A DNA stretch of 64,000 nucleotides from positions 332,615 to 396,614 of the forward strand of contig NIVC01000975.1 of the NCBI GenBank assembly GCA_002269645.1, written 5' to 3'. This document shows, one piece after another, positions 1 to 64,000 of this stretch. The translations under genes and the position numbers were made by a program. The notes beneath the pieces were generated by a model. That model was not told where the DNA came from. It searched no databases and saw nothing but the letters and a program-made list of their open reading frames with translations. This DNA comes from Macrostomum lignano (taxonomy: Eukaryota). Positions within the stretch are counted from its first letter, which is position 1. Each line of letters opens with the position of its first letter.

Positions 1-147
1 CAGTGTTGGGGTGACAGTGTTGGGGTGACGGTGCTGGGGTAACAGTGTTGGGGTGACGGTGTTGGGGTGACGGTGTTGGGGTAACGGTGTTGGGGTGACA
101 GTGTTGGGGTGACAGTGTTGGGGTGACGGTGTTGGGGTGACAGTATG
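1..147. repeat. 14-bp minisatellite (GACAGTGTTGGGGT / GACGGTGTTGGGGT), truncated by window start; lies in junctophilin intron 1
   Basis: About 10 visible tandem units. Confidence 0.95.
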
Positions 148-1034
148 GGGCTTTTATCTCTACCCTCGGATGCAATAAAGGGCCAATTTTCCAACGCTTT
201 CGTCATCCCAATAAGATCCCTTTTTTCAAGGCACCGGCCGAGTCCCTGGAATTCCCGTGCCGCGGCAAAGATTTAAAATTTAACGCGCCTTTCTCTTTGT
301 CGTTCAGAAAAGCGGCGAAAGAAAACACGGCCAGTGTTCGTTTGAAATGAGGATTTTTCTCCCAGTTTAGCTTCTCGGACTGCTCTGGCTTCCCCTGCCT
401 CCCTCCTCCGGTTACCCCCGGCCGCTATTCTCCCTTCCCCGCCTGATCCCAGGCGAGCAAATTAATTGACCCCCCCCCCCTGAGCCTGGCTATCTCCCAT
501 CTCTTCTAAAACCTCGATTAGGCGACTGCTGAAGTCCCGCCGTCATCTCCTTTCTGCCGTCACGCAATCAGGGAGATCCTGTTATGCTCATTACAGTCCA
601 TTATGGGCAACGAGGGATAAATCTCCCCATAGGCCATCCCTAGCGCTCGCCGATTCTGTGCAGTTGAAATTGAAGACAAAAAAGCAGCAATCTGAGGTTT
701 TCATCAGCCGTAGCGGGCAGCAGTGAGGCCTTCATCAGAGCTCTACATTTTTTTGGCTCTGAGTTGAGTGCATTTTTTGGTTTGCGCACAAATCAATCAA
801 CTCAAAGAAAATTTTAAAGCACCGATGCCAAAGCCCCAGGCACAGACAGTGTACATTCCGGACAATTAGAAAGTCAGGGCTGCTGTACACCCTGTGTGAG
901 CGTGTGTACGAGTGCTGTGCCTGAGTACAGTATTGGCCCTAATAGGCAGATGTGCAACCGACAGCTCAGCCGCAGCTATTGCGCGGCGCATCTGAAGGCT
1001 GCGTACGGCTGTTCAGTCCAAGGACTGGAGGGGG

Positions 1035-1210
1035 GGTCGCCACACACACCCTCAATTGCCCCAGCTAATGCTGGCACCCATTTTACAGCTGGGTGAGCTG
1101 AACGCAGAGTTAAGTGTCTTGCTCAAGGACACTAAATTGTTCTGAGTTCGGTCGAGAATCGAACTCCCGACCTTTCAGTCGTGAGGCCGACGCTCTGACC
1201 ACTAGGCTAC
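1035..1210 (-). mobile_element. tRNA-derived SINE-like element, copy 1
   Basis: The minus strand starts GTAGCCTAGTGG (A box) ... GGGAGTTCGATTC (B box), then GTGTCCTTGAGCAAGACACTTAAC...CACCCAGCTGTAAAATGGGTGCC. A second related copy is at 49764-49856. The 3' boundary is approximate. Confidence 0.75.
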
Positions 1211-1998
1211 CTACAACCCAGGCATCATCAGGCAGGTACACTCTCTGAGGCTGACCCGCACGGCAACCCACCTGGCCGCACACGCAATCAAACCAGCGGT
1301 CGCATCGACATGCAATGGTGAGTTCAGCACGCCTGTGTAGCATGAGACAGACCAGGCTTACGAGCTAAGGTCTGCGATCCTACACACCTGCACCCCCTCT
1401 ATTCTGGTGCAGGAATGGCAGGAGAACTCTCCAAGCTGACTCACAAGCTGACCCAGGGGTTCACGCCCCGCATGTGCTCAAGGCAGCTCTAGGGCTGCTG
1501 GACTGACTGGGCTCCGGCGGCGGCAACCCATCCGTGGCCTTGGCTTCTGTCTCGAGCGTTTTGGGTATGCGGCTAGTCTGCAGGCTCCGGAGGCAGTCCT
1601 CCTGCTTCCCTCAAAGGCCCAGTGTAGCACCGTGCTGATGGACCTTGGGTTCGGCCTCTGGTTTTTTCAAGCCGGGCTCTTAGCCGGGGAGTGTCTCAGT
1701 TGCTAGCGGTCGGGCCGGTAAGGGCTTAAGCCACCCCCGGTCGCCACCTCCTGGCCTGGCTGTTGGGTTTGGGGTTCCAGCCCAGCTGCTTCTCACCTCT
1801 AGCCCCCACTCGCCTTTCAGCGACTTATGGAGCACTAGCTGCCCGTGGTCGCCAGGGGTTAGCGAAATGGACGGCAACGCCTCCTCGCTGTTTCCGGACG
1901 CACGGAACCCCCTGCAGCTAAGTCAAGTCAAGGGGTCGCATCGGGAGATTCGGACACCACGGATACTCAAAAGACACCAGCTGTCTCCAACGTTTCTA

Positions 1999-2451
<453 letters not shown>

Positions 2452-3559
2452 CTAGGGAGGCCGGTGCGGTCATATGTAGCTGATTTGGGGGGATATGGGA
2501 TCTCAATAGCAAATAGAATTATGTCTTGTTTACTAGGCTAGGCTAGAGGTGCTTAAGCGTGAGCCTATAATCCATGCGGACACACTAAAAGCAACACACA
2601 CACTATATCGATACACGCTCTCGATGTGACCTTCCGGTTAAGGCTGTCTTTACAGTCTGTCTAACTGCCCTGTCTGCCTGTCTGTATCTGCTTGTCCGCC
2701 TGTCGGTCTCACTAAACTCGCTCTTTTCTGTCTGTCTCTAAGGCATGAGGAGAGGCACCCAGTCGGTGCTGCCGCATGCTCAGTACGTGCGTTGTTTCTG
2801 CCTGTGCAGCGGCGAGGGGGTGGCGGAGGGCAACGAATGGGGAGGAGTGGGGGCGGGATCTGGGGAGAGTCGGTGTGTAAGGGGGAAGGACGGGAAGTGA
2901 AGTGGTTTCGCGCTGAAGATATCAGGAGGGGTGCCGCACCCCCCCCCCCACCGCAGAGCTGGAGAAAAGTCACTGCTCTGCTTGCCGCTCTCCTTCTAGA
3001 AGCAGGGAATTTTGCCAGAGGCCCAATCCGGCAGCCGGACAAAAGCATACGTAAGAACAATGCACACGCCCACCTCTGCCCCGGCAAAATAAGTGATTAA
3101 GCTATATGAAAGCAATGCGTGTCCCCTGCATATCTGCTTTCAAACTTGAAAAGAAAAACTTAATACGAGAGAAGGAGAGAAGAGGCAAGAGCGACGCGAG
3201 GGAACAGAGAGACCGGTTCATTTCCAAGGCAAGGCGTCCTGTCTGAACCGCCTACCCCCTCCCCCGTGAACAATTTCGTTATTATGCAAATTCTAATATT
3301 GATTTGTATGGGGAGCAACTTTCTCGCTCAACCCCTGGACTTCCCCGGAGGAGGAAAACTGTGGTATTAATTCGGCCTGTCTGCTGGGTGTGCTATTAAG
3401 TCTGCTTGAAAGCAGTAGTTTTGGCTCAGTGCTCAGCACTTATAATGTCCCTCTGATATTGAATCTGACGGCTCAATCGCGAAAGCCTTCCTTGGGGCGC
3501 TTGCTGATCTTAGGGTCCTCTCAGGTGATCTTAGGTGAAAGCACCGCAACCTCCTCGTG

Positions 3560-4752
3560 GCACCCCGACACTCCTCAATGCGCACCGACACTCCTCAATG
3601 CGCCCCGACACTCCTCAATGCGCCCCCTGCGACACTCCTCAATGCGCACCGACACTCCTCAATGCGCCCCGACACTCCTCAATGCGCCCCCTGCGACACC
3701 CCTCAATGCGCCCCCTGCGACACTCCTCAATGCGCACCCTGCGACACTCCTCAATGCGCACCCTGCGACACTCCTCAATGCGCCCCGACACTCCTCAATG
3801 CGCCCCCGCGACACTCCTCAATGCGCCCCCGCGACACTCCTCAATGCGCCCCCTGCAACACTCCTCAATGCGCCACCTGCGACACTCCTCAATGCGCACC
3901 GACACTCCTCAATGCGCCCCCTGCGACACTCCTCAATGCGCCACCTGCGACACTCCTCAATGCGCCACCTGCGACACTCCTCAATGCGCCCCCCGCGACA
4001 CTCCTCAATGCGCACCGACACTCCTCAATGCGCCACCTGCGACACTCCTCAATGCGCCCCCCGCGACACTCCTCAATGCGCACCGACACTCCTCAATGCG
4101 CACCGAGACTCCTCAATGCGCCCCCTGCGACACTCCTCAATGCGCACCCTGCGACACTCCTCAATGCGCCCCCCGCGACACTCCTCAATGCGCCCCCTGC
4201 GACACTCCTCAATGCGCCCCATGCGACACTCCTCAATGCGCACCGACACTCCTCAATGCGCCCCCCGCGACACTCCTCAATGCGCCCCCCGCGACACTCC
4301 TCAATGCGCCCCCCGCGACACCCCTCAATGCGCCCCCTGCGACACTCCTCAATGCGCCCCCTGCGACACTCCTCAATGCGCCCCCTGCGACACTCCTCAA
4401 TGCGCCCCCTGCGACACTCCTCAATGCGCCCCCTGCGACACTCCTCAATGCGCACCGACACTCCTCAATGCGCCCCCCGCGACACTCCTCAATGCGCCCC
4501 CCGCGACACTCCTCAATGCGCCCCCCGCGACACTCCTCAATGCGCCCCCCGCGACACTCCTCAATGCGCCCCCCGCGACACCCCTCAATGCGCCCCCTGC
4601 GACACTCCTCAATGCGCCCCCCGCGACACTCCTCAATGCGCCCCCTGCGACACTCCTCAATGCGCCCCCCGCGACACTCCTCAATGCGCCCCCCGCGACA
4701 CACCTCAATGCGCACCCCGCGACACCCCTCAATGCGCCCCCTGCGACACTCC
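3560..4752. repeat. Heterogeneous 18-24 bp minisatellite (GACACTCCTCAATGCGCCCCCTGC)
   Basis: Many tandem units with length and sequence variants. Confidence 0.95.
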
Positions 4753-5556
4753 TCGTGGCGCCCCCTCCGTCACTCCTCATGGCGCCCCCTCCGTCACTCC
4801 TCATGGCGCCCCCTCCGTCACTCCTCATGGCGCCCCCTCCGTCACTCCTCATGGCGCCCCCTCCGTCACTCCTCATGGCGCCCCCTCCGTCACTCCTCAT
4901 GGCGCCCCCTCCGTCACTCCTCATGGCGCCCCCTCCGTCACTCCTCATGGCGCCCCCTCCGTCACTCCTCATGGCGCCCCCTCCGTCACTCCTCATGGCG
5001 CCCCCTCCGTCACTCCTCATGGCGCCCCCTCCGTCACTCCTCATGGCGCCCCCTCCGTCACTCCTCATGGCGCCCCCTCCGTCACTCCTCATGGCGCCCC
5101 CTCCGTCACTCCTCATGGCGCCCCCTCCGTCACTCCTCATGGCGCCCCCTCCGTCACTCCTCATGGCGCCCCCTCCGTCACTCCTCATGGCGCCCCCTCC
5201 GTCACTCCTCATGGCGCCCCCTCCGTCACTCCTCATGGCGCCCCCTCCGTCACTCCTCATGGCGCCCCCTCCGTCACTCCTCATGGCGCCCCCTCCGTCA
5301 CTCCTCATGGCGCCCCCTCCGTCACTCCTCATGGCGCCCCCTCCGTCACTCCTCATGGCGCCCCCTCCGTCACTCCTCATGGCGCCCCCTCCGTCACTCC
5401 TCATGGCGCCCCCTCCGTCACTCCTCATGGCGCCCCCTCCGTCACTCCTCATGGCGCCCCCTCCGTCACTCCTCATGGCGCCCCCTCCGTCACTCCTCAT
5501 GGCGCCCCCTCCGTCACTCCTCATGGCGCCCCCTCCGTCACTCCTCATGGCGCCCC
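4753..5556. repeat. Homogeneous 24-bp minisatellite (CTCCTCATGGCGCCCCCTCCGTCA)
   Basis: About 33 apparently identical units. Confidence 0.97.
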
Positions 5557-6194
5557 TTTCAACTGGGTTTCATGACAAAATAAAACCTTGCTTTCCTTAA
5601 GTCCCCACTCTATTCAGATCCGTAGAGCGCACTCTTGTGTGACGCGTAATTCGAAGTCGGAAGTGTTGAGCTAAAGTACTCGAGGCCCTAACTAAATACT
5701 CGCTATAAAGTTTCAGTTGGTTTAATGAAATCTGCGCCATCTGTTTCACAGGAGGCATGCGCGAGCAGAACTAGTTTTAAGCTGCTCAAGGCATTCTGCC
5801 TGCCAGACCGGGGATAGTGAGTTAATCGGGGGGAGGGGTGCAGTTTCTTGGATTAGTGAGGCAGCATCTTTCCCTTCCCTATTGATAAGCGGTCTGTTAA
5901 GTCCGCTTCTAGACTCTTGCAGGCGGGCAAGAGGGTTCAACTGATACTGATATTCAGGCCCGACTGCTGCTCCGGTAGGAAAACATCAGCGCGCGCTTAC
6001 TCGCACGAGTCTACTTGCAGTAGAAATATAAGAAAATACGAGTATATGGAATAGTTAATTGCGAATAAAATATTGTAGTTTCCACGCTTTTATTTCCGAA
6101 TTTCTGAAAGTAGCAGATAAAGTAATAAATTGAGTGAAATTGCAATTTTGGCATGAAGGAGCACAGCATTGAGATTGAAATAGAAGTATCTGAA

Positions 6195-6920
<726 letters not shown>

Positions 6921-8006
6921 AAATTGATCAAAGCAGTTTGACTGCATGTCTCTCAGCAACAAGGCGGGAAGGCTTCCAAATGCAACAGACGCGCTGAGTC
7001 ACCCCAGCTAAACAGAGGCCCTCATGTCCCTCAATACCTCTGCAGCCATCGCAGCTATAGGGGGGTTGGTGTTAATCCGGTTTCCATAGCAACAAGCCAC
7101 ACGCACCCTCGGCTGCCTAGGCTGCAGTTACATCACATTGGAGAAAAATAGAAACGAACAAAAACCTGCCCATTTAGCTGCGTCATCTCTTCTCTCCGAC
7201 TCTGCATGAGTTGAGCAGCTTCAGCAAGAGAAATAAAAGCCATCACCAGCGAGATGTGCGCAGCAGCTGCCGTTCCAGAGGGGGCAGAGGGTGGGGGGGG
7301 GGCAGACAGCACTGGGCCATGAACGGGCGTGGCTTCGCGCTACTCAGGTGAAATACGCTTCTAAAAGAAGGGGAAGAAAGAAAGAGAGACTATTTAGAGG
7401 CAATGCAAGAACAAGCCCCAGCCAGCCCCTCACCCCGCCCACAGCAGCAACCCCCACCTCCTCCCAGAGTTGCCAGTGGCAACCAGTCCGAGTGTTTACC
7501 TGTTGCCAGGGCAGCCAGATAGTCCGCCAAGAGGGTGCTGGGCGGAGCTCAGCCTCTGCTGGTTGGCTGCGGCGTTGCGCGCCAACCTCCGCCCTCTTTA
7601 CTGTCAGTTTATAGCTGGCCGGCCAACCTGCATGAGCTCCCCAGCCTTGCTCTGGCCTGGACGGCTCAAGACTCAAACCTCTCTCTCTCTCTCTCTCTCT
7701 CTCGACTCGCATACTGCTGAATTGTTGTGTTGTGAGCCCGGCGGGTCCTTCGCGTCACCCCCACACCGAGCCTGTCAACAAACGCGCCCCCCCTCACGAG
7801 TTTATTAAACTTGGCCACAAGCTTGGCAGATTTGACTCTCGGAGAGCATTAGAGTGCGGGCCCGCAAAGAGACAACGCAAACAGAGTCGGGCTGGCTTTG
7901 AGCCTTGTTTGAGCTCTCTGCTCAGTAGTTTTACGACGCTGAGAATTGTTGCTTTTAAGAAAGCCTTTTTTAAAAAAGCTCTCTTTTAAACCCGACTCAA
8001 TACCGA

Positions 8007-8094
8007 ATGGCGGCTGTGGCCACCCAGCCTCCGCCTCTGCATCATCGACAGAACAGGCAACAGAACCACCTGCTGGACGCGATGGACTCCGATA
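8007..8094 (+). CDS. Candidate first coding exon of the ZMYND8-like gene (MAAVATQPPPLHH...AMDSD)
   Basis: ATG at 8007 and strong phase-1 donor A|GTGAGT at 8095, phase-compatible with the acceptor at 11267. There is no homology support. Confidence 0.45.
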
Positions 8095-8147
8095 GTGAGT
8101 TAAATCTGAAGTTTTCAAGTTTTGCGAAATTTGCAAAATTATTCTCA

Positions 8148-8795
8148 GGGTTGGTTCTCATGGGTGAGATTATCACGGTTGGTTCTCATGGGGGAGATTA
8201 TCAGGGTTGGTTCTCATGGGGGAGATTATCACGGTTGGTTCTCATGGGGGAGATTATCAGGGTTGGTTCTCATGGGGGAGATTATCAGGGTTGGTTCTCA
8301 TGGGGGAGATTCTCATGGTTGGTTCTCATGGGGGAGATTATCAGGGTTGGTTCTCATGGGGGAGATTATCAGGGTTGGTTCTCATGGGTGAGATTCTTAG
8401 GTTGGTTCTCATGGGTGAGATTCTCATGGTTGGTTCTCATGGGTGAGATTATCATGGTTGGTTCTCATGGGTGAGATTATCATGGTTGGTTCTCATGGGT
8501 GAGATGATCAGGGTTGGTTCTCATGGGTGAGATTCTCAGGGTTGGTTCTCATGGGTGAGATTCTCAGGGTTGGTTCTCATGGGTGAGATGATCAGGGTTG
8601 GTTCTCATGGGTGAGATTCTTAGGTTGGTTCTCATGGGTGAGATTATCATGGTTGGTTCTCATGGGTGAGATTATCATGGTTGGTTCTCATGGGTGAGAT
8701 TATCATGGTTGGTTCTCATGGGTGAGATTCTCATGGGTGAGATTCTTACGTTGGTTCTCATGGGTGAGATTCTCAGGGTTGGTTCTCATAGGTGA
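8148..8795. repeat. 28-bp minisatellite (GGTTGGTTCTCATGGGGGAGATTATCAG)
   Basis: Tandem units visible directly. Confidence 0.95.
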
Positions 8796-9225
8796 GATTC
8801 TCAGAGTGGCTCTGAGTGCTCGTTTATCCTGCAGAGATATATCCCTATTGACCTGAAGTGACCTCCCAGCTCTCAGCCGGAGGCATAATACCGATCCTCC
8901 AACTGGGTTCGATTCCTGCAATACTCGCACTCTTACTTGAGGGCGGCGAAACGCTGTGGTAGCCAAAACTGCCCCCTCCCGTTCTCTGCCTCTCAATTCC
9001 AATATCGATCTCTCACTTTTCTTCCAAGATCCCAAATTCAGTCGCTGAGCAGCTGAAAAAAATCTCCTGGCGCTGCCCCCCCGGCAGAGCTGCTGCGTGT
9101 TTTTTTCAAGAAGCAAACTTGAAAGACCCGAGTGTCTGCAGTCAGCTTGCACTGTCTTTCTGCTTATCGCTGTCATTATTGCTTGACCACTCTCTTGTCT
9201 TTTAGCCCTGCATATGTCATTGATC

Positions 9226-9892
9226 CCTCTCCCTTATCGCTTGTCCCTCTCCCTTATCGCTTGTCCCTCTCCCTTATCGCTTGTCCCTCTCCCTTATCGC
9301 TTGTCCCTCTCCCTTATCGCTTGTCCCTCTCCCTTATCGCTTGTCCCTCTCCCTTATCGCTTGTCCCTCTCCCTTATCGCTTGTCCCTCTCCCTTATCGC
9401 TTGTCCCTCTCCCTTATCGCTTGTCCCTCTCCCTTATCGCTTGTCCCTCTCCCTTATCGCTTGTCCCTCTTCCTTATCGCTTGTCCCTCTCCCTTATCGC
9501 TTGTCCTTCTCCCTTATCGCTTGTCTCTCTCCCTTATCGCTTGTCCGTCTCCCTTATCGCTTGTCCTTCTCCCTTATCGCTTGTCTCTCTCCCTTATCGC
9601 TTGTCCCTCTCCCTTATCGCTTGTCCCTCTTCCTTATCGCTTGTCCCTCTCCCTTATCGCTTGTCCATCTCCCTTATCGCTTGTCCCTCTTCCTTATCGC
9701 TTGTCCCTCTCCCTTATCGCTTGTCCCTCTCCCTTATCGCTTGTCCCTCTCCCTTATCGCTTGTCCCTCTCCCTTATCGCTTGTCCCTCTCCCTTATCGC
9801 TTGTCCCTCTCCCTTATCGCTTGTCCATCTCCCTTATCGCTTGTCCCTCTTCCTTATCGCTTGTCCCTCTCCCTTATCGCTTGTCCCTCTCC
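9226..9892. repeat. 20-bp minisatellite (CTTATCGCTTGTCCCTCTCC)
   Basis: Tandem units visible directly. Confidence 0.97.
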
Positions 9893-10794
9893 TCTGTTTC
9901 TCAGTCTGAAAAAGTAAACTCAGCCTTGAACTCGGTGTGTTCACAGACCAGCGGTTGGCGAACTCCAGCAGCTCAGCGTTTCTAAGCTCTCTTCTCTCTC
10001 TCTCCTTTCGTAGAAGCGTTCAACTTCTGCACTGCACTTTGCCTGCGCAAGGCGTTACGAGTGTCTAATTAAAAGATTAGCGCCTAAGCTTATTCATCTA
10101 ATTCAACAGTCTAAGTGTGGATAAGCTCCGTCAGGTACATCCCAACCCTCTATCCACCTCTCTCTATTCTCGGGAGCCCCATTGTTCGGTGGAGACTGTG
10201 GGGGCAGTTACCATGGAGACAAGTTCAAATTGGCGCCCCCCTGGGAACAGGAGGCGCGCACAGGCAGCAGCAAAACACTGCAGGACCTGCTGCAGGAAGC
10301 CGGCCGGCTCTCCTATAGGCTGGCCCGCGAAATCCGTATCCCCTTCTCAGTCAGAGCATTGCCCAGATCCCCAACCCTTCTGTCCCTTCCCACCCCGTCC
10401 CTCTTCAACGCTTCTCTCGACTGCGGATCAGCTCCCCACCGACGCACGGCAGTTTTTTTCTTCCTGTTTACCTGCGGGGATAATTCTCAGCCTAAGCAGT
10501 CACCATGGCAACGGCCCAGCTTTGCTGAGTTGTTGTGTTCCGGGCTGGAGAGCAGCGTATCGCTGTTGCCAATGGCAACCGAAGGGGATGGAGATGCAAG
10601 GACGGAGAGGGGGAGAGAAGACAGAGGACCGGGCAGTTGTCTCAGATTAGAGAGTAAGCAACAGTGTGTGGGTTGGCAGGGCCGATGTGCAGCATTTCGT
10701 GTCCTCTTGTAGCCTCATTAACTAGAAACCTGAAGGAATTAGACTTCATGCCATTCTCTAAAGATCTAAGGGAAGCACAATAGACCCGAATCAG

Positions 10795-11220
10795 AATCCC
10801 AATAGACCTTGGCGAATCCCGATAGATCAGAGAATCCCAATAAATCTGAGGGAACCCCAATTGATGTGAGGGAATCCCAACTGATGTGAGGGAACCCCAA
10901 TTGATGTGAGGGAACCCCAATTGATGTGAGGGAATCCCAATCGATCTGAGGGAATCCCAATCGATCTGAGGGAATCCCAATTGATTTGAGGGAATCCCAG
11001 TTAATCTGAGGGAACCCCAATAGACCTTGGCGAATCCCGATAAATTAGGAAATCCCAAACGATCTGAGGCAATCCCAAACGATCTGAGGCAATCCCAATC
11101 GATCTGAGGGAATCCCAATCGATCTGAGGGAATCCCAATTGATCTGAGGGAATCCCAATCGATCTGGAGGAATCCCAATCGATCTGATTGAATCCCAATC
11201 GATCTGAGGGAATCCCAATA
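10795..11220. repeat. 20-bp minisatellite (GGGAATCCCAATCGATCTGA)
   Basis: Degenerate tandem units ending about 45 nt before the acceptor at 11267. Confidence 0.9.
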
Positions 11221-11267
11221 GGTCGGCACGCATTGCAAGCTCCCAATTCTTTAAAACAATCTCCCAG

Positions 11268-12646
11268 ATCCTAACCGCGATCCGACTGAGGATGAGCCCA
11301 AAGCTTCAAATCAGGAAGATCACGAAGAGAACCGAGACGAGGAGGCGACTGCACAGTCAGCGGAGGCCGCGGCTGAACCGCCGATCGGCCGCCGGCGGGC
11401 CAGCAGGAAAGCGCCGCCGAGGCGGGCGGCTCCGCTGCTCCCGGACGATCCGGACGACGGGAGAAACACGCCTCAGTCGCCGACACCGACGGCCAAACGA
11501 CTCCGGCTGATGATTAACGGTGAAACGGCAGCCGAGGAGGCGGAGAAGCCACTTTGCTTCCGCTGCTGCCAGGCAGTGTCCGACGGTGTCCAGTGCCCGG
11601 CCTGTCCCCGGCACTACCATCGCCCGTGCTGGCCGGACCGCCGCCGGACAGCCTGTCCGGAGTGCGAGGCTCTGCTGGAGTCCGAGGCCGCTCAACTGGG
11701 CGAGGCGGACAGCCCGGAGGAGGCGCGGAGAAGGCTGGATCGCCTGAGCGACACTCTGACGGCGGTCGCGGACTCGCTGGCCGGGGAAGTCGACAACCGG
11801 GCGGACCTGCTGGAGGACGGCGAGGACGCCGACTGTCCGTCCAGTCTGTCGGCGCTGCGCAGGAAGACCGCCAGCAGAGGCTTCGCCACCGAGGCCGCCT
11901 TCCTGGCTGACCTGCGCCTGCTCTGCCACCGCCGGCTGCAGCGGGCCGGCGGCAAGGCAGCCGACGTCATTGAAGAGAATCGCCGCCTGCTGGACCGGGC
12001 GGCCGAGTTGCTGCGAGCTCCTGGCGACCGGCCGAGCTCCAGTCAGCCTGCAGTCTGCAAGGAGACAGCGGCCATCTGGCTGGAGGCGGTGAAAGCCGAC
12101 GCCATCAAGACATTCGCCGCCGCGGTGGAGTCTTACCTGGCCGAGCGGAAGCCGCAGCAGGTGGCAGCAGTCGCAGACTCGCAGGCGAGGCAGTCAGCCA
12201 GCCAACTCAGCCAGAAGCTGATTGTGCAGCGGCGCCAGCACGCGGCCGAGATGGCCCGCCTGCAGTTCCTGCACCAGCTGCAGGCCAGCGAGCTGGAGCA
12301 CAACCACCGCCTGGCCATGTGCGAACTGCGGGCCGCCTTTGACATCGAGAAGCAGAACGTGCTGAGCGCCACCTGCCAGGCGTTCGAGACCGACTCGAGA
12401 CGCCAGCTGGAGGAGGTGAAGCGGAAACAGTGGTGCGCGTTCTGCAGCAAGGAGGCGTTCTTTTACTGCTGCTGGAACACGTCCTACTGCGACGCCAAGT
12501 GCCAGCAGAGGCACTGGCCGCAGCACATGGCCACCTGCTCGCAGGCGCAGGGTGGCGGAGCAGCCGCTGCTGCCGCCGCTGCCGCAGCCGCCGCCGCTGC
12601 CGCCTCTGGGGGAAATTTTCACCCCCAACTGGTAGCGCACAGGTGA
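11268..12646 (+). CDS. ZMYND8: ZMYND8/RACK7-like chromatin reader, main and terminal exon (PHD finger, degenerate bromodomain, coiled coil, MYND finger)
   Basis: MYND KQWCAFCSKEAFFYCCWNTSYCDAKCQQRHWPQHMATC; PHD CFRC...CPAC...HRPC...CPEC; bromo-like LSALRRK...FATEAAFLADLRLL. The frame is open back to acceptor CTCCCAG| at 11267, upstream of the ATG at 11510. Confidence 0.85.
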
Positions 12647-12679
12647 GATGAAGAGGCGGTGCACTTCACGGCTTCTTGT

Positions 12680-12975
12680 TGCTATGCCAACTGGTCTCTA
12701 TGATACTCATTGGTTGCTATGCTAACTGGTGTCTATGATACTTATTGGTTGCTATGCCAACTGGTGTCTATGATACTCATTGGTTGCCATGCCAACAGGT
12801 TTCTACTCTATGAAACTGGTTGCTATGCCAGCTGGTGTCTGATACTCATTGGTTGCTATGCCAGCTGGTGTCTATGATACTCATTGGTTGCTATGCCAGC
12901 TGGTTTATATGATACTCATTGGTTGCTATGCCAACTGGTTTCTATGATACTCATTGGTTTCTATGCCAGCTGGCT
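12680..12975. repeat. 35-bp degenerate minisatellite in the ZMYND8-like 3' region
   Basis: Unit TTGGTTGCTATGCCAACTGGTGTCTATGATACTCA. Confidence 0.85.
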
Positions 12976-13964
12976 TCTACATGTATATCTACCTATTTGT
13001 TCGCTATGCCATTGGTTGCCGAACAGTTTAAAATGTTTAGTACAAGATTTCAGCAGCTTTCAAAATTCAAAGACTTATATTAGGCTTATATCAGGCGTGC
13101 GTTTAGTAATCTCAAAACGAACTCATTTTGTCACATTCTAAATGCGCTGCGCTTACATATCTCATCCCCAGTGCGTTTCTTTCTCATTGTTTTCATTAAT
13201 ATTTCACATTAATTTTATTCCATATTTCATATTGTAACTGATAGCGTTATGAATATCACCTGTGTGGCTTGAAGTTTATTAAAAACAATTTCTGTGTAAA
13301 TAAACATGCCCCAATCTGACTACTCGCAAACTGTATCGCCTAGTAGTATGTATTGCTTGTGTATGCTTAAAAGTCATAATAAGCACAATAAACGCACACA
13401 TTTGACTGGACAATTTATTAAAGTCATTCATGAATTCATCAACAATTGTTGAGAAGCCGGCAGCAGTTATATTAAATAAAAGTTACTAATATTACTATTT
13501 ACACAGTAATGTTACTATACAGCAACACAGAGTCGCTGGTTGATCATTTAGAAATAAAAAATTAATTACAAAATTGAAGCGCAAAACCAAAATGGATAAT
13601 AGTGCTAAATAAATTGTGTGAATTAAACAGACCAATAAACTGATTAAACACTCGGTAAGGAAAACTGTGTAACACGAACTCACAGCAAACTAATGATACT
13701 AACTAAATAAACTATTGAAAACAGAGACACACTCAGGCAATGCGGGGAACACAAAAAGATTAAATTTGAAGTAAAAAGCTGGTTCAATATTTTACAGCGC
13801 ACGCGCCTACCGCCATCCCCAATCAATAAATCTTAAATTTCCACAATTAGTTTGAAACTATTAATGCGCTGTGCTAATTAATTATAATATAAGCGATTTT
13901 ATAAGCACAACAGAGTTTCAATTACAAAACACACGTCATACTACTGCTCTGAGCAACTGCTGCT

Positions 13965-14300
13965 GTGGGTGGGAATTGGGATCTGGATGGGATATTTTGG
14001 GATTATAATTGAAGTGGGGATTAGAATCTGGATGGGATATTTTGGGATTATAATTGAAGTGGGGATTAGAATCTGGATGGGATATTTTGGGATTATAATT
14101 GAAGTGGGGATTAGAATCTGGATGGGATATTTTGGGATTATAATTGAAGTGGGGATTAGAATCTGGATGGGATATTTTGGGATTATAATTGAAGTGGGGA
14201 TTGGAATCTGGATGGGATATTTTGGGATTATAATTGAAGTGGGGATTAGAATCGGGATGGGGTATTTTAGGTTTATAATCCCAATCGTAATTACAATGGG
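13965..14300. repeat. 45-bp minisatellite in the AF10-like 3' region
   Basis: Unit ATCTGGATGGGATATTTTGGGATTATAATTGAAGTGGGGATTAGA, about 7 copies. Confidence 0.93.
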
Positions 14301-14408
14301 GATATTTAAAGACATCCATTTCTCTATGAAGCTAAAAGCCGCGAGTCGAAGGCAGAGAAGCAATTTAATGATTTATAGGAGTAATGTCATACCAAATAAC
14401 ACATCGAA

Positions 14409-15476
14409 TCAATATTTGGTCGCTGCTGCTGCAGGTGCTTTGGGTCCGGCCGCTTTCTTCCTAGCGCCGCCGCTGGAGCCGGCAGCAGGAGCAGCAGGCT
14501 GACGACCAGCCGTTGGCGACACGCCAGCCAGCCCGGTTGGCCCAGACGGAGGTGAAATGGCCACAGTCTGCTGCTGCTGCTGCTGCTGAGGCGGGGTCCT
14601 GCCAGTCAGCATGAGGTGGTGGGCAGACGGCATTGGTAGGTAGTTGCCAGCGGCACTTTGAGCAGAGTGGTGGCCAACCAGGTGATGTTGCTGCTGCTGC
14701 TGCTGCTGCTGCGGCTGCTGTTGCTGCGGCTGCTGCGCTGGCATCCGAGCGGCTGCGGCGGCTGCGGCAGCGGCGGCGGCTGCCATGGCCATCTGCTGGT
14801 GCTGCTGCGGGTGATAGGCGCCGATGCTGGAAGCGACTGATGGGCCCGGTGCCTGATTATGATGATGATGATGAGGCTGCTGTTGCTGCTGAATCGGGTG
14901 GTAGCCAGGATGAGGAGGCTGTCGGTGATGCTGGTTCATCAGCTGATGATTGACAAACTGCTGCTGCTGATGTTGTTGCTGCTGCTGCATGAGCAGTGGC
15001 GAGAACTGAGCCATTGGCATAGCGGGACTCAACTGCTGGGGCTGTTGCTGCTGCTGAGGCGTTGTAGGCATATGCTGCTGAGGATACTGATGCTGAGTCT
15101 GACTCTGCATCTGATGCAGCTGCTGCGGAGTTGCTGGCAAATTAGCACTCATTGTACCCGAAGAGGCTGCGGTAGACACGTTGAGCAGGTTAGTGACGGC
15201 AGCAGAGCAGCTGCTGACGCCAGTCTGTAGCAGGTTAACGCTTGCCTGCTGCTGCTGCGGAGCTGCAGATGAAGCTGAAGAAGCAGCGCCAGCGGAGGCT
15301 GAAATGACAACTGAGGCGGGCTGTACAGCTGGCAGAGGCTGCTGCAGCTTGCTGGTGAGCGACTGCAATCGGTCTTTTCGACGCTGCAGATTGCCGATCT
15401 GCTGTTCGAGGGCGCGGTTCTCCTTCTGCAGCTGGTGCAGGCAGGTGAGCAGGCTGGCGATGTCCGTGCTCTCCAC
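14409..15476 (-). CDS. MLLT10: AF10/AF17-like exon 3 (OM-LZ leucine zipper plus Q/A-rich tail)
   Basis: DIASLLTCLHQLQKENRALEQQIGNLQRRKDRL resembles the AF10/Alhambra OM-LZ. Acceptor CCGCCAG| at 15477; stop at 14409-14411. Confidence 0.9.
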   Translation of the reverse strand: MESTDIASLLTCLHQLQKENRALEQQIGNLQRRKDRLQSLTSKLQQPLPAVQPASVVISASAGAASSASSAAPQQQQASVNLLQTGVSSCSAAVTNLLNVSTAASSGTMSANLPATPQQLHQMQSQTQHQYPQQHMPTTPQQQQQPQQLSPAMPMAQFSPLLMQQQQQHQQQQFVNHQLMNQHHRQPPHPGYHPIQQQQQPHHHHHNQAPGPSVASSIGAYHPQQHQQMAMAAAAAAAAAAAARMPAQQPQQQQPQQQQQQQQHHLVGHHSAQSAAGNYLPMPSAHHLMLTGRTPPQQQQQQQTVAISPPSGPTGLAGVSPTAGRQPAAPAAGSSGGARKKAAGPKAPAAAATKY

Positions 15477-15510
15477 CTGGCGGGGCAGCAAAGCATGAAG
15501 ATTGAGCGAG

Positions 15511-16409
15511 CTGTGGACTGCTGATCAGGGACATCTATAGATGCTGTGGACTATTGATCAGGGACATCTATAGATGCTGTGGACTGCTGATCAGGGACAT
15601 CTATAGATGCTGTGGACTATTGATCAGGGACATCTATAGATGCTGTGGACTATTGATCAGGGACATCTATAGATGCTGTGGACTGCTGATTAGGGACATC
15701 TATAGATGCTGTGGACTATTGATCAGGGACATCTATAGATGCTGTGGACTGCTGATCAGGGACATCTATAGATGCTGTGGACTATTGATCAGGGACATCT
15801 ATAGATGCTGTGGACTATTGATCAGGGACATCTATAGATGCTGTGGACTGCTGATCAGGGACATCTATAGATGCCGTGCACTGCTGATCAGGGACATCTA
15901 TAGATGCTGTTGACTATTGATCAGGGACATCTATAGATGCTGTGGACTGCTGATCAGGGACATCTATAGATGCTGTGGACTATTGATCAGGGACATCTAT
16001 AGATGCTGTGGACTGCTGATTAGGGACATCTATAGATGCTGTGGACTATTGATCAGGGACATCTATAGATGCTGTGGACTGCTGATCAGGGACATCTATA
16101 GATGCTGTGGACTGCTGATTAGGGACATCTATAGATGCTGTGGACTATTGATCAGGGACATCTATAGATGCTGTGGACTGCTGATCAGGGACATCTATAG
16201 ATGCTGTGGACTATTGATCAGGGACATCTATAGATGCTGTGGACTGCTGATCAGGGACATCTATAGATGCTGTGGACTATTGATCAGGGACATCTATAGA
16301 TGCTGTGGACTGCTGATTAGGGACATCTATAGATGCTGTGGACTATTGATCAGGGACATCTATAGATGCTGTGGACTGCTGATCAGGGAATCTATATATG
16401 CTGTGGACT
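15511..16409. repeat. 33-bp minisatellite filling AF10-like intron 2
   Basis: Unit CTGTGGACT(A/G)(T/C)TGATCAGGGACATCTATAGATG, about 27 copies. Confidence 0.97.
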
Positions 16410-16448
16410 ACTGTTTTACAAAGTCGATTGTCCCTGTCTTTAACCAAC

Positions 16449-17411
16449 CTGCTGCATTAGAAAGTCCCCAGTCTGTTCCCATTGCCACTCGAGCAGGTCA
16501 GCCATGCTCATGCAGGTGCCGCCGCTGGCGTGTCCGGGATCGTTCAGCTCGGCCAGGGTCAGGCCGCGGGGCAGCGGCGGCCCAACGTACGGCAGCGGAG
16601 GCGGCGGAGGCGGCTGCTGCTGCTGTCGGGGACTTTGGATGGAACGGTGAGGCAAAGGTGAAGGGTGCAGCGGCGGGCTAAGACTGAGCTGACTCAGTCC
16701 GGCCGATGATGAAGAAGCGGCGGCGGCGGTACCAACGGAAGAAGCGCCTCCGAGGTCCAGCTTCCGGCGCTTTTTCTCCATCTTCTCCCGCTTAGGCTGC
16801 TGCTGCAGTTGCTTCGGCTTTGCCTGACGCTGCTGTCGGCCGGCTTCGCTGGCGGCGGTGGATGCGGCGGCTGCTGGGGCAGCGGCGGCAACGGCCAGCT
16901 GGCGTTTCTTCGGCAGCGGCACCGGGGAAACGGAGGCCGCCGCCACGGTCTCTCCGCTGCTGGACTTGGAGGCGCTGGTGGCGGCGGCGGGGTCAGCGGG
17001 GGCGGTGACGAAGGACAAAGGCGACGGCTCCGCTGGAGTTGCCGGCTGCAGCAGCGGGGCTCCCAGGCGCAGCAGCGGAGGCGGGCTGCCGCCGCCGGCG
17101 CGGTGTCCGTTTCTGCCTGGCGCCGTTTCCGCCGGATGTGCAGCGAAGCCGGATTTGCGATTCTCTTCATCAAGGTCGTCCTCATCGGCGCCGAATTGCT
17201 TCAATGCAGGCGGCGCCGCGTCCGGGCTGACCGGCTCCGTTGCTAATGACGATGATAATGAGTGGCCGCGGGCGGCGTCGTTGCTAAGGCCGGTTGCCAC
17301 GGCGGAGGCGGAAGCGGAAGTGCCCGGTTTAACGGCCGGCGGCTCAGGCGATATGTAGGCCGGTATGGGCTTGATGCCCGAGCCGCGCTTGTCCAGCTTC
17401 TTGAAGTGGCC
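16449..17411 (-). CDS. MLLT10: AF10/AF17-like exon 2
   Basis: Starts GHFKKLDKRGSGIKPIPAY after acceptor TTTGCAG|. Ends LEWQWEQTGDFLMQQ| at a GT donor (octapeptide-motif region). 963 nt, phase 0-0. Confidence 0.88.
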
Positions 17412-17668
17412 CTGCAAATCAAATTTTAGAAGAAAAACGTCCCAGGTTCGATTCTGCACTTGACTGCATTGATTGATGCATTGCCTGTGGGGATTGCCAT
17501 GCGTTGTCGTGTCGGCCAACCCTTAAAGCGCTGAGTGTGCGCTTTCCGACAATGAGAAAGTCTCTCTGAATTAAGTCTCTCTTTACAGCATGTGAGTGCG
17601 TGCCTACTCAGGGTCAGCGGAATGAGGATGACTGCCAGACTCCTTACTTGCTGCGACACCTGCAGGTC

Positions 17669-19390
<1,722 letters not shown>

Positions 19391-19398
19391 CAGCTCAC

Positions 19399-19928
19399 CT
19401 GACAGTAGCCGCAGAATCGCACAGAGCCATTGGCTTCGCTCTCTTCGCACAGCAGGCCGAGTGTCTGGGCGCAGGTGACATGAAAGCATAGCCTGCAGCC
19501 GGACTTGTTGCACTGCATGCAGGCGCCGGCCACCGCCCTCTCAGACTGGCCGCGGGACTCGCAGATGTAGCACAGCCTGTTGAACTTCTCGGCTGGCACT
19601 CGTTCCAGCAGCACCGGCTCCATCAGCGCCTTGTCGCCAAAGTCCACCTCGGGGATGAACAGGGCGCAGATCACGTGACACCAGGTGCCTCGATCGGTGC
19701 GTTTCAAAGCGCCGGACCTGCTCGGGCAGAGCTCGCAGCGGACCCTGGCGACTCGCTCGTTGCTCTCGCACTTGCGGCAGTACCAGGAGCCATCGGGATA
19801 ATGGGGATGCCGTAGCAGGCCTGGTGCACTGCCACGCTGCACTGAGCCCCGTCGCAGTACACCAGCGGATTGTCCGACCAGCCGCGTTCCTCTGAGCAGA
19901 CGCAGCAGCCGCCGATCATCTCTTTCAT
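19399..19928 (-). CDS. MLLT10: AF10/AF17-like exon 1 (PZP: PHD-Zn knuckle-PHD), with an apparent 1-nt deletion at about 19795-19797
   Basis: MKEMIGGCCVCSEERGWSDNPLVYCDG...HQACYGI and WYCRKCES...CELCP...HVICAL...FHVTCAQ...FCGYCQ match the AF10 PZP. The two halves are in different frames. Donor CAG|GTGAG follows 19399. Confidence 0.93.
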
Positions 19929-20069
19929 ATTTTAACCCCCTATATTATGGCTTTGATTGATTGACAGCTCCGCCTGCCGCCGATTGATTGATTGCTGCTA
20001 TGGAAAGGCTGCTGTGGCGGCTCTCAGCAAAGCAGCAGGTTGCGGCGGCGTGGCGACAGCCTGCAACAT

Positions 20070-21062
20070 GAATTCAGTTATGGTTTTACGGGGAATTCAG
20101 TCATGGTTTCACGGGGAATTCAGTCATGGTTTTACGGGGAATTCAGTCATGGTCTCACGGGGAATTCAGTCATGGTTTTACGGGGCATTCAGTCATGGTC
20201 TCACGGAGAATTCAGTCATGGTTTTACGGGGAATTCAGTCATGGTTTTACGGGGAATTCAGTCATGGTCTCACGGGGAATTCAGTCATCGTTTCACGGGG
20301 AATTCAGTTATGGTTTTATGGGGAATTCAAGCTGGTTTCATGGGGAATTAAAGTTGATTTCACAAGAAATTCATTCAGGCCGGCTTCAGGGAGAATTCAG
20401 TCATGGTTTCACGGGGAATTCAAGCTGGTTTCATGGGGAATTCAAGTTGATTTCACAAGAAATTCGAGCCGGCTTCACGGGGAATTCAGTCATGGTTTTA
20501 TGGGTAATTAAGTTATAGTTTTATGGGGAATTCAGTCAGTTTTATGGGGAATTCAGTCATGGTTTCACGGGGAATTCAAGCTGGTTTCATGGGAAATTCA
20601 AGTTGATTTCACAAGAAATTCAGGCCGGCTACACGGGGAATTCAAGCATGGTTTCACGGGGAATTTAAGCATGGTTTCACGGGGAATTCAAGCATGGTTT
20701 CACGGGGAATTTAAGCATGGTTTCACGGGGAATTCAAGCATGGTTTTACGGGGAATTCAAGCATGGTTTCACGGGGAATTCAAGCATGGTTTTACGGGGA
20801 ATTCAAGCATGGTTTCACGGGGAATTCAAGCATGATTTCACGGGGAATTCAAGCATGGTTTCACGGGGAATTCAAGCATGGTTTCACGGGGAATTCAAGC
20901 ATGGTTTCACGGGGAATTCAAGCATGGTTTTACGGGGAATTCAAGCATGGTTTCACGGGGAATTTTAGCATGGTTTCACGGGGAATTCAAGCATGGTTTC
21001 ACGGGGAATTCAAGCATGGTTTTACGGGGAATCCAAGCATGGTTTCACGGGGAGTCCAAGCT
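20070..21062. repeat. 23-bp minisatellite with two variants (GGGGAATTCAGTCATGGTTTTAC then GGGGAATTCAAGCATGGTTTCAC) between divergent genes
   Basis: Tandem units visible directly. Confidence 0.95.
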
Positions 21063-21577
21063 GGTTGTATTATATATGCAATTGATATTGGAAGTCAAGT
21101 GTAAGCCAATGACAACTAAGAAAAGTCAAGCACTAAGCCATATGTACGAGCTATACGACGTATAAAAAGCTTAAGAGTAAACTGGCCTGTGCCAGAGAGG
21201 GGCACTGGAAAGGAGGGGTAAGAGCGGAAGACCGCATCGCACAACGGCCACTTTATTGAGGGTGAAACCATGGCCACGGGGAATCGCAATGGAGTAAAGA
21301 GCACTGCAGTAGAATGTGCTATAAGCAGAGAGACAGGTGGAAGGGTGAGGAGCAAGAGAGAGAGAGAGAGATGGCGAAGGGTTCTAGCTGTGCAGCGCAG
21401 CACACAATACGCGCAGCAACCTTAAACTCCTTGCCCTCTTTAATTTGAGAAAAATGGCACGGCCAAGAGGCCAAAGGAGCGGATTTTAAGACGCTTTTCT
21501 CTATTCAAACCATCTGTCCCTCGGCCAGTACCAGAGCCAGGCATACCGACCAGAGCTACCGCTCCTACATAGCAGCA

Positions 21578-22183
21578 ATGGCAGAAATACTGGAGGAGGC
21601 CATGCTCAAGGACCTGAAAGAAGCATTCGAAGAGAACGACCGCACCTCGGAGGGCAGCGTCACCATGGCCGGGGTGTCAACAATCATGCGCAAAGTCGGG
21701 CACCAGCTGAGCGACTCGGATCTGCGCAAATTCCTCATCAAACTGGGCGCCGACCCGGACGCGAAGCCGCGCATCGATTTTAACTCCCTCTGCGCCATCC
21801 TGGTGCTCAAAATGCGCGGCGCCGACGTGGACGACGAGGCGGAGATTCGCGAAGCCTTCTTCGTGCTGAGCCGCGGCTCCAATGGAATTCACGTGACGCA
21901 CGAGGAGCTCAAACGGACAATGCTGCTGCTACTAGACGAGCCTCTAACCGACGAAGACATCGACGAGATGCTGCGGCACGCCGATCACGACAGGGACGGC
22001 GTAGTCAACTGGGACGACTTCCGACGGATGATGACCTTCGAGGAGAACAGCGACCGGGATATGAGCTTCGTAAGGCTGCTGTCGGCGTCAAGCGCGAAGA
22101 GTCGGGCAGCTTCAAGATCCACAACTGCAGCAACCTCGGCGGCTGGGCGACAAAGGACCGGATATTCAAAGACGTCTTCTTGA
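21578..22183 (+). CDS. Calmodulin-like EF-hand protein with degenerate EF1-3 and a C-terminal extension; may instead splice 22069 to 22337-22396
   Basis: LKEAFEEND...EAEIREAFFVL...LTDEDIDEMLRHADHDRDGVVNWDDFRRMM follows the calmodulin layout. Confidence 0.85.
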   Translation: MAEILEEAMLKDLKEAFEENDRTSEGSVTMAGVSTIMRKVGHQLSDSDLRKFLIKLGADPDAKPRIDFNSLCAILVLKMRGADVDDEAEIREAFFVLSRGSNGIHVTHEELKRTMLLLLDEPLTDEDIDEMLRHADHDRDGVVNWDDFRRMMTFEENSDRDMSFVRLLSASSAKSRAASRSTTAATSAAGRQRTGYSKTSS

Positions 22184-22698
22184 CTCATCTGTTTGCCAAA
22201 TCACGTTGCTGGCGTCTTTCAAAATCCTTCAAATACAGCTGGAGCCACAGTAGGCAAGGAAACTGACCCGATTCCGTAGCTTTTCAGACGTTTTCTTAGG
22301 AAAATTGTTAAAAATTGATTGTTAAAAACTCTACAGGTGAAACCGTCGTCATTTGCGAAGTTCATGACTAATTTGGGTAATTTTACGTCTAGCTAGTGGG
22401 AACTGACTTCCTAAATTCATATTTGATAAAAATAACTTCAAGACTAACATTGATTATAAAAAGGACAGAAAGAAAAACAGCCGTCGTCGGTGTGTATTTT
22501 GAATTAATCTAACTTGATTAAATATTATCAATAGTGAAAAATTGAAAAGAACAGTCAAGCTAAATAACAAAGAATCCAGCCACGCACAGACAGGGATAGA
22601 TGGCTACTATAAAGCCGCTACCTAGAAAGAAAATTCGAGTACAAACGTTGCTTAACCATTTCAATCAGAAACCAAAAGTCCTACGATCGAACAGAGCT

Positions 22699-23046
22699 TC
22701 AAGCGATGGTGAATCCGGGCTTCACAGCCCACGGCACGACCTTGCGCTCGTACAGGTGCTCTCCTATTGGCTCCTTGATGCCGGGAGGCAGGGTCGCCAG
22801 GTACACAGGAGTGTCAGCGCCTTCATAGATAGTCTTTGGTCCTTTGTGGCTGGTCATATCCGTGTCCACATAGCCGGGACAGCAGCAGTTGATCACAATG
22901 TCGTCTCCCTTGATATCCCTGGCCTGGGCGTAGGTCATGAGACGGACGCCCACCTTGGAGACGCCGTAGGCGGTCTGCGGCCAGCCGGCCTCCTGCACTG
23001 TGCCGGCCTTGGCTCTGGCCACGAAATCCGACATGAGCTGCTTCAC
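22699..23046 (-). CDS. CBR1: Carbonyl reductase (SDR) copy A, exon 2
   Basis: Catalytic YGVSK, CCPGYVDTDM, GADTPVYLA; acceptor AACCGCAG|. Confidence 0.93.
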   Translation of the reverse strand: MKQLMSDFVARAKAGTVQEAGWPQTAYGVSKVGVRLMTYAQARDIKGDDIVINCCCPGYVDTDMTSHKGPKTIYEGADTPVYLATLPPGIKEPIGEHLYERKVVPWAVKPGFTIA

Positions 23047-23074
23047 CTGCGGTTGAGGACAGAAGGGGTGGTTT

Positions 23075-23425
23075 GGTTATGTCTATGGTAAACACTGTCC
23101 GCAGCCTACAGGATTGGTTATGTCAATGGTAAGCACTGTCCGCAGCCTATAAGATTAGTTATGTCTATGGTAAACACTGTCCGCAGCCTACAGCTTTGGT
23201 TATGTCTATGGCAAACACTGTCCGCAGCCTATAAGAATGGTTATGTTTATAGTTAACACTGTCCGCGGCCTATAAGATTGGTTATGTCTATGGTAAACAC
23301 TGTCCGCAGCCTATAAGATTGGTTATGTCTATGGCAAACACTGTCCGCAGCCTATAAGATTGGTTATGTTTATAGTAAACACTGTCCGCGGCCTATCAGA
23401 TTGGTTATGTCTATGGTAAACACTG
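23075..23425. repeat. 41-bp minisatellite in the CBR copy A intron
   Basis: Unit TTGGTTATGTCTATGGTAAACACTGTCCGCAGCCTATAAGA. Confidence 0.93.
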
Positions 23426-23507
23426 TCGGGAGCATACATGACTAGTTATGCCTACAAGTTTAAAGTTACAGTAAAGTGTTGCACATCACTTCAAAGACAG
23501 CACTTAC

Positions 23508-24011
23508 CTCATCCAGACTCATGGGCTGCGTGAGCTTCTTCTGCAACTCCGGAGAAGCCTTGTTGAGTGCCATGTCGCTAACGCTGCTGCACAGGTGCAC
23601 AACCCGAGCGTGCGGCTTCAGCAGGGGGAACAGCGCGTCGCAGACACGCAGAGTGTTCCAAAAGTTGGTTGCTATGGTGACCTCTGCTTGCTCGGCGAAC
23701 GGCGCGGTCGAGTCGCCCTTGTAGGCAATGGCAGCATTGTTAACGAGAATGTCGAGGCCTCCGTAGGTGCCTTTAAGGTAGGCGGCGAGGCGGTCCACGC
23801 TCTCCTGACTGTCGATGTCCAGCTGGTGAAATCGCGGCTCGACTCCGCGCTTCTTCAACTGGCTCAGAGCATCGGCGCCGCGAGCTTTGTCGCGCGAGGT
23901 CAAATAGACGGCCCAGCTGGAGCCCAGCTGCTTGCAGAGCTGCTCCACAATGGCGAACCCGATGCCCTTGTTGGAGCCGGTCACTACGGCCACCTTCAGT
24001 GCTGAGGCCAT
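23508..24011 (-). CDS. CBR1: Carbonyl reductase (SDR) copy A, exon 1
   Basis: VAVVTGSNKGIG, FHQLDI, DILVNNAAIAY; donor GAG|GTAAGT; 504 nt. Confidence 0.93.
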
Positions 24012-24220
24012 GGCGCTGCAATAGGGGACAGGAACTGCTGGGACTCACTTGGGGTTAGGGTATTGGCTCTGAAGGAGTGCCACGAAGTCTTCCCAAAAAT
24101 TCCCCTGCGATTCGGAAGGATTACCTTCAGATTCCCCTTGGGGTTCCCAGGAATTTCTTCCTTTGTTTCTAAAACACTCTAATGCTGTTTAAGATTTCCC
24201 AAAATTCTTATCGGAGGTAA

Positions 24221-25110
24221 TCTAGGATTCCCTATCTGGGGTAGTCTAGGATTCCTTATCTGGGGTAGTCTAGGATTCCCTATCTGGGGTAGTCTAGGAT
24301 TCCCTATCTGGGGTAGTCTAGGATTCCCTATCTGGGGTACTCTAGGATTCCCTATCTGGGGTACTCTAGGATTCCCTACCTAAGGCACTCTAGGATTCCC
24401 TACCTAAGGCACTCTAGGATTCCCTACCTAAGGCACTCTAGGATTCCCTATCTGGGGTAGTCTAGGATTCCCTACTTAAGGCACTCTAGGATTCCCTACC
24501 TAAGGCACTCTAGGATTCCCTACCTAAGGCACTCTAGGATTCCCTACCTAAGGCACTCTAGGGTTCCCTATCTGGGGTACTCTAGGATTCCCTACCTAAG
24601 GCACTCTAGGATTCCCTACCTAAGGCACTCTAGGGTTCCCTATCTGGGGTAGTCTAGGATTTCCTATCTGGGGTAGTCTAGGATTCCCTATCTGGGGTAC
24701 TCTAGGATTCCCTACCTAAGGCACTCTAGGATTCCCTATCTGGGGCACTCTATGATTCCCTATCTGGGGCACTCTAGGATTTCCTATCTGGGGTACTCTA
24801 GGATTCCCTACCTAAGGCACTCTAGGATTCCCTATCTGGGGTAGTCTAGGATTCCCTATCTGGGGCACTCTATGATTCCCTATCTGGGGTACTCTAGGAT
24901 TCCCTACCTAAGGCACTCTAGGATTCCCTATCTGGGGTAGTCTAGGATTCCCTACTTAAGGCACTCTAGGATTCCCTATCTGGGGTACTCTAGGATTCCC
25001 TATCTGGGGTACTCTAGGATTCCCTACCTAAGGCACTCTAGGATTCCCTATCTGGGGTAGTCTAGGATTCCCTACTTAAGGCACTCTAGGCTTACCCATC
25101 TGGGGCATAT
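24221..25110. repeat. 24-bp minisatellite with two interspersed variants (CTAGGATTCCCTATCTGGGGTAGT / CTAGGATTCCCTACCTAAGGCACT)
   Basis: Tandem units visible directly. Confidence 0.95.
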
Positions 25111-25551
25111 ACAAAGTTGAATTAACAGCTAAACAGTATTCATTATGAAACTAACTAAAAGACGTTACAAATATTTTGGCATCAATGTTAAAACACTACA
25201 GAAGATCAGGGATATTTTATCATGAAAAATTGCTATAAAAGAGTCAGAAATAGCTTAGTATATATAAATTTCAATTACTACACTACAGTCTACGAACATG
25301 TGAAAGCAGCATGATATAGAAATAAAATTGCCAATCATGAAGACAAAAAATGTAAAAGATATCATTTAGAATGGTTCAGCAACCTCGCACCTACGCTCGT
25401 AGATAAATAGAAAATTAGAATAAAGAAAAATAGATAAAATAAAGATTATAAAAAGTTAATGCCTACTTACTGAATTTATCAAAAAGCTAATTATTTAATA
25501 AAATGTATAACTACTGTTTAATAAAGTCTCGGATTGAAAATCTACCAGATG

Positions 25552-25899
25552 TCACACAAATTTAAAGTCGGGTTTCACAGCCCACGGCACGACCTTGCGC
25601 TCGTACAGGTGCTCTCCTATTGGCTCCTTGATGCCGGGAGGCAGGGTCGCCAAGTACACAGGTGTGTCAGCACCTTCATAGATAGTCTTGGGTCCCCTGT
25701 GGCTAGACATATCCGTGTCCACATAGCCGGGACAGCAGCAGTTGATCACAATGTCGTCTCCCTTGATATCCCTGGCCTGGGCATAGGTCATGAGACGGAC
25801 GCCCACCTTGGAGACGCCGTAGGCGGTCTGCGGCCAGCCGGCCTCCTGCACTGGGCCGGCCTTGGCTCGGGCCACGAAATCCGACATGAGCTGCTTAAC
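25552..25899 (-). CDS. CBR1: Carbonyl reductase (SDR) copy B, exon 2
   Basis: YGVSK, CCPGYVDTDM; ends AVKPDFKFV*. Confidence 0.93.
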   Translation of the reverse strand, partial: VKQLMSDFVARAKAGPVQEAGWPQTAYGVSKVGVRLMTYAQARDIKGDDIVINCCCPGYVDTDMSSHRGPKTIYEGADTPVYLATLPPGIKEPIGEHLYERKVVPWAVKPDFKFV

Positions 25900-25924
25900 C
25901 TGCGGTTGAGGAGGGGGGGGTTGA

Positions 25925-26490
25925 TTTGGTTATGTCTATGGTAAACACTGCCTGGAGCCTACAGCTTTGGTTATGTCTATGGTAAACACTGTCCGCAGCC
26001 TATAAGATTGGTTATGTCTATGGTAAACACTGTCCGCAGCCTATGAGATTGGTTATGTCTATGGTAAACACTGTCCGCAGCCTACAGCTTTGGTTTGTGT
26101 CTATGGTAAACACTGTCCGCAGCCTACAGCTTTGATTATGTCTATGGTAAACACTGTCCGCAGCCTACAGCTTTGATTATGTCTATGGTAAACACTGTCC
26201 GCAGCCTACAGCTTTGGTTATGTCTATGGTAAACACTGTCCGCAGCCTACAGCTTTGGTTATGTCTATGGTAAACACTGTCCGCAGCCTACAGCTTTGGT
26301 TTGTGTCTATGGTAAACACTGTCCGCAGCCTACAGCTTTGGTTATGTCTATGGTAAACACTGTCCGCAGCCTACAGCTTTGGTTTGTGTCCATGGTAAAC
26401 ACTGTCGGCGGTCTATAAGATTGGTTATGTCTATGGTAGACACTGTCCAGAGCCTATAAAATTGGTTATGTCTATGGTAAACACTGTCGG
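25925..26490. repeat. 41-bp minisatellite in the CBR copy B intron (same family as copy A)
   Basis: Same unit; the dominant variant has GCCTACAGCT. Confidence 0.93.
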
Positions 26491-26570
26491 GAGCATACAT
26501 GACTAGTTATGCCTGTAAGTCTTAAAGTTACAGTAAAGTGTTGCACATCACTTCAAAGACAGCACTTAAC

Positions 26571-27074
26571 CTCATCCAGACTCATGGGCTGCGTGAGCTT
26601 CTTCTGCAACTCCGGAGAAGCCTTGTTGAGTGCCATATCGCTAACGCTGCTGCACAGGTGCACAACCCGAGCGTGCGGCTTCAGCAGAGGGAACAGCGCA
26701 TCACAGACACGCAGAGTGCTCCAAAAGTTGGTTGCTATGGTGACCTCTGCTTGCTCGGCGAACGGCGCGGTCGAGTCGCCTTTATAGGCAATGCCAGCAT
26801 TGTTAACGAGGATGTCGAGGCCTCCGTAGGTGCCTTTAAGGTAGGCGGCGAGGCGGTCCACGCTCTCCTGACTGTCGATGTCCAGCTGGTGAAATCGCGG
26901 CTCGACTCCGCGCTGCTTCAACTGGCTCAGAGCATCGGCGCCGCGAGCTTCATCGCGCGAGGTCACATAGACGGCCCAGCTGGAGCCCAGCTGCTTGCAG
27001 AGCTGCTCCACAATGGCGAACCCGATGCCCTTGTTGGAGCCGGTCACTACGGCCACCTTCAGTGCTGAGGCCAT
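26571..27074 (-). CDS. CBR1: Carbonyl reductase (SDR) copy B, exon 1
   Basis: TGSNKGIG, NNAGIAY; donor GAG|GTTAAG; 504 nt. Confidence 0.93.
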
Positions 27075-27099
27075 GGCGCTGCAATAGGGGACAGGAACT

Positions 27100-27645
27100 C
27101 AGGGATCATATTATAGGTCACCCCCGGATTCCCCTGAGATTTTCCTCGGATTTCCTAGAATTGCGCTTAAGACTATCGGCGGATTTCCTTGCATTTTCTC
27201 CGGTTTCCTTTGAATGCACTTTGGATTCCACTGGGATTTTCCCCGGGTTCCCATGAAATCTCCTCTGGCTTTCCTTGGGATTCTCCTCGAATTTCCCCTG
27301 GTATTCCGTAGAGTTACAACTAGGATTCTCCTTGAGTTCTCACTGGGATTCTATTTGGGTTATACAGGGATTCGCCTTGGGTTTCTTCCTGGGTTCCACC
27401 TGGGATTCTCCACGGGTTGCCCCTGGGATTCTCCACGGGTTGCTCTGGGATTCTCTTAGGATTCCCTCTGGGATTCTGATCGGGTTTCACATAGGATTCC
27501 CTCGAGTTCTCACTGGGATTTTCCTCGAGTTCCTACTGGGATTCTCCTCGGGTTTTTCCTAGGATTCCCTCGAGTTCCTACTGGGATTCTCATCGGGTTT
27601 TTCCTAGGATTCCCTCGAGTTCCTACTGGGATTCTCCTTGGCTTC
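27100..27645. repeat. Degenerate GGATTCTC/GGATTCCC-rich repeat upstream of CBR copy B
   Basis: Low-complexity recurring motif. Confidence 0.7.
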
Positions 27646-28115
27646 TAGAATGGACAGAATGGATCTTCTACAGTCATATTTCCATTGAGTCTCTATTTAA
27701 TCCTAGACTCTATAGTACTTTTTTCTAAAGTATACTCGTACTCTCAGCAGTAAACTTGGCAGTAAAACAAAAATGAAAATCAACACTAGCAATACATGAA
27801 AAACTAAAGCAAACAGTTTCTAATTGGCCTACACTCAATTATATTTCAAGAACAGTACACTAAAAATAAATAGAAAATACAGACAGCAGCCACTCCAGAA
27901 AGAGAGAAAAATCAATATACAAGTAGTGTCGAAACTCCGGGCCATAACAATTACTACAATACATATCGGCAGCAGCAGATGGTTTCCAATGCAGCAGTAT
28001 TTGCGCAACACGGAGGAGCGCCTTTTTTAATATCGCGTACGCAAAAATATCGAATACTCTTTTATCTACTACCACTTAGCTGACGGACACAACGCACCAG
28101 CACTGGAACGCGCAA

Positions 28116-28397
28116 CTACCTGTAGTAAAAGTACAAGTAGTAGCAGCCAGCGGAAAACAGCAGCATAGCCGCAGCAATACCGATTCTGGTTGACCACCGC
28201 TTTCGCCACCGTTTCACCTCCCAGTTCTTCATGTTGGCTCGCATCCGATCGATCTGTTCCTGGGTTCGGCGCAACCGCTCCGATTTGCTTCTGCGCCGGA
28301 TTTCTGCGCCAGCTGGAGTCCATTGTGCTGGATCGGCGTCAGGCTCTGCGGACTCTTCTTCGAAGGCTGCCGGCGAGGCCTCTTCTGGGGTAGACAT
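28116..28397 (-). CDS. 93-aa tail-anchored ORF (acidic N-terminus, basic coiled segment, C-terminal TM): a small gene or an alternative last exon of the PTP gene
   Basis: EIRRRSKSERLRRTQEQIDRMRANMKNWEVKRWRKRW followed by hydrophobic IGIAAAMLLFSAGCYYLYFYYR. Acceptor TTCAG| lies 7 nt before the ATG. Confidence 0.65.
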   Translation of the reverse strand: MSTPEEASPAAFEEESAEPDADPAQWTPAGAEIRRRSKSERLRRTQEQIDRMRANMKNWEVKRWRKRWSTRIGIAAAMLLFSAGCYYLYFYYR

Positions 28398-28509
28398 GCT
28401 TCTGCTGAAGTGTGTGCGAGTGACTGACACATGTACGCGCACTCTACTATTAGTAGGCACTAATACTCTAGATCAAAAACAATTTATTTGCGACCTGAGA
28501 GGTGCAAGA

Positions 28510-29190
28510 CAAGAGATGGAGGGGAGATGCAAGATAAGAGACAGATGGAGGGGAGGGGATGCAAGATAAGAGACAGATGGAGGGGAGGGGATGCAAGATA
28601 AGAGACAGATGGAGGGGAGGGGATGCAAGATAAGAGACAGATGGAGGGGAGGGGATGCAAGATAAGAGACAGATGGAGGGGAGGGGATGCAAGATAAGAG
28701 ACAGATGGAGGGGAGGGGATGCAAGATAAGAGACAGATGGAGGGGAGGGGATGCAAGATAAGAGACAGATGGAGGGGAGGGGATGCAAGATAAGAGACAG
28801 ATGGAGGGGAGGGGATGCAAGATAAGAGACAGATGGAGGGGAGGGGATGCAAGATAAGAGACAGATGGAGGGGAGGGGATGCAAGATAAGAGACAGATGG
28901 AGGGGAGGGGATGCAAGATGAGAGACAGATGGAGGGGAGGGGATGCAAGATTAGAGACAGATGGAGGGGAGGGGATGCAAGATGAGAGACAGATGGAGGG
29001 GAGGGGATGCAAGATGAGAGACAGATGGAGGGGAGGGGATGCAAGATAAGAGACAGATGGAGGGGAGGGGATGCAAGATAAGAGACAGATGGAGGGGAGG
29101 GGATGCAAGATGAGAGACAGATGGAGGGGAGGGGATGCAAGATAAGAGACAGATGGAGGGGAGGGGAGATGCAAGACAAGAGACAGATGG
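28510..29190. repeat. 33-bp purine-rich minisatellite (GATGCAAGATAAGAGACAGATGGAGGGGAGGGG)
   Basis: About 20 tandem units. Confidence 0.97.
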
Positions 29191-30177
29191 GGGAAATGCA
29201 AGGAAGGATTTACAGCAAGAGTGGATATTACAACAGTTAAAAGCAATGAAGCTCCAAGACTTGTATCCTCATCGAGAAATGAGATTAATAAACAGAATTC
29301 CGATAGCAGAAGACTCAAGCGCGGTATTAATTTCAAACTTCATTAAAAAAAACAAAGTCAAACGAAAGTACGACGCAAATTTTCGCTAGAGTTTGAAAAA
29401 AAGATCTGCTTATTAAAACAAAACTGTATACAAGACAAAAAAGGGCTACAAAAGCAGGGTTACGAAAAGCCATACTAAAAATGTGGTCTGGTAGTTTTAT
29501 TACAGAGATTCATCAAGCAGAGAAATTGATTGATTGGTCGTTAGTCGCAAGACTATATGAAAAAGCTCCAGGCTGACACACAAGAAGACGCTGGATTTTA
29601 TAATTATTTACAAAATTAATACTATTTGTGAGTTTTTTATTTACCTGGCTAGAGCGATCCGGCAACTGCGGATGACCAGAAAGGAAATTAAAATTAAAAT
29701 TACAGCAATAATAAATATGATTATTCTAAGCAGAGATTGTATTTAGACCATAGAAAAGACAGGCATTAATATCAGAGATTTGCCGCACTGTCTAATAAAA
29801 TTCCAGCTCATCATCCAAGCCATAGAATATTTTATTACAGATTTTAATTGCATAGCAACTGCGTAGCAACCGCATAGCAACAGCGTAGCAACCACATAGT
29901 AACCGTAATACCGCATAGCAACCACACAAGGCAACCACACAAGGCAATGTCCCCACATCTTAAAATTCTGAAATAATAATCAATAAATTTATCGAGCTGT
30001 TTCTATGGCTACTTTCGCTTATATTTATCATACAAAACATTGAAAAACATGCAAGTATCTTTTGATCCGAGGAAAAAGTCATACACAGACGCGCGCACAC
30101 CTCGAGTTGATATTATAAATCAACGAAAAAAAATGATACATGTTCAAAATGAGTGAAAGCGACCAGCTGGCAGAGCG

Positions 30178-31359
30178 TCAAGCTGCTCCCATCTGATAAA
30201 CCAGGTAGGCGCCCAGGGCAGTCAGCAGCGAGATCCAGGCCAGGTCGCGCAGACGAACGACAGGCGTTGGAATCGGCTTGAAGGCGGCTTCAGCAGCATC
30301 GACGCCCGCAGCTGCTGCCCTCTTGTCGTCGGCAGCTTCGTCTTCCTCATTGTACAGTGGAAATGGAACGCCGCCGCCGCCACCGCCGCTAAGCCTGTGC
30401 TGGCAGCTCAGCCAGGTGGTCCTCTGCCTGTCCAGGTTACCCCGCAACAGACTATAAGCGTTATCGTTTATTGCTGAAGAATGATTGCTGCCGCCGCTGC
30501 TACTAGAAGAAGATTCGTCATCAGAGTCGCCGGCCTCCGCGAAGCTGTTATTAGCCATGCCGAATTGTCGCCTGTCGGCCTCGTCGATGCTAAACGACAA
30601 ACTGTCGGCCCGATCGACTCCGTTAGCCAGTATCGCCCGGCCGCCCATGACAACGGCCTGGTAGCAGAACCGCAGCTGGTCCGGCGTCTGCACCAGGCCC
30701 ATGCGGTCGCAGCGGAGGCGCCGGATCTCGCCGGGCAGGTCAACTCCGTAGAGGCTGCCACGACGGGCGATCAAAGCCAGGCAGACGTCTATGACTGCCA
30801 GGCTGCCTGTCCGGCCAATCCCCGCCGAGCAGTGGACAACCGGCGGCCTGTCCGGGTCAGACAGGAGGCCCGAACGGCGGACAGCCATCAGGAAGTTCAG
30901 GAAAGCGCCCGGAGTCTGCGGCACCCCGAAATCCGGCCAAGTCAAGTACTGATAGTGCAGCAGGTCTCGAACTGCGGACGCCGGCTCCGGATCGCTGGTT
31001 TTATTGCTTAGCAACGACAACCGGAAGCCGCGAACAATGTAATAGCCAAATGATTCGGAAGAGACCAGCTCGACTCGCAGGCCAACGTCCGGACAATCGA
31101 CTCGTTTCGTTCGCTCGTCCGGAAAATACGGATGACATTTGAGGGCGCCTTTTTCAAATACTCGATTGAGCATGACGACTCCGCGACTGCGCAGCTGCCA
31201 CACCATCAGCCAGAAGTGGCCGACCGTGGCCGGCAGAGGGCCCTGGGCCATGGCGAACACCCGGCCGGCGTGCTCGGCTCGAACTATGCTGGCATTGATG
31301 TAATCCCCGCTCAGGCCCAGGCTGCTGGCGTGCGACCGGCTGATCGGGGAGAGCCGCAC
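30178..31359 (-). CDS. PTPN1: Non-receptor protein tyrosine phosphatase (PTP1B/TC-PTP-like), catalytic and terminal exon
   Basis: DYINAS, QGPLPATVGHFWLMVW, KCHPYFP, WPDFGVP, VHCSAGIGRTG, RMGLVQTPDQLRF; hydrophobic tail LLTALGAYLVY; acceptor CTCTGTAG|. Confidence 0.95.
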   Translation of the reverse strand: MRLSPISRSHASSLGLSGDYINASIVRAEHAGRVFAMAQGPLPATVGHFWLMVWQLRSRGVVMLNRVFEKGALKCHPYFPDERTKRVDCPDVGLRVELVSSESFGYYIVRGFRLSLLSNKTSDPEPASAVRDLLHYQYLTWPDFGVPQTPGAFLNFLMAVRRSGLLSDPDRPPVVHCSAGIGRTGSLAVIDVCLALIARRGSLYGVDLPGEIRRLRCDRMGLVQTPDQLRFCYQAVVMGGRAILANGVDRADSLSFSIDEADRRQFGMANNSFAEAGDSDDESSSSSSGGSNHSSAINDNAYSLLRGNLDRQRTTWLSCQHRLSGGGGGGVPFPLYNEEDEAADDKRAAAAGVDAAEAAFKPIPTPVVRLRDLAWISLLTALGAYLVYQMGAA

Positions 31360-31389
31360 CTACAGAGTTAATATCATTTGGAACATTAT

Positions 31390-31985
31390 AGATTTTGGAG
31401 ATCATTAGGCAAATTATGGGATTTTTGGATAATTTGCGAGATTATGGGATTTAGGGATCAGTTAGGAGATCATGGGATCCGGGGATAATCGGATGTGGGG
31501 ATCATTTTGGGATTATCGGATTTGTGGATAATTTAGAAAAATTTGGAGACTATGGTATTTGGATAATTTGGGGGATTATGGAATTGGAATCATTTGGGAG
31601 ATTAGATGATGTAGTTATTATTTAGGGATTATGAATGTGAAGCTTTTTTGGTAGATGGGATCCGAGGATCATTTGGGGATTTATGAAATTTGGGGTTCAT
31701 TTGAGGATTAATGGGATTTGGGGATTAATGGGATTTGGGGATTAATAGGATTTGGGGGTAATTTGGGGATTAATGGGATTTGGGGGTCATTCGGGGATTA
31801 ATGGGATTTAGGGATCATTTGGGGATTTATGGGATTTGGGAATAATTTGGGGATTTATGTTGTTCTGTTGTTGTCGGGGATTTATGGGATTTGGGATTAA
31901 TTTGGGGATTTATGTTGTTCTGTTCTTGTTGGGGAATTATGGGATTTGGGAATAATTTGGGGACTTATGGAAGTCGGGGATCAGT
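31390..31985. repeat. Degenerate GGGATT-rich minisatellite in the PTP intron
   Basis: Recurring GGATTAATGGGATTTGG-like units. Confidence 0.75.
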
Positions 31986-32099
31986 CAGGATTGATCAAAT
32001 TATCTAATTCATAAGCAGTCAATTCTGGGGATTCAAGCAATCTATCAACTACTGCAAGATAATTGACAGCATTCAAGAATATATTGAAGCCAGTTTTAC

Positions 32100-32488
32100 C
32101 CGGCTATGGTCGTAGGGCAGCACGTCGCGGTACCGGTTGAGCAGCCGATTATCCGGATGCCTGGCAGCCGCCGTGCTCAGCGCAGCCGACGAAGGTCCGT
32201 CCGAACCCGAGGCCAGGCTCAATCGTCTATAAGCGTCCTGCCATAGGTTTCGCTCGTCATTGTTAGCCAGCTCAAGCTCTATGGCCGACAGCATCTCCCG
32301 GTGATTCGGGTGGCGGTACAGCGGCGAACCGCTGCGATCCACCGCCGCCTGGTCCACTGCTCCCGAATCCACTCTGTATTGAGTGCAGGCAACGGAGGCC
32401 GCTGGAGCGTCTGCGTGCTTGGTACTAAAACCTTTGCTATCAAAAGCTGGGTCCGATTCTCCGGGCAGACTTGATGGTGGATTGCAAT
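32100..32488 (-). CDS. PTPN1: PTP1B-like exon containing the KNRY-type loop (NRYRDVLPYDHSR)
   Basis: Phase-0 donor CGG|GTAAAA joins HSR|VRL. The frame is open to acceptor AATTTAG| at 32489. An in-frame ATG at 32294 aligns with the usual PTP1B start. Confidence 0.85.
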
Positions 32489-32689
32489 CTAAATTATAGA
32501 CAGTACGAGTTCAGGTAATACAGGGATTTGAACTTGCGACACTTGGAATTGTGGGATTCAAATATTAAATATTGGCGGGAAGGCTGCGCGCACCCTGAAG
32601 CATTGCCTTTAGCGACATTGTCTCACGACCAGCCCGGAAGCAATTCTGCCCATTCCGCGACTCCGAGCACATTCAAGCTGCTCTCCATG

Positions 32690-33000
32690 GGATCAAAACA
32701 GATACCCCGTGGGATTAAGACAGCCACCTCCATGGGATTAAGACAGCCACACCCATGGGATTAAGACAGCCATCCGATGGGATTAAGACAGCCACCCCCA
32801 TGGGATTAAGACAGCCATCCGATGGGATTAAGACAGCCATCCGATGGGATTAAGACAGCCATCCCCATGGGATTAAAAAAAGACAGCTTACTTTCAGCCC
32901 CTATCCCATGGGATTAAGACAGCCACCCCGTGGGATTACGATAGCCATCCCATGGGATTAAAAAAAGACATCACTTTCAGCCCCCACCCCATGGGATTAG
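32690..33000. repeat. 22-bp minisatellite (ATGGGATTAAGACAGCCACCCC) in a PTP intron
   Basis: Tandem units visible directly. Confidence 0.9.
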
Positions 33001-33010
33001 GACAGCTCAC

Positions 33011-33305
33011 CTTCAGCAGGCTGATCAGCGGCGGCAGCAACAGCAGCTCGAATCTCCTCGTCGAACTCGTCCAATCCGCCGGAATCTTCGCCCTCGCTAT
33101 CCGAATCGAACAGTGGATTAGCAAACTGCTGCTGTCTCGACTCGCTAGATAGTTCTTCGCCTTCAACTAAACACGACTCCTCCGAGTCAGCTCGGACAGT
33201 CTCGGACACTGGGTCGTCCGCTTTTGGACACCCGGAATCGGCTTCTGTCCGGTTATCGTCTTCCACAAGTGCGGACTGACGCCGCTGAACGGAGATAGCA
33301 TCAGA
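33011..33305 (-). CDS. Candidate upstream acidic exon in frame with the PTP
   Basis: Acceptor CTTCAG| (phase 0), open acidic frame, donor GAA G|GTGAG (phase 1) compatible with the next exon. No ATG in this frame. Confidence 0.55.
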
Positions 33306-33880
33306 CTGAAGATTGACACGGGCTCAGATAGATAAATAAGCATTGCATAGTTGGCTTTAGAGATAACTTGCACTTCTGCCCATAGACGAAACAATTAGCT
33401 GGCAAGTACCAACTGGGAGCGGGGGCAATTTCATCAAGCCACTGGTTACTGGCACAGATACAAAGTACGCTGAATGGTTCACTTAACTATATTTATAACA
33501 AAACTACTCTCTGTTCAGTAGTATGAGCGTAAAAAGCAACATTTATTTATTCAACTAGCTCTGATGGTTTTTATCCACTGCCAAGCTTGGCATAGCATAG
33601 ATAAAAGAGAATCTTTATATGAAACCTACTTTTTATATATATGTTAGAAATTAGATTTAAAACTGTAGAATTCCATACTTTAACTCTTATCACTGGCTAA
33701 AGGTGGGCTTAAAAGAAACTCAAATTAGGGCAATATTTTATTTTAACTACAATGGTGCCACACTAAATTCAGATTTGTTTTGCTTATATTACGGCTCGTA
33801 TTCATAAATGTAATGATTGTCTTTTTTGTATAAATTTTAAATTATCAAATGCTTAAACTCTAACACTCATGCTTGGGCAC

Positions 33881-34028
33881 AACCTAGGGATTCACCCAGC
33901 CATTTCTATTGGCAACACACACGTGTAAGTTGCTATTGGATGGAATAGTAGTCACGTGACTACTCTCAGCCAATAGCAACTTACATGTGTGTGTTGCCAA
34001 TAGAAATGACTAAGTGATTCCCAAGGTT
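33881..34028. repeat. 148-bp near-perfect palindrome (foldback)
   Basis: 39-bp arms CATTTCTATTGGCAACACACACGTGTAAGTTGCTATTGG with 1 mismatch, and a central perfect palindrome AGTAGTCACGTGACTACT. Confidence 0.9.
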
Positions 34029-37000
34029 GCGCATATATGCTAACACTACATGCTCTCACTTGATTCACAATGTTTCATTTTCCCATACTAGTAGTAGTTC
34101 TGATTTTTCAAAATTGATTAAACATTACATTTTTTATTAAAAAGGTCAAGATTATAGTTATATATTAAAGCATATCATTTGATCAACATCCTTGCAACTA
34201 AGCAGAAATTTTCCCATTTGCAAAGTTATGGCTTATAGCAATGTAAATTATTGCTATAAGTAGGGATTAACCCTAATGAAAAAGGTTAAAATCAATGTGT
34301 CCATTGTGTGCCTATAGTCTACTTTTATCTTATAGACTTTGAATACTCAAAAGTTGCAATGTACAATGTTTTTAAATGCATTAATTTTAATTGCTACTAT
34401 TCACTTTGGATTCTAATCCTTGAACTTTTATACTCAATATTATAAGTATATTATATTATAAACTATATTATTATAAATATGTATATGCCTAGCAAATATT
34501 TAGATTAGTTTAATGAAATTTACTAAATTTATTAAAATATAAAAGGGTAACAAAGCATACGACTTATACTTGTAAATGCCATTCCAAAAGTCTTCAGAAT
34601 GGAAAAGAAATCTAAATAAAACTTTTTGTTTGTCAACTTTAACCTATAAACTAAATTATTATCAGAAATATATATTAAGTCTTGTTGCCATTTACTTAGC
34701 CAACTCTGATTTAGAGTCTAATTAGCACAAACCCTATGCTAAAAGTCATGGAGCTTAAAAAATTGCAATTTTCTTATAATTATTCACTATGATTTTAAGT
34801 GCAACCTGAAACTAGCAAAATGTTTTTCTCAGCTTGCAATACCCTTTCCCAATGAGTTTCTATCTTAATTGACTATGTATAACTATTGCAACCCTATGCA
34901 CTGTGCATACAATAACTTTTTGCTTTGCACATTGTATATGGGAGGGTGGGATCAAATCCACTGAGTGTATTGATGGACTAAAATGAGGGTTGCAAGTTGG
35001 GGCATTGTGACAACAAAGGAATAAAGGACTTTTTTGTGTTGCAACAATAAAGGACCTTTTTGCATTGTAACAATTTTTTTATTTTTTGAGACTGCAAATA
35101 AACAATGCTTTTAGAAATGCTTCCTTTGTTGCAACCTAAATATATTTTTTTGATTTTCATTTTTTGCATTTTCTATATTTCTCTTACCATTAATTTATAA
35201 TACTTACTTCAAAAGTGACAAGTATCACATATTTTTTATAAAAAGACTAAAAATTTCTGTGGCCCAGCTACTAGATAGCTTTAACTATGGTGCTATGCAT
35301 GTTTTACTTTTTGTATACCATATTATTGCTGTGCAAAGCTTGCCAAAAACCTTTTTAACTCCTTGATGCATGCCATGCATGTAGTACTAGACTGCCTGGG
35401 ACCTAGCATCTTTGCAATTGTGGATTGCAATAGGGCCTATCTAAGTCTTTGGAATCTATATACTCAATAAGTACTATATTTGCAATCATATGAGCAGAGA
35501 TTGGTTAAGATAGACTAGTATAAAAAATGCTTAAAATGTTAAGAAAGCCTCAAGGAATCTAGTTGACATTGTTAGAGGCAATAATACTTAGATATACTAA
35601 TATGACTCAAAGTCAAAGACAAATTGTTAATCAATAGTCTAATCTAATACTTTTCTATCATTATCAATATATAGACCCTAGAATGTTAGAAACAAGATAG
35701 GGACCTCCTTTATCATTGTTTCTAGCTATCTAGTTTTAGTGTCCCTAGATAATCATTGTACAATGACTATAGCATAGCATGGTATACTAGCTATTACTTT
35801 CAAACTACAAAAGTAAACTACAAACTACAAAGTACTTACAAAACTTTCAAATAAACTACATGTATTGAATACTGAATAATATTTAAGTACTTTGTTAAAA
35901 CTTTTTTGTCATTAAAAGGGTTAATTTTAAATTTGCTTAGCTGCTGGCTTTGCTTAAAATGACCAAACAACCCAAAGATTGGGGCAAATGAGACTTGCAA
36001 TATTTAAAATTCAAAGTATAATAATAATGATAATATTAGGCCTAATAGTAATACTAATGACAATATCGCTTTACTCGTAACATCAATACACAAGACTAAA
36101 CACAAACAACTTCACAATCTTAGCTGTGGGGATAAGCTAAAAATTATTGACATGGATCTGTGTGGATAAACTTGGAATTATTGACATGGCCTATATAGAC
36201 TTGAATGGTGGCAGCTATATTTCAATAAGCTGCCATGATGGGGATAAGCTAGGAATTATTGACATGGATCCATATAGATAAAATTGGAATTATTGGCATG
36301 GGACTATGGGGATAAGAACTTCCTACTTATATACATAACAATATTATGAATTCAGTTTTGTAATTTTGAATGACAGATAATGTCATAGGTCTTAATTGAT
36401 AAAATAAAAAGGATTAAAGACTCAGCCTCAGGCCTAGATTTTTCAACTTTTAAGTTTTATATATATCATATTTTGCTTTGTCAATGTTATTGTTAGGCCT
36501 AATAAGAAAGAAATAACAAATGCATTGAATAGGCACATCTACACATGATCATCACATGTGACAGAAGTAGCCTAATATTATTGTCATACACGATCACGAT
36601 GCATATTATACTAATAGACTACCAGGCTTATGATTTACATTAATTTATGCATAGAATAAGACCTACAAATCATTAAATAGTAGCCTGCAAATCTAAATAA
36701 TATTAAATTGGGTACTCAGGGCCAGGGGCAAGGCAAGCTATCAAGCTATGCTATGCTAACATTGCGCTTTTCTTCATTGAATTCCGCCAATTTCTACGAA
36801 TTAAAATTTTCGAAACAAATTTATAAAAAACGTTGATAATAAAAAACAGTAATAGATTTCGCGCTTATAAGCTTTTTCCATAATTTAGGTAACTCTAGTG
36901 ACAAAACAAATAAATAAAACAACTAAAAAGTATTTTAGCAGAGTTTGCATGCAGCATTCGTTTTTACAAATTCAATCACATTAAAACAGCATAAACTGCT

Positions 37001-37755
37001 ACTGGGAACCTTTAGTCTATTATTTTACGGTGTTTAACAAGTGAAACACAGCTTGCTGTTAAAACTATTTTGATTCCCAATGATTAGTAAAAAAACTAGT
37101 TTTTTATGATTAAAACTACTTTATAATTAAGCAGAAAAATTTTCTTTGCACTAAATTTTCACTGTACATATAAAATATCCTTTTTAAAATTAATTCTTTG
37201 CTTCGTGCTCAGGTATAACTTTCAAGGGCCTTTTATTTCCAGGGAGTTCAAGTCTTAAAGCCATCAAGGTAATTGATTTTTGTGTTGCTTTTTGTCTACT
37301 CATTCAATTTTTACTAGTTCATAGCACGGGACAGTTTCTTTTTGTAATCAATAGAATTAAGCAAAACCATGTTTCGACTGCCTAGTATAGTCCACACTAC
37401 TGATGGACTACTGATGACGATATTCGGGTGCTGGAAGTATTCTCCATTTAAAATGTTCGACATGGGTTTTCAAAATGTCTCTTATAGTTTCTAATTTAAT
37501 CTCTTGATAATTTAGGACTTCATCCATACCTTGAACGCCTCTGAAGAATCTTGGAGACATTGCGCTGTAGCGTTTACTGGCGAAGTATATGGAGAACTCT
37601 TCGATACTCAGAATCTCATAAAAACTCTTAAAAGATTTAAGTTCAATCCTATTTCTAGACAAACGCGCGAGAGCAATTAACTTAACTAGTATTTTCATTT
37701 TTGTAAACATATTCTCTGTCCGTCCAACATCTAAACCATCATATAACCGTTCAGA

Positions 37756-38140
37756 ATGAGCAGCACTAACAATCAGCAGCAGAAGGATGCAAGCAGCAGC
37801 AACAGCACGCAGCCCTCGCTGTCAAGCGCAGCCTCGGGTAGCAACAACTGCGCCAAGACGGAGGACAAGGCAAGCCAAGGCAAGAAGCCTCGCGGTCCCC
37901 GAGCTGGGAGCAAGCGTCACCAGCACGAAGCTGGTCAGAGACAGCAGCAGCGACAGCTGATCCGCTACAACCGGGACACCCTCCTGCAGATGCGCGACTC
38001 CCGCCTGTCATCAGCCTGGCCCAGGGCTCTGAACAGAGCGTACGTGGGCGACGGAGGTCTGTGGGACCCGGTGAAACTCTTCGAGGGAGAGCGGAAGAGC
38101 GCCTTCGATGGCAAGACGAAGATTGAGCGAGTCAGGAACG
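37756..38140 (+). CDS. EIF4ENIF1: eIF4E transporter (4E-T/Cup family)-like, exon 1
   Basis: Canonical 4E-binding motif YNRDTLL (YxxxxLL) followed by GGLWDP (compare 4E-T DGVWDP). Donor AAC G|GTGAG. Confidence 0.85.
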
Positions 38141-38238
38141 GTGAGACTTTCTGCCATTTTTCTCCCATCTTGCCTGATAATTAAACTATGTTGATGCTGC
38201 AACTCGCTGATCATCATCGCACCAAACTGAAATTTCAG

Positions 38239-38328
38239 TTCGTGGTGCCGCCATGGTGCAGCCATCTTACAGCAGCGGGCCCAGCGCCGAAGACAGCCAG
38301 TCGTTTGGAAGGTCATCGAGACGAAGAA
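38239..38328 (+). CDS. EIF4ENIF1: 4E-T-like candidate exon 2 (90 nt, phase 1-1)
   Basis: AATTTCAG| acceptor, |GTGAGT donor, open frame VRGAAMVQPSYSSGPSAEDSQSFGRSSRRR. Confidence 0.6.
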
Positions 38329-38829
38329 GTGAGTTATTTTGTTTTTCTTGGTTGAAGTGACCATTCTAATGCTTGCACTCCACATTCATGCATTATAGTA
38401 CGTGCAGTGTTATTTGTGTGACAACGATTTAAGACATAAATTATAAGCTACTAGGCGTTGTGAAATTAATTCAACTAGTTAATTGCAAATCGAGAAGAGG
38501 GGTGGTCGGCGGCCGTTCTGACAATTTTTTGGACTTATTGTACACCCCGTTTGGTTAATAATAGTTGGCAGAGGGTGAGTCCAATATTGATTTTTCCATC
38601 GCTAATTTATTATGTTGGCTGGGCCAATCAGACTGCCCTTTGGCACTAGTCATGTGACATGCTGACTCATACCACCATGCGACTTGGAAGGTACAAAAGG
38701 GTAATGCTGTTGCTTATAGATAGTGCTAGCTAGGCTGGGTTTAGGTCAGCCGATGACTACTAATAGATAAATTGAGCAAAGTACAAATCACAAAAATTAA
38801 GAAAGAAAAACTGCGGGGTGGTTTTTAAC

Positions 38830-39204
38830 CATGGATGAATGAATAGAATGGATTGCTATTCTGGCTCTGGCTATTTTCGTTTTTGACTCTTTTGCATCCA
38901 GTTCCCCCCCGTGCCTTTTCATTGGTTGATGATTGCCATAGACAATTTTCGGCCTTTGCCCCTTTCTTTCAATGCACAAGCGCTTTCTTGTTAGTAAATA
39001 GAAGTTACTTGTGTTGAAATTGAACTTTGTTGAAATTCTCAGTTCTTTGCGCTTGTGCATCGAAAGAAAGGGGCGAAGGCCGAAAATTGTCTATGGCAAT
39101 CATCAACCAATGAAAAGGCACGGGGGGGGGAACCGGATGCAAAAGAGTCAAAAACGAAAATAGCCAGAGCCAGAATAGCAATCCATTCTATTCATTCATC
39201 CATG
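38830..39204. mobile_element. MITE/foldback element with about 155-bp TIRs and an 8-bp TSD TTTTTAAC (hAT- or P-superfamily-like)
   Basis: Arms CATGGATGAATGAATAGAATGG...GCACAAGCGC and its reverse complement around a spacer of about 63 bp. TTTTTAAC at 38822-38829 and 39205-39212. Confidence 0.9.
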
Positions 39205-39759
39205 TTTTTAACACGCAAAAATGCAAACAATACACATGGAGTGCGAACGAAATAACTGGACTTCGTGTTTAGACCAACTTGATTGAAGAGACTGAATAGC
39301 AAATGAGGCCCGTGATTAAAACTGTCTATGGCCCGGAAGTGTTTTTAGATGACTGATGACGGGAAGCCAAAGTCGAAGGCAGAACTACATGCCATAGACA
39401 GTTTTATCGCTCAGCAGCCAAAGCTTTCAAAGCTTTGTTTATGGCCATATACACTTTGTGTTTCCCTGACCATACACGACAGCCTTCGTTTTCTATTTTT
39501 CACGAGCCCACATGTACATGTAGATCCAAGAAAATGATATAATTTACTTGGTTATGCATGGTTTAGCTTCCTAACGATGCAGTGCACGCGAAAGTAATAT
39601 AATGCGTGTTGAGCAAGTGTATTATAAGAAGTTAAATATTATGGCATCCTTCGAGTATTAGTGGGATGAAGTGTCTCCCAAGGCCAAAACAGCACCACGA
39701 GTCGTAAAAAGTTTGATAAAATTTCAAACAATCTCAAATACCACCTGTCTAACTCGTAG

Positions 39760-41312
39760 AACGCACCAAAGAGGAGGCGGCGTCTCCCGCGGCGTCTTCA
39801 ACGCAAAGGCAGCGCGGGTGGCCGCCTGGCAACGCAGCGGAGACCCAGCAGGCGGCCAAGTCTGCAGAGCCGGCGGCGGACGGCAGGAAGGAGCCGCGGG
39901 ACGACGTCGCCAGGGGCTTCGGACCGTCTCGGCTTGGCGGCGGAGGCTCCGCCGGAGGCTTCGTTCGCCGGTCGGACCGGCCAGCGACCGCTGGGGGCGT
40001 CAGCGGAGGCGGTTTCGGCAGCGGCCGAGGAGGTCCGGGCGTTTCCGGCCGGTGGGAGCGAAGCCAAGGCCTACGCGATCCTCAAGGCCTCCGCGGCGGC
40101 TTCCAGCCTCCGCGACATCGGCCCGCCGAGGAGGAGGAGCTGCCCGCCTGGTTCGATGAGGGACCGCTGGACAAGATGGAGAAGCTGGAGTTGACGGGCC
40201 TCCCCGAAGACATGGAGGCGGCCGAGGGCGACGGCGGCTCCAAGAAGACGGAGGCCACCCAGCAGCAGCAGCAGCAGAAGAAGAAGCCTCTCGACGGACT
40301 CGGTCTAGGCAGCAGCAGCTTCGAGAGCGGCGGCGGTTCCTCGTCGCGCTTCGCCAAGTGGCTGGCAGTGGACGAGGCGTCGCAGCCGCAGCCGCAGCCA
40401 CCTGCAGCAGAGGCTGGGCAGCGAGATGGCGCTCAGCAGCAGCTTGAGCGAATCTTCCAGGACATGCGCGGCAGGCACGGACATGAGACCAATCAGCAGC
40501 CGCAGACTGCACCGAACGTTGGACCGTCGCTGATGCACCTGCTCCGCCCGCCGCAGCCGCCGCCGCCTCCACCACCACAAAGGCCGCTGCACGCTCAGGA
40601 GGTCGAGGCGAACCTCAAGTCGATGCTGTTCGGCTCTGAGGCGGCCGCTCCGCCACCACCGCCGCCCGCCGCAGTCGCCGCTGCATCTTCTGAAGGCTCC
40701 GCCATGCCGGTTCTGCCGCCGAACGGGCAGGCGCGGACGCTCGAAGAAATCGAGAGCAGCCTGGGCGCAGCTTCCAGCGGCTCGGACCGCAGCTCCCGAG
40801 GCAGCAAGGACAGCCGTGCTATCTACAAGCTGATTGGCGACCTGCAGGTGCAAATGCACGACGCTGCTTCTGCCAGTTCTGCCGGAGGTCGCCAGGGCTC
40901 TGTGCCGCCTCTGCTTCCGGGCGGCTGCCATGCCCCGCCGCAACATCAGCAGCCGCCACAACAGCAGCAGCCGCCGCAGCCACCGCAGCAGCCACCGCAG
41001 TCAAAGCCGCTTCAGCCCACAGCTGCCCCCTTCATCGCTCAGCATCCGCTTCCGCCTCGTTCGCAGCCCCCGCCACAGCCGCCGACGGCTCAGCCCATGT
41101 TCTCCTCTGGAGCTTCGTCGCATGCAGCCGCCGCCGCCGCCGCTGCAACCGCTCAGCGCCGTCTGCCGATGCCCATGCAGGCTCAGCAGCTGCAGCAACT
41201 GCAGGCCATGCTGCTGTCCAATCTGCAGATGCAGGCTCAGATGATGCACAGCAGCCAGATTTCTGGAGGCCCTGGAAACAAGGCTCACACGCTCAACAAG
41301 CTTCTGCCTCAG
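39760..41312 (+). CDS. EIF4ENIF1: 4E-T-like exon 3 (Cup homology domain plus P/Q-rich region)
   Basis: The frame is open from acceptor AACTCGTAG|. EEELPAWFDEGPLDKMEKLELTGL resembles the 4E-T CHD (EEEPEWFSAGP...IELTGF). Donor CAG|GTTTGA. Confidence 0.82.
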
Positions 41313-41389
41313 GTTTGAGCACTCTTGCATTTTGGTTCTCTGATGTTGTCATTTTGGTTGTCACTTGAGTGTTTTGCACCATTTCTTAG

Positions 41390-42615
41390 TGTCTGCTGTA
41401 ACATGAGTGTGTCCGCTGTGGCATGAGTGTGTCTGCTGTAACATGAGTGTGTCCGCTGTGGCATGAGTGTGTCTGCTGTGACATGTGTCTGCTGTGACAT
41501 AAATGTGTCTGCTGTGGCATGAGTGTGTCTGCTGTGACATAAATGTGTCTGCTGTGGCATGAGTGTGTCTGCTGTGACATAAATGTGTCTTCTGTGGCAT
41601 GAGTGTGTCTGCTGTGACATAAATGTGTCTTCTGTGGCATGAGTGTGTCTGCTGTGGCATGAGTGTGTCTGCAGAGACATGAGTATGTCTGCTGTGGCAT
41701 GAGTGTATCTGCAGAGACATGAGTGTGTCTGCAGAGACATGAGTTTGTCTGCTGTGGCATGAGTGTGTCTGCAGAGACATGAGTTTGTCTGCTGTGACCT
41801 GAGTGTGTCTGCAGAGACATGAGTTTGTCTGCTGTGGCATGAGTGTGTCTGCAGAGACATGAGTGTGTCTGCTGTGGCATGAGTGTGTCTGCTGTGGCAT
41901 GAGTGTGTCTGCTGTGACATATGTGTCTGCTGTGACATAAATGTATCTGCTGTGGCATGAGTGTGTTTGCTGTGACATGAGTGTGTCTGCAAAGACATGA
42001 GTGTGTCTGCAAAGACATGAGTGTGTCTGCAGAAACATGAGTGTGTCTGCTGAGACATGAGTGTGTCTGCAGAGACATGAGTGTGTCTACAGAGACATGA
42101 GTGTGTCTGCTGAGACATGAGTGTGTCTGCTGTGGCATGAGTGTGTCTGCTGTGGCATGAGTGTGTCTGCTGTGACATGAGTGTGTCTGCTGTGACATAT
42201 GTGTCTGCTGTGACATAAGTGTGTCTGCTGTTACATGAGTGTGTCTGCTGTGACATAAGTGTGTCTGCTGTGACATGAGTGTGTCTGCTGTGACATATGT
42301 GTCTGCTGTGACATAAATGTGTCTGCTGTGGCATGAGTGTGTCTGCTGTGCCATGAGTGTGTCTGCAGAGACATGAGTGTGTTTGCTGTGACATGAGTGT
42401 GTCTGCAAAGACATGAGTGTGTCTACAGAGACATGAGTGTGTCTGCTGAGACATGAGTGTGTCTGCTGAGACATGAGTGTGTCTGCTGTGACATGAGTGT
42501 GTCTGCTGTGACATGAGTGTGTCTGCTGTGGCATGAGTGTGTCTGCTGTGACATGAGTGTGTCTGCTGTTACATGAGTGTGTCTGCTGTGGCATGGGTGT
42601 GTCTGCTGTGACATG
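41390..42615. repeat. 20-bp minisatellite (GAGTGTGTCTGCTGTGGCAT and variants)
   Basis: Tandem units visible directly. Confidence 0.95.
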
Positions 42616-43003
42616 GGTGTGTCTGCACCATGCCTTGCAGTGTCTGCACCAAGCCTTGCAGTGTGTCTGCACCATGCCTTGCAGTGTGTCTGCACCAAGC
42701 CTTGCAGTGTGTCTGCACCATGCCTTGCAGTGTGTCTGCACCATGCCTTGCAGTGTGTCTGCACCATGCCTTGCAGTGTGTCTGCACCATGCCTTGCAGT
42801 GTGTCTGCACCATGCCTTGCAGTGTCTCTGCACCATGCCTTGCAGTGTCTGCACCATGCCTTGCAGTGTGTCTGCACCATGCCTTGCAGTGTGTCTGCAC
42901 CATGCCTTGCAGTGTGTCTGCACCATGCCTTGCAGTGTCTGCACCATGCCTTGCAGTGTGTCTGCACCATGCCTTGCAGTGTGTCTGCACCATGCCTTGC
43001 AGT
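42616..43003. repeat. 23-bp minisatellite (GTGTGTCTGCACCATGCCTTGCA)
   Basis: Tandem units abutting the previous array and sharing the GTGTGTCTGC core. Confidence 0.95.
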
Positions 43004-43604
43004 GTTCTCACCGTTAGCTCATCAGCTACCATTTGCACCCATTGTGGAAATCCCAAATCGCAGTTCAGAATCCCTCACTGCATCAGAGACCCAGCACTTC
43101 ATCAGCTCCCCACTCGGCAATTTCAGCAGCTGTTTCACAGACCGCCCCATCCGTACCTGCTCAGAGTAAGTCCGGCAAGCAACCAGAGCTGCAGCTTGCC
43201 GATGGATTTTTATTCAGCCATTTTAATCCTTTGCGGGAAATGATTTTGTGCCTCCTGCTGCACCATCTGGGAAAGATGCGTGTTGTCCAGCTTCTGCAAT
43301 GTTTTTTCCACTCCTCTTAAACCCATTGCAGACATTTCGCTGGTACAGAGCCATGGTATGTGAGGCTGCTAATGCCAGCAGTTTTTTCTGGCCGCCTTTG
43401 AATTGAGTTCGTATTAACTCTCTGTTTCTGTTAATTGGGTACAAAAAATCTTGCGATGCAGTAAATTCAGAAGAATTCAAGTCGTTGGTTGTAGTTTTAA
43501 TTTGTGTTTTTTCGTTATTTTTTATGCTGCACCAACCACAGAACATTCCTGTGCACCTGGTTGACTTGCCTGCATTACACGTCTCGACTTTAGCATTGTA
43601 TCTG

Positions 43605-45312
43605 TACCAAAACCCGCAGTTACTGTACTCTAACCCACAGGTTCTGTACTCAAACCCACAGTCCCTGTACTCAAAACCCGCAGTTACTGTACTCAAACCC
43701 ACAGTCCCTGTACTCAAACCCACAGCCCCTGTACTCAAACCCACAGTCCCTGTACTCAAACCCACATCCCCTGTACTCAAAACCCACAGCCCCTGTACTC
43801 AAAACCCACAGCCCCTGTACTCAAAAACCACAGCCCCTGTACTCAAACCCGCAGCCCCTGTACTCAAACCCACAGCCCCTGTACTCAAACCCACAGCCCC
43901 TGTACTCAAACCCACAGCCCCTGTACTCAAACCCACAGCCCCTGTACTCAAACCCACAGCCCCTGTACTCAAACCCACATCCCCTGTACTCAAACCCACA
44001 GCCCCTGTACTCAAACTTCCAGTCCCTGTACTTTAACCCACAGCCACTGTACTCAAACCCACAGCCCCTGTACTCAAACCCACATCCCCTGTACTCAAAC
44101 CCACAGCCCCTGTACTCAAACTTCCAGTCCCTGTACTTTAACCCACAGCCACTGTACTCAAACCCACAGCCCCTGTACTCAAAACCCACAGCCCCTGTAC
44201 TCAAACTTCCAGTCCCTGTACTTTAACCCACAGCCACTGTACTCAAACCCACAGCCCCTGTACTCAAAACCCACAGCCCCTGTACTCAAACCCACATCCC
44301 CTGTACTCAAACCCACAGCCCCTGTACTCAAACTTCCAGTCCCTGTACTTTAACCCACAGCCACTGTACTCAAACCCACAGCCCCTGTACTCAAAACCCA
44401 CAGCCCCTGTACTCAAACCCACAGCCCCTGTACTCAAACCCACAGCCCCTGTACTAAAACCCACAGCCCCTGTACTCAAACCCACAGCCCCTGTACTCAA
44501 ACCCACAGTCCCTGTACTCAAATCCACAGTCCCTGTACTCAAACCCATAGCCCCTGTACTCAAACCCACAGTTACTTTACTGTACTCAAACCTGCAGTTA
44601 CTCTACTCAAACCCACAGCCCCTGTACTCAAACCCACAGTCCCTGTACTCAAACCCACAGCCCCTGTATTCAAACCCACAGCCACTGTACTCAAACCCAC
44701 AGCCCCTGTACTCAAACCCACAGCACCTGTACTCAAACCCACAGCCCCTGTACTCAAACCCACAGCCCCTGTACTCAAACCCACATCCCCTGTACTCAAA
44801 CCCACAGCCCCTGTACTCAAACCCACAGCCCCTGTACTCAAACCCACATCCCCTGTACTCAAACCCACATCCCCTGTACTCAAACCCACAGCCCCTGTAC
44901 TCAAACCCACAGCCCCTGTACTCAAACCCACATCCCCTGTACTCAAACCCACATCCCCTGTACTCAAACCCACAGCCCCTGTACTCAAACCCACAGCCCC
45001 TGTACTCAAACCCACAGTCCCTGTACTCAAACCCATAGCCCCTGTACTCAAACCCACAGCCCCTGTACTCAAACCCACATCCCCTGTACTCAAACCCACA
45101 GCCCCTGTACTCAAACCCACAGCCCCTGTACTCAAACCCACATCCCCTGTACTCAAACCCATGCACAGCCTCTATACTCAAACCCACAGTCCCTGTACTC
45201 AAACCCACATCCCCTGTACTCAAACCCACAGCCCCTGTACTCAAACCCACATCCCCTGTACTCAAACCCACTGCCCCTGTATTAAAACCCACAGCCACTG
45301 TACTGAAACCCA
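43605..45312. repeat. 21-bp minisatellite (TGTACTCAAACCCACAGCCCC)
   Basis: Long tandem array ending about 20 nt before the acceptor at 45334. Confidence 0.97.
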
Positions 45313-45334
45313 GCCTCCCTGCCGCATCTCGCAG

Positions 45335-45811
45335 AACAACGCTCTGCAAGGCACCCGGCTGCTCAACCAGCACTTCAACCAGGCCGGAGCTGCTGCCGAC
45401 TTTGCCGGACTCGAGACTGCTGCCGGTGCCGACGCCGCCTTCCGCCGCCCGGCCACCTCTGCGGCCGCCGCCGCCGCCTCGGCGAACCTGTCGACGGGCT
45501 CCGCCAGCCAGCAGACGATCGCCCAGCCCGCGATGCCCATCGTGCCGCCGATGCTGCTGCCGCCAAAGACTTCGTCGGCGGTGACCTCGACCTCCGCGGC
45601 CGCTGCGGGTCTCCAGGGCTGGGGCGGCGCCCACAACTCGCAGCTCAGCGCCATGCTCTGGAACGCCACCAGGCTCGCCGCCAGCGTCAAGTCGGCCAAC
45701 ACCTCGACTGGCTGGTCGTCTCTGCACCGCAGTCCGCCCGTTGACTCCGGGGTCGGGCAGCCGCACCGGCCTCCGACCAAGCAGCCGGTGGACGAGATGC
45801 CGTCCGCTTGA
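45335..45811 (+). CDS. EIF4ENIF1: 4E-T-like probable terminal exon
   Basis: Acceptor CATCTCGCAG| (phase 0), GC-rich open frame ending KQPVDEMPSA*. Intermediate exons near 43018-43165 are unresolved. Confidence 0.6.
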   Translation, partial: NNALQGTRLLNQHFNQAGAAADFAGLETAAGADAAFRRPATSAAAAAASANLSTGSASQQTIAQPAMPIVPPMLLPPKTSSAVTSTSAAAAGLQGWGGAHNSQLSAMLWNATRLAASVKSANTSTGWSSLHRSPPVDSGVGQPHRPPTKQPVDEMPSA

Positions 45812-47655
45812 CCGCTTGAGCACTGCTCAGCTGAGCTCACTCGGCCCACAGACACTGCCGAACTCGTTAATGCCCCAACAATTGTTGCTAGCGACTCTTC
45901 AGCACCCCGAGTTTCCTCTCCGACTGACCTTGAATTGTCCCCGCCTTCTCGCCTGCTGCCGTCTCGCTGTCTCCCTCTTGTCTGCGGTGTTTTTGCAGTT
46001 GCAGTCCGCGCCAATTGGCTTTTGGAATTCGAACTCGCGTTTAATTTTCTTCGTCATTGAGCAATATTTTAGTTCTCTCCTGTTTTACAATGCACTCCTG
46101 GTGACAGATTATCCCAGCAACTCGATGATGTCGCTGGAATTTCATTTCGCTTCGATCATTAATTTTCTATTTGATTTTCCTGTAAATTTTGGCCCTCCGC
46201 CCGCGCCGGCGACTCCGCCCGTTTAGCGCAGCGATTTTCTTTGCCTCTTCGACTGGCTTTGCTTGCGACTTTGCATTGTGAGTAGCTTTGGTTCCAACTC
46301 TATTTTTGCTAGGCTTTCTCGCTAAGGCTATTGTGAGTTTTTTTTCGCATTTTGCTTTGTCCGCCTGCCCGTGAGCTGTGGGATCGCTAATCCCAGCTCA
46401 TCAGGCGGAGATTATGCCGTAGCTTTATCCCGTCAGTCTTTGTTGAGCTTTGTAGAAGCAGTTTAGTTACTCGCACCGCAGCAGCACCTCCTCCTTTTGG
46501 AGTCTCATTTTCAGCGTGCTTTTTTCTGTCACATTCTGTACTGAGTCTGCAGCACAGACTCCGCCGCTCTCCATCTGAGCTCTGCGCTTCTCCAGCATGC
46601 CGGCCGGCGCTCCCTGATGAAGTGTCCCGGCCATGCATGCTGCTCCGCCTTTCCCCGGTTGATTTTTGCACAATGTTCTTCCTGTCTACTTTTTGTCAGT
46701 AGTTTATCCCGCTCGTGCAGCAGACTCAAGCGCTAAACTAAGATTTGCATTGCGGTTCCACAGTTTCCAGCTTGACAGCAGCAGCTCCGGTCTCTTCCGC
46801 ATGAATTTGTTGTCACCTGTGCGAGCTGCCGTCTCCCTACCTGCACCGGCGCCCCTCATCAGTACTTCTCTAAGCCAGACCGTATTGCTACTTTCTGTCT
46901 CTCCCCCCCCCACACTCCTTCCAAACAGTCTGAAATACATCGAATATGCAGACTTGCAGTTGGCCGAAATTCTGCCTGTTCCTTTTCAACCGCACTTTGC
47001 TGTCCGCGTTCGATGTGCTCTCGATTTGCTTTCAGATTTATCTGTTGTTTATCTAGCTTTTTGAGCAGCCTCCTGAGACACCACAGAAGCTGGACCGGAA
47101 TGCGGGTTTATAAGGTTATTTAAAAAAATAAGCATTAGAAGAAGCGTTGCTGCGGAACAAGCGGCAGAGCCCATCAGAAAGTTCCCCAGTGCTACAATTA
47201 TAATGAGAATCAGGTTGGCATCTAGCTTGGGAAAGCCTAGGAAGAAAGAATAATTAATTTGGCGCTGGCGCGGCGTGGCTGGGAAAAGCATGGCACCACT
47301 GGGAGGAATCCCATTCGCAAAAAAAGTGACAGGCAGGGTCTTTGGGTTGAGTCACGGGTGGCATTTTAAAACAATGAGTACAACATAAATGGATAGCAAC
47401 TTATAAAGCTGCTTCAAAGGACTGAGAAACGCGTGTATATGCATGTATTTCGTTTAGTTAAACTTCACCCAGTCGTCTCTCATATCCCTCGTATCAGAAG
47501 GACGGAAAAGAACGTTTTTTTTAGAAGTTAAGGAGGCTGGTTTTCGCCGAAAAAACATTACAAAGATAGGAATTTTCTTTTTTTCAGCGCAAAAATTGTT
47601 ATTACTTTAGATAGGAGGCAGGCTCAATCAATGCTCATTTTTGATATGTTGTGCC

Positions 47656-48048
47656 CAGTGGCGGAGCTAGGATTTTGAAAAGGGGAGATAACTTTTAGGG
47701 ACAAAATTATAGACAAATTAAATAGTTTTTTTTGCATTTTTTGCTTAAAATATGCATTTAAAAAGTATAAAAATCATGTTTTTTAGGCTAAAAAAACTTT
47801 ACTTTGTTAAAATCAGAATAAAGCCGGCAGACGTCTGTCCTGATTAGAGCATTTTAGGAACTAGGGATTCGCGGAAATATCGTTTAAAACATTTTATTAG
47901 TAATTTAGGAGTGAATTTTTCGGCAATTTCACTAGGTTTCGCTAGCCGCTTTATTTTGCTTTTTTAAAAACCTCATTTTCGTTTCCTATAAATCGTCCAA
48001 ATGGGGGGGGGTATATCCCCGAATCCCCCCCCCCTAGCTACGCTACTG
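47656..48048. mobile_element. hAT-type non-autonomous DNA transposon (MITE), 393 bp
   Basis: TIR CAGTGGCGGAGCTAGG versus reverse-complemented right end CAGTAGCGTAGCTAGG (14/16). Exact 8-bp TSD GTTGTGCC at 47648-47655 and 48049-48056. Confidence 0.92.
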
Positions 48049-48442
48049 GTTGTGCCTTTCTTATAGCTCTATTGATATTCATAAAGCTTTTCGTTCAGAA
48101 GTTCAGAGGCCAACAACCCTGGATCGAATTTGTGGTTTGTTAAAAAATTCAGCGTCACTATTGACATCTACCTCTGAATAAGAAGGAGCTTTGGCAGAGG
48201 CTATAGCTAAAACTTGAAAATGATTTTTCAGAAGATAGCAGTCAAGTGACTCAAGTCATAAGCATTGAGCCAAGAAGGATACAAGGCGGAACGGCTGCAC
48301 AGCTATCATGAGAAAATAATCAGTGCAGAAGTAAAAACCAAGGACTGCGCTAGACTAGATATACCAGTATCAAAGTGTTCCTAGTGGTCCTTGGTATAAA
48401 AACGACGCCAAACACCGCTAATATCATGCCTAAATGATCACT

Positions 48443-49198
48443 TTAACAAATTATCGTATTCAGACTTAAATTCCGCTTGAACTTCGCCCAATCCTCGCCG
48501 TTCTCGATCTCCGACTCGACCTGAGCGTCGGTGAACAGCAGCAGGCGGCACAGCTTCGACCTCCTGTTGTACAGCGCGCGTCTGCAGTTTTTGTCTCGGC
48601 CAGCCGCCGCTACGCAGCTCACAGAGCTCGGCATCCCAGTCAGGTCTTTGTAGCAGTATTCGGTGCTCGGCTTGTAGCTGGTCCGCTTGAACTCCACTCG
48701 CCTCCAGGCGGCCGGCTGCAGCTTTGCGGCAGGTCGAGTCGCCGGCCGGAACTCGCACAGGTAGCCGCGAGGCCTCTTGCACAGCGAATTGGCGAGGCTG
48801 TCAGGATCAGCTCTGCTCAACATTCTCAAGCAGTCTTGCACTTCTGTGCTCGACTGGCCCACAAGCCAGAGCGAGTCGTCCTCTGGCAGGTCGCCGTTGT
48901 CGTTGACTCGCTGCCAGCCCGACCTGCTGCTGCTTCGCTCATCGGCCAGGTCGGACACGCCGATCCACAGGTCCGCACCCGAGGCCAGCCTCTTGATGGA
49001 GCTGAGGCTGTTCGCCAGCTCGCCTCCGAGCGCTGCGCACTGCAGGTTGGCCTCGCACCAAGAGAAGCTTTGGTTGGCGTTCCTGAGCAGGCACGAGTCG
49101 GAGAACGGACTCGGGCACAGCGGCTTAGCCTGGGCTGAGGTTAGAAGCAGAAGCAGCAACACGGTCTGAGCTGTGGAGTCCATCTGTAGGTCCCCCAT
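48443..49198 (-). CDS. Secreted C-type lectin domain plus PAN/apple-like domain protein, intronless
   Basis: Signal-like VLLLLLLTSAQA; SWCEANLQCAALGGELA, LWIGVSD, DCL...C...GYLCEF; C-terminal SCVAAAGRDKNC...YN...CRL. Confidence 0.8.
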   Translation of the reverse strand: MGDLQMDSTAQTVLLLLLLTSAQAKPLCPSPFSDSCLLRNANQSFSWCEANLQCAALGGELANSLSSIKRLASGADLWIGVSDLADERSSSRSGWQRVNDNGDLPEDDSLWLVGQSSTEVQDCLRMLSRADPDSLANSLCKRPRGYLCEFRPATRPAAKLQPAAWRRVEFKRTSYKPSTEYCYKDLTGMPSSVSCVAAAGRDKNCRRALYNRRSKLCRLLLFTDAQVESEIENGEDWAKFKRNLSLNTIIC

Positions 49199-49763
49199 CT
49201 GCTTTCATCCTCCGTGCCTGAGCTTCCTATTTATGCAATTAAACACAATAAGCATTACTATGGCGAATCGAGAGACTGATTGGGACCTGACTACTTTGAG
49301 ATTCAGAAAATTGATCAGCGTTTGCGTAGGGATTAGCGGAGGACTTCTGTTCGCTTTGCATCAGAGTCACGAATGAAAAAAACCTCACCAGCAGCTGTGA
49401 GCGAAGCAAACTAAAAACGAAAGTCAAACAGGGGATCCTGGGAGCAGTAGCTCAAACATTTTCTTGGATGTGCGCCCTTAGTTCCGGTTCAGTAAATCTT
49501 TTTTCAGCTGCAAGCGAGTGTCGAAAAGCCAAAGTGTCTACTTAAAGCTCTACATAGTGCTTTTGCAGACTAGCTGAAAAAATGCCACCTACTTCTGGCA
49601 CTTTGGCAACGAGAAGTTCGGACTCACCCCGAACTCTGGTCACAGACAAAATGCACCAGAAGTGATCGAATTTCTTTGACAATACCCCTTGTACGAGTAT
49701 GAGCTGCCCATGCTGAGAGAACTCGCAGTCACAACCACAGACTCATTTAAAGAAAAGAAAAAA

Positions 49764-49856
49764 GTCTTGCTCAAGGACACAAATTGTTCCGAGTGGGTCG
49801 CGAATCGGACTCCCGACCTTTCAGTCGTGAGTCAAAGGCTCTAACCACTAGGCTAC
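49764..49856 (-). mobile_element. tRNA-derived SINE-like element, copy 2 (head only)
   Basis: Aligns by eye (about 85%) to 1116-1210. Confidence 0.7.
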
Positions 49857-49943
49857 AACCCTTATTGTCGTAATCAATATCTGAATTCTTCATGAAGTTT
49901 AGCGGAAGCGAAATTTATTTAATAAAATAAAATAATAACACAG

Positions 49944-50774
49944 TGTCATGAATGTGTTATTATGACTGTGTGTACTTTGCTACTTTGCTACGCCGGGCCA
50001 GTCGGCCGTCCTCTCCCCCCTCCTTAGATATTTTCTGACTCACCCACCTGCACTTCTGCGCGTGCGTACCCCTCCCCTCCCTGCCTAGACCTTTTCTGTT
50101 GAGTCAACCCCCCATGCTCTGCGTGCGACCCCCCCCCCTGTGCGACCCCGCCCCATTATTTTGTTAGCTTTGCTGCCCCGCCCCTGTTTGTGATTGGCTG
50201 CCAGTCCCAGTCTGCCGTGCTGCGCCCCGGCGATTGGCTGGTACAGCTCATGCGTTGCCTTGGCTGATGTCTAAGCCCCCTTTTCTGCCTTTATCCCGCG
50301 CCCTCGACCCCCAGTTTGCTGCCTATTTATTCGGCCCCTTGAGACCCCATTCTCGTCGTCTTCGTGGCTCCTCGGCGATTGTGCCAGCGTTGGTTGCTGA
50401 ATTGCTATTCCTCGCAGAATTGCTAGACAAATATATAAGTAAAGAATATCGAGATCACCACTGCTCTGACGGCTCTGTTTCTTGTACGACTGAAATCGCG
50501 GCTGGTAAGCCTTCCAATTTGTACGTCATTTGGGTCTGCATCTGTACTAGGCACCTTAGAGGGATTAAGTGCGTCGTACGCCGGTCCCACCCCAAGCAGC
50601 TCTGCGTCGTACGCGAGTCTGTAGGCTGTCGTGCGTCGTACGCTCGAGCAGCCTAGTCCCGACGGACACCGCGTCGTACGCGTGTCAGTGGAGGACCGCA
50701 GCCAGGGTCAGTACACGAACCCGGGTCTGGGAAAGGGGCACGAAAGGACCGAGCCCTTGAGCCCCATCATCACA
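49944..50774 (+). repeat. 5' LTR
   Basis: TGTCATGAAT...CATCATCACA. I found only one extra C and one T/G substitution in the 3' LTR. Confidence 0.97.
50432..50510 (+). promoter_or_regulatory. LTR TATA box (TATATAA, 50432-50438) and strong 5' splice donor CTG|GTAAGC (50505)
   Basis: Consensus matches and plausible spacing; function is inferred. Confidence 0.5.
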
Positions 50775-50777
50775 AAT

Positions 50778-50795
50778 TGGCATCCTTGGTGGGAC
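50778..50795 (+). promoter_or_regulatory. Primer-binding site (TGGCATCCTTGGTGGGAC); priming tRNA not identified, possibly Leu
   Basis: TGG begins 3 nt after the 5' LTR end. Confidence 0.7.
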
Positions 50796-50882
50796 CCTGC
50801 GCTGTGGAAGACTAAGCAAGGAATAAAGCTCGAGGCGCGGAATATTGTGAGAAATTAAGGTTAGAAACTGTGACGCCGTGGT

Positions 50883-52007
50883 ATGGATGCTGGAGGTGCT
50901 GCTGGAGGTGCTGCTGGAGGTGCGGCTGGAGGTGCGGCTGGAGGTGCGGCTGGAGGTGCGGCTGGAGGTGCGGCTGGAGGTGCGGCTGGAGGTGCGGCTG
51001 GAGGTGCGGCTGGAGGTGCTGCTGGAGGTGCTGCTGGAGCCTTTGGTGTTAATGATCTGGTCGCCGCCTTGACTGCCCAGATTCAGCAGAACATGCAGCA
51101 AGCGGGTGCCCTCAGGATTCAGAGGCCGGTGAAGTATGCTCCAGGAATGAATTTCGTGAAGTGGTTGAGGCTCTTCGTAGCTTATTGCGATGCCATGCAG
51201 ATTCCGATGCAGAATCGGCGCGCTCAGTTGCTCAGCAACCTAGACTTCAGCACCTTCCAAGTTGTTGACAACATGAACCTTGGGGACGACTTGCAGTTCG
51301 AAGAATTTACCCAGGCCTTGAGGGATAGGTTCACTATGCACCGTACCGTCGTCGACTACCGCACAGAACTGAGCAATAGAGAGCAGAGTGAGAAGGAGTC
51401 GGTAGAAGATTTCTCTGAAGCTGTGATTGAGTTGGTCGCAAACGCCTTTCCTGATGCGCCTGCCGATGTGCGCGATGATCTTGCGAAAGAGCGATTTATG
51501 CGAGGCGTCCGTGCGGGGGTGGCTGTGCGGGAGCGACTGTACATGAGCCAGCCGGAGACGTTAGCGGACGCAATGCGTCTGGTGCATCAGCTGGAAGCGG
51601 CGGTTAGGGCAAGTCATGGTCCACCAGGTCAGGTATCGAAAAGAACCGTTTGTGCTGTTACGACCGAGACCAGAAAGGAGGCTTCCGAAAGAAGTGAGGT
51701 CGAGATGCTTCGAAAACAGCTGGCGGCCATGGAGATGCGAATGAAAGAGATGGAGGAGCGGAGGTCTGAAGAAGCGGCAGAGCCGACCCCGGCGAGTCGG
51801 AAGGCTGTGCAGTGTTTTTCGTGTCGAGAGTGGGGCCATATCTCATCAAAGTGTCCGAAGAAGACCAGTCAGAAGAGTGAAAACGGGAAATCGCCAGTAC
51901 GATGTCACAAGTGCAACGGTGAAGGCCACCTATCCTTCAAGTGTCCGAAGTCGGGAAACGGGCCGAGGGGACCGACCGGGGAGAGTCGGGACCCTGCCAG
52001 GAAGTGA
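50883..52007 (+). CDS. gag: Gag with an N-terminal Gly/Ala repeat and two CCHC zinc knuckles
   Basis: CFSCREWGHISSKC and CHKCNGEGHLSFKC; retrotransposon capsid-like QSEKESVEDF...ERFMRG. Confidence 0.92.
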   Translation: MDAGGAAGGAAGGAAGGAAGGAAGGAAGGAAGGAAGGAAGGAAGGAAGGAAGAFGVNDLVAALTAQIQQNMQQAGALRIQRPVKYAPGMNFVKWLRLFVAYCDAMQIPMQNRRAQLLSNLDFSTFQVVDNMNLGDDLQFEEFTQALRDRFTMHRTVVDYRTELSNREQSEKESVEDFSEAVIELVANAFPDAPADVRDDLAKERFMRGVRAGVAVRERLYMSQPETLADAMRLVHQLEAAVRASHGPPGQVSKRTVCAVTTETRKEASERSEVEMLRKQLAAMEMRMKEMEERRSEEAAEPTPASRKAVQCFSCREWGHISSKCPKKTSQKSENGKSPVRCHKCNGEGHLSFKCPKSGNGPRGPTGESRDPARK

Positions 52008-52142
52008 AGTCTCCCAGGAGCGAGGAACCGGGGTTGCTCACTAACCTGTAAATAAATCCAAGTGCGTCTCTGGTGATGGAATTCAAAGAGCAACCTGGTT
52101 CATGAGGCGTGTTCGTCGGTATCAACGGAGCCTCTGACAGTT

Positions 52143-53058
52143 TTTATTTCCGGTGCGGTTTCCGGCAAGCCAGTGGCTCTGCTGTTAGACAGTGGTGCGA
52201 GTGTGTCAGTGCTGAGCTGTGATGTTTTCCTGAGGCTGCCGCAAGAGGTGAGGGAGAGACTGACTGCAATGGACGGTTCCCTTTCAACGGCCAATGGAGG
52301 TGCGATGAGGATGAGAGGCTGCATTGTGCTGGACGTGGAGATTGGCGGCGAGCGGTGGTCAGCGAATTTCTTCGTAGTGGACGGATTACGTTATGATGTC
52401 ATTCTCGGGTCCGAATTTTTCAAACAGCATCGTTGCGTCATCAACTATTCAGAGTTTGTCTTTCGAGTGGGCGATGTTAGAGTTCCGATACGGCAGAAAG
52501 GCGAGCTGCCCGTGGTGTGTCGAATCAAAGCCGAGACAACGGTATTTCTGGAACCGGCGCAAGAAGTGATCATGCCAGCCAGGGTAGAGAAAAAGGGCGC
52601 AAGAAACTGCGGATCGGTCGGCATAACGGAAGAAAAGCCGGTGAAGGCCGCTGAGAAGGATTTGGCGCTGGCTCGAGCTCTGGTAGCGCCCGGCGTGGAT
52701 GGACGGCTGCCGATGAGATTGCTGAATACGTCCAGTTGTAGGAAGAGGGTCAAGAAAGGAGAGACGATTGGCTGGTTTATTCCTTTGGAACCGAACGGAG
52801 GTATCAACGTGGTGCGCTTGGACGACGACGTAGAGGCCAAGAATGAAGCGGAGGCATGGGACCCGATCGAAGAATTCCGCGAGTGGGGTTCGTGTGGCCT
52901 GTCGGAGGAGGAGGAAGCCGACTTCAGGGAGCTGATTTCCCAACATCGGGCTGTCTTTGCTAAGGACTCCAAGGATCTCGGCGGTACGACGGTGATGAAG
53001 CACGAGATCGACACTGGAGATGCCAGGCCTGTGAAAGAGGCGGCGAGGCGGATTCCCC
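52143..53058 (+). CDS. pol: Pol part 1: aspartic protease and linker; frameshifts into RT at about 53055
   Basis: LLDSGASVSVL and DVILGSEF motifs; KHEIDTGDARPVKEAARRIP marks the RT N-terminus. Confidence 0.85.
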
Positions 53059-56000
53059 TTACCTGCGGCAGGAAGTGGACAAGGAGTTGGATGACTTGCT
53101 GGAAGCTGGGAGAATCAGCGAGGTTCAGTCCCCATGGTGCTCTCCGGTGGTGTGCGTGAAAAAGAAGGACGGTTCCCTGAGGTTCTGTTGTGACTACCGG
53201 AAACTGAATGAAGTGACCAAGAAGGATGCAGTGCCGTTGCCCAGGACAGATGACCTGTTGGAGAGCCTAGGCGGTGCCAAGATTTTTTCGACCATGGACA
53301 TGCAGTCGGGATACTGGCAGATGGCGGTGGAACCCAGCGACAGACTGAAGACGGCCTTTGGCGTTTCACACCGGGTACAGCAGTACGCCTGGAACGTTAT
53401 GCCATTTGGATTGACAAATGCACCGGCTTCATTCAGCCGGCTAATGAATGTGGTGTTGGGGAAGTTGTGCTGGAAGACGTGTTTGGTGTATCTGGACGAC
53501 CTGCTAGTGTGGTCACGAACGGTAGAAGAGCACCTGGAACGGTTGCAAACGGTTTTTCGACGGTTGCGAGCAGCGAACATCAAACTGAAGCCGAAGAAGT
53601 GCGCATTCCTGCTGAAGTCAGTGACCTTCCTGGGACACGTAGTGTCAGCTGATGGGATCGCCACGAGTCCAGAAAAGATTGCCGAAATTCGTGACTGGCC
53701 AACTCCGAGGAATGTGAAGGAAGTAAGGTCATTCCTGGGACTGTGCGGGTATTACCGGCAATTCATCGCAGATTTTTCCCGCATTGCTGAGCCGATGCTG
53801 CGACGGACCCGACATGATTGCCCGTGGAGCTGGGATGAGGAGTGTCAAGCCGCATTCGAGGCCCTGAAGGAAAGGTTGCAGGGATCTGAGGTCATGGCGT
53901 TTCCAAACTTTGCGGAGGACGCTGGAGAATTCGTTTTAGACACAGACGGTAGCACAAAAGAAGGAATTGGCGCTGTGCTTTCGCAGGTGCAGAAAGATGG
54001 GAGTGAGAAGGTAATAGCTTACGGAAGCAGGACGTTGTCGCGAGAAGAACGGAATTACTGCACGACACGAGTCGAGTTGCTGGCCGTGGTGTTTTTCGTA
54101 CAGAAGTTTCGTTATTACCTGATGGGGCGAGAGTTTCTAGTGCGCACCGATCACAGCAGCTTGAAGTGGCTGCATTCGCTGCGGGACGTAGAAGGACAAC
54201 TGGCCAGATGGCTGGAACTCTTGGCTCCGTACAGGTATCGCATCGAACATCGTCCGGGAGTGAAACATCAACACGCGGACGCTCTCTCCAGGAAGCCACG
54301 TCGGCGCCATCAAGGAAGCGAGAGTTGTCCTGGATGTGCACAAGAGCAGATCGGCGTGAACGCGTTGGGATTGCAGAAGTGGACCTCGGAGGAGATCAGA
54401 GAGAGCCAGAAGATGGACAGCGACATTCGTCAGGCGATGGAGCTGCTGGCTCACAGCGACGGAGAGATAACCGAAGAGCATTTGCGGCGCATATCACCGA
54501 CGGCAAGGAGGATTGTCGAAAGACGTCGTGACCTTGAGGTGTCGGACAGTGAGGTGTTGCTGTGTCATACGGCCAGTAGACGTCAGCCGCAAGTGGTGTT
54601 GCCACGGAATATGCTGAGAGCGGTGCTGGAAGAAGCTCATGGTGGACGGAGTGGAGGGCACGTTGGGATTTTCAAGACCAAGGAGAAGGTGCGGCAATCG
54701 TTTTGGAGGCCGGGACTTGGCCGCGAGGTCGAAGAGCACGTAAAAGCCTGTTTGGACTGCACCAAGGCCAAAGCTGGCAAGAAACCAATTGCACCGATGG
54801 AGCCGATTCCGAGTTCAAGCCCATTCGATATCGTGATGACGGACGTCATCGGGCCGCTGCCACGGAGCAAGAAAGGAAACTTCTACATCCTCACGGTGCA
54901 AGATGCGTTCTCAAAGTGGCCTGACGCTTATGCCATCCGGAACCAGAAGGCGGCAACGATCGCAAGGGTGCTATTCGAACGCTGGATTGCCAATCACGGG
55001 TGCCCCCGGGTACTTCACTCAGACCAAGGAAGGAACTTTGAGTCGGGGATCGTCAGGAAGCTGTGCGAGCTGTTGGGTGTGAAGAAGACCAGGACGAGCG
55101 CCTACCACCCGAGTGGCAACGGACAGGTGGAACGATTTAATGGGTTCCTGAAGAACAGTTTGCGCACGTATCTGGTACAGAAGGGTCAGAACGCCTGGGA
55201 GGAGTACCTGCCAAGTGCATTGATGGCTTATCGATCGACGGTCCAGGCGTCCACCGGTTACACGCCCTACTACATGCTGCATGGTCAGGAGATGCCACTG
55301 GGATTCGAACCAGAGGACCTTAGGCGAAAGACGGACAGCTGTCCCTTGTTTGTGCAAGAGATCAAGCAGAACCTGCTTCATGCCCATGAACGCATTCGAG
55401 AAGGACGCGAGACGGTTCAGCGACGGCAGAAAATGAATTACGATCGGAAAGTGAAGGGCAAAGCGATTCAGAAGGGCGACTCTGTCTTGCTGTACTATCC
55501 GTGCTTGGAGATGGGAGAGAAAAGCAAGTTCCATATCAACTGGCGCGGCCCAGTGAAGGTCCTGGAGAAGCTGTCAGATGCGTTGTACCGAGTGCAGGAT
55601 CCGACACAGCCGCAGAAGACCAAGGTGGTGCACTTCAACAATCTCCGGCCGGTTCAGGTTCAGACGGAGGCGGCAGACGGTCAAGAGACTAGAGAGGAAA
55701 TTGGGAGGGCCAGTTCGGGAAAAACCAGGCCGCGACGTGATAATTCCGCTGCTGGACGAAGCCGAAGGCAGAGAGTGCAACGGGGCGAGACCCAGAGGTG
55801 GACCGCAGCGCGAGGGCCGCAGGACCAGGAATCCGAGCAGGAAGATGAAGAGTTTGAAGATCTTCAGCTGCGGTTTCAAGATCCAAGAGATCACGCTCCA
55901 CCGGACACCCGAAATCTGGCCGAAGACTGTGAGCCCGGACCTGAGCGTCGAGAAGCAGACGATGACGAAGAAGAGCACGACGATGAGTCGCGGTACGACG

Positions 56001-56146
56001 AGGAGCAGGACGAAGAGGATGAGGCAGAGCCGAACGACGCCAACGTACCCGAGCAGGAAGTGAGGACGGCACAGGAGGAAGCAGGGCGACCAAGACGTCT
56101 GCGGCGACCGCCAGATCGGTTTGGGGTCCCGGTGTACTACTACTGA
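53059..56146 (+). CDS. pol: Pol part 2: reverse transcriptase, RNase H, integrase (HHCC, DDE, GPY/F) with an acidic tail
   Basis: SPW...LRFCCDYRKLN, MPFGL, YLDD, FLG, LDTDGS...GIGAVLSQ, TDH, H...H...CLDC, VQDAFSKW, SDQGRNFES, NGQVERFN, WRGP. Confidence 0.96.
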
Positions 56147-56245
56147 AGAAGGGTCCGGTGTACGGCGCTTGGATAGCCAAAGGGGAAGGGAGGTACATGT
56201 CGTGCGTGTCTCATTGCTCATCGGAGTTAGGCCGGACTGTTACAG

Positions 56246-57226
56246 ATGGCGGACCTCTACGAGTGTCTTGGAGTGCAGCTGTGGGCGTCTGCGGCACAGA
56301 TTCGGAAAGCGTTCTACGGTCGAGCACGCGAACTGCACCCTGACAAGAGCGCAACAGAGGAGACGCGGAAGAGATTCCAGGAGTGCGAAGAGGCGTACCG
56401 AATACTGTCGTGTCCGTTCCTTAGAAAGCTGTACGATATCTTTGGAAATGCTGTTCGTGACCGGGATGAGATGCTTCGGCTCGCAGAAGGGATGTTAGAG
56501 GATGAAGACATGCCCGACGATCTCCGAGAAGAGATAGAAAGACTACAAGAGAGCGACCGATTAGCTGAGGAGGCGTACGAGAGAGAACAGGCGAGGAGGG
56601 ATGAGGAGCACGTCAAGATGGAGGCAAGTGAGGAGGCCTCAGACGATGAGCAGGACGAAGAGATGAACGAGGCGAGTGAGACACTGCCGGAGGAGTACGA
56701 GGTCGAGAAGGTCTTAGGAGTCACGGAGCGAGGAGCGGAGTATCTGCTGCAGTGGGCCGGTGTAGAGGAGCTTGAGACGTCATGGGAAGCGGAGGAAGAT
56801 TGTGCCGGATGTAGAAACCTGATTGAAGAATATCTGCAGAGAGCGTACCGGCTTCAGACAAGACCGTGCCGACCAGTGACCGTCGCGGAACTGGAGAACG
56901 TAGGACCCAGTCGGAAGAAACTGCACCAGGCAATGCGGAAGGGCGACCCGTGGGGCATCTTTGAGGTGCTGCTAGCCCTGAAGGGGAAGTGCGCCACTGC
57001 CTTGGTGGATTTCAAGGAATTCGGTCCGGAGTTGATGCTGCAAATCCTGGGCTACTTGGAGCGAGACGGTCGCAAGTATCCGGGGCACGGAGTTCGTCGG
57101 TGGAGTCGCCAAGCGTGTCAAGCTGTCTACATGTCGGTGATGGTGGTGTTCCCGCTGTTCGACCTGCGACGCCAGGGTTTGGTCCTGGGTGCCCTCCGTA
57201 GGCTGTGGGATTCGTGCTCTGACTGA
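56246..57226 (+). CDS. Retrotransposon ORF3: DnaJ (J) domain, acidic coiled linker, chromodomain and unknown C-terminal domain (326 aa)
   Basis: DLYECLGV...IRKAFYGRARELHPDK...FQECEEAYRILS...RKLYDIFG (J domain, about 56252-56446); EEYEVEKVL...EYLLQWAG...TSWEAEEDC...LIEEY (chromodomain, about 56690-56833). Confidence 0.92.
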   Translation: MADLYECLGVQLWASAAQIRKAFYGRARELHPDKSATEETRKRFQECEEAYRILSCPFLRKLYDIFGNAVRDRDEMLRLAEGMLEDEDMPDDLREEIERLQESDRLAEEAYEREQARRDEEHVKMEASEEASDDEQDEEMNEASETLPEEYEVEKVLGVTERGAEYLLQWAGVEELETSWEAEEDCAGCRNLIEEYLQRAYRLQTRPCRPVTVAELENVGPSRKKLHQAMRKGDPWGIFEVLLALKGKCATALVDFKEFGPELMLQILGYLERDGRKYPGHGVRRWSRQACQAVYMSVMVVFPLFDLRRQGLVLGALRRLWDSCSD

Positions 57227-57788
57227 GGCTATGTCTTCCTAGGGACTTTGGGGCTAGGGACTTTGCAGTGCAGACCCAGGGACAGCGGAGCGGAGGTGGA
57301 CCGGCCTTAACGGGTGCTGACGGAGCGACGCGGCTGTGCAGCAACCGCAGGACTCGACGACCAGCGCAGAGCGACCAGAGCAACCGGCGACAGTAGCGAC
57401 AGGGAGACGAGGCACCAGAGCGACGGCCGTACTCGGCGGGATGCAGGGAAGCAGTGCTAGTATTACTTGTGAGGGTAAATGTTTGACGGTTTCATTTTTT
57501 TGTTTTTTGTGAACATTTAGCGTTTTTTTCGAACTTCAGCGTTTTTGTTAAAGTGAGTTTTTCCCAAAATTTGCGTTTTGCTTCCCAATGATGCGTACTC
57601 ACTATCCTATGTTTGAAGGTTTCTTCGTCATTTTTAAACGGTATAATCACTGCGGTTTTGTTTTTTGTTCGAACTAGTTGCCATGCGAGTCCAAAATATT
57701 TTTCAAATGCGGTTTGTTCCTCTGTTCAATTTTTTTGTTATAGTAGCATCATTTCAATATTCGACTTTTCGAACTCGAACTTTTGTCT

Positions 57789-57800
57789 AGGGGACGGGAG
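57789..57800 (+). promoter_or_regulatory. Polypurine tract (AGGGGACGGGAG)
   Basis: Immediately precedes the 3' LTR. Confidence 0.85.
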
Positions 57801-58632
57801 TGTCATGAATGTGTTATTATGACTGTGTGTACTTTGCTACTTTGCTACGCCGGGCCAGTCGGCCGTCCTCTCCCCCCTCCTTAGATATTTTCTGACTCAC
57901 CCACCTGCACTTCTGCGCGTGCGTACCCCTCCCCTCCCTGCCTAGACCTTTTCTGTTGAGTCAACCCCCCATGCTCTGCGTGCGACCCCCCCCCCTGTGC
58001 GACCCCGCCCCATTATTTTGTTAGCTTTGCTGCCCCGCCCCTGTTTGTGATTGGCTGCCAGTCCCAGTCTGCCGTGCTGCGCCCCGGCGATTGGCTGGTA
58101 CAGCTCATGCGTTGCCTTGGCTGATGTCTAAGCCCCCTTTTCTGCCTTTATCCCGCGCCCTCGACCCCCAGTTTGCTGCCTATTTATTCGGCCCCCTTGA
58201 GACCCCATTCTCGTCGTCTTCGTGGCTCCTCGGCGATTGTGCCAGCGTTGGTTGCTGAATTGCTATTCCTCGCAGAATTGCTAGACAAATATATAAGTAA
58301 AGAATATCGAGATCACCACTGCTCTGACGGCGCTGTTTCTTGTACGACTGAAATCGCGGCTGGTAAGCCTTCCAATTTGTACGTCATTTGGGTCTGCATC
58401 TGTACTAGGCACCTTAGAGGGATTAAGTGCGTCGTACGCCGGTCCCACCCCAAGCAGCTCTGCGTCGTACGCGAGTCTGTAGGCTGTCGTGCGTCGTACG
58501 CTCGAGCAGCCTAGTCCCGACGGACACCGCGTCGTACGCGTGTCAGTGGAGGACCGCAGCCAGGGTCAGTACACGAACCCGGGTCTGGGAAAGGGGCACG
58601 AAAGGACCGAGCCCTTGAGCCCCATCATCACA
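57801..58632 (+). repeat. 3' LTR
   Basis: Near-identical to 49944-50774. Confidence 0.97.
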
Positions 58633-59300
58633 GTATTGTTTAAAAAAATAGCAAGCACAAAATTGAGAGCCAAACATGGTGCAGCTATAATGTAAAATTA
58701 CAGCGTACCTGGATATAAAAACTGTTTGGGTCCAAAGCGCTCTAGGCCTAGGTTGGGCAATGTGCGTGCCTATGGCGTACACCAGAGTCTGAGTAAAAAT
58801 ATAGAACAAAGCCAAACAGGCTAAGCCAAAGCCAAAGCCAAAGCCAAACAGGCCAAACAGCCATGCAGTCCAACACAGCAGTGAAAAAAATCCGCGACAT
58901 AAAAAACTTTTCAGTAGTGTGAACGCGCATCATTGCTATGATTTGTTAGGATCCATGAGTCAATATCGTTCGATAAGATGTACATGTTTAAATTTACAAT
59001 CAAAGTTTGTTCGACATCTAAACAGCTGGTTTATCAGTGCAAAATTAGACTTGAATAATAATAAAAATTTTATTATGAGTTTAATACACAAATAAATTAT
59101 AAAAGTTGTTTTCTTTTATAGTGCATAAAATTCAATTATTATAATAATTAACGAAGTTTATATAGAATTTCTATATAAGGATTTCTAGAGTATGCACGTA
59201 CACTAAATAAGAAGTATTTTATAGTGAAAGTTCCCAGAAAAAATGTTGAGCCTCACTCAGTTCTGCGTTCACACACTGCAGTCACAGACCAAAAAGCAAA

Positions 59301-59489
59301 CTACATGCTGCTGGCAACCCTCGCCTGCAGCATTGAGTTAGCAGCGGCCAGCACCGCGTCAGCGTCTGGACAGGCCGCCTTCACGAAGTCCATGGCCTTC
59401 TGGACCATCAGCTCCCACTGACTCTGCTGAGCTTTGAGACTGTGGCTGAGATGGGCGCAAACCAGAGCTGTGACCCAAACCGACTGGGA
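59301..59489 (-). CDS. VWA5A: VWA5A-like last exon
   Basis: SVWVTALVCAHL...QWELMVQKAMDFV resembles the VWA5A C-terminus (WAT...EWELLERKA). Acceptor CATTGCAG|; stop at 59301-59303. Confidence 0.8.
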   Translation of the reverse strand, partial: SQSVWVTALVCAHLSHSLKAQQSQWELMVQKAMDFVKAACPDADAVLAAANSMLQARVASSM

Positions 59490-59549
59490 CTGCAATGCGA
59501 TCATGGGATACTGGTTGGAGTTCTGCGATGGAATCTTCACGGCGTTTTC

Positions 59550-60403
59550 TCTATGGTGTGATCTCTGTGGTGTGATCTCTATGGTGTGATCTCTGTGGTG
59601 TGATCTCTATGGTGTGATCTCTGTGGTGTGATCTCTATGGTGTGATCTCTGTGGTGTGATCTCTATGGTGTGATCTCTGTGGTGTGATCTCTATGGTGTG
59701 ATCTCTGTGGTGTGATCTCTATGGTGTGATCTCTGTGGTGTGATCTCTATGGTGTGATCTCTGTGGTGTGATCTCTATGGTGTGATCTCTGTGGTGTGAT
59801 CTCTATGGTGTGATCTCTGTGGTGTGATCTCTATGGTGTGATCTCTATGGTGTGATCTCTGTGGTGTGATCTCTATGGTGTGATCTCTATGGTGTGATCT
59901 CTATGGTGTGATCTCTATGGTGTGATCTCTATGGTGTGATCTCTATGGTGTAATCAGTGTGATCTCTATGGTGTGATCTCTATGGTGTGATCTCTATGGT
60001 GTAATCAGTGTGATCTCTACGGTGTGATCCATATGGTGTAATCAGTGTGATCTCTACGGTGTGATCCATATGGTGTAATCAGTGTGATCTCTACGGTGTG
60101 ATCCATATGGTGTGATGTCCATGATGTGATCGCTATGGTGTAATCTCTATGGTGCGATCTCTATGGTGTGATCTCAATGGTGTGATCTCTGTGGTGTGGT
60201 CTCTATGGTGTGATCTCTATGGTGTGATCTCTATGGTGTAATCAGTGTGATCTCTATGGTGTAATCAGTGTGATCTCTATGGTGTGATCTCTATGGTGTG
60301 ATCTCTATGGTGTGATCTCTATGATGTGATCTCTATGGTGTGATCTCTATGGTGTGATCTCTATGGTGTGATCTCTATGGTGTGATCTCTATGGTGTGAT
60401 CTC
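59550..60403. repeat. 14-bp minisatellite (CTATGGTGTGATCT) in the VWA5A-like intron
   Basis: Tandem units visible directly. Confidence 0.97.
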
Positions 60404-60679
60404 TCGCTGGGATAGTTTCTGTTGTGTGTGGCTTGTGTGTACTTATAGTATCGCTTTCTATCGACTCCGTAGTTTCGTGTACTTGATGCAGTGTACACTG
60501 CCGGCACTCTACCGGGTATGTACATTGGTGTTTCGATAATATATATTGGCTTGATTACCCAGACTCTGGGTGTACGAGTTTTCGTAGGTTTCAACACATG
60601 ACTTGGCTTTATCATAAACAGTTTCGGTTATGGCACAATTTTAAATTTCATTTGAGTAGCCAATCAGGATACTGCTTAC

Positions 60680-63117
60680 AACTCCCTTCGGTGCGGACTT
60701 TGCGATCTCAACCAGGCTGATGCCCAGAAGGTCGGCAATGCTGTCGCTCGCGTCCCAGCGACCATCGAATTGCTGGTTCCTGCGATCAGCATGACTGGAT
60801 CGCTGCTGACATCGCGAGCTGTTGAAGCGCAAGAAAAAATCGCTTTCAGTTCACGCTTATTCTTGGCAGCGCGGCTGTCATCCGGCAGTGATGAAAATGC
60901 AAGATATTCCGTTTCCAAATCGTAACAATTTTCATCCGATTCATTTATAGCGGTTGCGTAATAGCCATCCACAGCTGCCATATCCATCCTGCAAGAACTC
61001 AGTGCAAGCCTGGGCTGCTCTTCCTCGCATCGAAGTCGTCTAGAGAACGTCGAAGCTTCCTTTTTCTTACCAGCACCTGCCTTTTCCTTCTTGCTACCTG
61101 CACTTCTACTAAACAGAGAGGAAAGCGATGGAAGTCCGAACGACATGCCCTTCTTTTTCGGCTTACTCCGCGCATGCGAGTAGAACTGGTGGTCCTGGTC
61201 GGGCATCATGGACCCAACCGCACCCTCATCGTCCCAGCAGTCTTCAATAGACGGATCGTAGCAATTCGGCGATGCGGCTAGTGGCCTTTCCCCCTGCCGC
61301 TTCAGCCTTCGCTCCTCCCGCTTCAGCTCTTCATTGGCCACAGAAACTGGCCTCTTTGTCGTCCTGTCGATGCCAACAAAGGCGGTGTACGCGGAGGCCA
61401 AGTTGGTGGCCAGGCTCAGTTCGATGATGCTCCTTGTGTGCTCTCCGCCACTGTTCGAGTCGCTCCACTCCTTTAACTGCAGCCGAGCGGCCGCTCTGCG
61501 CAGCAGCTGCGACTCCTTAGCAGATTCTCCATCGTGGACGCACTCGATCTCAAAGTCTCTACCGGCAACGGAGAACTTCGCTACAGCCCGAATCGTCATT
61601 GAATTCGCGTCTGGAGACAACAGCAGAAATCGACTCAGCCGAGCTGTTATCGGAACAGCTCCACCAGCTAGTTGCGGATCGGTTGGCACGGTGCCAAGAA
61701 GCACTGACTTGCCGTCAAGTGTGGTTGCGTCAACTCTCAGGTTCTCTACAGCTGCCGACTGAGCAGTTTTCAGCTGAGCGACCACGGCGCTCCTCAGCTG
61801 CTCGGTGACTCCGTCACGGACAAAGTCCGCGCGACCTCCGCCGACTCGAGCAACGCCTTTCACCAGCGCCGTAGAAGCTCCGTGTCCGATCCCGATGGCC
61901 GACAGTCGGCAATCGGAGCCAACAGCCCCGCACTTGCTCAGAACGAGGTCCTTCACTTGATCGGTGTTTGAGACCTCACCATCAGTCAGTAAGAAGAGCA
62001 TCAGCTGACAAGTCGGGTCCGATTGTCAAACGACCATCTCAGCGCAGGCAAAATCTCTGTGCCACCCATGTCCGCTCGCATGGCCTCCTGCAGTCGAACA
62101 GCCTCAGCCAGGGACTGTTGAGAGTAATTCTGGGCTGCTGCTGAACAGCTGGGTGAAGCTTGAGCCGAAGCTGACGACATTGAACTTGCAGCCGGAAGGA
62201 AGTGATTTGAGGAACAACAGGAGCGCCTCCTGTGCTGAACGAATGTTCCGGCCGCTCATCGAGCCGCTCCTGTCGACAACGATGATGAACTCCTTCTGCG
62301 CCGAGTCCCTTGCCTGGGACTCGTCTAGGAATGCCGTGAACTGCGCGATCTCCTGCCGAAGAAAGGCGGATTCGGACCCGGCGGAGCCAGTCTCCCTTGT
62401 CATCACCGCGCCTGAGACGGGCGGCTCAAACTCGGCCACGAGCTCAATATCACAGTCGCTGCCCAGCTGCTCCACCTCGAATTCAGATCGCTCTGACAGC
62501 CACTTCAGCTGTCCTTGGTTGCACTTGACATTGCGCAAGTTTGGAAGGCCGTTCACCTTCCCCCGAAGTTTGAGTCCCGACAGCCATGGTTGAGCAGCGG
62601 TCTGCGAAGGTCCCGAACTCGCGAACTTGTCAAGCCGACTCTCCTCAGGCTCGTATCGCGGCACGAGAACCCTTGGGATTGTGAGGCTCACTTTATCTAT
62701 GCTCGGCGTCTCCAGCTCGACCACGCTGCTCATTTCGATTTTCACCTTGGCCTTGGCAGCCACATTGCCGAGGTAGCACTCCATGAGGTCGGCCGAGCCG
62801 TCCACCTCGGAGGCGAGCGCGGCCGAGTAGCCCGCATCGACAGCCGCTCTGTAGGCGGCCTTGGACTCGGTCTTCTCGCGGCACTCGCACTCGATGGTGC
62901 GATCGTTCAACTCGGCAACCAGTCGGTACACCGAGGCCGACTCGTCAACAGGAAACTTGAACCGAACGTTGCTCAGGGTATCGGAGCTTCGATTGTGGTA
63001 CAGGAGCGAGTAGGTCACGTCAGCGTTCCAACCGATGATGCTGACCTGCACCGAGGACTCGACCAGGCTAAGGGCCGCCGATTTGCTTGCGTTGCCGTCG
63101 TAACAAAGCCAGTCCAT
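60680..63117 (-). CDS. VWA5A: VWA5A/BCSC-1-like (VIT plus vWA) main exon, with three apparent single-base frameshifts
   Basis: VIT: FKFPVDESASVYRL...GNV. vWA MIDAS DRSGSMSG, FNVVSFGS, ADMGGTEI, LLTDGEV, IGIGHGAS; QQFDGRW. ATG at 63117; donor GTT|GTAAGC after 60680. Confidence 0.88.
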
Positions 63118-64000
63118 CTTGAGCTCTGCAGGCAAAGAGCCTTGATAGCAAACAGTTGTTGACGAGCGAGAGCGAGAGGTTGGAATAGAGAGGGGGTTGC
63201 AATGTGCTGTATATAATGCCTGCAGGGCTTGTGAGAGGTTTGGGGTGGGCTTTGAGTGTACAGTCAAATATTTTCCTGCCCTTGTCGCAATCTGTCGCTC
63301 TACCGAAGTACTTTTGCTACACGCATGGTCGTATGGGTGAGAAACATAAATGTCATTCATCCCTGTAAAACTGTGCATTGCAACTGCGCTCATGAAAACG
63401 TGAACAGGCCTTTGCAATTTGCAACACACATCATCTAAACTTGGGTATGCAATTCTATTTTCCCAAACTAGCAGCGTACGCAAGTTTCTATTTTTAGATA
63501 CATGTGTCGCGGCCTTGAAACTGAACGTACGGACTGTCACTGTGATGCCAAAACATCCGAAAAAACGTCCGCCGAACATCCGTATTAAACATCCACAGCA
63601 GGGACAACTAAAACCTAGTTTTAGTTGTCCCTGATCCACAGCGTGGCTATATACGCGTGTTAAAACGACCTTTTTACTAGAACATCCGTATTAAAACCAA
63701 GGACCACTAGGAACACTTCGTTATATAGGACGTAACACTCTCGATTCGTGTAAAAATAGTTGAAGGCCGATTTTCGTTCTCGTATACATTAGTGATCGAT
63801 AGACGAATTGCATGATTTTCAACATAATGTGCTGTTTGCAGAAGCCTAGGGCTATTAATTCCCGAAATTTTGGTTATTTACTGTTTTTTACATTACTTAT
63901 GACTGGGCTAGGCCTATAACTAAAGACTAATAGGTCTAATGTTTATCGACTGGAAACCTAAAGCTAATGTAATAAATACTTTATAGGCCTATACCTTTTT

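Follow-up and report, generated by a model that had tools for sequence, protein, structure and literature searches.

Polyomaviruses and some phages hijack Hsp70 directly; for transposons, we know of Hsp70 being tied to activation from the host side only. An orchid LTR retrotransposon reportedly carries an ORF3 that is not an env and has an AlkB-type domain. In J proteins of class C, a J domain is paired with a client-binding part, and Hsp70 is directed to single clients, whose complexes it dismantles; among the examples are auxilin, which acts on clathrin cages, and SV40 T antigen, for which the J domain is required (PMC13254874). Only a handful of counter-defence proteins encoded by transposons have been described; the best case is VANC of plant DNA transposons, a family-specific anti-silencing protein (PMC6719617). 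As for third ORFs behind pol, env of Drosophila gypsy is expressed by subgenomic splicing, in which the splice creates the start codon (PMC2585583), and ORF3s of the rotifer type are typically made from spliced messages (PMC5408684).

The DNA analysed here (the window) is a stretch of 64,000 nucleotides of Macrostomum lignano (contig NIVC01000975.1, positions 332,615 to 396,614). It contains a young Ty3/Gypsy element that hosts, between integrase and the polypurine tract (PPT), an ORF3 encoding a J domain and a chromodomain.

Results

Organization of the element

The element has the following features (positions in the window).

49944..50774, + strand: 5' LTR (831 bp, TG...CA ends; two differences from the 3' LTR)
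50432..50438, + strand: TATA-like box in the LTR
50505..50511, + strand: splice donor in the LTR (equivalent site in the 3' LTR at 58363)
50778..50795, + strand: primer-binding-site position (TGG-start sequence, 3 nt past the 5' LTR; assigned by position only)
50883..52007, + strand: gag (374 aa, two CCHC zinc knuckles, N-terminal AAGG repeat)
52077..56146, + strand: pol (PR, RT, RNase H, integrase with p58_C; two overlapping frames in the window copy)
56243..56245, + strand: CAG, putative splice acceptor, immediately 5' of the ORF3 ATG
56246..57226, + strand: ORF3 (326 aa, open frame)
56252..56437, + strand: J domain (aa 3-64, Pfam DnaJ; HPD at aa 31-33)
56438..56545, + strand: extension that follows the J domain and is specific to the clade (roughly aa 65-100)
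56546..56695, + strand: acidic linker (net charge of -16 in the most acidic 40 aa)
56696..56842, + strand: HP1/Swi6-like chromodomain (aa 151-199, cage Y-W-V)
56864..57223, + strand: C-terminal domain, basic five-helix bundle (predicted fold, pLDDT 86)
57789..57800, + strand: PPT
57801..58632, + strand: 3' LTR (832 bp)

The TG...CA LTRs, the PPT, gag followed by PR-RT-RH-IN, and a target-site duplication in the family are those of a Ty3/Gypsy LTR retrotransposon, and the Pfam matches of the window pol (RT, RNase H, H2C2, rve and p58_C) are in the Gypsy domain order. No Pfam match to Chromo was found in this pol, the last 160 aa of which match nothing. ORF3 starts 99 bp 3' of the pol stop (56146), with an out-of-frame ATG upstream of its start at 56197, and ends 562 bp 5' of the PPT; a 99% identical record in the database is a M. 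lignano hypothetical protein.

In the window copy, a frame change near 53,050 interrupts pol. Because the contigs of all four sequencing runs differ from the window both at this point and close to the gag-pol junction, the breaks in pol are either private to the window copy or assembly errors. Frequent interruptions of pol frames were also seen elsewhere in the M. lignano assembly. At the flanks of the window copy and of its twin, no target-site duplication was recognized. The 4-bp target-site duplication and the tRNA-Lys-like primer-binding site of L032 are features that we take to fit Osvaldo. The element is not a chromovirus, the chromodomain not being on the integrase, nor an errantivirus, ORF3 being no Env; it probably belongs to the Gmr1/Osvaldo group of Ty3/Gypsy, of which M. 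lignano has 40 families (PMC12801592).

The ORF3 protein

The first-pass annotation, made from the letters alone, had described an intact ORF inside near-identical LTRs, with a J domain in which HPD is intact, an acidic linker, an HP1-like chromodomain with two of the three cage aromatics and an unrecognised C-terminus, behind an integrase that has no chromodomain of its own; all of these parts were recovered. Pfam DnaJ matched aa 3-64 of ORF3 (E 4.8e-16, 59 bits; cut-off 27.8) and Pfam Chromo matched aa 151-199 (E 9.2e-9, 35.5 bits; cut-off 25.1). With the J-domain profile, the J domains of DNAJB/DnaJ were matched at E ~1e-20, and many class A/B J domains score alike; in a quick J tree, one of 17 branches was starred. 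Neither a class A/B zinc finger nor a DnaJ_C domain was detected with Pfam among the ORF3 proteins scanned, and ORF3 may be assigned by its layout (a J domain with HPD, and no class A/B domains) to the J-domain proteins of class C. A C-P-aromatic-x-R motif in helix IV and the extension after the J domain mark the ORF3 group, in which the acidic linkers have a charge of -12 to -19 per 40 aa.

The best solved matches of the chromodomain were Swi6 (E 1.5e-8), CBX5 and CBX1. Its cage positions are Y151, W170 and V173 in the window, Y-W-L in the library protein P0003 and the full F-W-F in one sister copy. Note that the chromodomain of the window copy and one twin is two residues shorter than that of the 14 other full-length copies translated, and that of the window is also two residues shorter than in the contigs of all four sequencing runs. 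No Pfam match to the chromo shadow domain was found in ORF3, and the model of the C-terminal domain is all-helical. Pfam gave no env-type match in ORF3, the matches being DnaJ, Chromo or TatD, and a membrane span is not likely in any of nine ORF3 proteins (top 19-residue hydropathy, 0.94-1.56), which is why ORF3, although it occupies the env position, is no Env. A fold of the whole ORF3 from the single sequence (pLDDT 47) was set aside.

Seven families with ORF3

Sister elements that keep ORF3, as envisaged at the first pass, were reached through weak matches: the M. lignano genome has seven Gypsy families (12 subfamilies) with ORF3 at the equivalent place.

F1: the window family and its sister, L034/L041/L042
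F2: L031 and L040
F3: L032/L043 and L045
F4: L033 and L035/L036
F5: L037/L038 and L046
F6: L039
F7: L088/L092

Integrase lies directly upstream of ORF3 in 11 of the 12 subfamilies, and none was seen in the stretches fetched for F4b. In the common core, a helical extension follows the J domain, and the C-terminal domain comprises some 110 aa; across the families, this core is 26-32% identical to that of the window family; the places listed by a search with the C-terminal domain numbered 26 for F2, 20 for F3 and 7 for F4. The Pfam chromodomain was found only in the window family, its sister (both F1) and the library protein P0003, and at least five of the seven ORF3 families are without it; the simplest reading, by parsimony only, is that it was gained once, in F1. 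F5 and F7 append a TatD-like domain that is without the histidine ligand at the aligned position. HPD is kept in eight of nine full-length ORF3 proteins, the exception being F7, which has lost HPD and yet has 10 stop-free full-length copies; because of these copies, stimulation of Hsp70 would not be needed everywhere. As judged from the sequences, the conserved unit is the J domain with the C-terminal domain, not the J domain with the chromodomain. Tandem repeats were observed behind ORF3 in F2 and F3.

Eight further integrase relatives were fetched, and ORF3 lies behind one of them (L088); it was absent from the 1.8-2.3 kb behind the integrase of four clade members (L084-L087) and of three more distant families (L089-L091). 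In the integrase tree, the ORF3 families formed a polytomy (L038, L039 and L040, being too short, were left out). P0075, a library protein with J and chromo, was rejected as a relative; it is without the clade motif and the C-terminal domain, and it grouped with the outgroup rows in the J tree. Contig scans for P0003, P0017 and P0018 found no genomic locus.

The C-terminal domain

The fold predicted from an 11-row alignment (the row of F6, the most divergent C-terminal domain, was dropped) has five helices and a flexible basic loop (pLDDT 86, pTM 0.80). The charge of the domain is +7 to +16 in six complete proteins, and the acidic linker adjoins it. Between families, it is 22-30% identical, compared with 51-54% for integrase. 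Pfam gave no family for the last 120 aa of the window protein and none common to more than one of the 11 rows. A sequence search of solved structures returned designed helical proteins only, and a Foldseek search of the model against solved and viral structures gave no match at E<=0.001; the best wide structural match, with cobalamin-cap helical bundles (Z 7.8, rmsd 2.4, 80 aligned), is within the helical-bundle background. The Atlas search with the domain gave no usable match, and the search of the 'longer' library returned the element's own protein only (weak evidence).

Copies, insertions and selection

The genome search with ORF3 gave at least 137 matches (123 of 235 candidates were scored); among the matches listed, 17 span the whole ORF3 stop-free at 98-100%. 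A chromodomain search of the genome gave 28 matches at 97-100%, and 11 of about 28 copies of the family are without a full open frame. The 3' flanks differ, with 18 distinct ones among the 22 loci with the 3' LTR end read. A 4-bp target-site duplication was present in 10 of the 11 parsed copies (13 were checked, two of which were not parsed), two of the 10 being the same insertion. Because the assembly of this hidden allotetraploid genome is redundant (PMC12801592), raw copy counts overstate insertions. A few of the 3' flanks are tandem repeats, and most of the 40-bp flanks appeared by eye, with no control, to be ordinary AT-rich DNA.

Between subfamilies, dN/dS (rough Nei-Gojobori values near saturation, with overlapping segments) was 0.10-0.36 in 11 of 13 comparisons; by part, it was 0.21 for the chromodomain and 0.11-0.29 for the C-terminal domain. 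The other two comparisons, of the J region, were saturated at synonymous sites (pN, 0.27-0.29). Seven pairs within families gave 0-0.31, and none of the values, between subfamilies or within families, is near 1. No close host source of ORF3 was seen, the other chromodomains in the genome being 35-39% identical. The first-pass annotation had considered that ORF3 might be confined to one copy and nearly identical to a host gene, that it might be neutral, or that its domain HMMs might fail; the full-length copies with their distinct flanks, the low identity of the host chromodomains, the dN/dS values and the two Pfam matches above cut-off speak against these possibilities. The substitution pattern indicates that ORF3 is almost certainly a functional gene, with purifying selection on all of its parts.

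Expression and splicing

In the window LTR, a donor motif follows the TATA-like box at a distance of 73 nt; the LTR regions of L031, L032 and L034 contain similar ones. At the start of ORF3, YAG abuts the ATG in five of the 11 subfamilies with the start read, and a YAG lies 16 nt or less from the start in 10 of the 11 (F6 has AAG only); the 16-nt count is weak (chance gives roughly 40% each), and the five exact cases carry weight. A contig of a putative RNA run starts at 50475, in the LTR, and in runs X5 and X7 (putative RNA, from two studies), contigs depart from the 3' LTR precisely at the donor; such contigs show neither strand nor level. The loose sequence past the donor is part of a repeat with 38 matches, of which seven of the 21 copies read follow AG; the sole copy with the variant of the loose end follows CAG and lies 0.9 kb behind a solo LTR of the window family. 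Since the X5 and X7 contigs exit at the donor into this CAG-preceded copy, the LTR donor appears to be in use, and since it is used, cis-splicing is favoured over SL trans-splicing. The joint between this donor and the ORF3 acceptor was absent among the contig joints listed for the putative RNA runs, in which a first exon only some 40 nt long would presumably be easy to miss. We consider it likely that the ORF3 RNA is spliced from the LTR donor to an acceptor at the start codon. In F5, TG comes directly after the acceptor, and an A precedes the donor candidates; the ATG of F5 and F5b could be formed by splicing, like that of Drosophila gypsy env.

Some LTR families of M. lignano are heat-induced, 16 families being heat-responsive (PMC12801592). 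The heat-induced Osvaldo family Mlig-id38 has an LTR of 337 bp, unlike the window LTR (compared by eye over the first 400 columns). No canonical HSE (3-unit, up to one mismatch) was found in five LTR regions, including that of the window.

Discussion

Proposed action of ORF3

ORF3, which is almost certainly a functional gene, would be an accessory gene that a clade of Macrostomum Ty3/Gypsy elements has kept for long, and its product would probably be made from a subgenomic spliced RNA, as for env of Drosophila gypsy. The J domain would probably recruit and stimulate host Hsp70, with the basic five-helix domain selecting the client. More tentatively, this client may be a nuclear nucleoprotein, most likely repressive chromatin at the element's own copies, which Hsp70 would loosen so that the LTR is transcribed. 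The add-ons would steer the adaptor: in the window family, the chromodomain would take it to methyl-H3 chromatin, and in two other families the TatD-like fold, which is degenerate as a catalyst, would take it to nucleic acid. The whole chain, in which a class C J adaptor brings Hsp70 to silenced chromatin, seems to us plausible though short of probable; that the clade evolved chaperone-based counter-silencing, with a spliced ORF3, Hsp70 directed to its own repressed chromatin and swapped reader modules, is a somewhat more speculative proposal.

Repressive chromatin is favoured as the client because both add-on types are chromatin or nucleic-acid folds, because the chromodomain is HP1/Swi6-like, selected and, in a sister copy, fully caged, because the core pairs a basic domain with an acidic linker, and because this core diverges far faster than integrase. 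Against this reading, the cage of the window family is aromatic at two of its three positions, and the window chromodomain is two residues short. HPD is lost in F7, no ORF3 was seen in the stretches fetched behind the integrase of L084-L087, and none of the contig joints listed connects the LTR donor with the ORF3 acceptor. Since at least five of the seven families are without a chromodomain, nuclear action may not extend to the core. The chromodomain alone confers no family specificity; selected anti-silencing needs such specificity, and the C-terminal domain would have to provide it. The first-pass annotation had proposed an element-encoded, chromatin-tethered recruiter of Hsp70, and of this proposal the selected J protein of the element stands, but J plus chromo as the conserved unit does not; because the chromodomain is confined to F1 and HPD is lost in F7, chromatin tethering or targeting in trans would be at most a refinement of one lineage.

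The core might instead remodel the element's own replication complexes, with the C-terminal domain binding Gag, RT or integrase-cDNA, Hsp70 uncoating the particle or freeing integrase after strand transfer, and the chromodomain localizing the last step only. Such a role is in line with a J and C-terminal core that is kept in all seven families whatever the add-on and has a precedent in auxilin (PMC13254874), and a self-encoded client would explain selection on a trans-acting gene without sequence specificity. It is the main rival, but we regard it as rather unlikely; the absence of ORF3 behind the integrase of L089-L091 implies that the life cycle needs none in general, and a C-terminal domain that outpaces integrase (22-30% against 51-54%) would suit a host-facing conflict better. 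An integration tether acting in trans, as if the chromodomain of a chromovirus were split from its integrase, would require the C-terminal domain to bind the intasome and the chromodomain to steer insertion to heterochromatin. The window integrase is indeed without a chromodomain, that of MAGGY binds H3K9me2/3 and targets integration (PMC3350952), and tandem repeats are present at a few 3' flanks, but a tether covers one of the seven families, leaves the conserved HPD unexplained, and fits poorly with the incomplete cage of the window family and with 40-bp flanks that are mostly ordinary AT-rich DNA (by eye, no control); we consider it very unlikely.

Two further explanations were considered. 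As a chaperone decoy, ORF3 would divert Hsp70/Hsc70 from Argonaute/Piwi loading or from the control of heat-shock factor, and small-RNA silencing would be weakened broadly. Hsp70 and Hsp83 act in piRNA biogenesis of Drosophila, and displacement of the chaperone-Ago3 complex by Hsp70 is possible (Cappucci 2019, as given in PMC10627563); a phage J protein stabilizes sigma32 (PMC13254874), heat induces some of the LTR families of M. lignano (PMC12801592), and the pseudo-nuclease add-on could bind RNA. This is nevertheless distinctly unlikely, given the five LTR regions without a canonical HSE, the cost to the host that is expected of broad counter-silencing (the known transposon cases are narrow; PMC6719617) and a selected chromodomain (dN/dS 0.21) that points to chromatin. 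Finally, ORF3 might be host sequence that is carried along passively, or a chimera produced by gene prediction, functionless for the element. The redundant genome (PMC12801592) inflates the counts of independent events, and 11 of about 28 copies of the family are without a full open frame; against this, ORF3 is one exon that has splice signals of its own, it occupies the equivalent place in seven families, and no close host source was seen, and pol frames too are often interrupted in the assembly. Such passive carriage is already contradicted by the selection data (dN/dS 0.10-0.36) and can hardly be credited.

Significance

If the reading of ORF3 as a J adaptor for Hsp70 is true, ORF3 would be, within the literature searched, the first transposon-encoded Hsp70 co-chaperone. 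No description of a transposon-encoded J protein was found in that literature, the scope of which did not include most subscription journals; the main text of the paper on M. lignano LTR elements (PMC12801592) has no occurrence of 'DnaJ', 'ORF', 'chromo' or 'Hsp40', and no such domain is described in the available parts of PMC13524379, PMC8775202 and PMC6338049. A clade that keeps its own J protein, in families 26-32% identical, would show direct hijack of Hsp70 by a transposon and suggests a new way for a transposon past host control. ORF3 also supplies an unclassified domain, predicted to fold well, and a natural series of variants with a chromodomain, with a TatD-like fold, with neither, or without HPD. 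Since transgenesis and reporter tools exist for M. lignano (PMC12801592), it becomes possible to test on the level of proteins how LTR elements escape silencing in an animal rich in stem cells.

Comparison with known systems

The DEDDy and GDSL ORF3s of bdelloid rotifers (PMC5408684) are likewise family-specific accessory ORFs behind pol and cell-derived. Unlike in the rotifer and orchid ORF3s, the cargo here is an Hsp70 co-chaperone with an unmatched helical domain and exchangeable add-ons; the term DnaJ does not occur in the available text of the respective papers (PMC5408684, PMC9289625). Drosophila gypsy env (PMC2585583) shares with ORF3 the position of a third ORF before the PPT and subgenomic splicing, which is putative here, whereas ORF3 is without a membrane span and its donor is in the LTR, that of gypsy being in gag. 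The chromoviruses MAGGY and Tf1 (PMC3350952) are also Ty3/Gypsy elements that encode an HP1-like chromodomain; theirs is at the C-terminus of integrase, whereas that of ORF3 is in the middle of a J protein, in a separate ORF and in one lineage only. With SV40 T antigen and Rki of phage RB43 (PMC13254874), ORF3 shares a parasite J domain with HPD by which host Hsp70 is hijacked, as predicted here, but the carrier is an endogenous retrotransposon, and the J sequence is closer to cellular class A/B. The likeness to VANC of the VANDAL DNA transposons (PMC6719617) is one of possible function only, namely the relief of silencing of its own family; no homology was seen, the element class and the kingdom are different, and the effector proposed here is Hsp70. 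DNAJC9, a histone co-chaperone (PMC11148058), is a J protein tied to histones and chromatin, which is an analogy only, as no Pfam match to HTH_DNAJC9 was found in any ORF3 scanned. ORF3 resembles the rotifer ORF3s in position and probable splicing, the viral J proteins in chemistry and possibly VANC in purpose but belongs to none of them; it would be best described as an Hsp70 co-chaperone of modular build that the element itself encodes, with an unclassified domain. The form with the chromodomain is one of its variants, and the protein may act, beyond the recruitment of Hsp70, in the manner proposed above.

Mosaic copies and recombination

The sister-family locus L034 is a mosaic. Over gag and 5' pol it shares 92-93% identity with the window family; a deletion has removed RNase H and integrase, and the ORF3 that follows is of the sister type (55-60% identical) except for its final 50 codons, which resemble the window family once more. 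The deletion junction was also carried by one run contig (at 53804). Recombination thus moves ORF3 modules. No target-site duplication was found at the window copy when positions 49940-49943 and 58633-58636 were compared, and the same 3' flank was found on three contigs (compare L001 and L005); these observations possibly reflect copy-copy recombination or an assembly effect. A solo LTR of the window family (97% identical) was found (loci L083:2764-3597 and L065). In the contigs of two runs (RNA by guess), the solo-LTR donor was joined to a repeat copy 0.9 kb downstream, which, on these putative RNA contigs, is an LTR-driven chimeric transcript.

Surroundings and repeats

The window is very densely filled with minisatellite arrays at 1-46000 and 59500-60400, their repeat periods being 8-41 bp. 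In the sister families, tandem repeats lie within the 5' end of pol and behind ORF3. These repeats are listed below, after host-type ORFs of the window, which include the following four with their presumed identities (by eye).

11510-12646 (+), presumably a PHD/MYND-like protein
30178-31251 (-), presumably tyrosine-phosphatase-like
48443-49204 (-), presumably C-type-lectin-like
60676-63690 (-), presumably VIT/vWA-like
L031:1160-1920 and 7303-7797, tandem repeats
L032:7211-7638, tandem repeats
L033, tandem repeats close to the gag-pol junction

Integrases and relatives of ORF3

The integrases of the window (56090-56146, +), L031, L032, L033, L088, L090 and L091 all terminate with an acidic tail plus an R-R-P-P-x-R-aromatic-like motif rich in Arg; this ending occurs also in families without the J-domain ORF3. 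An integrase subfamily of 92-95% identity (L084; four contig places) is interrupted 3' of integrase by a long ORF, and no ORF3 was found in the stretch covered behind integrase (1.8-2.3 kb). By eye, the interrupting ORF resembles a LINE endonuclease.

In families F5 and F7, Pfam detected a TatD-like domain added onto the core of J and C-terminal domains (L092:120-1796; L046, L048, L049, L037 and L038), with E values of 2e-8 and 2e-7 for F5 and of 4.9e-5, under the cut-off, for F7. In the alignment, the histidine metal ligand is not present at the aligned position of either. The F7 ORF3 is without HPD; despite this loss, 10 full-length copies are stop-free.

Since the library proteins P0003, P0017 and P0018, of the same architecture, have no close match among the listed copies of the assembly (47% at best for P0018; P0003 matches the window protein at 75%), the ORF3 group may be present outside this genome.

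Start of ORF3 in F5

An in-frame Met lies about 20 codons upstream of the ORF3 start in L037 and L038, unlike in L046 (subfamily F5b), where none was found at that distance. In all three loci, TG directly follows the acceptor at the ORF3 start, and in one LTR of F5 each of the two candidate donors (L048:1075 and 1230) is preceded by A; splice joining could therefore create the ATG of the F5 and F5b ORF3. The arrangement is possibly like that of Drosophila gypsy env, whose start codon is made by splicing (PMC2585583).
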